A stretch of DNA of 64,000 nucleotides from Saccostrea cucullata. Its lineage: Eukaryota. This document shows positions 1 through 64,000 of the stretch, in pieces; positions within the stretch are counted from its first letter, which is position 1, and each line of letters starts with the position of its first letter. Location: positions 1-64,000 of the forward strand of contig NW_026923228.1 of assembly GCF_032062105.1 (NCBI RefSeq). Direction: 5' to 3'. The position numbers were made by a program, and so were the translations under genes. The notes beneath the pieces were generated by a model. That model was not told where the DNA came from and ran no database searches. It saw only the letters and a program-made list of their open reading frames with translations.

Positions 1-1362
1 AAATTTCCTATATACCTAAATAAAGGATATACAAATGTTTTGAGAAAATAATTAATATAGTCATTAAATCTGATTTCTTTTTATTTTTACATTTATTTAT
101 TTATTTTTATTTTCTTTTTTTTTTAATTATTTTTTTTTTTTTTTTACAAAATTTATGAACATGTTTTACGATTTTATTAAAAATGACACAAATGATCTCT
201 ATCTTTTACTGTTGTGCGTCGAGATTTACAACGTCTCAAAAATATTATTGACATATTTTCAAGTTCAATATACTAGTAAAATGACACATTACGATGAAAT
301 AGTTTATATATTTTGGCACACAAATAATCTCCGTAGTTACATACATGTTCTGTAAATAACAGTTGTTTATCAAGAAGTTAAGGTGTTTATAAGTCACGAT
401 TTGATGAATTCAAGAAAGACAACTTCAGCATCGTTGTACATTGCGCAAAATTAATAAAATGAAAAATTTATTTGTCTTTAAAACGTTTTCTCATGACAAT
501 CAATCAACCTAATTAAAATCAGTCCATGACAAAACATCTTATATATTGTCAATGCATGACATATTTAAGAGAAAAGTTTAGGAAGTCCACATGCTAATTG
601 TTAAGTGGAACACCCTACGCTTGGGGAATCAATGTGTTATTTAAAATGTATCGCTGGTTTTAAACCTTCCCTTTTCTGACATGAAATCCGCATGTAACAG
701 TGCTGTGTCATGATAGAAATTCTATAGATCGTGTTGTTTTGTACGAAAGACTAAAATTCGCTGTATCATTTTAAAATTTACTTTTCAGTGTCACGTTTTA
801 ATTAATTGAAGAACTTAAATAAAAATTGCAGAATGCAAATTATAATTCTAAATAGAAATACATGTATAGGGAAATATATGGACTTAAAACTAGGTACTCA
901 AATTTTTTATGCTTTTTATATGTTGTGAAAAGATATTTTCCAGCGTTGTATCATAGATGATAGGGTGAATTTTTCATTTTTATATGTAATGAAGTTTTGT
1001 TATTGAGAAACACATTTTCACTCTACCTTTAGAATATAATGACAAACCATAATAAGATTTTCACTCTATCCTTAGAATATTATAAAATTATTATTTAGAA
1101 ATAAAACTTCAAATTAGCAAAACGAAATCACGTTAACACGTACAATGTTAATGCTTCAAACAAATACTATTTTCGTAAACAAAAAAGTGAAACAATCATG
1201 ATATTTTTTTTTAAATAATTGATACTTCTCATTATAAGAATTCAAAATTATTAATAAGGAATTGCACCAAAAATCAAAAGAATAAGATAAAGACCTAATT
1301 ATTGAGTGCGATATCCTTCGTATCAAGACATTTATCATTGTTGTCAACCACAGATAAAACAG

Positions 1363-1438
1363 GGGGCGGAGTAAGGCTGCGATATGAATGGTCTATTGGC
1401 TGAGCACCGTGTCAACAAGACACATAGATCTATAAAAG
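1363..1438 (+). promoter_or_regulatory. Putative Pol II core promoter: GC box, inverted CCAAT, TATA box
   Basis: GGGGCGGAG at 1363-1371, ATTGG at 1395-1399 and TATAAAAG at 1431-1438, in the usual order about 90 bp upstream of the ATG at 1527. Confidence 0.6.
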
Positions 1439-1526
1439 TAGCAGAGAGTGTTGACAAGGTAAGTGTTTCACATTACCTGCATTGGAATTTAATATTTCTT
1501 TCATTAATCTCTATAATATTATAGAA

Positions 1527-2294
1527 ATGGATGCAAGTACCTCAGAGGAAAGAATTACTTTAGCATTAGCTGCATTGAAATCTGATCTGGTAGGAAATAT
1601 TTATATTTGCATTCTGTCAAAATAACTGCATTTATGCTTGTTTTATATGTCAATAATTATTCTTTTTTACATTGTAACAGATGGATATGCGCAGTCAGGA
1701 TGTACAACTGATGAAGCAATTAATTGCCATCAATACGACTATCAGCTCCATGTCCAGTGGAAGACGATCTGGTTTCGCAGTCCATAGGAGCGCAAGTTTT
1801 AGTGTAATAAACAAACCTAATCCAGAGCCATTTCAAACAAGACGATGCTCAGACAGCGCTTGCAATACCAGGAAAGTGCTTACTAGACACAACAGTGAAC
1901 CAGTTCCGTCACCTAGGGGCTCCTTAAACTCAAGCTTAGAAGGTAATGTATAATATCTTGTTCAATCAAGACACTATTTTCATGAAGTTTCTGCTAATAA
2001 GAAAAAATGTCCTCTGTTTTTCTCATGAATTTGGTTTTCCTTCCAGATATCGATAGCAGCTATGAGGACCTTGTTGGATCAGAAGACAGTGACAATGATA
2101 CCCCCTCACCTTCTCCACAAAGAGCTATGTCCTCCCGCCATTCTCTGAGAAAATCCTCCCTTTTCTTCATGAGACCCCTACCGGAGGAACCCGACCTTGA
2201 TGATAAGAAATATTATGGAATACTAATGAAGAATATTAAATTGTGGAAATACTCACAGGATTCTTTGGAAAGAGCATACAGCACGGGAGATTGA
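1527..2294 (+). CDS. LURAP1/FAM89-like leucine-rich adaptor protein, about 190 aa, 3 coding exons (1527-1589, 1681-1942, 2047-2294)
   Basis: Two GT-AG introns (1590-1680, 1943-2046) join in frame. The N-terminus LALAALKSDLMDMRSQDVQLMKQLIAINTTISSM resembles the LURAP coiled-coil motif and is followed by a Ser-rich, low-complexity tail. The family call is from motif memory. Confidence 0.7.
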
Positions 2295-5200
2295 CTATCA
2301 TTTCCTGGCGCCATTTGATGACGTGAAACAATGTTTTGCAGAACCCTTCTGCATCCAAAAGAGGAAACGGTGATAGCAACAATTAGTGCTTTGTGCGCCT
2401 AACACGTAGTGTCGCTAATGCAGAAGGTCAATTAGAAGTGCCCCTGTCTCATACATCACAGACTAATCTGTCTCCGATGATGGCACCGACTCTGAAATCA
2501 TGTGACAAAGCTGTACATTTCCTGCTTCGTTATGTAATACAGCTTGGTAAAAAAAATCTGAACACTGGATTAGTTCTGTTGGCTAACATAACAACGAAAG
2601 GCATTCCATGGCATATGTGTATAGATATAGAGATGATTGCTAGGAAGAACAAGATGACTGAAAAGAAATGTTATTATGAATATATAATGTACAATTGGTT
2701 GATTTTTCACCTTGTTAATAAAAAATTGAAGCAATATTTACCTTTTTCCTTATATTCTCATACAGAAACAATTCATTCATTATATGGTGGCATTTGAGTT
2801 TTTGGGGTACTAAGTAGTTTGGCGAAAGACCTATTGAACTAAATTTTACATTAAGGGGTCCTTAAATGGTTACAAATGTGAGTGTCACAAAAAAAACTGT
2901 AGATGCTATTTTCATCATATTTGCATTTTCTGGAAGAAATACTTGCGCTCATAAAGGAATTGTTCCATGAACTCTATGTGAACATGAAATAATTAAATCT
3001 TTTTTTGATATTTTTGTTTAGTTGTTTATTTAATGACTTGGAAAAACCAAAAAGGCATCAATCTTAAACCTATATACTTGGCATGTACGGTCTTTAAGCA
3101 GTAAGGAATAAAGTAGTGGTGGAACGCAAAATCAAAATATGTCTATGTTTAGGTACATTTAAGGATATCGAAAAATAATCAATTAAAAAAAATACAAACA
3201 ATACAAATCTGTTAAAAGGGCTAAAAACAAGACCTCTCCATCCCCGGAATTCCAGAGTTGGAATCAGATGTCAAAGAGGAGAAAACATCCCCTGTCAACT
3301 TATCACACCTGCCGTTAGCCCCATGTATTAATGAGAAGACAGGATATTGCTTTGTCACATTTATTATAAAACAAAGGCTTTATAATATTATTACAATAGG
3401 TATGAATAATGTCAGCAAAAAATACATATACGACCAGATTACATGTTTTATTCTCTTATCTAAAGATTCATCTACCGCTTAACCTTACGTGTATTGATTT
3501 TCAGTCTAGGAATTCCATAGATTTAATCATGTTTCTTGCTTTTTGATACATAAAGAACATTGAGACTGTTTCTAACATATAATCTAGAGGACAAACTCCA
3601 AGACCACCAACCGAGAACAGACGAAAGTCAAAATTACAAATTAATATAACTTTTGAAATAATTTCGATAATTCAACAAAATGTTCATCATAATTGAGAAT
3701 CTCAATCTTTATCACATTACCATTGTTTAAAGCAAATACATTAAATAAAACTCAGGATATTCAAAATCTAAATTCTGACTTAAGTCTGTTCTCGGTTCAT
3801 CGTCTCGGACCCAGGGCACATATCATACACAAAAATTAACATTCTACAGACTGTTACTAAAGTTCTGACAGTTGTATATAGCAGGAAGCATATAAGTTAT
3901 TCCTGAATAATTATGTTAATTACACCAATATACGCCAATCATATGAACGTGCAAACAATTCATTACAAAAAACGCTGGGTCTCTAGAATTCCAATAAAAG
4001 GATTGAGAAGTTGAATTTATTATCTTAGCTTGTGAAACGGCTAGTGGCTTTTCTACAATTTGTCTAGAAATGAAGAATGCAAAGGAATAGGTGATAAAAA
4101 TTTGAGTTATCCAATACGACCTGTTTATATTATTTCTGAGGAAATTTGCCTTTCTAAATATAACCAACCAAATTACTTTATTTTTGTGTTACATGAAATG
4201 GTCTTTCTAAAGATGCACGAATACAATAACAAAGTTGAAAATAACTGACAGTGAACGTTCTCAAAACTACAAGCACTACAAATATTTCATATGCTATGTA
4301 AATACTTTTATTAGATAAACACTTGCAATTAAAAAATGATATAAAGCGCTAAGAAAAATATACACAACATTTTACAATGAATCTAATTGACATTCCTTCA
4401 ATCATTTAAGAATGAATTCAAATTATCTATGTACTTCAAAAGTACCCCGAAATAATCGTCTTTACTCTTATGTAAGCCTCGAATTGTAAAAGAACAATAT
4501 TCCTTATGAAGGTACAAATTTATCTTACCAATAAACAACACTTTAAAATACTGTTTAATGTGATGATTATTAGAATTTGATAACATCTGATCAACAGACT
4601 AAGAATTTGTGTAATCAAGGTGTCATGTACTTTTTGCACGTTCTCGTATTCTTCAAATTGTCGACGGTAGGTACAGATAACATATCGATATTTTAACATA
4701 ATCATAAAGGTTCTATCTAGTCATCACCATTATATCTTCAATTAGCTTGGAATAATTATATCTTATTATCAGTAGACTTCGGGTTACATATGTAACCTAA
4801 CGTTCTGTCTGATTTCAAAAAAAGTTATCAAACCCGTCTTCTTATCTGCGTCCGTGTAGACATAAACGGTACATAGCAAACATTTAACTGATTATTTATG
4901 TGATTAAATGTACATTTTTCTAGAACTTGTGTACAAATATTTGAAAATAAAAGAATAACCAGAACATAATGCCACAATTCTCCTTTTCTCCCTCTTTCCA
5001 CATGAAACTCCATATGATGCAGACTTTTCTATAATTAGGGATAAAAAGTAGATATAAATCGATCATTCAAAAACGTTACAATCTTGCAAACTTTTTGACA
5101 TTCTCTAGATGTGCAGATGAAGAGCACATCGACTTTTTATCATATAAGGACTCACTGTTGACTCAGAGAAGTGCTTAAAAAACACCGAAGTACTTAGAAA

Positions 5201-7302
5201 TTAAATTTGGTCATTATTTTGTTCCCACTAAGATTGTTTGATTATAGACAACAAGACTACAATGACAAAACTCTAGACTACATCCACTTTACCCAGACAT
5301 CTGAGAAAATGGCCGCCCTAACTAACAAACATCAAGGAAACGGAAAACAGTCGTGTGAATTATACACTTACATCTGTTGTGAGAGTGGTTGCAAAACCTT
5401 TAAAATCTTGAAGTGCATTGTACTTTCAGAATTAAATCAAGTCAATTACGTTGTGTACAATATAATTGTAATCATAAGAGACAATCTCTAAAATGTACGA
5501 CTTCCAACTACACTTTTACAGACACAATGTTTTATAAAAATTGCTAATTTTGACGTACACTTGACAATCATCATAAAATATGTATAATAGTAGTATACTT
5601 CTCGATTTATCACTCTTGAGCTTAATGATTAAAAAATGAATCAAATATTATTGTTAAGATTATTAAGATTGTATCTGTTTGAAAATTCAAAACAAAACGA
5701 AAATGAAAATTAAGAAAATGTCTTCAGCTTCAAATCTATATAACGTTGTCACTTTATGATATATAATCACCATTAGTATTTAATGTTTTAAAACATTTCC
5801 TTATTTAATTGAATGCATAATTATTCTTATGATTATAATTACCTACGAGTACTTTACTGGCATGCTACGAATGCAAAAAGTAGTAGCCTACTGAAATCAA
5901 AGAAAGATATTGAGTCAATTGATATCAAAACAGTCACTAGAAACCTTACCGTGAAAACTCTTTTGAAAGAAAAAATATTCTTTTTAACTAAAAAATTGCA
6001 ATTATAATTAAACGAGTTTAAACAATTAACAAGTGATATTTCCAGTTAAAGGTATCTGTTAGCTAATATATTATTCTTTGAAAGGATTCCAAAACACCTA
6101 TATTCAAAATCACCACATGGTCCTGAATGGACTATCAAGATAAAGAACAGTGAGAGAGAAACATAAACATCTTAAAATTTCAGAGATGGATTAGGTGCCA
6201 TAAAGGAGTAAATAATCTCCTGCCAATCTTTCGCACATTAACATGTGCCCCTTGTTATTACTAGACAACAAATACCAAATGTTTTAAATTGAGACTTTTA
6301 GTATCTTTTATCATTAACTTCTCTATATACATGAAACTTACCTCGTTTAGAAACGGTTTTCATGTAGAGCATGTTCTTGAAGTTCATGTAGAACATATTC
6401 TAGCGTATGGAATCGGCTTGGAGAAATGACTTTGATATGTGCAATGGTATTTCAAAGCATAAAATCGGGAAGTTGACGTTAGGAAAATTGAGGATTGACT
6501 AGACACCATCATAATGAATAGTTTTTATGCATTACACAATCCGTAGACACTGCAGTTTGTGAATAATGTCCTAGCAATTGCTTTAATAAACCTTCTGCCT
6601 GGTGACAGTTGTATTTGTAAACACAGACCAGGTCATTGTATCGACTAAAGACTTTACATGCTATTGACTTAATATGAGATAGTTGAAACCCTTGTGTCAT
6701 CAATCTATTTATCAGAAGCTTAACTTCGCTTAAAATTGTTCATTCGTAATGTATTGGGTATCAAAAAGAATTGAACACATATTATTTGCTATTTACAGGT
6801 AATAATGGAACATGTATGGAGCTAATGAAAAAAAGGAAGGTTTACGACGGGGAAATTGAAAATTCAACTGTTATCACAAAGTAAAAAAACAAAAGAAAAT
6901 CTATCAATGTCTTAAAGTTGCATCTTTGAACACTGCCATTTAGATTTCTCTTGGCAAAAAGGTCACCTTTGCCACAATAAATGTACGGCGCCATATATCA
7001 AAGTTGAGCATTTTAGCTATTGAACACGGATGTAACCTTGATACATTAAGATTGGCCATCTCTTGGCAAAAAGGTCACCTTTGCCACAATTTAACACATT
7101 TAATGGCTTTTTCGTAATATCTCTAATGAAGGCAATTGTTTTGTTTTTTCAAAAGTAGGTTACGGTATATATTGTCATTATCATTGATCAGAAATCATAA
7201 CAGAAAACATCAAATTATAATGACTTCATTCGCCACAATGTAAATGTATTTCCATACATAATCAAAAAAATAAATAAATATGATGAGAATTCTATCGTTT
7301 AT

Positions 7303-7558
7303 ATAAGTTATTATTGTAAATAATGACCTTTATGTGACATGTTCTTGTATATTTCTTTATATTAAATTATTGTATAACAATGTCTCTTTTGTAATAGACT
7401 TATGCAATGTGTCATCCGGGCTTTACTTATGTAACTTGATTTACCCCTTTCCGTATTGTTTTCAACCAATCAGCAAAGCGCTTTGCTATCACGTGTCCAT
7501 TGTTTATCTTTTTGCCAGAAGAGAAAGTCACGTCATTTGTACTGCTCAATTTTTTGTA
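7303..7558 (+). repeat. Split direct repeat A1 (copy A2 at 13979-14234)
   Basis: Apparently identical 256-bp copies at offset 6676; contains CCAAT, CACGTG and CACGTCA promoter-type motifs. Confidence 0.95.
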
Positions 7559-7767
7559 TTATTCGCTTTAATTCCCCGGAAAACCCTGATAGTTTTGGAT
7601 CTAGCCATACTACTGAAGATTTGGGGTTATGTGATGCACGTATTTGTTTCACAGATACTATAGATTTCCTGCAAAAGTGAGTTTGTGTTTTGTTGTGAAA
7701 TCAGACAGTTATGTAAGTTTTATTGTGTAAGTGTTTACATCCGGGCAACGGAGAGGACTGTCACAAC

Positions 7768-8391
7768 ATGGACGATCGCAGTATTCTTCGTGTATCTTTG
7801 ATTGGACATTCTTTTATAAGACGCCTGGGATATTACATGAACAATTCAAGTGAATTAAGTAATCTAAAACTCAACGACGAACAATATTCGGTGACCGTGA
7901 ATGGCCGTGGAGGGCTAAAGTTAAGAGACAGTCGTCTATTTAGAGACTTGTTGAATTTTGAGGTGCTCCCCCATATTTGCTTTATGCAGATAGGAGAAAA
8001 TGACATTTTGCTAAGCAGTCCTAACAATATAGCAAGAGACATTTTATCATTAGCTTCATATATTCACCTTGGTGTAGGGGTACAAATTGTTTTAATTGGT
8101 CAATTGTTTAGACGTAGACCTTGGGCCTCATCTAATGACTTTAATGACCGTGTGATCCACATAAACAAACTTTTGATGAATGAATGTAAAAAACTGGACA
8201 ATATACACTTTTGGCATCACAGAGGCTTTTGGAAAAGCTTGGACTTTTTGAGCAAGGATGGTGTACATTTGCGCACACACTCGGAGCATCATGTTGTGAC
8301 ATCTTCTCCAATGCATCGATTCTGGCGGAGTATCCGCTCTGCAGTATTGCACTACCGGCATAAGACAGGCCAGTATATTAATTTTATTTAA
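7768..8391 (+). CDS. SGNH/GDSL-type hydrolase (esterase) encoded by the Ngaro element, about 207 aa from ATG 7768
   Basis: Block I LIGHSF (Ser), block II GRGG, block III IGENDI (Asn), block V DGVHL (Asp/His); open frame without stops. Confidence 0.85.
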   Translation: MDDRSILRVSLIGHSFIRRLGYYMNNSSELSNLKLNDEQYSVTVNGRGGLKLRDSRLFRDLLNFEVLPHICFMQIGENDILLSSPNNIARDILSLASYIHLGVGVQIVLIGQLFRRRPWASSNDFNDRVIHINKLLMNECKKLDNIHFWHHRGFWKSLDFLSKDGVHLRTHSEHHVVTSSPMHRFWRSIRSAVLHYRHKTGQYINFI

Positions 8392-8913
8392 GTCATGTAT
8401 GGTCCATTAAAAGTTGATAGGGCTAGCTCATGATTGAAGTCTCATGTTTTGGTCATTTAGATACTGCATATATACATGGCCATTAACATTATAATGCTCT
8501 AAAAGTTAACAATTGCTGGTTGCATTGGGCCAATGATTTTGGAAAATATTGATTTTAATAGAACGCTGAGAAAATGACGTGCAAAATAATTTCATAATGA
8601 ATGCTGAGTATTCTTACTTTTAGCATGATTAGGCATGATGTAAAAATTTTATCTGAAAAGTATGGTAAAACATGATGCAAGTTCATAATATACTTGCGAG
8701 ACCATATGCTCAGACTTAAACAGAAATTAATGCTAAGGGTAATGCTTATGGGGTACACATGAGCTGTGATTTAAGTTGGTACTGAGTAGTTTCTTACAAA
8801 TCACAATGATTTGCACAATTAAATGGTGGTGCAATATTGTATGCTTGAGTGTTGGTTATAAGTATAAGATGAATGAATAATAATTAAAAAAAAAAAAAAA
8901 AAAAAAAAATAAA

Positions 8914-9055
8914 TGTGCAGGACCATATGCACTTGCTGTATGTTGATAGGAAAAAAAAAATGTGCAGGACCATATGCACTTGCTGTATGTTGATAGAGAG
9001 AATTAAATTTAAAAAAAAAATTGTGCAGGACCATATGCACTTGCTGTATGTTGAT
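8914..9055 (+). repeat. Three copies of a 34-bp unit separated by poly(A) tracts inside the Ngaro element
   Basis: TGTGCAGGACCATATGCACTTGCTGTATGTTGAT starts at 8914, 8961 and 9022. Confidence 0.9.
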
Positions 9056-9060
9056 TGAGT

Positions 9061-9101
<41 letters not shown>

Positions 9102-9365
9102 AAAAGTTTCTTTTTTTTTTTTATCGCAATATTGTATTAGTAGATACAGGATCATATGCATCCAAAAAAAAAAAAAAAGAAAAAAAAGAAAAAATAAATA
9201 AAAATAAAAAGCTCTTCTGGTTTCAATGTTTATAATTTTAAAAATATGTTGAATGCATATAGCATGGTGAACTTGTTGTTGAATCAAATACATTGATTGG
9301 TTGGATATTTCAAATTTTATAAAGTGTGCAGAAGTAATACTTTCATTCTCTTGCAGAGATCTACA

Positions 9366-10370
9366 ATGCCACCGAAACGGAAGCAAACTCCAGCCAAAAA
9401 CCCAACAAAGAGGCAAAAAATGGCCACCAAGCAACCTGAAGTGACACCACAGCCTACTACAGCCATTGAGCACCCTGAAGTGATCCCGGGGCCTGCCTAT
9501 GGACAAATTGATTATAACAAACTAGCTGAAGCCATGTTAGCCATATCTAAGCAACAACCTGAAAACGCCCCCTCGCAAAACACATCAGATGACAGACAGA
9601 TGCCTGTGACCTTGGAATCTCCTTCCACATCTCAAAGTGCTGAGCCAGCAACGACTTCCACATTGGGAACTCTTTTGGATCAAATTTTCCTTGGGGACCG
9701 CTCTACACACAAGGACTTAAGCCCACTGAGTAAGACAATTTCTTTAACAGATGGGATTCCTCTCAGTTCCACGGTTTCACAAAAAACCAAAACTAAGATT
9801 TGGAATAATGAATTTGTTGACTTAAGATCTTTGTTAAGTGTACGAGATGAACCACTTTCAGTGTCAATTTCATCAGGCATTATAAATGTACAGCAGAGTC
9901 CAAAATTTAAATTCCCGATCAGTATTTCCCAATGGACAGATGCATTTTTGATATTCGCATCTATCTACATTGAGAAATTTCCCCAGGAGGCACCCCATTT
10001 GTTCAAATATTGCCACATGGTCAGAGAGATCCAACAGTTACATGGGGATAATGCCTTCAGGGCTTATGATGAACATTTTCGTAAACTACGAGAATCTGTT
10101 GTTGCACCTTGGCAAATTCCGGTGCAAGAACTAAGATTGAAAGCTATAACATTGCCCAAACCTGGTTATCAAAATAAGACCGCGTTAAATCAGCCCTTTC
10201 GAGTCAAATACTGTTACCAGTTTAACAAAGGGGAACGTTGCACAAGGTCCCCATGTCAATTCAGGCACAGCTGCATGCAATGCAAGGGCAATCACCCCAA
10301 AGTCAAATGTTCCTACTCCTTTAAATCAAACTCAAATTCAAAATCTACCAACCCCAATCAAGATAAATAA
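9366..10370 (+). CDS. Gag-like ORF1 of the Ngaro element (about 334 aa)
   Basis: ATG 9366 (MPPKRK) follows a splice-acceptor-like tract. Central helical block (KIWNNEFVDL...QWTDAFLIFASIY...FRAYDEHFR) and C-terminal Cys/His finger CYQFN-C-C-H-C-C-H-C. Confidence 0.85.
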   Translation: MPPKRKQTPAKNPTKRQKMATKQPEVTPQPTTAIEHPEVIPGPAYGQIDYNKLAEAMLAISKQQPENAPSQNTSDDRQMPVTLESPSTSQSAEPATTSTLGTLLDQIFLGDRSTHKDLSPLSKTISLTDGIPLSSTVSQKTKTKIWNNEFVDLRSLLSVRDEPLSVSISSGIINVQQSPKFKFPISISQWTDAFLIFASIYIEKFPQEAPHLFKYCHMVREIQQLHGDNAFRAYDEHFRKLRESVVAPWQIPVQELRLKAITLPKPGYQNKTALNQPFRVKYCYQFNKGERCTRSPCQFRHSCMQCKGNHPKVKCSYSFKSNSNSKSTNPNQDK

Positions 10371-11919
10371 GCTTATTCATATACTACAAGGCTATGATCA
10401 AGAGAAATTAAAAGTGATTTCAGAGGGTTTTTCACAAGGTTTTAAGCTAGGATGTACATCTCCACCTACAATGAAGATCTCTAGAAATCACAAAAGTGCT
10501 TTAGATCACCCTGTAGTTATTGATCAGTTCATTAGTGTAGGGAAAGAAAAGAGTCGAATCGCGGGACCATTCAAGGAACCACCTTTTCTAAATTTCATTT
10601 CTTCTCCTCTTGGAGTGGTTCCAAAATCAGAACCGAATAAATATAGGGTAATTCATGATCTCTCCTTTCCCAAATTTGATTCAGTGAACCTTGGCATTCC
10701 TGAAGAAAATTCAAAAGTACAATACGACTCAATTGATAATATAACTGAACTTCTTCGGAAATTTGGTAAAGGGGCTTTAATGGCAAAAGCAGACATTGAG
10801 GACGCTTTTCGTATTGTACCCATACACCCTGAAGACTACAAACTCCTAGGTTTCTCCTGGGATAGTAATTTCTATTATGATAAGTGTCTACCCATGGGTG
10901 CCAGTAGCTCTTGCCAAATTTTTGAGTGTCTCAGTACCAGTTTGCAGTGGGTTATGTGTGAAAAATTTGGTGCACCTGGCATGTCCCACATGTTAGATGA
11001 CTTTTTCTTTATAGGCCCACACCGGTCTGATGCATGCCAGGCATCATTACAGAGGTTTTTAAGTATTTGTCAAGAATCTGGTATACCCATCAAATCTGAA
11101 AAAACTGAGGGTCCAACTACTACATTGACAATTTACGGCATTGAAGTCGACTCTATTGAAATGGTCTGTAGATTGCCAGAGGCTAAACTCTTAAAAATAA
11201 GGGATAGGTTACACGAAGCCAAGAATAGGAAGAAAATAACACTTAAAGACTTACAATCTTTAATAGGGCTTTTGAATTTTGCCTGTCTGGTAGTTGTCCC
11301 AGGGAGGGCTTTTCTGCGTCGCCTCATTGATTTAACTTGTGGAATAACTCAACCCCATTTTTTCATAAGGCTTACTTGTGAGGCAAGGGCTGACTTGAGT
11401 ATGTGGTCCCATTTTATAGATAACTTTAATGGGAAATCGGTTATTCTGCCAGATATTTGGGCCTCTGCTGAAAAACAATTACTTTTTACTGATGCTTCAG
11501 GGTCATTGGGCTGTGCAGCTGTTTTGGGTAGAAACTGGTTTGCCCTGGGTTGGGACGCAATCAAAGACATGTCACATCAGCAAATCGCAATTAAAGAGAT
11601 GTTCCCAATAGTGTTAGCTTTAGAGATTTGGGGATCATATCTTGCCGATAGGAAAATACTTTTCATGTCCGATAATTTAGCTGTGGTGCACGCCATAAAC
11701 AAGCAAACATGCAAGGAAAAAACTCTCATGAAACTAGTTAGGAGACTTGTTCTTGTGACCCTTTCTCAGAATATTCTTTTTAAAGCTAAGCACATTCCTG
11801 GGAAAAGTAATACTTTAGCAGATCACCTATCTCGGTTTAAATTTCAGGAGGCCTTCAGGATAGCACCTCACTTGAATCCCAGTCAAACAGTGGTGCCCAA
11901 GGACCTCTTGTCGATTTGA
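10189..11919 (+). CDS. Reverse transcriptase/RNase H (ORF2) of the Ngaro element; the frame opens at 10189 with no ATG before the conserved N-terminal region
   Basis: RT motifs SPLGVVPK, YRVIHDLS, KADIEDAFR, LPMG, HMLDDF. RNase H motifs FTDASG, IKEMFPI, SDNLAVV, NTLADHLSR. Confidence 0.93.
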   Translation: MSPFESNTVTSLTKGNVAQGPHVNSGTAACNARAITPKSNVPTPLNQTQIQNLPTPIKINKLIHILQGYDQEKLKVISEGFSQGFKLGCTSPPTMKISRNHKSALDHPVVIDQFISVGKEKSRIAGPFKEPPFLNFISSPLGVVPKSEPNKYRVIHDLSFPKFDSVNLGIPEENSKVQYDSIDNITELLRKFGKGALMAKADIEDAFRIVPIHPEDYKLLGFSWDSNFYYDKCLPMGASSSCQIFECLSTSLQWVMCEKFGAPGMSHMLDDFFFIGPHRSDACQASLQRFLSICQESGIPIKSEKTEGPTTTLTIYGIEVDSIEMVCRLPEAKLLKIRDRLHEAKNRKKITLKDLQSLIGLLNFACLVVVPGRAFLRRLIDLTCGITQPHFFIRLTCEARADLSMWSHFIDNFNGKSVILPDIWASAEKQLLFTDASGSLGCAAVLGRNWFALGWDAIKDMSHQQIAIKEMFPIVLALEIWGSYLADRKILFMSDNLAVVHAINKQTCKEKTLMKLVRRLVLVTLSQNILFKAKHIPGKSNTLADHLSRFKFQEAFRIAPHLNPSQTVVPKDLLSI

Positions 11920-12824
11920 GCCCAATCAGTAGGCAATTGCTGACTTCATCTCTTTCATCATCCACAGCCCTAGCATATCGCAAAAGTTGGCAGTATTTAC
12001 TGAAATGGAAGCCAGGACTTTCACTACCAATATCGGTGACTGATGTATGTAACTTCATTGGTGTATTGTTCTCCAATAACTACTCCCCCAGTTCTATTTT
12101 ATCACATATGTCGGCTATCAGTTTTGTTCATAAAATTTGTAATATGTCAGACCCCACTCAGGCATTTGTGGTTAAGAAAATTCTTAAAGGCTGTCAAACA
12201 TTGGGCCCAAGGAAAGACACTCGCTTACCAATAACTGCACCTATTCTACAAAGACTAGTACAGGCCCTTGATCACACAGTCAAACTCTTCTCGCTAAGAG
12301 TGCTGTTTCGTGCAGTGTTTTTGATGGCTTTCCATGCGTTTTTAAGGTTAGGGGAACTAACAGTGAAATCTGCAAAGGGTAGCGATAAAGTTTTGCAAAG
12401 GGAAGATGTAACATTTGAACACAAATCAAACTCGATTGTAGGAGTTCAAATCATCATGAGAGAATACAAAACAAACAAACACAACAAACCGTTAGTAATT
12501 TACCTGCAAGCAAGTCCAAATTCCCAATATTGTCCAGTTCAGGCATTGTCTAACTATGTTCAAACTTTCAACCACAAGACTGGACCTTTGTTTCAAACAA
12601 TGGATGGTTCACCTGTGTCTTATTCATTAGTAACTACACATTTGAAGACTGCAATACAATTTATTGGATTAGATACAGATAGCTTTAAGGGTCACAGTTT
12701 CAGGATTGGTGCTGCTACTCATGCAGCCTCCTTAGGCTATTCTGAACAAGTTATTCAAAAATTAGGCAGGTGGAATTCTGATGCCTTTCGTCGATACATT
12801 AGAATCCAGTCATTTAAAATATAG
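11916..12824 (+). CDS. Tyrosine recombinase (ORF3) of the Ngaro element; start uncertain (frame open from 11841)
   Basis: Catalytic set R (FLRLGE), K (YKTN), HxxR (GHSFRIGAAT), W (LGRWNS), Y (RRYIR). Confidence 0.95.
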   Translation: MSPISRQLLTSSLSSSTALAYRKSWQYLLKWKPGLSLPISVTDVCNFIGVLFSNNYSPSSILSHMSAISFVHKICNMSDPTQAFVVKKILKGCQTLGPRKDTRLPITAPILQRLVQALDHTVKLFSLRVLFRAVFLMAFHAFLRLGELTVKSAKGSDKVLQREDVTFEHKSNSIVGVQIIMREYKTNKHNKPLVIYLQASPNSQYCPVQALSNYVQTFNHKTGPLFQTMDGSPVSYSLVTTHLKTAIQFIGLDTDSFKGHSFRIGAATHAASLGYSEQVIQKLGRWNSDAFRRYIRIQSFKI

Positions 12825-12930
12825 GCATTTGTAAATATACATTGTATTTCTCATTGACATACTCGACTCGATGCTACCATAAAAGCCTTCTCAGGGGTTT
12901 ACATTAAATGTCAAAATTACAATAGGTAAC

Positions 12931-13126
12931 TGATCTAAACCGTCTAAAGAAAACGTAACATACAGTCGGAACCAGGTCAGAAGTCATCTGTTGGTTTCGT
13001 ATTGTATCCATAAAGATTTATAGTCCGAAATGATCTAAACTGTCTAAAGAAAACGTAACATACAGTAGGAACCAAGTCAGTAGTCATCTGTTGGTTCCGT
13101 ATTGTATCCATAAAGATTTAAAGTCC
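12931..13126 (+). repeat. Two tandem 100-bp units downstream of the YR ORF
   Basis: TGATCTAAAC... starts at 12931 and 13031, with a few substitutions between copies. Confidence 0.9.
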
Positions 13127-13534
13127 CAATTACATTCTCTTTTGTTGGTCAGAAGTGGTCTGCAGCTATAGGGCCCAATTTGCATGCAGCTTAGCCTAGG
13201 TTTCACATTTTTGTTGACGGGGCAGAAGTCGTCTGCAATCAACAAGTCCAATACTAAGAACTAGAACTGCCATTGTGCCTGGCTTGTACCGGTAGTCCAC
13301 GTTTATTGTATTTTCCTAAAAGCATTTTTATAGTTGAAAGCCTTTTACAGTTTTCGATAACATTTAGTAGTTACTGTTGTATGTTTTATATTGTACCTGT
13401 AAATATGTAGATATAGAAACTTGTCTGATATTTACAATTTTAAAAATTTTATACATTTTTTTATGGCTTGTGTTTTGCGTCTCCTGCCAAGACGCCTTTG
13501 GGTGGGTGGATCCAATTTGCAATTGGATTGTGGC

Positions 13535-13981
13535 TGTGTTTTATGTTCTTTTACCCACCTTTTTTGATAGCAGGCAGCAATGTAACACATTTATTTTCAT
13601 GTATGTTTAGAACTTTTTATGTTTAATAGGGGGTCAACTGAAGATATATAATATGTATACTATACATGACAATGTTTTTCCAGGTTTTGATTTCTTAATT
13701 AGTCTGCTGGTTGATCCCCCTTTTTTCTATTGTATATCATTTACAATGACATTATGGTGCTGGGGGTCAGATTGTGCAATATTGTGATAAAGATATGTAA
13801 TATTTTATATTTAAGTCCCCTTTCCTGACCCCCTTTCTTGTATTGTAAATATGTTTTACTACTTTTACGTCATTTACTTCAATAAATGACATTTTTCACT
13901 TCAATGATGTTGTTTGTTTTTGCCTGCTTTAGCCAAAAAACAAGCTCAGTTGTCTGGCAGGAGAACTAAGGAACATAAATA
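13535..13981 (+). repeat. Split direct repeat B1 (copy B2 at 14262-14708)
   Basis: Apparently identical 447-bp copies at offset 727; each holds AATAAA followed by a GT-rich tract. Confidence 0.95.
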
Positions 13982-15149
13982 AGTTATTATTGTAAATAAT
14001 GACCTTTATGTGACATGTTCTTGTATATTTCTTTATATTAAATTATTGTATAACAATGTCTCTTTTGTAATAGACTTATGCAATGTGTCATCCGGGCTTT
14101 ACTTATGTAACTTGATTTACCCCTTTCCGTATTGTTTTCAACCAATCAGCAAAGCGCTTTGCTATCACGTGTCCATTGTTTATCTTTTTGCCAGAAGAGA
14201 AAGTCACGTCATTTGTACTGCTCAATTTTTTGTACCCACCATCCATCCCCTTCTTCCTCCATGTGTTTTATGTTCTTTTACCCACCTTTTTTGATAGCAG
14301 GCAGCAATGTAACACATTTATTTTCATGTATGTTTAGAACTTTTTATGTTTAATAGGGGGTCAACTGAAGATATATAATATGTATACTATACATGACAAT
14401 GTTTTTCCAGGTTTTGATTTCTTAATTAGTCTGCTGGTTGATCCCCCTTTTTTCTATTGTATATCATTTACAATGACATTATGGTGCTGGGGGTCAGATT
14501 GTGCAATATTGTGATAAAGATATGTAATATTTTATATTTAAGTCCCCTTTCCTGACCCCCTTTCTTGTATTGTAAATATGTTTTACTACTTTTACGTCAT
14601 TTACTTCAATAAATGACATTTTTCACTTCAATGATGTTGTTTGTTTTTGCCTGCTTTAGCCAAAAAACAAGCTCAGTTGTCTGGCAGGAGAACTAAGGAA
14701 CATAAATACATTTATTTCTCTTTCAATCTTCAAGATTATTGATTACAATGTACAAGGAAAACAGTAAATATTCTAACAAGCCTTTTTTTTTTTACTCCTT
14801 ACAAAAAAAATTACAGCAGTGAAGGAGAAACTTCAGTAGTACTGTAGGAATATTTACTCAATAACAGGTGTAAATCATATATGAACACTTATAAACTCAA
14901 AGAAACGTTTAGAAAACTTGAATTACATCATAACGTACACTTTGCTACAAATATTCCAATAGATTGAAGTCTAGGCTTTTTCACATCATAGACAACTGCT
15001 TTTCCGAGAAAAATGGAATTCATAATTAAATCTACCTTTTCGTTGATCATTTACTAAATTGTTTTGTTAAAAACTACCTGATTGTACACACAAGTACTCT
15101 AAAGTAGATACTAAAAATATTCTTGATTTTCTATGTCATTTTCGGAGAT

Positions 15150-15870
15150 TAGGTCTTCCAACAATCTTTGTGGAATTCCCCTGGATATATATTGTGCTTC
15201 GTTATAAGCAGACAAATAGTTTTATATTCAAATGATTGAAATTTATTCAAACCCTGTCTTTGAGAAAAAAGGACACACTTGCTTTACCCTTTATCTCGAC
15301 ATTTTGATATGTCGACGACGTCTTCTTTATTAGCAAATTTTCTTACCATTTATATGGCGACTCGTTATATGCAATTGGGATTGAAATAATTGATAGCACA
15401 GAGTCTAATACATATGATTCATAATAATATATTCTATTAGAAATCGACGAAACCTAACAATAAAGCTTTATCAAAAAAGAGATGATGACTTCAACTTTTC
15501 AATCGTCAACTTCCCTTACTTATGTAGCAATATACCATTATCACCAACAAATGGAATTTGCAGTTATTCGATTAGCAGGCTTTTCGTAGGAAAATTTCTG
15601 AAACGAGGCAAGCTATTGACAAACAAGTTTATGTAAAAAAAAAAGATATGAATAGTCTTGTTTAAAGTTATCAATTTGCAAGTTGTTTGCCGATTCAATG
15701 ACCATGTCAGCAAATACAACCTATCATTAAGTCACACTGACTGTTAGGAAATTCTGTCTAAGGTCTTTTCTTTTTCCTCCGCTCACCGTGACTAATCGAC
15801 AAAGGATGCTCACTCCTATATGGCACCTTGTTTTCGGTAGTCCGTGTTTTCTCTACTCCCGAATTGTATC
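15150..15870 (+). pseudogene. Decayed Penelope-like retroelement RT fragment
   Basis: Broken-frame motifs GIPL..CA.L.AD (15172), YVDDV, LEIIDSTESN, KRDD.FNFSIVNFPYLCSNIPLSP; many stops and indels. Confidence 0.7.
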
Positions 15871-18800
15871 ACTTTATTTAAATGGACTTTGAGTCTGAGT
15901 AATATTTGTTATCCCCATACTTATTTAAATATCAGAAACAAATTAATAAATCACCAATTCGTGGAATGCAGCAAACGATTTCAAAAATCAAATTGTAACT
16001 TTTATTCAGTTATGCAAAATTTAAACAGAGACACGGCACCTTAATTACAATTTGATATGCAGTGTCAAAACCTGCATACACTTTTATATTCATCTAGTGC
16101 AATTATTCAATGCAAATATAATATTGTGAATTTACTATTGAAAACATTATAAAGATTTCATTTCTTGATTGTTCATAAAAGAATAATAAACAAACAAGTG
16201 TTAAATGTTCCTATATTTCTATACAGATATGTTTCAAAATATGTCGGAAATCCGGGTCACAGTTGGTTTTCTTTCATCTTTTCAATTAACGATAACAATC
16301 GAGTTATCTTTCCAATAAAACAAGGACAATAAGTAATTCATTCCGATACATGCCAAAAAAAAGATATCCTACACAATGACTTTATGTTATATTAAAATAC
16401 TTCATCAAGGCAGCGTTTGTGTTGGAATTCGGTTGTATATAATGATTTTCATACAGGAAAGTTTGATGTTATACAGTCAATTGATTATGGCCTATCTGAG
16501 GCAGTCCTGGAGGCATCCTAGTGGAGGTCTATTGACTTTATCACCTGCTTTGTACAGTTTTTGACTTTAAGGGGACAATTTTAGATGCATGTGTCTTCTT
16601 AAATAACCATTGTATTGATTATATCGACCTAAGAATTTCGGTCTAAGTAGAGAATGAAAGCTGAAATGAAAATATAATCTTGTAAGACTTGAAGGGGTTA
16701 TATCAAATAGATTTGTTTTATTTCTGTATAAAAGCAATATCTAGTCTGAGAGACTCATTACTTTGAACTTTCAAACTTAGATATTCTATTTTTATAGTGT
16801 CCATAATGTCCCTGTCTTTCTTTTTACTTGTATCTTAAACGTTGTTCTCAACTATGCAACATCTTTTCTTATTATACTACATTAAGCTTTAGAAATGTTA
16901 ATCAAAACATAAATAACAGTTTGTGATGCTATTCAAGTAGATGGTAACATGTAAATATACTTTTTCTTTGTATTTTTAATTTGGGCAAAACCACAGCAAT
17001 TAGTTTTTTTAAATGTCTGCAAATTCAGGTTTATGCTAACGAAAACAGACCAAAATGATAGAGAATTCCTCAAACAAGTGTAACAAAAACAGTCTTGAAC
17101 TTAATAATATTTTCTACTGTTTTCCATCTACTAGTATACAAATCTATATTTCCTTTATTTTCTTTATCCAAAGATTTGAAAGTATGAATTCAGTTCTAAA
17201 TAAAATTTCTTAAGTTTATATAAAACTTTCCATGTCTCATCGTCTAGAAGATATGTCCTTAAAGTTATTTCAGATATTTCTTCGACATTGGCGACAACAT
17301 AATTTGGCGTGAGTGCAGGATCATTATCTTGTAATCTGTACCCAAAATAAGCAAGTACCAGGCTAAATGGAATGAAAATTGTATTTACGTCCAGTAGTGC
17401 AAATTTAGCTAATTCTAATAGTGGCTGATTTTGTTCCTCAACTGATTAGAAAATAAATCTGTAGACGTGAGGATGTTCACATCTTGTACTTTTCAATAAA
17501 TGGAATGTTCCCTATAATCTCCAAAATTCGAAATTGACACACACATTCTTGTTTGAAAACATTTCGATCTAGGATGCAACATAATTATGGCCAAAAAAAA
17601 AACAATAAAAAAACAAGAAAGCTAGACAAAGAATGCATATAGAGTCAATTTCTTTTGCAGAAGACTTTAACTGAATACGCTAAGTTAAAAAACAAGGTTG
17701 GAAGTCCAACTAAGACGCAGCAGATAGTTTCCAGGCAAGTAAGTAAAAATAGAAGCTATATTTCAATTTTTCGCTCTAGGCATTCTGTGTGAGTTAAATA
17801 TTAAAAACGGAGTATTTAATTTTCTATTTAAATAAACAAATACATTATTTTAACCACAAAATTTGAGTAATTTATATTTCAAGTAATTAGATAATTAGGC
17901 TCTTGATTTCTATAAATGACACTAATTACAATTTGTATGTAAAATATCGACAAATATTTCACCATATATGTCTACAATTCTGCTATTATTGCTATACTGG
18001 ATATACGTATATCCCTTCCAAAACATACACAAATACGAACCATGAAATTAAGATATATGTTTTGAGGTTTTAACAAATTTTAGTGATTTGTTTTTTAGTA
18101 TAAGACAATTCACCTCCACTTCTCCCCCTCCTCCTTCTGGATCCGTGCATGCATTAGTAGCAGGTTTTTGATCAGTTTTAATTACATGTATATATTATAT
18201 GTGCGAGGTTATCGAAAACGGAGTTATATAGAATAGGTATGTATTCAAGCTTTCTTAATGATTGTCTGGTCGTTATTTGGTCTGCCAGTATCAACTTACA
18301 TGTATCTAAATCGGAATTTGTACATGATATCGATATTGTTAACCCACATCTACTAATCAGAACATTAAATAACCAAAACGAAATTAATTGTCATTCCAAT
18401 TACAAACAAGTGATTAATTTGTTTATAAATTGATAAACTATCAAACGCTATCTTTTTAACATTTTCTTAATGCTTAAAACATTGCATGTCGATAACAAGA
18501 AATACAGCTATCAAGAGAATGTTTGTTGAAAAGATAAAAGTTAAAGACATTTTATTTCATTCATGAATTTGTAAATTTTTCTATCAATGTTAGAATTCTT
18601 TCCTAAAAAGATCATTTACAGGTGACCGGCTTGGCAACGCTTGTTTTGAAGTTTATTAGATTTGAAACGGAATGTTGTCAACTATTACCTGTGGTTTGTG
18701 GTTTATACAACACACAGGTACGAACCGTCGTGTTCTGCTACACAGGTACATGAATATTATGTTATACTAAAGTTCTCTAAATTCCAGAATGTAAAGGTCA

Positions 18801-19079
18801 AAAAGTTTCCGGTCATTTCGAGAGGTATTTTTTAAAATTTATTTAAAAAATTAATTAATAGTCATTAAATGTTTTACTAATTACTTAATATTTTTGTTTT
18901 GTAATTTATTCCAGTAAAGTGGTTTATCTATGCATAGAGACAGAATTCAGAGAAATATAATTGTTCATACTGAAAAGACCAATCCGAATCTGTTATTATA
19001 ATCACAATTTTATTTCTAAGACATCAGAGTATAAGAACAAAAGTCTATTCAAACAATACAAATCAGTAGCAGAACAATT

Positions 19080-20230
19080 AAGGACCTCTAAAACACATAA
19101 GGTGGGATCAGGTACCATGCTGAAGCAAGCATTTCCTCCCAACTAGTCACACCCGCCGCGTGCTCCTTTGTCATGATTGGGAAAACAGAACAATCCCCAG
19201 AAATTTAGTTTTTATTTGTCTAAATATTAGTATTAAAAACGTCAGTCATCATTTAGTCTAATGACCTTTTTTGCTGACATTGTATCGATGAAAGATGTGA
19301 TGATAACAAACAGTATTCAATCTGGAAAGTCAATAAAACAATACAAACTGGGGGCAGAGCAAACACGGACCCCCAAACATCAGAGGTATGATCAAGTTGA
19401 CCATAGAACATGAGAAATATTGACTTTGAACAAAAAAATATGTAAATAACGAAAACTTTTGATATGATTGTTTCATCAACTTGTATGAGAAAAGCTTACC
19501 TCCTTTTAGAAATTGTTTTTACGCAGAACATGCTCTTGCGTATCAAATCAACCCCAAATGCTAGTGATAAATGTGTATTGCTGCATCAGGAGAAAAAGTT
19601 GATGATTGAAAACTTGAAGTCATCATGTCTATCACAAAGCTTTGATGTTACGTTACCCTTATCATCCTATTCCAGTTAAATATCTAAATACGGAACAGAG
19701 GTGTTCGATTCTATGATTTCAAGCTCACAAGAATATACAGAGTCGACATATGAATCAAAGTAACTATTGTTAATTGATAATCTTCTGCATCGTCTCAAGC
19801 CACGGTTCGGAGTCCGCATATAGCTCTCCGGAATGGGAAAGGATCGTACATTTTGGCCGTGGTTTGCGACGTCGATAAACATGTATCTAAATTTCAACTT
19901 ATAGGCAAAAGCAAGTTTTCTTTCTTCTCAAATATAAGACTCTGAATAAATTCTTTTTCTCAAGAACACAAATATAGCTTTAGGTCATCTAATAACTGAG
20001 GCAAAACCCAAGGGAATTCTGTTGTTAAAAAACGACATAGATATTGTTAATCAGACACTTAGACATATTTTTCATGTTTACGTCAGAGTTCTTGGGTGGA
20101 CAATCAGAATGTTTATTATAAAATAAGTTTGCAAGTGACCAATGACTTACTACAAGGTATATTTAAGAGCTCCATTTTTATTGAAAACGCAGCTGTCGAA
20201 TTGAATATTGTCAAGAGACCAGGAATTTAA
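19080..20230 (-). pseudogene. Decayed Penelope-like retroelement RT and 3' fragment
   Basis: Minus-strand FRY..D...LSINNSYFDSYVDSVYSCELEIIESNTSVPYLDI. Its 3' tail resembles the copies near 3230, 6180 and 23650. Confidence 0.65.
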
Positions 20231-20511
20231 TATATCGAGAATTCGAAAGTGTTGGTGTTATTTGTTTTTGGTGAAATTTTGTGATTTATATATTTTTAAA
20301 AGTGCTTTGGAAACGTTTTAGTACCCACGTGATTTACGTTACTTTTCGAATACCATAATGCTGTATAGTACTCCTGGAATTTGTCTTTCAATGCTGTTAA
20401 TATGTTAGTGAAGAGTAAAGAAAAAGACGTGGTAGAACATTTACTGGAACCTCCTGTGTATCTTTGTTTAAAAGGATTTTAAAGTTATGAAATTTCGGAA
20501 TCAAGTGTATA

Positions 20512-21256
20512 CATTGGCGGATCCAGAGGGGGGGGGGGGGGGGTTCCGGGGGTTGGAACACCCCCTTTATTTTTTGGAGAGTGAGAGGGGATAAAACGTT
20601 TTCCGAGATTATATACATTTGTATTTGTACGTCCCACTTATTTATTGAATACAGCGATTCTCACACATTAAGTTTCCTCCAATCACCTTCTCTATTATAC
20701 TTTTTTTTTGAGAGAATGATAGAAAATAGTCTACTTATTTTCATATATCTAGATCTTGTATGTAGCATGCGAAGTTTAAAATGATATTGGATTCCCGCGA
20801 TCTTTGGCTGTGTTGGCTATACTTGTACCGTTTTTTATCATATCTAGATCTATTGAAGGAACTAACATGTAACTCTGTTTTAAAGCCCACCCGCATCCCA
20901 CCCCAAAAAAAGTTTTTCAAATTCTTAAAGAAAATTCTTTATACTCTTCGGAAATGATACAAATCCATTCATTTTTAAGGCTTCCGTAGTTTTTGAAACG
21001 TGTTTTTTTTTTTTGGTTTTGTTTTGTTTATTTTGTATTTGTTGTTTTGTTCGTACTGGGGGTACGCTTTAAAAAAAATTTAAAAAAATAAATAAAAAAA
21101 GGGCCATAAAACAAAGATAGTATTTAGCACAACCTTAGATATTTCCATACAAGTCTGTGAATCTTTGCTTGAGAGTATGTATTGGGGGGGGGGGGGGGGG
21201 TAAGAGAGGAACAACCCTGGAACCCCCCCTTTCAAAAATTGCTGGATCCGCCCCTG
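20512..21256. mobile_element. Non-autonomous DNA transposon (MITE), 7-bp TSD, superfamily unassigned
   Basis: TIRs CATTGGCGGATCCAG / CTGGATCCGCCCCTG; GTGTATA at 20505-20511 and 21257-21263. Confidence 0.8.
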
Positions 21257-22559
21257 GTGTATATATGGTAATTCAATTTCATTTCGGAAATATTAGAAAT
21301 ATTTTAAACTGACAAATGATTTTGAAGAGTTTCCGCCTTAGAAAGGGGGCTATTACTGTATATGTTGGATTACCACTAGCAGAATCATATCTATATTCCG
21401 CCAAACTACATTTAAGATAATTATCAAATCCTTAAAAACAAAGACAATATTGTTACCTGCTATGAAAGTCGATAACTTACTGCACCCATATATAATCTTA
21501 TTCTTTTTTCACTTCTGAACTACTGAACACAGAAGAATAGATTTAATATATTGTAATGCGAGATTTAAACATCTATTTGATAGTTTTCTCCATGTGTTTT
21601 TTGACAAAGTGTCATGGTATTCTTTTCATGTGGCGTAATCTTTCACAGAATTAATAATATTTATGAAATTATATGACTCAGAGCTTACCTAGATTTTAGA
21701 CCTTTTACAAGAAGTGATTTGAGGTCCTCATTATTATATTAACGTCAGCAGTAATGACGTTTTCATGCAGCAGGACTATAAGTAAATGGTGAAGAAGAAC
21801 ATGAACATGTTGATGGATTGTGTTTCCAAAGTTCGATATCTAGCTAGGGCAGGTTGACTTTTCAGGCAAAGAACAATAGTCGATGTATATAAGTAGGAAA
21901 TATCAGGAGAGGACTTATAATGCAAGACTGGGTCCCTTTGTGGTATTAAATGTGATTAAATTAACCCCGTCAGTTCCGGATATTTTATTGAAATGTTGAA
22001 TTTTAAGAAAAATGAATAAAAATACTTTAATAATTTTGTCCAAAATACATGTAAGAACATGACATAAGAGAGTAAAGCCACTTTCACAGTAGTTGTAAAA
22101 TAAATTGATATCAAAAGTTTGAGAAATCATAAGCTTTTGGGACCCTTTAGAATACAGATTACTGATAATTCAAGGTTTAATTTCAGGCAATAATCTTTAA
22201 CCCTGTGGTTCAAGATCTCACCAAATCCCTTTAGCCTTGAATATATTTGTCATTTTTCTAATACATCCTTTAAATTCTTACTTTTATTTATCTTGTCTTG
22301 AACCATTACAGACAATACCATCTTTGTATAAGAGTTCATGGACAACTTGTTTATATGATCGCTTACAAAAGAGACAAAATGACCTTTTCAGTCATCGTAA
22401 CGGTACCGTATCTATGATTGTTGACACGTTGTTTTGACGTGGAAAGGTTTATGTTTGTCTAAGACTAGTGTCATTTAAAGAAAATAATATACTATCGGGT
22501 CATCTTTTTGTCAACTGGGACAGGTAGAAAAACATTCAAAGTGTGATAACTCATACAGA

Positions 22560-22860
22560 TGTAATGGTTAAGGCCGTGGATATCGGCCTGGATAAAAGAG
22601 CACCTGACTAGTGATGCAGATTCCCGGTCCAGCCATGCATTTTCTCCTTTCCTGTTACAGATTTGTTGCCGTTGACCACCCCTGGAATTGCAGGTGAAAG
22701 TCCTGCCAGGGGCAATAAGAACTTGGGTTGTGTCTTCGAGGGCGAAGACCATTTAAGGAGGGAGGAATGTAATGGTTCGGGCCGACGATATCGGCCTGGA
22801 TAGTGGTAGAGCACCTGACTAGTGATGCATAAGCCATGCATTTTCTCCTTTCCTGTTACA
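22560..22860 (+). mobile_element. TRIM (miniature non-autonomous LTR retrotransposon) with tRNA-like LTRs, Ajax-like
   Basis: LTRs TGTAA...TTACA at 22560-22659 and 22768-22860; TSD CAGA (22556-22559, 22861-22864). PBS-like TGTTGCCGTTGACC follows the 5' LTR and PPT AAGGAGGGAGGAA precedes the 3' LTR. GTGGTAGAGCACCTGACTAG is tRNA D-arm/anticodon-arm-like. Confidence 0.8.
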
Positions 22861-23161
22861 CAGAAAAAAAACTACAGAGAAATTATAAAAAACTGGTGTG
22901 TACTTATAAATGCGTCAAAAATTATTAAAAAATACAGTTTATAATCATTATTTGTGTGCAGTCTGTATCCTGGAATTTAAGGAGATAGAAATATATAACG
23001 TTCACAGTACTGTAAAAATAAAGTCCAAATTGATATATAACCAACTTTTCAAGTCTCCTGTCAATAAAGGACTTGTATAGTAGAGCATTTTCTGGATCCT
23101 GCGTGTGTCTTGTTTGTAAGGACTTTACCGAAGGGCATGGCTTTTACAATTTTGGTAAAAG

Positions 23162-35800: not shown

Positions 35801-38800
35801 TATCTTAAAATTATTTATTTTTAAAGTCATTGATTTCTGAAGGATAATACCGGTAGATATTAAGTCTGCTTTTTTTTCAGGGCATAGTAAGAGCTCTGAG
35901 AGAATACCAACAGAAGCTGATAGAAGGCAATGTTATTGTGTACGTCAGGAGGGCAGGGCCAAACTACCAGGAGGGGCTCAGGATCATGAGAGAACTGGGT
36001 GTGTATAATGGATGAAAGTTTTAAAAAATTATTTGTTTACTTCAAATTTTATTGAACTTAAACATTATCTTGTTAAAAAAAAGTTTTCTTTACTAAATTA
36101 AACAATTTGTACCTTTCTGATAATATTTTGCATGCTTGCAATAACTATTTAATAGGGATGTCAAAATATTCATTTTCCTTAGTCGAACATTCGATTGCAT
36201 TATTCGAACGATAGTCGACTATTCGGAACATTTTTTTCATAATAAAATCTTGATTTCCGTTTTACTTTCGTTTGCATAGACTATGCAAGATTTATCCTTC
36301 TTTGGTGTATGCATTATGCTTTTGACAGATATTCACAGGCACTTGACTTGTAGCTATTATGTTTACATGAAATTATATTTATTTAGTTTTATTATACATC
36401 AAAAACTACCAGCAAATATTTTTTAAACTCATTTAAATAAAATAAGATAAAAACAGCATCTACACGTCAGGTCCCCGTGTGCATGGTATGATATTGTTAA
36501 TTCCGATTACCGTATTAACTTTATAACGGTTAAATCCTCTAGCTTACAACACTACAAAGTATGCGTGTTTTTATAAAAATAATTATCAAATTATCAAAAC
36601 GTGTCTCGGCTATCGTACGTGAACCTTTGAACATGACTAAAATAACAATAGGCCCCTATTATGTATGCATGGAATGTAATGTCTAATTAACTGTGTTTTC
36701 ATTATAATTTTAGAAACAAAACCCAGCACAGTGATTCATAATTTATCAGAAAAACAATTGTTATTGACAATTATCAGATTATAGAAGAGGATTTATGCAT
36801 TTAACTTTTTCATAAATTTGTAATTAAGAGTTATCGCTCTTTTTTTATCGTATTTTATTTAGTCGATAGTCGGTCGCATTATTCGATGGTCGGTCCTTTC
36901 GACTGACAGTCGAATAGTCGACTATTCGTTGACATCCCTACTATTTAATATTTGTTTTTGCATTCTATTAAAATAATGATGGTTCATTAAATGTTTTTTA
37001 TTTTTATCACAGGAAATACCCTGGGAATTCCAATCCATGTATTTGGTCCAGAAACCCATATGACAGCTATTGTCAGTATGGCTCTTGGGAAAAGAGAGAT
37101 TCCATTAACACCACGGCCCATGAATACCACGGCAAACTTTTTGTTGCCAACTGGAGGGGTAGGTGTCTAAAAGCATATGTATAAACGTTCATTGTTATTG
37201 CTGTATAATCTCAGAGCATGCCAGTGCTTAACACCTGTTTTGTCAGGAATTAAAAATAACTGACGTTTTTTTTTTTTAAATGTAATCAGAACTTTCCACA
37301 GCATTAGCAGGAAATGCATATAAGTATTTAGCAATTCTAGCCCATTTAAAACCTTAAATATGAAAATAATTTTGATTATGAAATATTACAATTAGTGATC
37401 ATTTATTTTATCAAATTTCCAGGTTGTCCAGGTAATATTGAGCACTTTGATATTGTTATTAGTATAGCTGTAGTAATGTAACTTGTATGCAATATACTAT
37501 GGTGAAAATCCAGTGTAACAAATTTACTAACATTTTTCTACTCTTTTTAAAGAGAAGGGCACCTGCATTCCACCAAAAGAGCAGTTATTTTATCACAGTA
37601 CTACATATGTACACTTAATAGTAAAAACAGTAAACATTGGTGTATATTATTATAATTATATAAACTATATATAATAAACTTAAAAGAATAATTGCTTCAT
37701 GTGTCTGTGTCTGTTTGCATGTATTTTTTTTTTGGTACATTTGCTTATAAAGACATTCATGACAACATGTATGAAAATTTCCATATAAAACCTTCATCTA
37801 CCAGCCCCTTCAGATGCTGCATGCATGTTAACAGCATGCTGACTTGATTCAATCTAAATATTATGTTGAATATTTTTCTTCCCTAAAATTTATCTTTTGT
37901 TGCATTTTAATTCAATACATGCAGGCTTTGACACAACTGGGTCATGTATTTAAAACCTAATAACATATGTAAGTTATAGCTAAAGTGCACATGTAAATGT
38001 TATACATGAAAATTTTAATTTCTTGTTTGACATCATCACACTGTTTGTGGTTTGGTTTGAGGTACCTTTCACGGTTTACATAATATTTCAGGCTCCCTCA
38101 TTTTACTGCCAGCAGGGGATGTCTTTGGGGGTAAAGTTTTGATGTTGTATTGTTAGCATGCAGAGATTGTGATTCCTTTTTTTTCCTCCCATTTTTCATT
38201 ATTGAAAATGCAGCATTTATAGTTTCTTTTGCAAGATGAGTTTCCAAGAATAACTATCCTGAGTTTCTAGTGACTGCTGAAAGGCAATGCAATGTTAGTG
38301 TATAAGTTTATTGTGTTGATTTCTTCTCTTACAGTATTTCTATTGCATCACTTCCAATCAACAGACAAGACCAGTTCTCAAAAACTATTTTTTTTCCTTT
38401 TTTCCCTTGTGAAGAACTTTTAAGACAGAAGTTTTTTTTAGCATAATCTGTGAATTATAATTAAAAATGCTCCATCTGTTTCAGATATATTAAAATTTTG
38501 TAGTCTTAGAATAGTGAATATGAAATTTTGTCTGTCACTTTTTTCTTATGCTCTGAGTGGTGTTCCCATTTCATTACTTGTAAGAATGTATTTGAGAAAA
38601 AATATTCTACATATTTCTAGGTCTAATGATCCAAAAATTCAAATGAGGTTATCCATCAGCCATCTGTTGACTGTCAGATAACTTTTCAATTTTCAACTTT
38701 CTCTTCGAAACCACTTGGCCAAATTAAACCAAACTTGGGCTAACATACTAAGTTTATTAAAGATAATTATTTATTATATTGGCTAGGGTAAGTGTTATTC

Positions 38801-41800
38801 TCATTTGGACTGCTGTTTTTCTGTATTTTCATACATATTTAGGGATTATATGTAAAGTATGGAATTTACATTAAGTAGAATAAATCAAAGAATTTATTGA
38901 CCAAGGAATCCATTTAATTTTTCATTTATTGAGCAGATTGAGAGAAAAAAAATTGAGAACTGGTCATTTAAATATTTATGGACCTTTTACACCAGTCCTA
39001 TGTTGTTTAAAAAATATTATATATAGAAATACATTCTTACCTTATGTACATAAAAATATAGGTACATGTATATATATTACATTAATATCTTTTTCTTGGC
39101 TTTCTAAATTCAGTGTAATATACATGTACTATTTATCCTAGCTGATACATGTACTCCATATTGCAATAATGCTCAATATAAAGTCATGTAAATTGGTTGT
39201 TGCTCATTTTCAAGTTGTTGAATGATTTGTTGTACTGTAATACAGTAAACATTTACTTATGTTTGAATTGTAAGACTAGATGTTTTTGTTAGAAACAATT
39301 TTCTTGCACACTTCACACAATACACTGATACAGATGTATTAAATCTATTACACAGTTATCTAGAAAATGTGCACAAGTAAAAATCTTGGGATTAAAACAT
39401 GGTTTTCAGATGTATGCATGCTCTTCGAAATACTTGCAAAGGCCATTCAGCATCTCAAGTATACCAGACAATGTATTGTGACATAAATACATCTTTTCAG
39501 GCCTCTCCCTCAACTAGCAGAAGGGGGTCAGTTAATGAATCCACACCAAAGTCTGAGGTCAAGGTCACTGTTCAAGGTGAAGGTCAAAAGGCCACATCAA
39601 AGTCTGAGAGTACCCAGCCTCTGTTTACAGAGAAGACACAGTGTATTATCTGGGGGATGCAGCAGAGAGCCGTACAGGGGATGCTGGACTTTGATTACGT
39701 CTGCTCCAGGCGAGACCCTTCAGTAGTCGCCATGATTTATCCATTTACGTAAGTTAATAACTGTCAGGATAAATTCTTTTGGATTTTATTCTTAGTCAAG
39801 GGTTTCAAGTCATTGCTAAATGATTGGAAAAGTACATATAAACTTGTTTTTGAATTTTAACAGGGGAGACCACAAACAGAAATTTTACTGGGGACATAAA
39901 GAAATTCTTGTTCCAGGTAAATTTTTATTTGTATATGGAAAATGCAGAGTTGTTGAAGGTATGGTTTGTAAGGTGTTATTTATATTGGTAGAAATTTCAT
40001 CATAACATGATGGGTATTGTTTTATAGTTTACAAGAACATGGCTGATGCAATGAAGAAGCACCCACAGGCAGATGTCCTCATCAGCTTTGCTTCACTAAG
40101 GTCGGCTTTTGAGAGCACCATGGAAACTATGAGATACCCACAGGTATTGTCAAAAGCCTAAAAGATTTAAGCAATTTTAATACATCATATTTTATTTGAT
40201 GGCTATAAATTTCTGAAATGGAATTACATAAAATGGATGTGCTCATGCAAAGTTTTTCTGATGAAATGCTTACATGTATTGGGAAAAATATGATTCATAC
40301 TTAACTTCTTAGTGTTGGAATTAAGTATATCAATTCAGATGAATTGAAAAATATTTAAATTCATATCTATAGATTCGTACTATTGCCATCATTGCTGAGG
40401 GTATTCCAGAAAATCTGACAAGACAGATCATTAAAGAAGCTGACGAGAAAGGAGTGTTCATCATAGGACCTGCCACAGTAAGTTATAACTAGAGTCAACC
40501 AAGAAAAGCATGCCTCACTTGCTAAAGCATAATTGATGTCTGGTTAATCTTTTAGTGGCAAACTTGCATTAAAAGTCATACAAGTTTTAAAATACTCTCA
40601 CGAGTTGAAAGACTACTTTTTAATGGAATGTATCATCACATAGGGACATAACTCCTGAACTGTCAAGCTTAGGCTAAAATGAATAATTAAAATCATGCCA
40701 TTGGGTTACCCTGGTAAATTACAAAAGTCATAGCTCCAAGCAATATTTTAGCAGAATATCAAACACCTACCCCCTTACAGTTCTCAAACTTATTGCCAAA
40801 TTATTCTTTTAAAAAATAAGATAGCTATAAGCCTTCAACTCACACAAATTATTGATATATCATCATAAATCTATAATGTAGGTAGGTGGTGTGAAACCTG
40901 GATGTTTTAAGATTGGTAATACTGGAGGAATGTTAGACAATATCTTGGCATCGAAGCTGTTCAGACCTGGAAGGTAAGAGAAGTATGATGAAGGCGGAAA
41001 ATTTATTGCAGATGCTGAGTATCCACATGAAGAAACAATCTTAATTTCTCCATTACAAACTAATTGAATATCATTGCTTTTAAAACCAGTGTTTTTTGTT
41101 AAATACATGTATATCAGAAGCTTGCCCATTTTGAAAAGTTATATCACATTTTTCATATTAGAAATCAATAATAATTCATTGTCTCTTTTTTGCAGTGTTG
41201 CATATGTATCTAGATCAGGAGGCATGTCCAATGAATTGAATAACATCATCTCCCTTAATGCTAATGGTGTATATGAGGGGATAGCCATTGGGGGTGACCG
41301 ATACCCTGGCACAACTTTCATGGACCATATATTAAGATACCAAGAAGACCCAAAAGTCAAAATGATTGTATTACTAGGAGAGGTAACTCTGTCACTTTTA
41401 TTATTTAATTCAAACCTGGGATATTACGAAGAACAAATGTAAGGGAGAGAAATCTACTTATGATTTCAAACTTTATATATTGAATTTAGTTTGTTCAAGT
41501 TTTGTGTATTGCATTCTTACATGTAAATTAGTTTTTGCAACATTTAAAACCAATGTTTTTATAATTGATTACATGCACAGTTTTATAATTGTATATGATG
41601 AATCTCTATAATAATGTAGCAATTAATTACAGGTGGGTGGTACAGAGGAATACCACATTGTGAGTGCTATGAAGAGTGGACGTATAAACAAACCTCTGGT
41701 GGCCTGGTGTATAGGAACCTGTGCCAAAATGTTCACATCCGATGTAAGCTTTAGTTATTATATACATATTGTCTACTTTCATACCTCTTTTACTAAATTA

Positions 41801-44800
41801 ATGTTTTATTTAAATTCTGCAAAGATACTGAAAGAATATGTATCCTCCAAAAAAGTTTGATACAGAAAGTGTCCTCAAAATTGTTCAAACAGGTGCAGTT
41901 TGGCCATGCAGGTGCTTGTGCTAATGCAGAGGCAGAAACAGCCTCAGCTAAAAACCAAGCTTTGACAGATGCAAAGGCTTATGTTCCCAGAAGTTTCGAT
42001 GAATTGGGCACTCTAATAAAGTAAGAAAATGTCAAAATTTAGTTTTTTTAATTTACCAGTTCTTTTACTATTAATTATTATGATTATTAAATTATTTAAA
42101 AACTCATATTATGTTGATTAAGTGATTTTGAAACACACACAGATGGTCTGGAAACATGATCTCTCTGTTAGTCACTAGTTCTCTTTCATGTTTTCATCTT
42201 GAAGTCTACAAAGACCTCATATTATATATTATATTATCATAATAATTGTTTTGTACAGAGAGGTTTATGACAAGCTGGTAGAGAATGGGACCATTGTACC
42301 AGAACCTGAGAGACCTCCACCTACAGTACCGATGGACTTCACTTGGGCTAGAGTAAGTTACTGTCAAGTGGAACATTTAATATGTAACATTAATACTTAC
42401 ATAGATGTAATGAGAGGTATTTGTACACCATTTGAGTAAGAACATTTTAAAAATTAGATTGAATTATGTCTCTTGAGTTTACAACGGATTTCCTATGATT
42501 GATATTTGAAACAGGAAATTCTTGAATGTTAGTTCCATTGAGAAGTTCAGTATCTTTGAATTCAACATGAAAGAAATTAAGAGAAAAGCAGATTCATTTT
42601 AAGTAAAAAAAGTCTAGGAATCAAAGTACCCTATGTGTATCCCTTTTTTGCAGGAGCTTGGGTTGATCAGGAAACCTGCATCCTTTATGACCAGTATCTG
42701 TGATGAGCGGGGACAAGAACTATTGTATGCTGGGATACCAATCACGGACATTTTCAAAGAAGATATGGGTATCGGAGGTGTGCTTAGTTTGCTTTGGTTC
42801 CAGAGAAGGTTTGTCTTGAGATTATCTGTTTAACTATCTGTATTCAGCTAAAGATGAATATTAGGAAAATGGAAAAAATAGGCTCATCTTCAATAGCCAA
42901 GGGCTTCTGATCCAAAATCTACTCTAGAGTAGATTTCAAATCAGAGTCCCTTGGCTAGCTAGTTGAAATAGGCTTTGCCTGTTGCCAAATCCCATTCTAT
43001 TTCTTGTAAAAAAAAAGATGTATAAATAGAAATGAATATCATAAGTACTTCATTTACTTAGATTATGTCAAGATTGTGCTCTACATTATTGAGCACTGTT
43101 GATTAAAGGGACACATATTTTGCATCAGGCAAAATTCATGACCTTCTATTGATCAAATGTGGTGCTCGATGCAAAACTTTTAAGAAGTTCAATTTGAATT
43201 AAATCTGTGTGTTAATAAAAACAATATATGCTATACTTTGAACTGATATTTGTTCCATATCTTATTTCCAGATTACCAAAATATGCCACAAAGTTCATAG
43301 AGATGTGTTTAATGGTAACAGCTGACCATGGACCCGCCGTGTCAGGGGCTCATAACACCATCGTGTGTGCTCGAGCGGGCAAAGACCTGGTGTCCTGCCT
43401 AGCGTCTGGTCTCCTCACCATTGTAAGCTCATTCTATTATTAAATTTGATCTGACAAAGAGAAATTATTAAACTTGAATCTGTTCTTGAAGTATAGAATG
43501 GATTTGAGAAGTTAAGTTTTATAAATAAATAAAAACTAAATTTTGATGGATTTGAAAACTTAATGAACTAAACAATAATTCTTTGATAAATTGAAATAGA
43601 CTTAAAAAGTGTGGAATGCCATCTGAAATACTTTTATAATTTTACCTACAGGGAGATAGGTTTGGAGGGGCCCTGGATGCAGCAGCCAAACAGTTCTCTG
43701 ATGCCTATACCAGTGATATGATACCAATGGAGTTTGTCAACAACATGAGAAAGGAGGGGAAACTTATCATGGGGATAGGTCACAGGGTCAAATCAGTAAG
43801 TAAGGATAGGTCAAAGGGTCATATCAGTAGGAAAAGATAGGTCACAGGGTCAAATCAGTCGGAAAAGATAGGTCACAGGGTCAAATCAGTAGGAAAAGAT
43901 AGGTCACAGGGTCAAATCAGTGAGTACGGATAGGTCACAAGGTCAAATCAATAAGTAAGGATAGGTCAAAGGGTCAGATCAGTAAGAAAAGATAGATCAC
44001 AAGTCAATTCAGTAGGTAAAGATAGGTCTCAGGGCTAACTCGTCAAGTAAGAATATGCCACAGGGTCAATCAGTAAAGTTAAACGAAATTAAGGATAGAT
44101 CACAGGATTTTTTTTTGCAATATTCAGTTTGCCTTTTTTTCAGATCAATAATCCTGACATGAGAGTGGTGATACTTAAGGAGTATGCCCAGAAAAACTTC
44201 CCTGCTACACCTCTACTGGACTACGCCATAGAAGTGGAGAAAATTACAACTTCTAAGGTAATAACAGAAATTAAAGGGTAGAAAAAGCATGGAGTGATCT
44301 TAGTATGTCACTTTCATCATTGTCATTAACAACCTGTAGCATACATGCAAATTAATTATACCCCCCGCAAACGAAGTTTTGGGGGGGTATATGGTAATTA
44401 CCTTGTCCGTCCGTCCGTCTGTCTTGCTGTCTGTCTGTCCAGCTGTCTGTGCAAAAGTGTCCGGTTCATATCTTTCTTACGGAGGAACATTAGAATCTAC
44501 TGCTCCACACAAAGATTGCACTTGACCTAAGGGTGTGTCTTGACCTTGACCCAAGGTCATTTAGGGAAGTTCAAGGTCACTGGAAGAAAAATTTCATAAT
44601 TCGTGTCCAGTCCATATCTTTCTTATGGATAAACTTAGTAGGTTCTAATTTCACACAAAGATTGCACTTGAACTAAGGGTGTGTCATGACCTTGACCCAA
44701 GGTCATTTGGGGAAGTTCAAGGTCACTGGAAGAAAAAGTTCATAATTCATGTCCGGTCCATATCTTTCTTATTGATAAACTTGGTAGGTTCTAATTTCAC

Positions 44801-46202
44801 ACAAAGATTGCACATGACCTAAGGGTGTGTCATGACCTTGACCCAAGGTCATTTGGGGAACTTCAAGGTCACTGGAAGAAAAATTTCATAATTTGTGTCC
44901 ATATCTTTCTTATGGATAAACTTGGTAGGTTCTTATTCCACACCAAGATTCCTCCTGACCTTAGGGTGTGCCTTGACCTTTAACCAAGGTCCTTTTTGGA
45001 ACTTCAAGGTCACTGGAAGAAAAATTTCATAATTCGTGTCCTCTTCTTATGGATAAACTTGGAAGGTTCTAATTTCACACAAAGATTGCTCATGACCTAA
45101 GGATGTGTCATGACCTTATGTCAAGGTCACTTGGGGAAGTTCAAGATCACTGGAAATTTTTTTTATAATTTTTGTCTGGTCCATATCTTTCTTTATTATG
45201 GAAAAACTTGAATCTACTACTTCACACAAACATTTCTTATGACCTGAGGTTGTGTCATGACCTTGAACTAAGGTCATTTATGCAAGTTCAAGGTCACTGA
45301 CAGAAAAAGTTCATAATTCGTGTCTGGTCTGTATATTTAGTGTATTTTTGTTATTAGGCAGCACCTTCGTTGCATTTATAAAAAATATAATGAGCAATTA
45401 CATTTGCACTAAAAATGTTTTAGCATTTCTCTCTTCTCTTAGATCCATAAAATATTCATGATTTAGCACTTCTGAAAAAACCAGAGGGGGCCATTTTGTT
45501 CCGTTTGGACAGTTCTAGTTTATATTCAAATGGGAAGAGGGATTAAATCCTTTTACTGCTACATGTGCCATCATTTCTCTTTTTTGAAAACTCGTTTACT
45601 TCACTTTTCTGGATTAATAACTTTATGAATGTAACAATGTACATCTGGAATGATCAATTAATGAGCACATGTCCTCAATTCATTCAGCTTATTTATGCCT
45701 CTAAGTGGAATGGCAGTTGTTCTCTATATTTTGATTTATCAACACAGCAAGATTATAATGAGTGCTTGTATTTTTTATTTTCTAGAAACCTAACCTAATC
45801 CTGAATGTGGATGGTTTTATTGGAGTGGCATTTGTTGATCTGTTGAACAACTGTGGATGTTTTACTGGTGAGGAGGCCAGAGAATTGATAGATGTCGGGG
45901 CCCTCAATGGGTTATTTGTACTAGGTCGTAGCATGGGATTTATTGGTAAGTGTGATAACCCATAGCCCCATATGCATATATTTAAAAACTACTTCTGAAT
46001 ATTTTCAGCTAAATTGAATTTTTATTTAGTGTTTGTAGCACTTCAAGGAACCCATTTTGATAACTCACAACTTGTTTTTTAAGGTCATTTCCTGGACCAG
46101 AAACGACTGAAGCAGGGACTGTACCGACATCCTTGGGACGATATCTCCTATGTTATGCCAGAAACTATGGGATTGATGGGGGAGGATACAGATAAAATCT
46201 AG
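29851..46202 (+). CDS. ACLY: ATP-citrate lyase (ATP-citrate synthase), single-chain animal type, about 1098 aa, 26 coding exons
   Basis: Exons 29851-30000, 30434-30556, 32140-32202, 32470-32568, 32856-32947, 34267-34346, 34771-34901, 35015-35133, 35377-35575, 35881-35998, 37013-37158, 39501-39748, 39864-39916, 40028-40143, 40373-40477, 40882-40973, 41196-41382, 41633-41743, 41893-42020, 42259-42352, 42654-42808, 43272-43422, 43652-43795, 44144-44257, 45786-45945, 46084-46202. All introns GT-AG, phases compatible, total 3297 nt. Motifs [41 protein letters not shown] (phospho-His), [32 protein letters not shown]. Confidence 0.97.
33118..34160. mobile_element. Tc1/mariner-type MITE in ACLY intron
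   Basis: TA at 33116-33117 and 34161-34162; TIRs CGAGGGTTTCCCGTAAGAATCGTGGACAA / TTGTCCACGATTTTACGGGACAACCCTCG. Confidence 0.85.
36153..36940. mobile_element. hAT-type MITE in ACLY intron
   Basis: TIRs TAGGGATGTCAA / TTGACATCCCTA; 8-bp TSD CTATTTAA (36145-36152, 36941-36948); subterminal TCGA-rich motifs. Confidence 0.9.
43774..44106 (+). repeat. About 10 tandem copies of a 31-bp unit made from the end of an ACLY exon plus its splice donor
   Basis: Unit GATAGGTCACAGGGTCAAATCA+GTAAGTAAG and variants. Confidence 0.9.
44356..45520 (+). mobile_element. Helentron-associated non-autonomous element (HINE/pearl-like) with about 6 internal ~146-bp tandem repeats
   Basis: 5' TTATACCCCCCGC...GGGGGGTATA hairpin; (GTCY)n microsatellite; units starting near 44467, 44613, 44759, 44900, 45040, 45182; 3' GAGGGGG plus short palindrome ending in TT. 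Confidence 0.8.
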
Positions 46203-48000
46203 AGATCTTCAGACCTATCAAAGCCATCGGAATGTGTCCAGGGTGGGCCTTGAACAATCCAAGATGACGTGATCTCAAACGAGGGACTGAATATTAGTTT
46301 ACAAAATGCTTACTAGATAAAACTGTAGGGGAAATACTTCAAAGCCATTGAAAATGTTGTAGTTGTAATCAGTTAATTTGTTGTGGAAATAATCAATTTT
46401 TGTGATAAATCATTGTGCTAGAAAGTAATACATAGGCTAGGCTGAGAGCAGTATTTTTGTTATAAAATAGCCTGTATTTATATAGGGTGAAATACATTGG
46501 ATTTCTTGTAAAAGACATGCATTGACTGGACCATTAATTCATACATGTATGAGCACTGTGTAATTTATTTCTGTGCAATAGTTGCTATCATTTAAGAGTG
46601 CTTGATGTTAGTTAGTGAAGTTTTTGTTTGAATCATATACAACAAGTAAATGTCTCCTTTGTTAGAGAATGCATTTAAACGTATGTAATTTAAAGTTAGT
46701 GAGCATCTGTTTATTTTTCTCTTCTGTTTCATTTTGGTTTTTACTGTGGCCATATTATAAAATGTCTCATTTCACATTTGATTGCATTCTATAAATGTAC
46801 CTGATATGAGAGTATTAACGTATTCATGTAGTGTCTGTCAGTGTTCAAGCTGTTTAAGTTTGCAGTGTGAAAGTTTTCTGTTATTCAGTTTTCTGATTGT
46901 GGTTCATTTCGTAAGCTTCCTTATAAGGTATTACATATATTACCTTTTAGAAGTACACTATCTATTAAATCATGTATTTTATTAAATACATATATAATTT
47001 ATTATTTAAAAAAAATTAAGCTGTATGTTTCCGTCACAATTTACTAATTCTGATGTCAGTTGTTAATGGTTGCTTTGTTGTTTTAATAATTCTAAGGAAG
47101 GTGGGGTTGAGATTATGAAAATATATACACAGGTATGTACATGTCATATCTAATATATTACTACGACATGCTTGTATACATAAAGATAATATGCGAACTT
47201 CTTTATTGTTTATATATGTTTAAAGTAGTAAATTATTTTGTTACTGAATCTCCTCTCATATATATAAAAGATATATAATACATTTATTACTTGAAGGAAA
47301 GCTTGATTCTAGAAATTGAAATCCAGTCACCAAATTAGAATTTTTATATATCATCTGAAATGTTGGTAGAATACTTAAGTTAAATTTTATCATAATTCAT
47401 GTCGAAATCATTATCAATATTATTTAGCCCCTTGTGCATTTGATGTTACATTGAAATACAAAAAAAGTTAATGGTGCAATTCAAATGGGACTGTGACTCT
47501 GAATTATGAATAGGTCATTTTCATTTCAGAGGTTTTCTTTTAAGAAAATCCATGTAAAACATATCCATTTTGTGTATTGTCTTAGTAAGTTACTATAAAT
47601 GAGTTGTAATTTATTTTTGATTTGCATATCAAATATGTCTGCTGATAAAATATGAATAAATTAAAGAAATTTAACAAAACAGAAGCATTTGAATGGAAAT
47701 TATCCAGATCTGGGAGGTCTTTTGGAACATTTACATGTACCGGGGTACATGTAATTTTTTGTAATCTAAATCCAGTTTTCATCCATCTTGCATGTAATGT
47801 TGAAAGAGTCACAGGAATTCTGCAGATTTAGTAAATTTTATACATTTACTTTTCTTATTTATATCCAAATTTTCATTAATTTTCAAGCACTTTTTCTTTT
47901 AGAAAGCTTGTCCAACCACCAAATTTACAAATTTTATTCACCAATACACTGTATCAGATAATCTTATAAACAAACATCTCAGACAGGCAAGCTGCCTTGA

Positions 48001-48044
<44 letters not shown>

Positions 48045-48450
48045 CTTCTCCGACATCTGCCTATCTGTCTGTCTGTCTGTACACTTTTCACATTTAAGAC
48101 TTCTCAAGAACCAATGGGCATATTTTTACCAAAATTGGTACATGGCATCCTTGGGTAAAGGGGGAATATAATTCTTTAACGTGATGGGCCATGCCCATTT
48201 TACGAGGAATTAATAAATAAATCAAAAAAAGACAAAAATAGGGTGGGGTCATTAAAAAATCTTCAATCCAAGAACCACAGGGCCAGAAAAGCTGAAACTT
48301 AGGTGGAAGCATACCTGGATAGAGTAGATTCTAGATTGCTCATATAATGATACCCCTGGGGTAGGATGACTCCACAAAAAATATGAAGTTCTGGTAAGGA
48401 ACAGCAGGCCTTATAATATATATGTAATTGAGTATTATGGGCCTCTTGTA
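48001..48450 (+). mobile_element. Degenerate HINE-like element with oyster satellite-type core
   Basis: 5' TAGCTCACCTGAGCTGAAAGCTCAAGTGAGCT hairpin, (TGTC)n tract, 3' ATGGGCCTCTTGT. Confidence 0.65.
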
Positions 48451-60210: not shown

Positions 60211-62938
60211 CAGGGTATTAACTACAGATGATTCTTTTAAAATTAAAGTTTAATTTAATTTTAGCTAGTTAAATTCAATCATATATAAATTAAATGATTT
60301 AAAAAAATGAAAAAAAGATATTAAATATTCCTTTTCTGGTCATTCACTAGTTCGTCTAATTAAAACGAAGCAAAAATCATTTTGTTTTCATCTTGAATCA
60401 TTTAAAGCCATACAATGAAAATTATTAGACTAAAATTATAAGAACTTATTATTTGTATCATTACTTTATATAAACATGATAAAGATCTAAGTCAATTGCG
60501 TTATAAAGATATCAAAATTTAATTTGGATTCTCGGAATTTTCTCCGACTTGGAAGAAAATACAAAAGATTTAAATAACACATTACAGAGAAGATAAAACG
60601 AGGTGTTCTCCGTGCTCCGAATTGTATGAAAAGCTTTAATTTGAATGTATTAACTATATTTCTTTACTTAATTTTGTATTTTTCAAAAATATATTTTTGA
60701 TCAGTTACGCCATATGTGGCTTTTAAAAAACGCTACATAATTGCATGACACTTATCATTAAGCTGATTGAGTGAATGTATATAATTTAATAATGAGATAT
60801 CTGTGAGGCATATATGTACAAGCATATATTGCTATATTAAACAAAGGAAAGGGGGGAATTCAAATTAGGAAATAAAAGATCGTTTTTAAGTAAATCAGTC
60901 TGGTAGTACTGCAAAATGGATGCAGTTGTGGAGATTTATGGATAATATGAGCATGCTGTCTGGAATATTTCCATATTAGGGAATTTAATAGCAAAAGAGA
61001 GTGAAAATACCGGTGGTGCTTTTCATGTATTACATGTGTATTTTAAATTTCCTAATAGCCCAAGGGGATTCCTCAGTGCAGAAAACCACTAGCCCCATCC
61101 TCAAAAATGGAAGCCCCGGGTGTAGCGCGATGCTACTTACACACCCATCATGTGAAATATAGTAGCCCTATATCAATTTCAGTATTGTTTTAAATTAATT
61201 AAAACAAATGACAAAAACAATTATTTTTAAAAAAAAATCAAAATAAAGCAGACACTCAGTCAAAATCAAAGACAGAAAGAAGCACTGTTTTGACTGAAAG
61301 TTTTTCAGTAATACAATGAATCTCTTAAGTTACATATCAGATGAGATAAACTTACATACAATTATTTAGTTGTTGTCAATATCCCATTTATCATCATCTC
61401 AGCCCACTTTGCGATTGTAATACTGTCTACATGAACCGATAATTTACAGCTGATTTATGAACACACGATTGTTAAAATTTTCATTTCCCTTTCCAGTATA
61501 CATTGTCAGAACATACTTAGTTGGTAATGATATAAAATTAAATAATAAACACTTTCGATTTATTAAAGATTATCTAACAATATACGGTCATTTACTAAAT
61601 ACTTCTCGCCCTCAAGAGAGTTAAAAAGACAGAGAAAATTCAAAATACAAACAAGTGCAACTTAGGATTAATTGTTCCGATACATCTATTTTAATTTTGT
61701 ACACAATTGTTTTCAAAATTACATTAAAATCTATTTTCCTTAAACAAGAACCCAGCAATGGATAAATATTAATAGAATAAACTTACCTTTTCTCTTGTCA
61801 ATCAGAAAATCTTGCTGACATTAAGTGTTTCTTAGTCGCCATATTCTTTTCCATGAAAAGTTTTAAACAAACGTTGTTATGATCAGGATCAACGGAAGTT
61901 GATTTTCGGAACTCTCAAGAATTTAGAGTTCCGAATGTAAAACTGAAACAACAAAACACGGTGTGTCCGTGAAAGCAACTTTTTCGGACACTTTTTTGGA
62001 CAAATCGTCGTGTCCAAGTTTTGTTGGGTACTAACCTGCAAATACCCAATTAGGGTGTTTTAAGCATATTCAGCGACACTTCTTATTGGGTATACCCAAT
62101 AAGCAAAAAGTACCCAATAAGTACAATCTTGGCATGAAAAATACCCAATAAATGCACTCTCGTAAACACGGACGGACAGACGGACGGACGGACGGACGGA
62201 CGGACAAACCCAAATTAATATCCCCCACTTTTCAAGCGGGGGACAATAATTATACGTTTAACTTAGTCTTTGTTCAATGTCGGTGTATGTTTTGTTGTTA
62301 ATTTATATATATAATCAGTTGGAATCAGACCTTCGGAACTGATAGTTTTCAAGCGCAGGTAAAAGATTATTCCATGCTAATTCCAGTAATATAAAGTAGT
62401 AACAAATTTGTCAATGGCAAGTTCTCGTATTTCAGTCTAGAGATTTTCATGAATCTGGGTTAAAAACTCATTATTGACCTAGAAATAGTATTTGAAGGGC
62501 AAACATTGCACAGTGTAATAATCTTACAGAAACTAAATGAAAGAGATGTGTACTGAAACTCCCATAAAGATCATAACCCATACATGTACATCTGCTTTTA
62601 AAAGTCAAAAACTTTTTGAAATAGTTAGTCCCATTAATAATTTTCCTATTTTTCTCCTTTTCCCATTTCCCCCTTCATGATTTCCTTGAATATTTTCTTT
62701 CTCCAGTTCGATCTTTTTTCCTCCTTCCAGCCAATCAACCGACTTCATTTTGACTATTTTTCTTTTGACAATTTTGTAAAAAAAAAAAAAAAAAAAAAAG
62801 TATATTAATTTTTTAAAAGTTGTAATTCACACACAGGGGTTTTAAGATATCCCCACGCATACACACCTACACCTGTAAGCATTTTCGATTTTTTCTCTTT
62901 CTCATAAATTTCAAGAGTATCTTACAATTTCATATTTG

Positions 62939-62939
<1 letters not shown>

Positions 62940-62969
<30 letters not shown>
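62940..62969. repeat. (TA)n microsatellite
   Basis: Direct reading. Confidence 0.95.
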
Positions 62970-62970
<1 letters not shown>

Positions 62971-64000
62971 TAACACTTCAAAAACTTTTCTTCAACATGT
63001 ATATTTTGTTATTTCTATTCCACGTTATTATATATGATTACTTGATTAGAATTTTTTAAAGAATATTTTTTGAGAAACAGTCGAAACGACCCGAGGTTTT
63101 AAAGGGGTGTGCATGTGCCCTGTCCTCAAGCACCTGTTGATTACACAAAGGCAACCTTGATTTTACACATGCATGTGTGTTAATTCAGTAACTTAAATTA
63201 GGTTGGTCAATTAAACAGTACCTCCCACCACATAGCTCTTGTGCAAAAGATTCTCTTTTGAAGTCATTCGATCTTTCAAATTTACTTTGATCATGTGAAC
63301 CTTTTGATTTCCTGAACTCTAATAGAAAAATCAACCTTCCTGTATGATAAGAGTATCGTTTCGAATAATAATTCCCCTAATAAGTGTTTCAAACAACTCT
63401 TGAATTTTTCAACCTTTCTTTGATTTAATTTAAAAAATCAAATTCTGAAACACGAATCCCTTTCAAAATAAACACTACCTTATGTTTTATCTCCTATATG
63501 CTTACAGTGTAGAAGTAAGTGTTCGTGATAAATTCATAATAAAAATATCTTCAGGTAATAAACCTCTTATGGTACCAAGGTCACTCCTGCATTGCAAAGA
63601 AATACATTGTTGCACATTATACGCACGTTGTGCGATATATAATTACACGCTTAGCACTTATAAAGTGAGGTAAAATAGATGTCAAATTATATACTATTAA
63701 AGTTTAGCTCAAAAGATGCAAGTTCCTGCAGAGAAGATTATACCGGTACGTTTATTGAAACCCTTTATTTTCCCTGTAATGTGAACAATGTAGATTCAAT
63801 TTTGGAATTCATCTAGCTCGACCATCTATTAATGTATCACTATAAATCTTTTTATCATTGCAAGATGCATTTAGATCCTTAAAAAGATTAAATTAAAATA
63901 CATTCCGATTTCGCCCCACGTTGAGGTAGCAACTTCAATACCCAATTCTCAAGGTCTTGTCATTTGATACTATTAAATCATCATCATCAAAGTTAAGTGA

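What the first reader, a model, noticed from the sequence alone, without database searches (positions are those of the whole stretch)
7303..14708. Young Ngaro retrotransposon with an intact SGNH hydrolase upstream of gag
Seen: four uninterrupted ORFs in the order SGNH-gag-RT/RH-YR, and A1/A2 and B1/B2 repeats with no differences I could spot, which implies recent insertion. The hydrolase keeps its Ser, Gly, Asn and DxxH blocks. Established: SGNH esterases occur in ORF1 of some non-LTR elements and, as I recall, as an extra ORF after YR in some Ngaro elements. Inference: a stand-alone 5' hydrolase is an unusual architecture and may mark a distinct molluscan lineage, with the enzyme perhaps acting on membranes or lipids during RNP trafficking.
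Basis: partly seen in the sequence, partly recalled or inferred. Interest (0 to 1): 0.82.

Follow-up and report, generated by a model that had tools for sequence, protein, structure and literature searches.

The report
Oyster Ngaro retrotransposon, hydrolase gene first
This is an intact, very recently inserted oyster jumping gene of the Ngaro type, from a lineage that carries its extra SGNH hydrolase gene in front of gag instead of behind the recombinase gene, which is a new layout of a known kind of element, not a new kind.

Summary
Window 7303-14708 (+) is a 7,406-bp Ngaro-type tyrosine-recombinase retrotransposon. Its split direct repeats are identical: A1=A2 (256 nt) and B1=B2 (447 nt). 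It has four open frames in the order SGNH hydrolase, gag-like, RT/RNase H, YR.

The 207-aa first ORF is a real SGNH hydrolase:
- The Ser, Gly, Asn and DxxH residues are invariant across 18 relatives.
- The AlphaFold model (pLDDT 91) matches PAF acetylhydrolase and GDSL lipases.

The layout is not a one-off capture:
- Four other diverged elements show SGNH before gag; three of them, all intact, continue into RT and YR.
- SGNH identity tracks RT identity (r 0.89).
- DNA similarity between relatives is confined to coding parts.
- All named relatives are pteriomorph bivalves. The nearest RT (479/482) is from Saccostrea cuccullata.
- A more distant relative (L009) has the published order, with the hydrolase after YR.

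New inference, not shown: the SGNH ORF probably lies in an intron (7677-9356). The element's only three GTRAGT sites sit just upstream of the ORF, and an acceptor-like site precedes the gag ATG in 6 of 6 elements where gag's upstream sequence can be read.

The hydrolase's role is unknown; a lipid or membrane role is only an analogy. I could not check Repbase or Dfam. Verdict: new variant of a known kind, moderate interest.

The parts
7303..14708 (+). Whole Ngaro-type YR retrotransposon (7,406 bp). It begins and ends with ATA, and there is no target-site duplication in the flanks.
7303..7558 (+). Repeat A1, identical to A2. It carries CCAAT (7466), CACGTG (7490) and ACGTCA (7530) motifs. That it is the promoter region is inferred.
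7559..7767 (+). 5' leader. Its only upstream ATGs open 1-, 9- and 1-codon ORFs. All three GTRAGT donor-like sites of the element's + strand lie here (7677, 7713, 7727).
7768..8391 (+). Stand-alone SGNH/GDSL hydrolase ORF, 207 aa, pI 9.9, intact. Catalytic S15, G49, N78, D164 and H167 are present.
7677..9356 (+). Putative intron of 1,680 nt that would contain the SGNH ORF: donor AAAA|GTGAGT, acceptor TTCTCTTGCAG|. This is inferred, not shown.
8392..9365 (+). A-rich non-coding spacer between SGNH and gag. It holds 39 ATG triplets, 47/61-nt tandem repeats and long A runs (8904-9211), and AATAAA at 8908 and 9193-9203.
9366..10370 (+). gag-like ORF, 334 aa. It has a conserved core and C-terminal CCCH plus CCHC-like zinc fingers shared with relatives. 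It has no Pfam or PDB sequence match.
10189..11919 (+). RT/RNase H open frame (576 codons, first ATG at 10471). It overlaps the end of gag in another frame. There is no methyltransferase domain.
11841..12824 (+). Tyrosine recombinase open frame (327 codons). It overlaps the end of RT by 78 nt in another frame.
12825..13534 (+). 3' untranslated part, with a 100-nt tandem repeat (12928-13127).
13535..13981 (+). Repeat B1, identical to B2. AATAAA at 13881.
13979..14234 (+). Repeat A2, identical to A1. It overlaps B1 by ATA.
14235..14261 (+). 27-nt unique pyrimidine-rich linker between A2 and B2.
14262..14708 (+). Repeat B2. AATAAA at 14608.

Best explanation
Shown:
- The region is one intact, very recently inserted copy of a Ngaro-type tyrosine-recombinase retrotransposon, in a Saccostrea-like oyster genome.
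- It belongs to an old lineage whose named hosts are all bivalves. In this lineage a stand-alone SGNH/GDSL hydrolase gene is the first ORF, between repeat A1 and gag. In the published arrangement the hydrolase comes after YR.
- The hydrolase gene is kept by selection. It is intact in the three diverged full elements. Its catalytic Ser-Gly-Asn-Asp-His set never varies. It diverges in step with RT, while all non-coding parts have diverged beyond recognition.

Inferred, about 0.4 likely: the full-length RNA starts in A1 and has the hydrolase as its first real ORF. A 1.68-kb intron (7677-9356) that contains the hydrolase ORF is spliced out to give the mRNA on which gag is the first ORF, followed by RT and YR through overlapping frames. 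The unspliced RNA would then serve as hydrolase mRNA and as the copied template.

Inferred, about 0.5 likely: the layout arose from the classical gag-RT-YR-hydrolase form by a shift of the terminal-repeat module. On a circle both forms read YR-hydrolase-gag.

Analogy only, about 0.25 likely: the basic, cytosolic-looking esterase acts on a lipid or acyl substrate to help the element's ribonucleoprotein at membranes, as proposed for the ZfL2-1 ORF1p esterase.
For: Structure of the element:
- Repeats and ORFs.
- Domains: RVT_1 E=1.2e-10 and Phage_integrase E=4.5e-7.

The first ORF is an SGNH hydrolase:
- Invariant blocks in 18 sequences.
- 13 of 18 relatives hit PF00657 and PF13472.
- The PDB profile search finds a GDSL lipase (3p94, E=2e-4) and the ZfL2-1 esterase (4c1b, E=9e-3).
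- The AF2 model has pLDDT 90.9. The top Foldseek matches are PAF-AH Ib and GDSL lipases, at probability 1.00 and TM about 0.6-0.65.

The layout is a lineage trait:
- L003, L004 and L005 have intact SGNH, gag, RT and YR in that order on one strand. L001 shows SGNH then gag.
- SGNH and RT clusters share contig lengths of 6171, 6993, 7793 and 6544 bp. Adjacent S. cuccullata genes LOC134253122 and LOC134253123 lie on one contig.
- SGNH identity against RT identity gives Pearson r = 0.89 over 24 pairs.
- blastn similarity between the window element and its relatives is confined to coding parts.
- L009 has a hydrolase ORF directly after YR, with the long untranslated part between it and gag.

Host: RT is 479/482 identical to XP_062604845.1 of S. 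cuccullata.

Splice signals:
- All 3 GTRAGT sites of the element lie at 7677-7732.
- An acceptor-like pyrimidine tract plus YAG lies within 12 nt of the gag ATG in 6 of 6 5'-SGNH elements. The crude combined p is 2e-4. L009 has none.
- The spacer holds 39 ATG triplets, so scanning ribosomes should not reach gag.
Against: - No RNA data were available, so splicing is inferred from sequence alone. L005 has no GTRAGT in its leader, and only 95 nt of L003's leader is on the contig. The six elements are related, so the combined p-value overstates independence.
- The window's own hydrolase does not reach Pfam's gathering score (13.4 against 23.6 bits).
- dN/dS was not computed, because no DNA of close relatives was available.
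- The RT was not placed in a tree with reference Ngaro elements.
- The hosts of L003-L005 and L009 are unknown, so 'bivalve-only' rests on named protein hits.
- L009's hydrolase is no closer to this family than to generic GDSL profiles (22 against 26 bits). A terminus shift and an independent capture therefore cannot be told apart.
- Gene conversion could also keep the repeats identical.
Confidence: 0.8

Rival explanations
1. One-off capture or nested insertion. A host SGNH gene, retrocopy or other mobile element landed in the 5' untranslated part of this one Ngaro copy, and the A-rich stretch after the ORF is its tail.
For: Long A runs and AATAAA motifs follow the ORF at 8880-9211. The ORF is separated from gag by about 1 kb of non-coding DNA.
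Against: The same SGNH-then-gag order, with a 630-970-nt spacer, is found in L001, L003, L004 and L005, whose RTs are only about 50-71% identical to the window's. SGNH and RT diverge together. Matched contig lengths link SGNH and RT clusters four times.
Confidence: 0.03
2. The layout is the same but there is no intron. The hydrolase is made from a short transcript that starts in A1 and ends at poly(A) signals in the spacer. gag-RT-YR are made from an internal promoter in the spacer, possibly a relic of the ancestral 5' region, or by internal ribosome entry on the full-length RNA.
For: AATAAA at 8908 and 9193-9203 lies inside the spacer. The spacer sits where the untranslated and repeat region lies in the classical form, L009. 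Donor-like sites are weak or unseen in L005 and L003.
Against: The acceptor-like site directly before the gag ATG is kept in 6 of 6 hydrolase-first elements, although the surrounding non-coding DNA is unalignable. It is absent from L009. The donor-like sites cluster in the leader.
Confidence: 0.3
3. The hydrolase-first and hydrolase-last forms come from two independent captures of SGNH genes by Ngaro elements, not from a shift of the termini.
For: GDSL ORFs have been captured repeatedly by unrelated retroelements (PMC5408684). L009's hydrolase matches this family only weakly (E=2e-6 by hmmsearch; hhalign probability 93%), no better than the generic Pfam GDSL profiles.
Against: On a circle the gene order is identical (YR-hydrolase-gag). 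Both hydrolases are stand-alone, about 200 aa, basic (pI 8.1-10.1), and align end to end, including the C-terminal helix.
Confidence: 0.4
4. The ORF is a chance open frame, or an SGNH relic that is no longer an enzyme.
For: The window's protein alone scores below Pfam's cut-off.
Against: All five catalytic positions are invariant over sequences down to 29% identity. The fold is predicted with confidence and matches active esterases. The ORF is intact in three diverged elements.
Confidence: 0.03

Closest known systems
Ngaro elements of fish and amphibians with a hydrolase ORF (e.g. DIRS-53_XT and DIRS-54_XT of Xenopus; Goodwin and Poulter 2004, as cited in PMC9210276)
   Same: Split direct repeats A1...B1-A2-B2 with identical copies. 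gag-like, RT/RH and YR ORFs in overlapping frames. No methyltransferase. One extra stand-alone SGNH hydrolase ORF of unknown function.
   Different: There the hydrolase ORF follows YR. Here it precedes gag, is set off by about 1 kb of non-coding spacer, and is bracketed by splice-like signals. The named hosts here are bivalves. I could not compare sequences directly, because no reference sequence was obtainable.
Locus L009 (contig JBNKJW010000143.1, filed under a Bacteroidales MAG): a Ngaro-like element with the classical order
   Same: gag with the same two zinc fingers, then RT/RH and YR (RT about 35% identical). It has an intact stand-alone SGNH ORF of about 200 aa with Ser, Gly, Asn and DxxH.
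   Different: The hydrolase follows YR closely (its open frame begins about 50 nt after the YR stop), and the long non-coding part lies between hydrolase and gag. There is no acceptor-like site before the gag ATG.
Esterase domain of ORF1p of CR1/L2/RTEX non-LTR retrotransposons (ZfL2-1, PDB 4c1b; PMC3905857)
   Same: An SGNH esterase encoded upstream of the polymerase in a retroelement. It is basic. It gives a weak profile match (E=9e-3).
   Different: There it is one domain of a multi-domain ORF1p with a coiled coil, and it takes the place of gag. Here it is a separate 207-aa protein in addition to a gag-like ORF, in an element with a different integration enzyme.
GDSL ORF3 of bdelloid Vesta LTR retrotransposons and Athena/Terminon Penelope-like elements (PMC5408684)
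   Same: A stand-alone GDSL/SGNH ORF with intact catalytic residues, carried as an accessory gene by a retroelement.
   Different: There it lies downstream of pol. The element classes and hosts are different, and those authors found no clear departure from neutrality.
PAF acetylhydrolase Ib catalytic subunits (PDB 1bwr, 1fxw, 1wab)
   Same: Best structural matches of the predicted fold (E about 1e-7, TM about 0.6). They are small cytosolic SGNH esterases.
   Different: Only 16-17% sequence identity. They are host enzymes, not element-borne. The match says nothing about substrate.

Membership tests
Ngaro (YR retrotransposons without methyltransferase) | Split direct repeats A1 ... B1-A2-B2, with the internal repeats downstream of YR | tested here: met
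   A 256 nt and B 447 nt, both pairs 100% identical, in the order A1-ORFs-B1-A2-B2. The definition is as given in PMC9210276 and PMC4157794.
Ngaro (YR retrotransposons without methyltransferase) | RT/RNase H ORF followed by a tyrosine recombinase ORF on the same strand | tested here: met
   RVT_1 E=1.2e-10, with weak RNase H hits. Phage_integrase E=4.5e-7, above its cut-off.
Ngaro (YR retrotransposons without methyltransferase) | No methyltransferase domain (this separates Ngaro from DIRS1-like and PAT-like elements) | tested here: met
   Pfam finds no such domain in any ORF. The RT/RH frame ends right after RNase H, where YR begins.
Ngaro (YR retrotransposons without methyltransferase) | RT groups with reference Ngaro elements in a phylogeny | not testable with these tools
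   No reference Ngaro sequence (Repbase) could be obtained. The protein hits are unnamed or 'uncharacterized'.
Ngaro subgroup with hydrolase (fish and amphibians) | Hydrolase ORF located after YR | tested here: not met
   Here the ORF lies at 7768-8391, between A1 and gag. L009 does show the published position.
SGNH/GDSL hydrolase superfamily | Four conserved blocks with catalytic Ser (I), Gly (II), Asn (III) and Asp-x-x-His (V) | tested here: met
   S15, G49, N78, D164 and H167 are invariant in alignment A1.
SGNH/GDSL hydrolase superfamily | Three-layer alpha/beta/alpha fold with a parallel sheet, matching solved members | tested here: met
   AF2 pLDDT 90.9 and pTM 0.89. 149 PDB matches at E<=1e-3; the listed top matches are mainly SGNH esterases.
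SGNH/GDSL hydrolase superfamily | Pfam Lipase_GDSL / Lipase_GDSL_2 above the gathering score | tested here: inconclusive
   The window's protein scores 13.4 bits against a cut-off of 23.6. 13 of 18 relatives match at E<=0.01. L003 and L005 pass PF00657's cut-off.
SGNH/GDSL hydrolase superfamily | Esterase activity | not testable with these tools
   No biochemical data.
Non-LTR ORF1p esterases (CR1/L2/RTEX) | Esterase is a domain of the multi-domain ORF1p (with a coiled coil) that stands in for gag | tested here: not met
   This is a stand-alone 207-aa protein whose model is a single SGNH domain. A separate gag-like ORF is present. The sequence link to 4c1b is weak (E=9e-3).

The most novel reading that the evidence does not exclude
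The hydrolase gene sits inside a conserved 5' intron of the retrotransposon. The unspliced RNA would be both the hydrolase mRNA and the copied template. The spliced RNA would be the gag-RT-YR mRNA. This is a retrovirus-like use of splicing, but with the roles of the two RNAs reversed, and I found no report of it for tyrosine-recombinase retrotransposons. If so, the layout arose by moving the element's termini around a fixed circular gene order.
Probability: 0.35. Interest if true: 0.7.

Novelty: new variant of a known kind. Interest (0 to 1): 0.5.

Why it matters
Accessory enzymes of retroelements are poorly understood. No role has been shown for the Ngaro hydrolase since it was described.

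A lineage that keeps the same enzyme but moves it to the front of the element shows two things. The gene is under long-term selection in the element. And its position relative to the termini is free to change, which fits replication through a circle.

If the intron reading is right, it gives a simple testable case of how a retrotransposon with four genes shares out translation between an accessory enzyme and gag-pol. The family is young and present in several farmed and wild oysters, so transcript and population data that bear on this already exist or are easy to obtain.

The work also shows that animal retrotransposon contigs are filed in several bacterial MAG records.

Tried and rejected
I could not fetch the roughly 6-7-kb contigs that hold the closest SGNH relatives. 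Co-location of SGNH and RT on them rests on equal contig lengths and adjacent gene ids.
I repeated it with the closer set A2.
- Scans of viral contigs with the SGNH alignment and with the RT found nothing.
- Rfam found nothing in 6500-15500.
- A PDB sequence search with gag found nothing.
- Goodwin and Poulter 2004 is not held. Its content is cited through later papers.
- A search for the host of the Sedimenticola MAG found no paper.
- The exhaustive protein search (search of protein representatives) was not run. The protein was not left open, the search is costly, and its library carries no names, so it could not settle the host range.
- dN/dS was not computed. No DNA of relatives closer than about 51% amino-acid identity was available, and synonymous sites are saturated at that distance.
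- The two exons of the splice model were not joined. Exon 1 is non-coding, so nothing needed searching, and the joined step is left out.
- The nested-insertion reading was rejected; see the rival explanations.
- No contig looked human, and the window contains no N.

Full report
**1. The observation**

The coordinates and the description are right.
- Exact extension of the repeats gives A1 7303-7558 = A2 13979-14234 (256 nt) and B1 13535-13981 = B2 14262-14708 (447 nt), with no difference in either pair.
- B1 and A2 overlap by ATA. The same three bases begin and end the element.
- A 27-nt unique linker separates A2 from B2.
- The flanks show no target-site duplication.
- This is the A1-internal-B1-A2-B2 'split direct repeat' layout that defines Ngaro and PAT-like elements (PMC9210276; PMC4157794).
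- No other copy or fragment lies in the 64-kb window. The window has no N.

**2. The four reading frames**

All four are on the + strand and none is interrupted.
- ORF of 207 aa from its ATG: 7768-8391.
- gag-like ORF, 334 aa: 9366-10370.
- RT/RNase H frame: open 10189-11919, overlapping the end of gag by about 180 nt.
- YR frame: open 11841-12824, overlapping the end of RT by 78 nt.

Domain evidence:
- Pfam gives RVT_1 (E=1.2e-10), weak thumb and RNase H hits, and Phage_integrase (E=4.5e-7).
- No methyltransferase domain is found, and there is no room for one.
- The gag-like protein has no Pfam or PDB match. It shares a conserved core and two C-terminal zinc fingers (CCCH, then a CCHC-like one) with the corresponding ORFs of four related elements.
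- For both RT and YR, similarity to relatives starts upstream of the first ATG. These frames are therefore probably reached from the preceding frame.

**3. The first ORF is an SGNH hydrolase**

- Alone it scores below Pfam's threshold (Lipase_GDSL 13.4 bits).
- It has 32 relatives by word search and 82 by profile, all stand-alone proteins of about 190-230 aa.
- In an alignment of 18 of them (29-58% identical to the window's protein), the Ser of block I (G-H-S), the Gly of block II, the Asn of block III and the Asp-x-x-His of block V are invariant.
- 13 of the 18 match the two Pfam GDSL families.
- A profile of the family finds a GDSL lipase (3p94, E=2e-4) among solved structures. More weakly it finds chain 4c1b (E=9e-3), which is the ZfL2-1 ORF1p esterase (PMC3905857).
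- The AlphaFold model is confident (pLDDT 90.9, pTM 0.89).
- Its best PDB matches are the catalytic subunits of PAF acetylhydrolase Ib and bacterial GDSL lipases (probability 1.00, TM 0.6-0.65).
- Matches to viral proteins are generic SGNH domains.
- The protein is basic (pI 9.9), and its model is a single domain with no extra segment.

**4. Host and age**

- The RT is 479/482 identical to XP_062604845.1 of Saccostrea cuccullata. That protein lies on another contig, so at least one near-identical sister copy exists.
- The species is a pteriomorph oyster.
- Zero differences in 703 nt of repeats gives a 95% upper bound of roughly 0.4-2 million years for assumed rates of 5e-9 to 1e-9 per site per year. 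The rate is an assumption, and gene conversion could also keep the repeats alike.

**5. Is the hydrolase-first layout a trait of a lineage?**

The metagenome scan gave L001, a decayed relative. Its SGNH carries three in-frame stops and its gag at least one frameshift. SGNH (51% identical) is followed 630 nt later by gag on the same strand.

The scan of prokaryotic genomes with an RT alignment returned animal retrotransposon contigs that had been binned into bacterial MAGs. L003, L004 and L005 each carry intact SGNH, gag, RT/RH and YR in that order on one strand. Their SGNH ORFs match the Pfam GDSL families.

| Protein | Identity, window vs L003-L005 |
|---|---|
| RT | about 50% |
| YR | about 40% |
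| gag | 25-33% |
| SGNH | about 30% |

Indirect links add at least three more families:
- SGNH and RT clusters share contig lengths of 6171 bp, and of 6993, 7793 and 6544 bp.
- The S. cuccullata genes LOC134253122 (RT) and LOC134253123 (SGNH) lie on one contig.

Over eight elements, SGNH identity follows RT identity (Pearson 0.89 over 24 pairs; the pairs are not independent). Nucleotide similarity between the window element and all relatives is confined to the four coding regions. Repeats, leader, spacer and the 3' part give nothing.

So the hydrolase has been inherited with the element and kept under purifying selection. A one-off capture is excluded. All named relatives of both proteins are pteriomorph bivalves: Saccostrea, Ostrea, Pinctada, Mytilus, Mizuhopecten and Argopecten. 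The hosts behind the MAG contigs are unknown.

**6. The classical form, and what differs**

L009 is a more distant element (RT about 35% identical). Its contig closes on itself with a period of 5,367 bp.
- It has gag, RT and YR.
- An intact SGNH-like frame opens about 50 nt after the YR stop. It matches Lipase_GDSL_2 (E=1.7e-5) and the family profile (E=2e-6; hhalign probability 93% over the whole length).
- Its long non-coding part lies between the hydrolase and gag.

This is the published Ngaro arrangement (PMC9210276, PMC7192593).

Read round a circle, both forms have the order YR-hydrolase-gag. They differ in where the repeat and terminus module sits: after the hydrolase in L009, before it in the window. 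Since these elements are thought to pass through a circular form, a shift of the termini is a simple route from one form to the other. Independent capture cannot be excluded, because L009's enzyme is no closer to this family than to generic GDSL profiles.

**7. How gag could be expressed behind the hydrolase**

On a full-length RNA starting in A1:
- The only upstream ATGs open ORFs of 1, 9 and 1 codons, so the hydrolase ATG is the first real start. A1 itself holds CCAAT, CACGTG and ACGTCA motifs.
- About 1 kb with 39 ATG triplets separates the hydrolase stop from the gag ATG, so ribosomes should not reach gag by scanning.

Two observations suggest splicing:
- All three GTRAGT sites on the element's + strand lie at 7677-7732, in the leader just upstream of the hydrolase ATG. 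L004 has GTAAGT in the same place.
- A pyrimidine tract plus YAG lies within 12 nt of the gag ATG in the window, L001, L003, L004, L005 and L006, although the surrounding DNA is unalignable. A crude score gives a combined p of 2e-4. L009, which needs no such intron, has none.

The model is an intron 7677-9356 that contains the hydrolase ORF.
- The unspliced RNA gives the hydrolase and must be the copied template, since copies keep the ORF.
- The spliced RNA gives gag, RT and YR.

This is inference from sequence, and I rate it about 0.4. The main rival is an internal promoter in the spacer, with poly(A) signals at 8908 and 9193-9203 ending a short hydrolase transcript.

**8. What the enzyme does**

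Nothing here shows a substrate. The closest functional analogy is the ZfL2-1 ORF1p esterase. It is catalytically active, binds negatively charged phospholipids, and was proposed to help ribonucleoprotein assembly at membranes (PMC3905857). The basic charge of the present proteins (pI 8.1-10.1) is compatible with that. But here the enzyme is a separate protein beside a gag-like protein, so it is not a member of that ORF1p family. GDSL ORFs have also been picked up by rotifer LTR and Penelope-like elements (PMC5408684).

**9. Novelty and limits**

- A hydrolase in Ngaro elements is known. In the papers I could search, its position ahead of gag, its persistence across a diverged lineage whose named hosts are bivalves, and the splice-like signals around it are not described.
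- I could not consult Repbase or Dfam, where such families may already be recorded.
- I could not place the RT in a tree with reference Ngaro sequences.
- Verdict: a new variant of a known kind, of moderate interest to transposon biologists.

Noticed in passing
window 51737-51808 (+): A tRNA-Asp (anticodon GTC) gene predicted by ARAGORN, far from the element.
   Followed up: no
L003-L010 (contigs of JBEVXV01 'Sedimenticola sp.', JBNKJW01 'Bacteroidales bacterium', JALUWF01 'Mariprofundus sp.'); also protein hit P0122 named Ca. Thiodiazotropha endolucinida: Complete or partial animal Ngaro-like retrotransposons are filed in bacterial MAG records. This is most likely host DNA binned by mistake.
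   Followed up: partly
L005 1-10620: Two head-to-tail units of the element (period 7,137 bp), with B2 directly followed by the next A1. This is either a tandem or concatemeric insertion, or an assembly path through the repeats.
   Followed up: partly
L009 3614-4222 (+): An intact SGNH-like ORF directly after YR in a distant relative. This is the classical Ngaro order, and it serves as a natural comparator for the hydrolase-first form.
   Followed up: yes
window 14235-14261: A 27-nt pyrimidine-rich stretch between A2 and B2 with no counterpart after A1 or before B1. Its role in the repeat scheme is unexplained.
   Followed up: no
window 12928-13127 and 8904-9211: A 100-nt tandem repeat (2 copies, 92-93% alike) lies in the 3' untranslated part. 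A 47/61-nt tandem repeat and A runs of 38-47 nt lie in the SGNH-gag spacer.
   Followed up: partly
window 6947-6978 and 7059-7090: An exact 32-nt direct repeat lies 112 nt apart in the 5' flank of the element. Its meaning is unknown.
   Followed up: no
window 2393-2797 (+), 35333-35830 (-), 54198-54608 (+): The only other ORFs of 130 aa or more in the window. They were not examined.
   Followed up: no

Follow-up and report, generated by a model that had tools for sequence, protein, structure and literature searches.

Codon-level conservation points to a +1 frameshift between gag and reverse transcriptase in Ngaro-type retrotransposons of Saccostrea cucullata

INTRODUCTION

How a reverse transcriptase (RT) is translated when its reading frame offers no start codon is the question raised by a 7.4-kb Ngaro-type tyrosine-recombinase retrotransposon of Saccostrea cucullata. 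The element is bounded by split direct repeats and occupies positions 7300-14716 of a 64,000-nucleotide stretch (positions 1 to 64,000 of contig NW_026923228.1, RefSeq assembly GCF_032062105.1; hereafter the window). When its gag, RT and tyrosine recombinase (YR) frames are compared, only gag has a start codon ahead of the conserved part. A preliminary description of the window proposed that RT is made as a Gag-Pol fusion by programmed +1 ribosomal frameshifting at CCC_UUU_CGA, a site of the kind used by influenza PA-X. An answer of this kind would be precise and testable, and would apply to a large animal group of tyrosine-recombinase retrotransposons.

Signals of this class have been described in a few settings. 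In influenza A PA-X, +1 slippage on UCC_UUU_CGU was shown by a mass spectrometry peptide and amounts to about 0.7-1.3% (PMC3498833), while PLEKHM2 shifts at about 1% on UCC_UUU_CGG, also by mass spectrometry; the motif is given there as YCC_UUU_CG, and the class is described as needing no 3' RNA structure (10.1101/2024.08.30.610563). For amalgaviruses, +1 frameshifting at UUU_CGN has been proposed (PMC5052127). What the E-site and A-site codons contribute in the PA-X class is called unresolved in passages of PMC3498833 and PMC8310308. Among retrotransposons, yeast Ty1 and Ty3 join Gag to the polymerase by a +1 shift (PMC5052127, PMC5009743), but they use another signal (CUU_AGG_C in Ty1), are LTR elements with protease and integrase, and live in fungal hosts. 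Animal gag-pol junctions are mostly -1, in contrast to the +1 arrangement considered here, and of the 51 animal LTR retroelements in a survey cited in PMC5009743, only 2 have pol in +1.

The passages on Ngaro in 10.1101/2021.08.05.455354 and PMC4157794 give no expression route for RT or YR. In the literature we found no report that DIRS or Ngaro elements carry a UUU_C motif or use programmed frameshifting, and neither appears in passages of PMC3783388, PMC8547959, PMC3266345, PMC7192593, PMC6681497, PMC8310308, PMC12440569, 10.1101/2022.06.16.496473 and PMC5009743; a general suggestion of frameshifting may be contained in the founding Ngaro papers and in Repbase reports. The recoding signal is of a known kind, and its occurrence in this retrotransposon class is what we did not find described.

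MATERIALS AND METHODS

A search with the N-terminal half of RT gave 2135 candidates from the same genome, of which the best 150 were scored; families were collected from the 110 loci that were examined (30 from the initial search plus 80 picked from the list, with many near-duplicates skipped). Loci were kept if the gag frame was long, the RT frame open and gag one base behind RT; this left 66 intact copies, which were grouped into 35 families at 85% RT identity. The intactness filter excluded 44 loci, and 39 of these are damaged siblings that share at least 85% identity with an intact copy. For other hosts, a metagenome scan gave 80 loci. After removal of 27 that were broken or too short, the 53 with sufficient upstream DNA formed 30 clusters, of which three were broken and 27 are intact families. 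The control tests of codon conservation define sites by amino acids rather than by bases.

RESULTS AND DISCUSSION

Anatomy of the element

The element fits the structural definition of Ngaro (10.1101/2021.08.05.455354; also PMC4157794), a member of the order DIRS (Table 1). Its gag, RT/RNase H and YR frames follow one another on one strand, internal repeats come after YR, and the split direct repeats are arranged as A1 ... B1-A2-B2. There is no Pfam match to a methyltransferase domain in the element, and the RT frame stops 27 codons past the RNase H end motif. An SGNH hydrolase open reading frame is optional in Ngaro. The candidate for it here precedes gag, whereas in the amphibian Ngaro elements of 10.1101/2021.08.05.455354 the hydrolase frame comes after YR. 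The likeness of this candidate is weak by both measures (Pfam Lipase_GDSL, E=0.072, below the cut-off; PDB 4c1b, E=0.064). A homologue record, P0023, is a gene model that fuses gag to a sequence similar to this frame.

The RT/RNase H frame matches RVT_1 (E=8.9e-11) and, below the cut-off, RT_RNaseH (E=8.6e-4), while the zinc-finger region of Gag reaches only E=1.2 with zf-CCCH_10. The gag frame is open over 9297-10370, with its first ATG at 9366, and the named protein homologues come from bivalves. Just 5' of this ATG, a pyrimidine tract at 9340-9358 ends in TTGCAG, a likely acceptor for an upstream exon. Non-coding short repeats lie inside the element at 8904-9072 (three repeats of about 61 nt set between runs of A) and at 12928-13127 (two copies of 100 nt). 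Elsewhere in the window there are tandem arrays at 43743-45368 and 53970-55067, with units of 31, about 146 and 50-66 nt.

Table 1. Features of the element, in window coordinates
Feature	Position	Strand	Remarks
Split direct repeat A1	7300..7558	+	100% identity to A2 over 259 nt
SGNH/GDSL hydrolase-like ORF (weak likeness)	7717..8391	+	First ATG 7768; 5' of gag
gag-like ORF, 334 aa	9366..10370	+	37 homologues; Cys/His zinc-finger region at end
Predicted phase-1 splice donor GTAAGA	9730..9735	+	Inside gag; junction of protein record P0016
Last RT-frame stop before overlap, TAA	10186..10188	+	
RT/RNase H frame	10189..11919	+	Stop to stop; +1 to gag; conserved part from near 10342
Predicted +1 frameshift site CAG_CCC_TTT_CGA	10191..10202	+	Slip from TTT 10197-10199 to TTC 10198-10200; codon-level conservation
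Zinc-finger region of Gag	10212..10310	+	Cys/His pattern in gags; within gag/RT overlap
Predicted YR splice acceptor	11828..11847	+	Pyrimidine-rich, ending TTTCAG; P0016 and family conservation
Tyrosine recombinase (YR) frame	11841..12824	+	Pfam Phage_integrase E=5.7e-07; no ATG before conserved N-terminal part
Split direct repeat B1	13535..13988	+	99.6% identity to B2 over 455 nt
Split direct repeat A2	13976..14234	+	Identical to A1
Split direct repeat B2	14262..14716	+	Pairs with B1

Probable splicing of the recombinase

The recombinase is likely made by splicing from gag to YR. A Saccostrea cucullata protein record, P0016, exactly matches Gag residues 1-121 and the final 324 residues of YR, and this match implies, as a gene model, an intron at 9730-11847. 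The predicted 2.1-kb intron would remove the gag core and RT and join the N-terminus of gag to the start-less recombinase. All 25 families scored (10 of the 35 could not be scored) have a same-phase YAG and its pyrimidine tract 3' of the RNase H end motif, with a mean pyrimidine fraction of 0.70. Of the 24 families with the gag-core anchor, 15 have a phase-1 GTRAG donor at a distance of 23-45 codons 5' of the core.

A UUU_C site at the gag/RT overlap

The layout on which the preliminary description built is confirmed by the sequence. The RT frame is +1 to gag and is closed by the TAA at 10186-10188, gag reads CCC TTT CGA at 10194-10202 with TTC (10198-10200) in the RT frame, and no ATG precedes the RT core in that frame. 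The first one lies 44 codons past position 10339, within the RT domain, and is missing from a sibling copy (L020, 95% identical), whose first ATG is codon 147. The site matches the motif YCC_UUU_CG of the PLEKHM2 paper. A second gag-frame TTT_CG is found at 10077, where the +1 frame closes at 10132; a single TTT_CG is not rare, and it is the conservation across families that exceeds chance.

A gag-frame TTT_C inside the open RT frame is present in all 35 families and in all 66 intact copies, a count in which the site was chosen by the motif itself, the filter required gag in this frame, and the families are related and so not independent. Pairwise RT identity among these families is 0.38-0.78 (median 0.47). 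All five filtered-out loci that are not damaged siblings also carry CCC TTT CG; the motif is lost in a few damaged copies (e.g. L059 and L118), and two loci (L040 and L041) have unrelated upstream DNA. The codon after TTT is CGT in 22 families, CGA in five and CGC in two, and CCT, CAA, CAG, CTT or CTC in the other six; the codon before it is CCC in 21 of 35. Where the residues are Pro and Arg, the site has CCC in 21 of 25 Pro codons and CGN in 29 of 29 Arg codons, and where the A-site residue changes to Gln, Pro or Leu the C after TTT stays constant. The expectation that the Pro-Phe-Arg codons would be fixed as xCC TTT CG thus stood as regards conservation at codon level, with TTT_C as the fixed core in 35 of 35 families; the full motif did not hold, since CAN, CCN or CTN follows TTT in six families and a residue other than Pro precedes it in ten. 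Conservation also extends outwards. Where Gln is encoded two codons 5' of the site (10191-10193 in the window and its equivalents), it is CAG in 18 of 18 cases while CAA is commoner in gag, and the sequence 3' of the site is biased in G/C.

Conservation beyond amino acids and ancestry

These codons might be kept merely by amino-acid constraint in two frames or by common descent. By the genetic code, a Phe-Arg in gag that overlaps a Phe of the RT frame would have to be encoded as TTT CG, and the families do share ancestry. Sites defined by amino acids in the linker speak otherwise: Phe-Arg pairs are TTT_CGN in 32 of 34 cases and Pro-Phe pairs TTT_C in 25 of 26, against TTT_CGN in only seven of 24 families for the conserved Phe-Arg of the gag core (families with that anchor) and TTT_C in seven of 79 other Phe codons of the same dual-frame overlap. 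Linker TTT_C occurs in 23 of 24 anchored families where amino acids and gag codon usage predict 11.3 (P about 2e-9, assuming independent families, which they are not). Columns that are conserved in the same families vary freely in their codons: the TTT share is 0.71 on average and at most 0.93 for 23 Phe columns, CGN averages 0.40 with a maximum of 0.67 for eight Arg columns, and CCC averages 0.19 with a maximum of 0.35 for 20 Pro columns. They share the ancestry of the same families yet never reach the values of the predicted shift site. RT-frame residues around the site are not conserved, and in the families without an ATG the RT frame at the site could not be read without a shift. Constraint or descent would also leave RT without an expression route, and we regard this explanation as extremely unlikely.

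The motif might instead be some other DNA or RNA signal, such as an internal pyrimidine-rich transcription start or a packaging or priming signal, with RT translated from its own AUG or a non-AUG codon. The conservation does reach CAG_CCC_TTT_CGT, which is more than slippage needs, and RT-frame ATGs are common in the overlap: 26 of 35 families have one between the site and the RT core, which also counts against the frameshift mechanism. These ATGs are scattered, with no conserved RT-frame ATG and no shared position among the 35 families, and the remaining nine have none between site and core. Such a signal would not require the gag phase, yet TTTCG words within 75 nt 5' of the zinc finger are in gag phase in 31 of 31 cases (control gag words fall into the three phases as 5, 8 and 2), as are 25 of 25 in the open overlap of the metagenome families, and the phase is held while the distance to the finger ranges from 4 to 23 codons. 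The constant +1 position of RT would also go unexplained. We consider this reading improbable.

Splicing from gag into RT, with the conserved bases as part of a splice acceptor, deserves attention in elements that do appear to splice, as the gag-YR junction indicates, and 19 of 35 families have an AG ahead of the Pro codon. The invariant bases, however, are TTT_C and not this AG, which is absent from the other 16 families, and the pyrimidine fraction before it is 0.42 compared with 0.70 at the YR acceptor. Joined to the conserved phase-1 donor, it would lead into the wrong frame. Phase-compatible YAGs in the overlap are scattered and none is common to all families, so that no conserved RT acceptor emerges, and an RT frame open from the motif through the finger would be needless. 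We judge this route very unlikely; on the sequence evidence, both splicing and an own start for RT are disfavoured.

The RT frame is open for a mean of 19 codons 5' of the site, as its stop rate of 5.1% predicts, and is stop-free for 33-89 codons 3' of it, of which 33 are imposed by the filter.

Proposed mechanism

The frames, the absent start codon, the codon-level conservation and the phase all agree with the Gag-Pol fusion that the preliminary description put forward, and from them we infer the frameshifting itself. Very likely, in our view, ribosomes shift by +1 at CCC_UUU_CGA in the manner of the PA-X/PLEKHM2 class and so make RT as part of a Gag-Pol fusion. By the precedent of PA-X and PLEKHM2, UUU (Gag codon 278) would sit in the P site with a slowly filled CGN in the A site; tRNA-Phe would re-pair from UUU to UUC, and reading would resume at 10201. 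The product would be an 850-aa protein (278 Gag plus 572 RT-frame residues) alongside the 334-aa Gag, and in this element the fusion would lack the zinc finger. The recombinase would be made separately, with gag codon 122 spliced to the acceptor in the last part of the RT frame. Efficiency is expected to be low, about 1% in tested examples, with no 3' structure required.

In PA-X, PLEKHM2 and the amalgaviruses, as in these elements, a +1 overlap carries, close to its 5' end, a zero-frame UUU_C, with a preference for CGN after it and xCC before it and no needed 3' structure. As in PA-X, the zero-frame UUU_C here is followed by a long open +1 frame and is conserved at codon level, with CGN preferred in the A site and YCC in the E site. 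The present case differs in being a retrotransposon and in having a predicted Gag-Pol product; its E-site codon is mostly CCC, its A-site variants include CAN, CCN and CUN, and it has the conserved CAG upstream. Several points speak against the mechanism, among them the five metagenome families described below, which have RT in +1 but no gag-frame TTT_C. In the PA-X context, frameshifting fell by 40-70% when the E-site UCC was replaced by CCC or by another codon (PMC3498833), yet CCC is the commonest here. tRNA slippage does not account for the upstream CAG and the 3' G/C bias, which could point to a more extensive RNA signal. In the 35 families, RNA structure 3' of the site scores like the upstream control (mean z -0.43 with four below -2, against a mean of 0.2 with three below -2), and no conserved stimulator is therefore indicated.

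A -2 shift, or polymerase slippage on the U run, would lead to the same final frame, and some families do have runs of four or five U. However, CCC_UUU_C, found in 21 families, gives no -2 re-pairing and has a run of three U, while +1 re-pairing depends on a C after UUU, the base that is fixed here. Peptide data for PA-X ruled out -2 (PMC3498833), and we assign this alternative a nearly negligible probability. If the +1 mechanism is true, the PA-X class of sites, so far seen in RNA viruses and a few vertebrate genes, enters mobile DNA.

Relatives with a conserved, moved or missing site

Among the 27 intact metagenome families, 22 have a gag-frame TTT_C and 20 have TTT_CG. Some lineages carry the site 3' of the zinc finger (metagenome loci L139, L140, L141 and L197, the own-genome family L107, and also L096), so that the predicted Gag-Pol retains the finger there; the RT frame of L197 has no ATG and opens just one codon ahead of TTT CGT. 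The proposal that the fusion trades away the finger is accordingly supported for the window element and fails as a general rule. A scan of viral contigs gave 145 pattern matches, none of them a relative.

We lean towards a broader picture, with less confidence than for the frameshift in this element, in which one transcript with one start codon would yield three proteins in a wide animal Ngaro group: Gag, a +1-shift Gag-Pol and a spliced Gag-recombinase. The dozens of families would then form the largest natural series of UUU_C sites, with the extended CAG_CCC_UUU_CGU, A-site variants, sites moved across the finger and one group that may use a CCC slip site. More than 50 diverged natural variants provide a ready panel for the roles of the E-site and A-site codons.

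The remaining five of the 27 metagenome families keep RT in +1 and have no gag-frame TTT_C. These clusters (L176, L178, L186, L187 and L190) are similar, at 37-39% identity, and have in common a GGA CCC about 8 codons past the last RT-frame stop, where our guess is that a proline tRNA slips instead.
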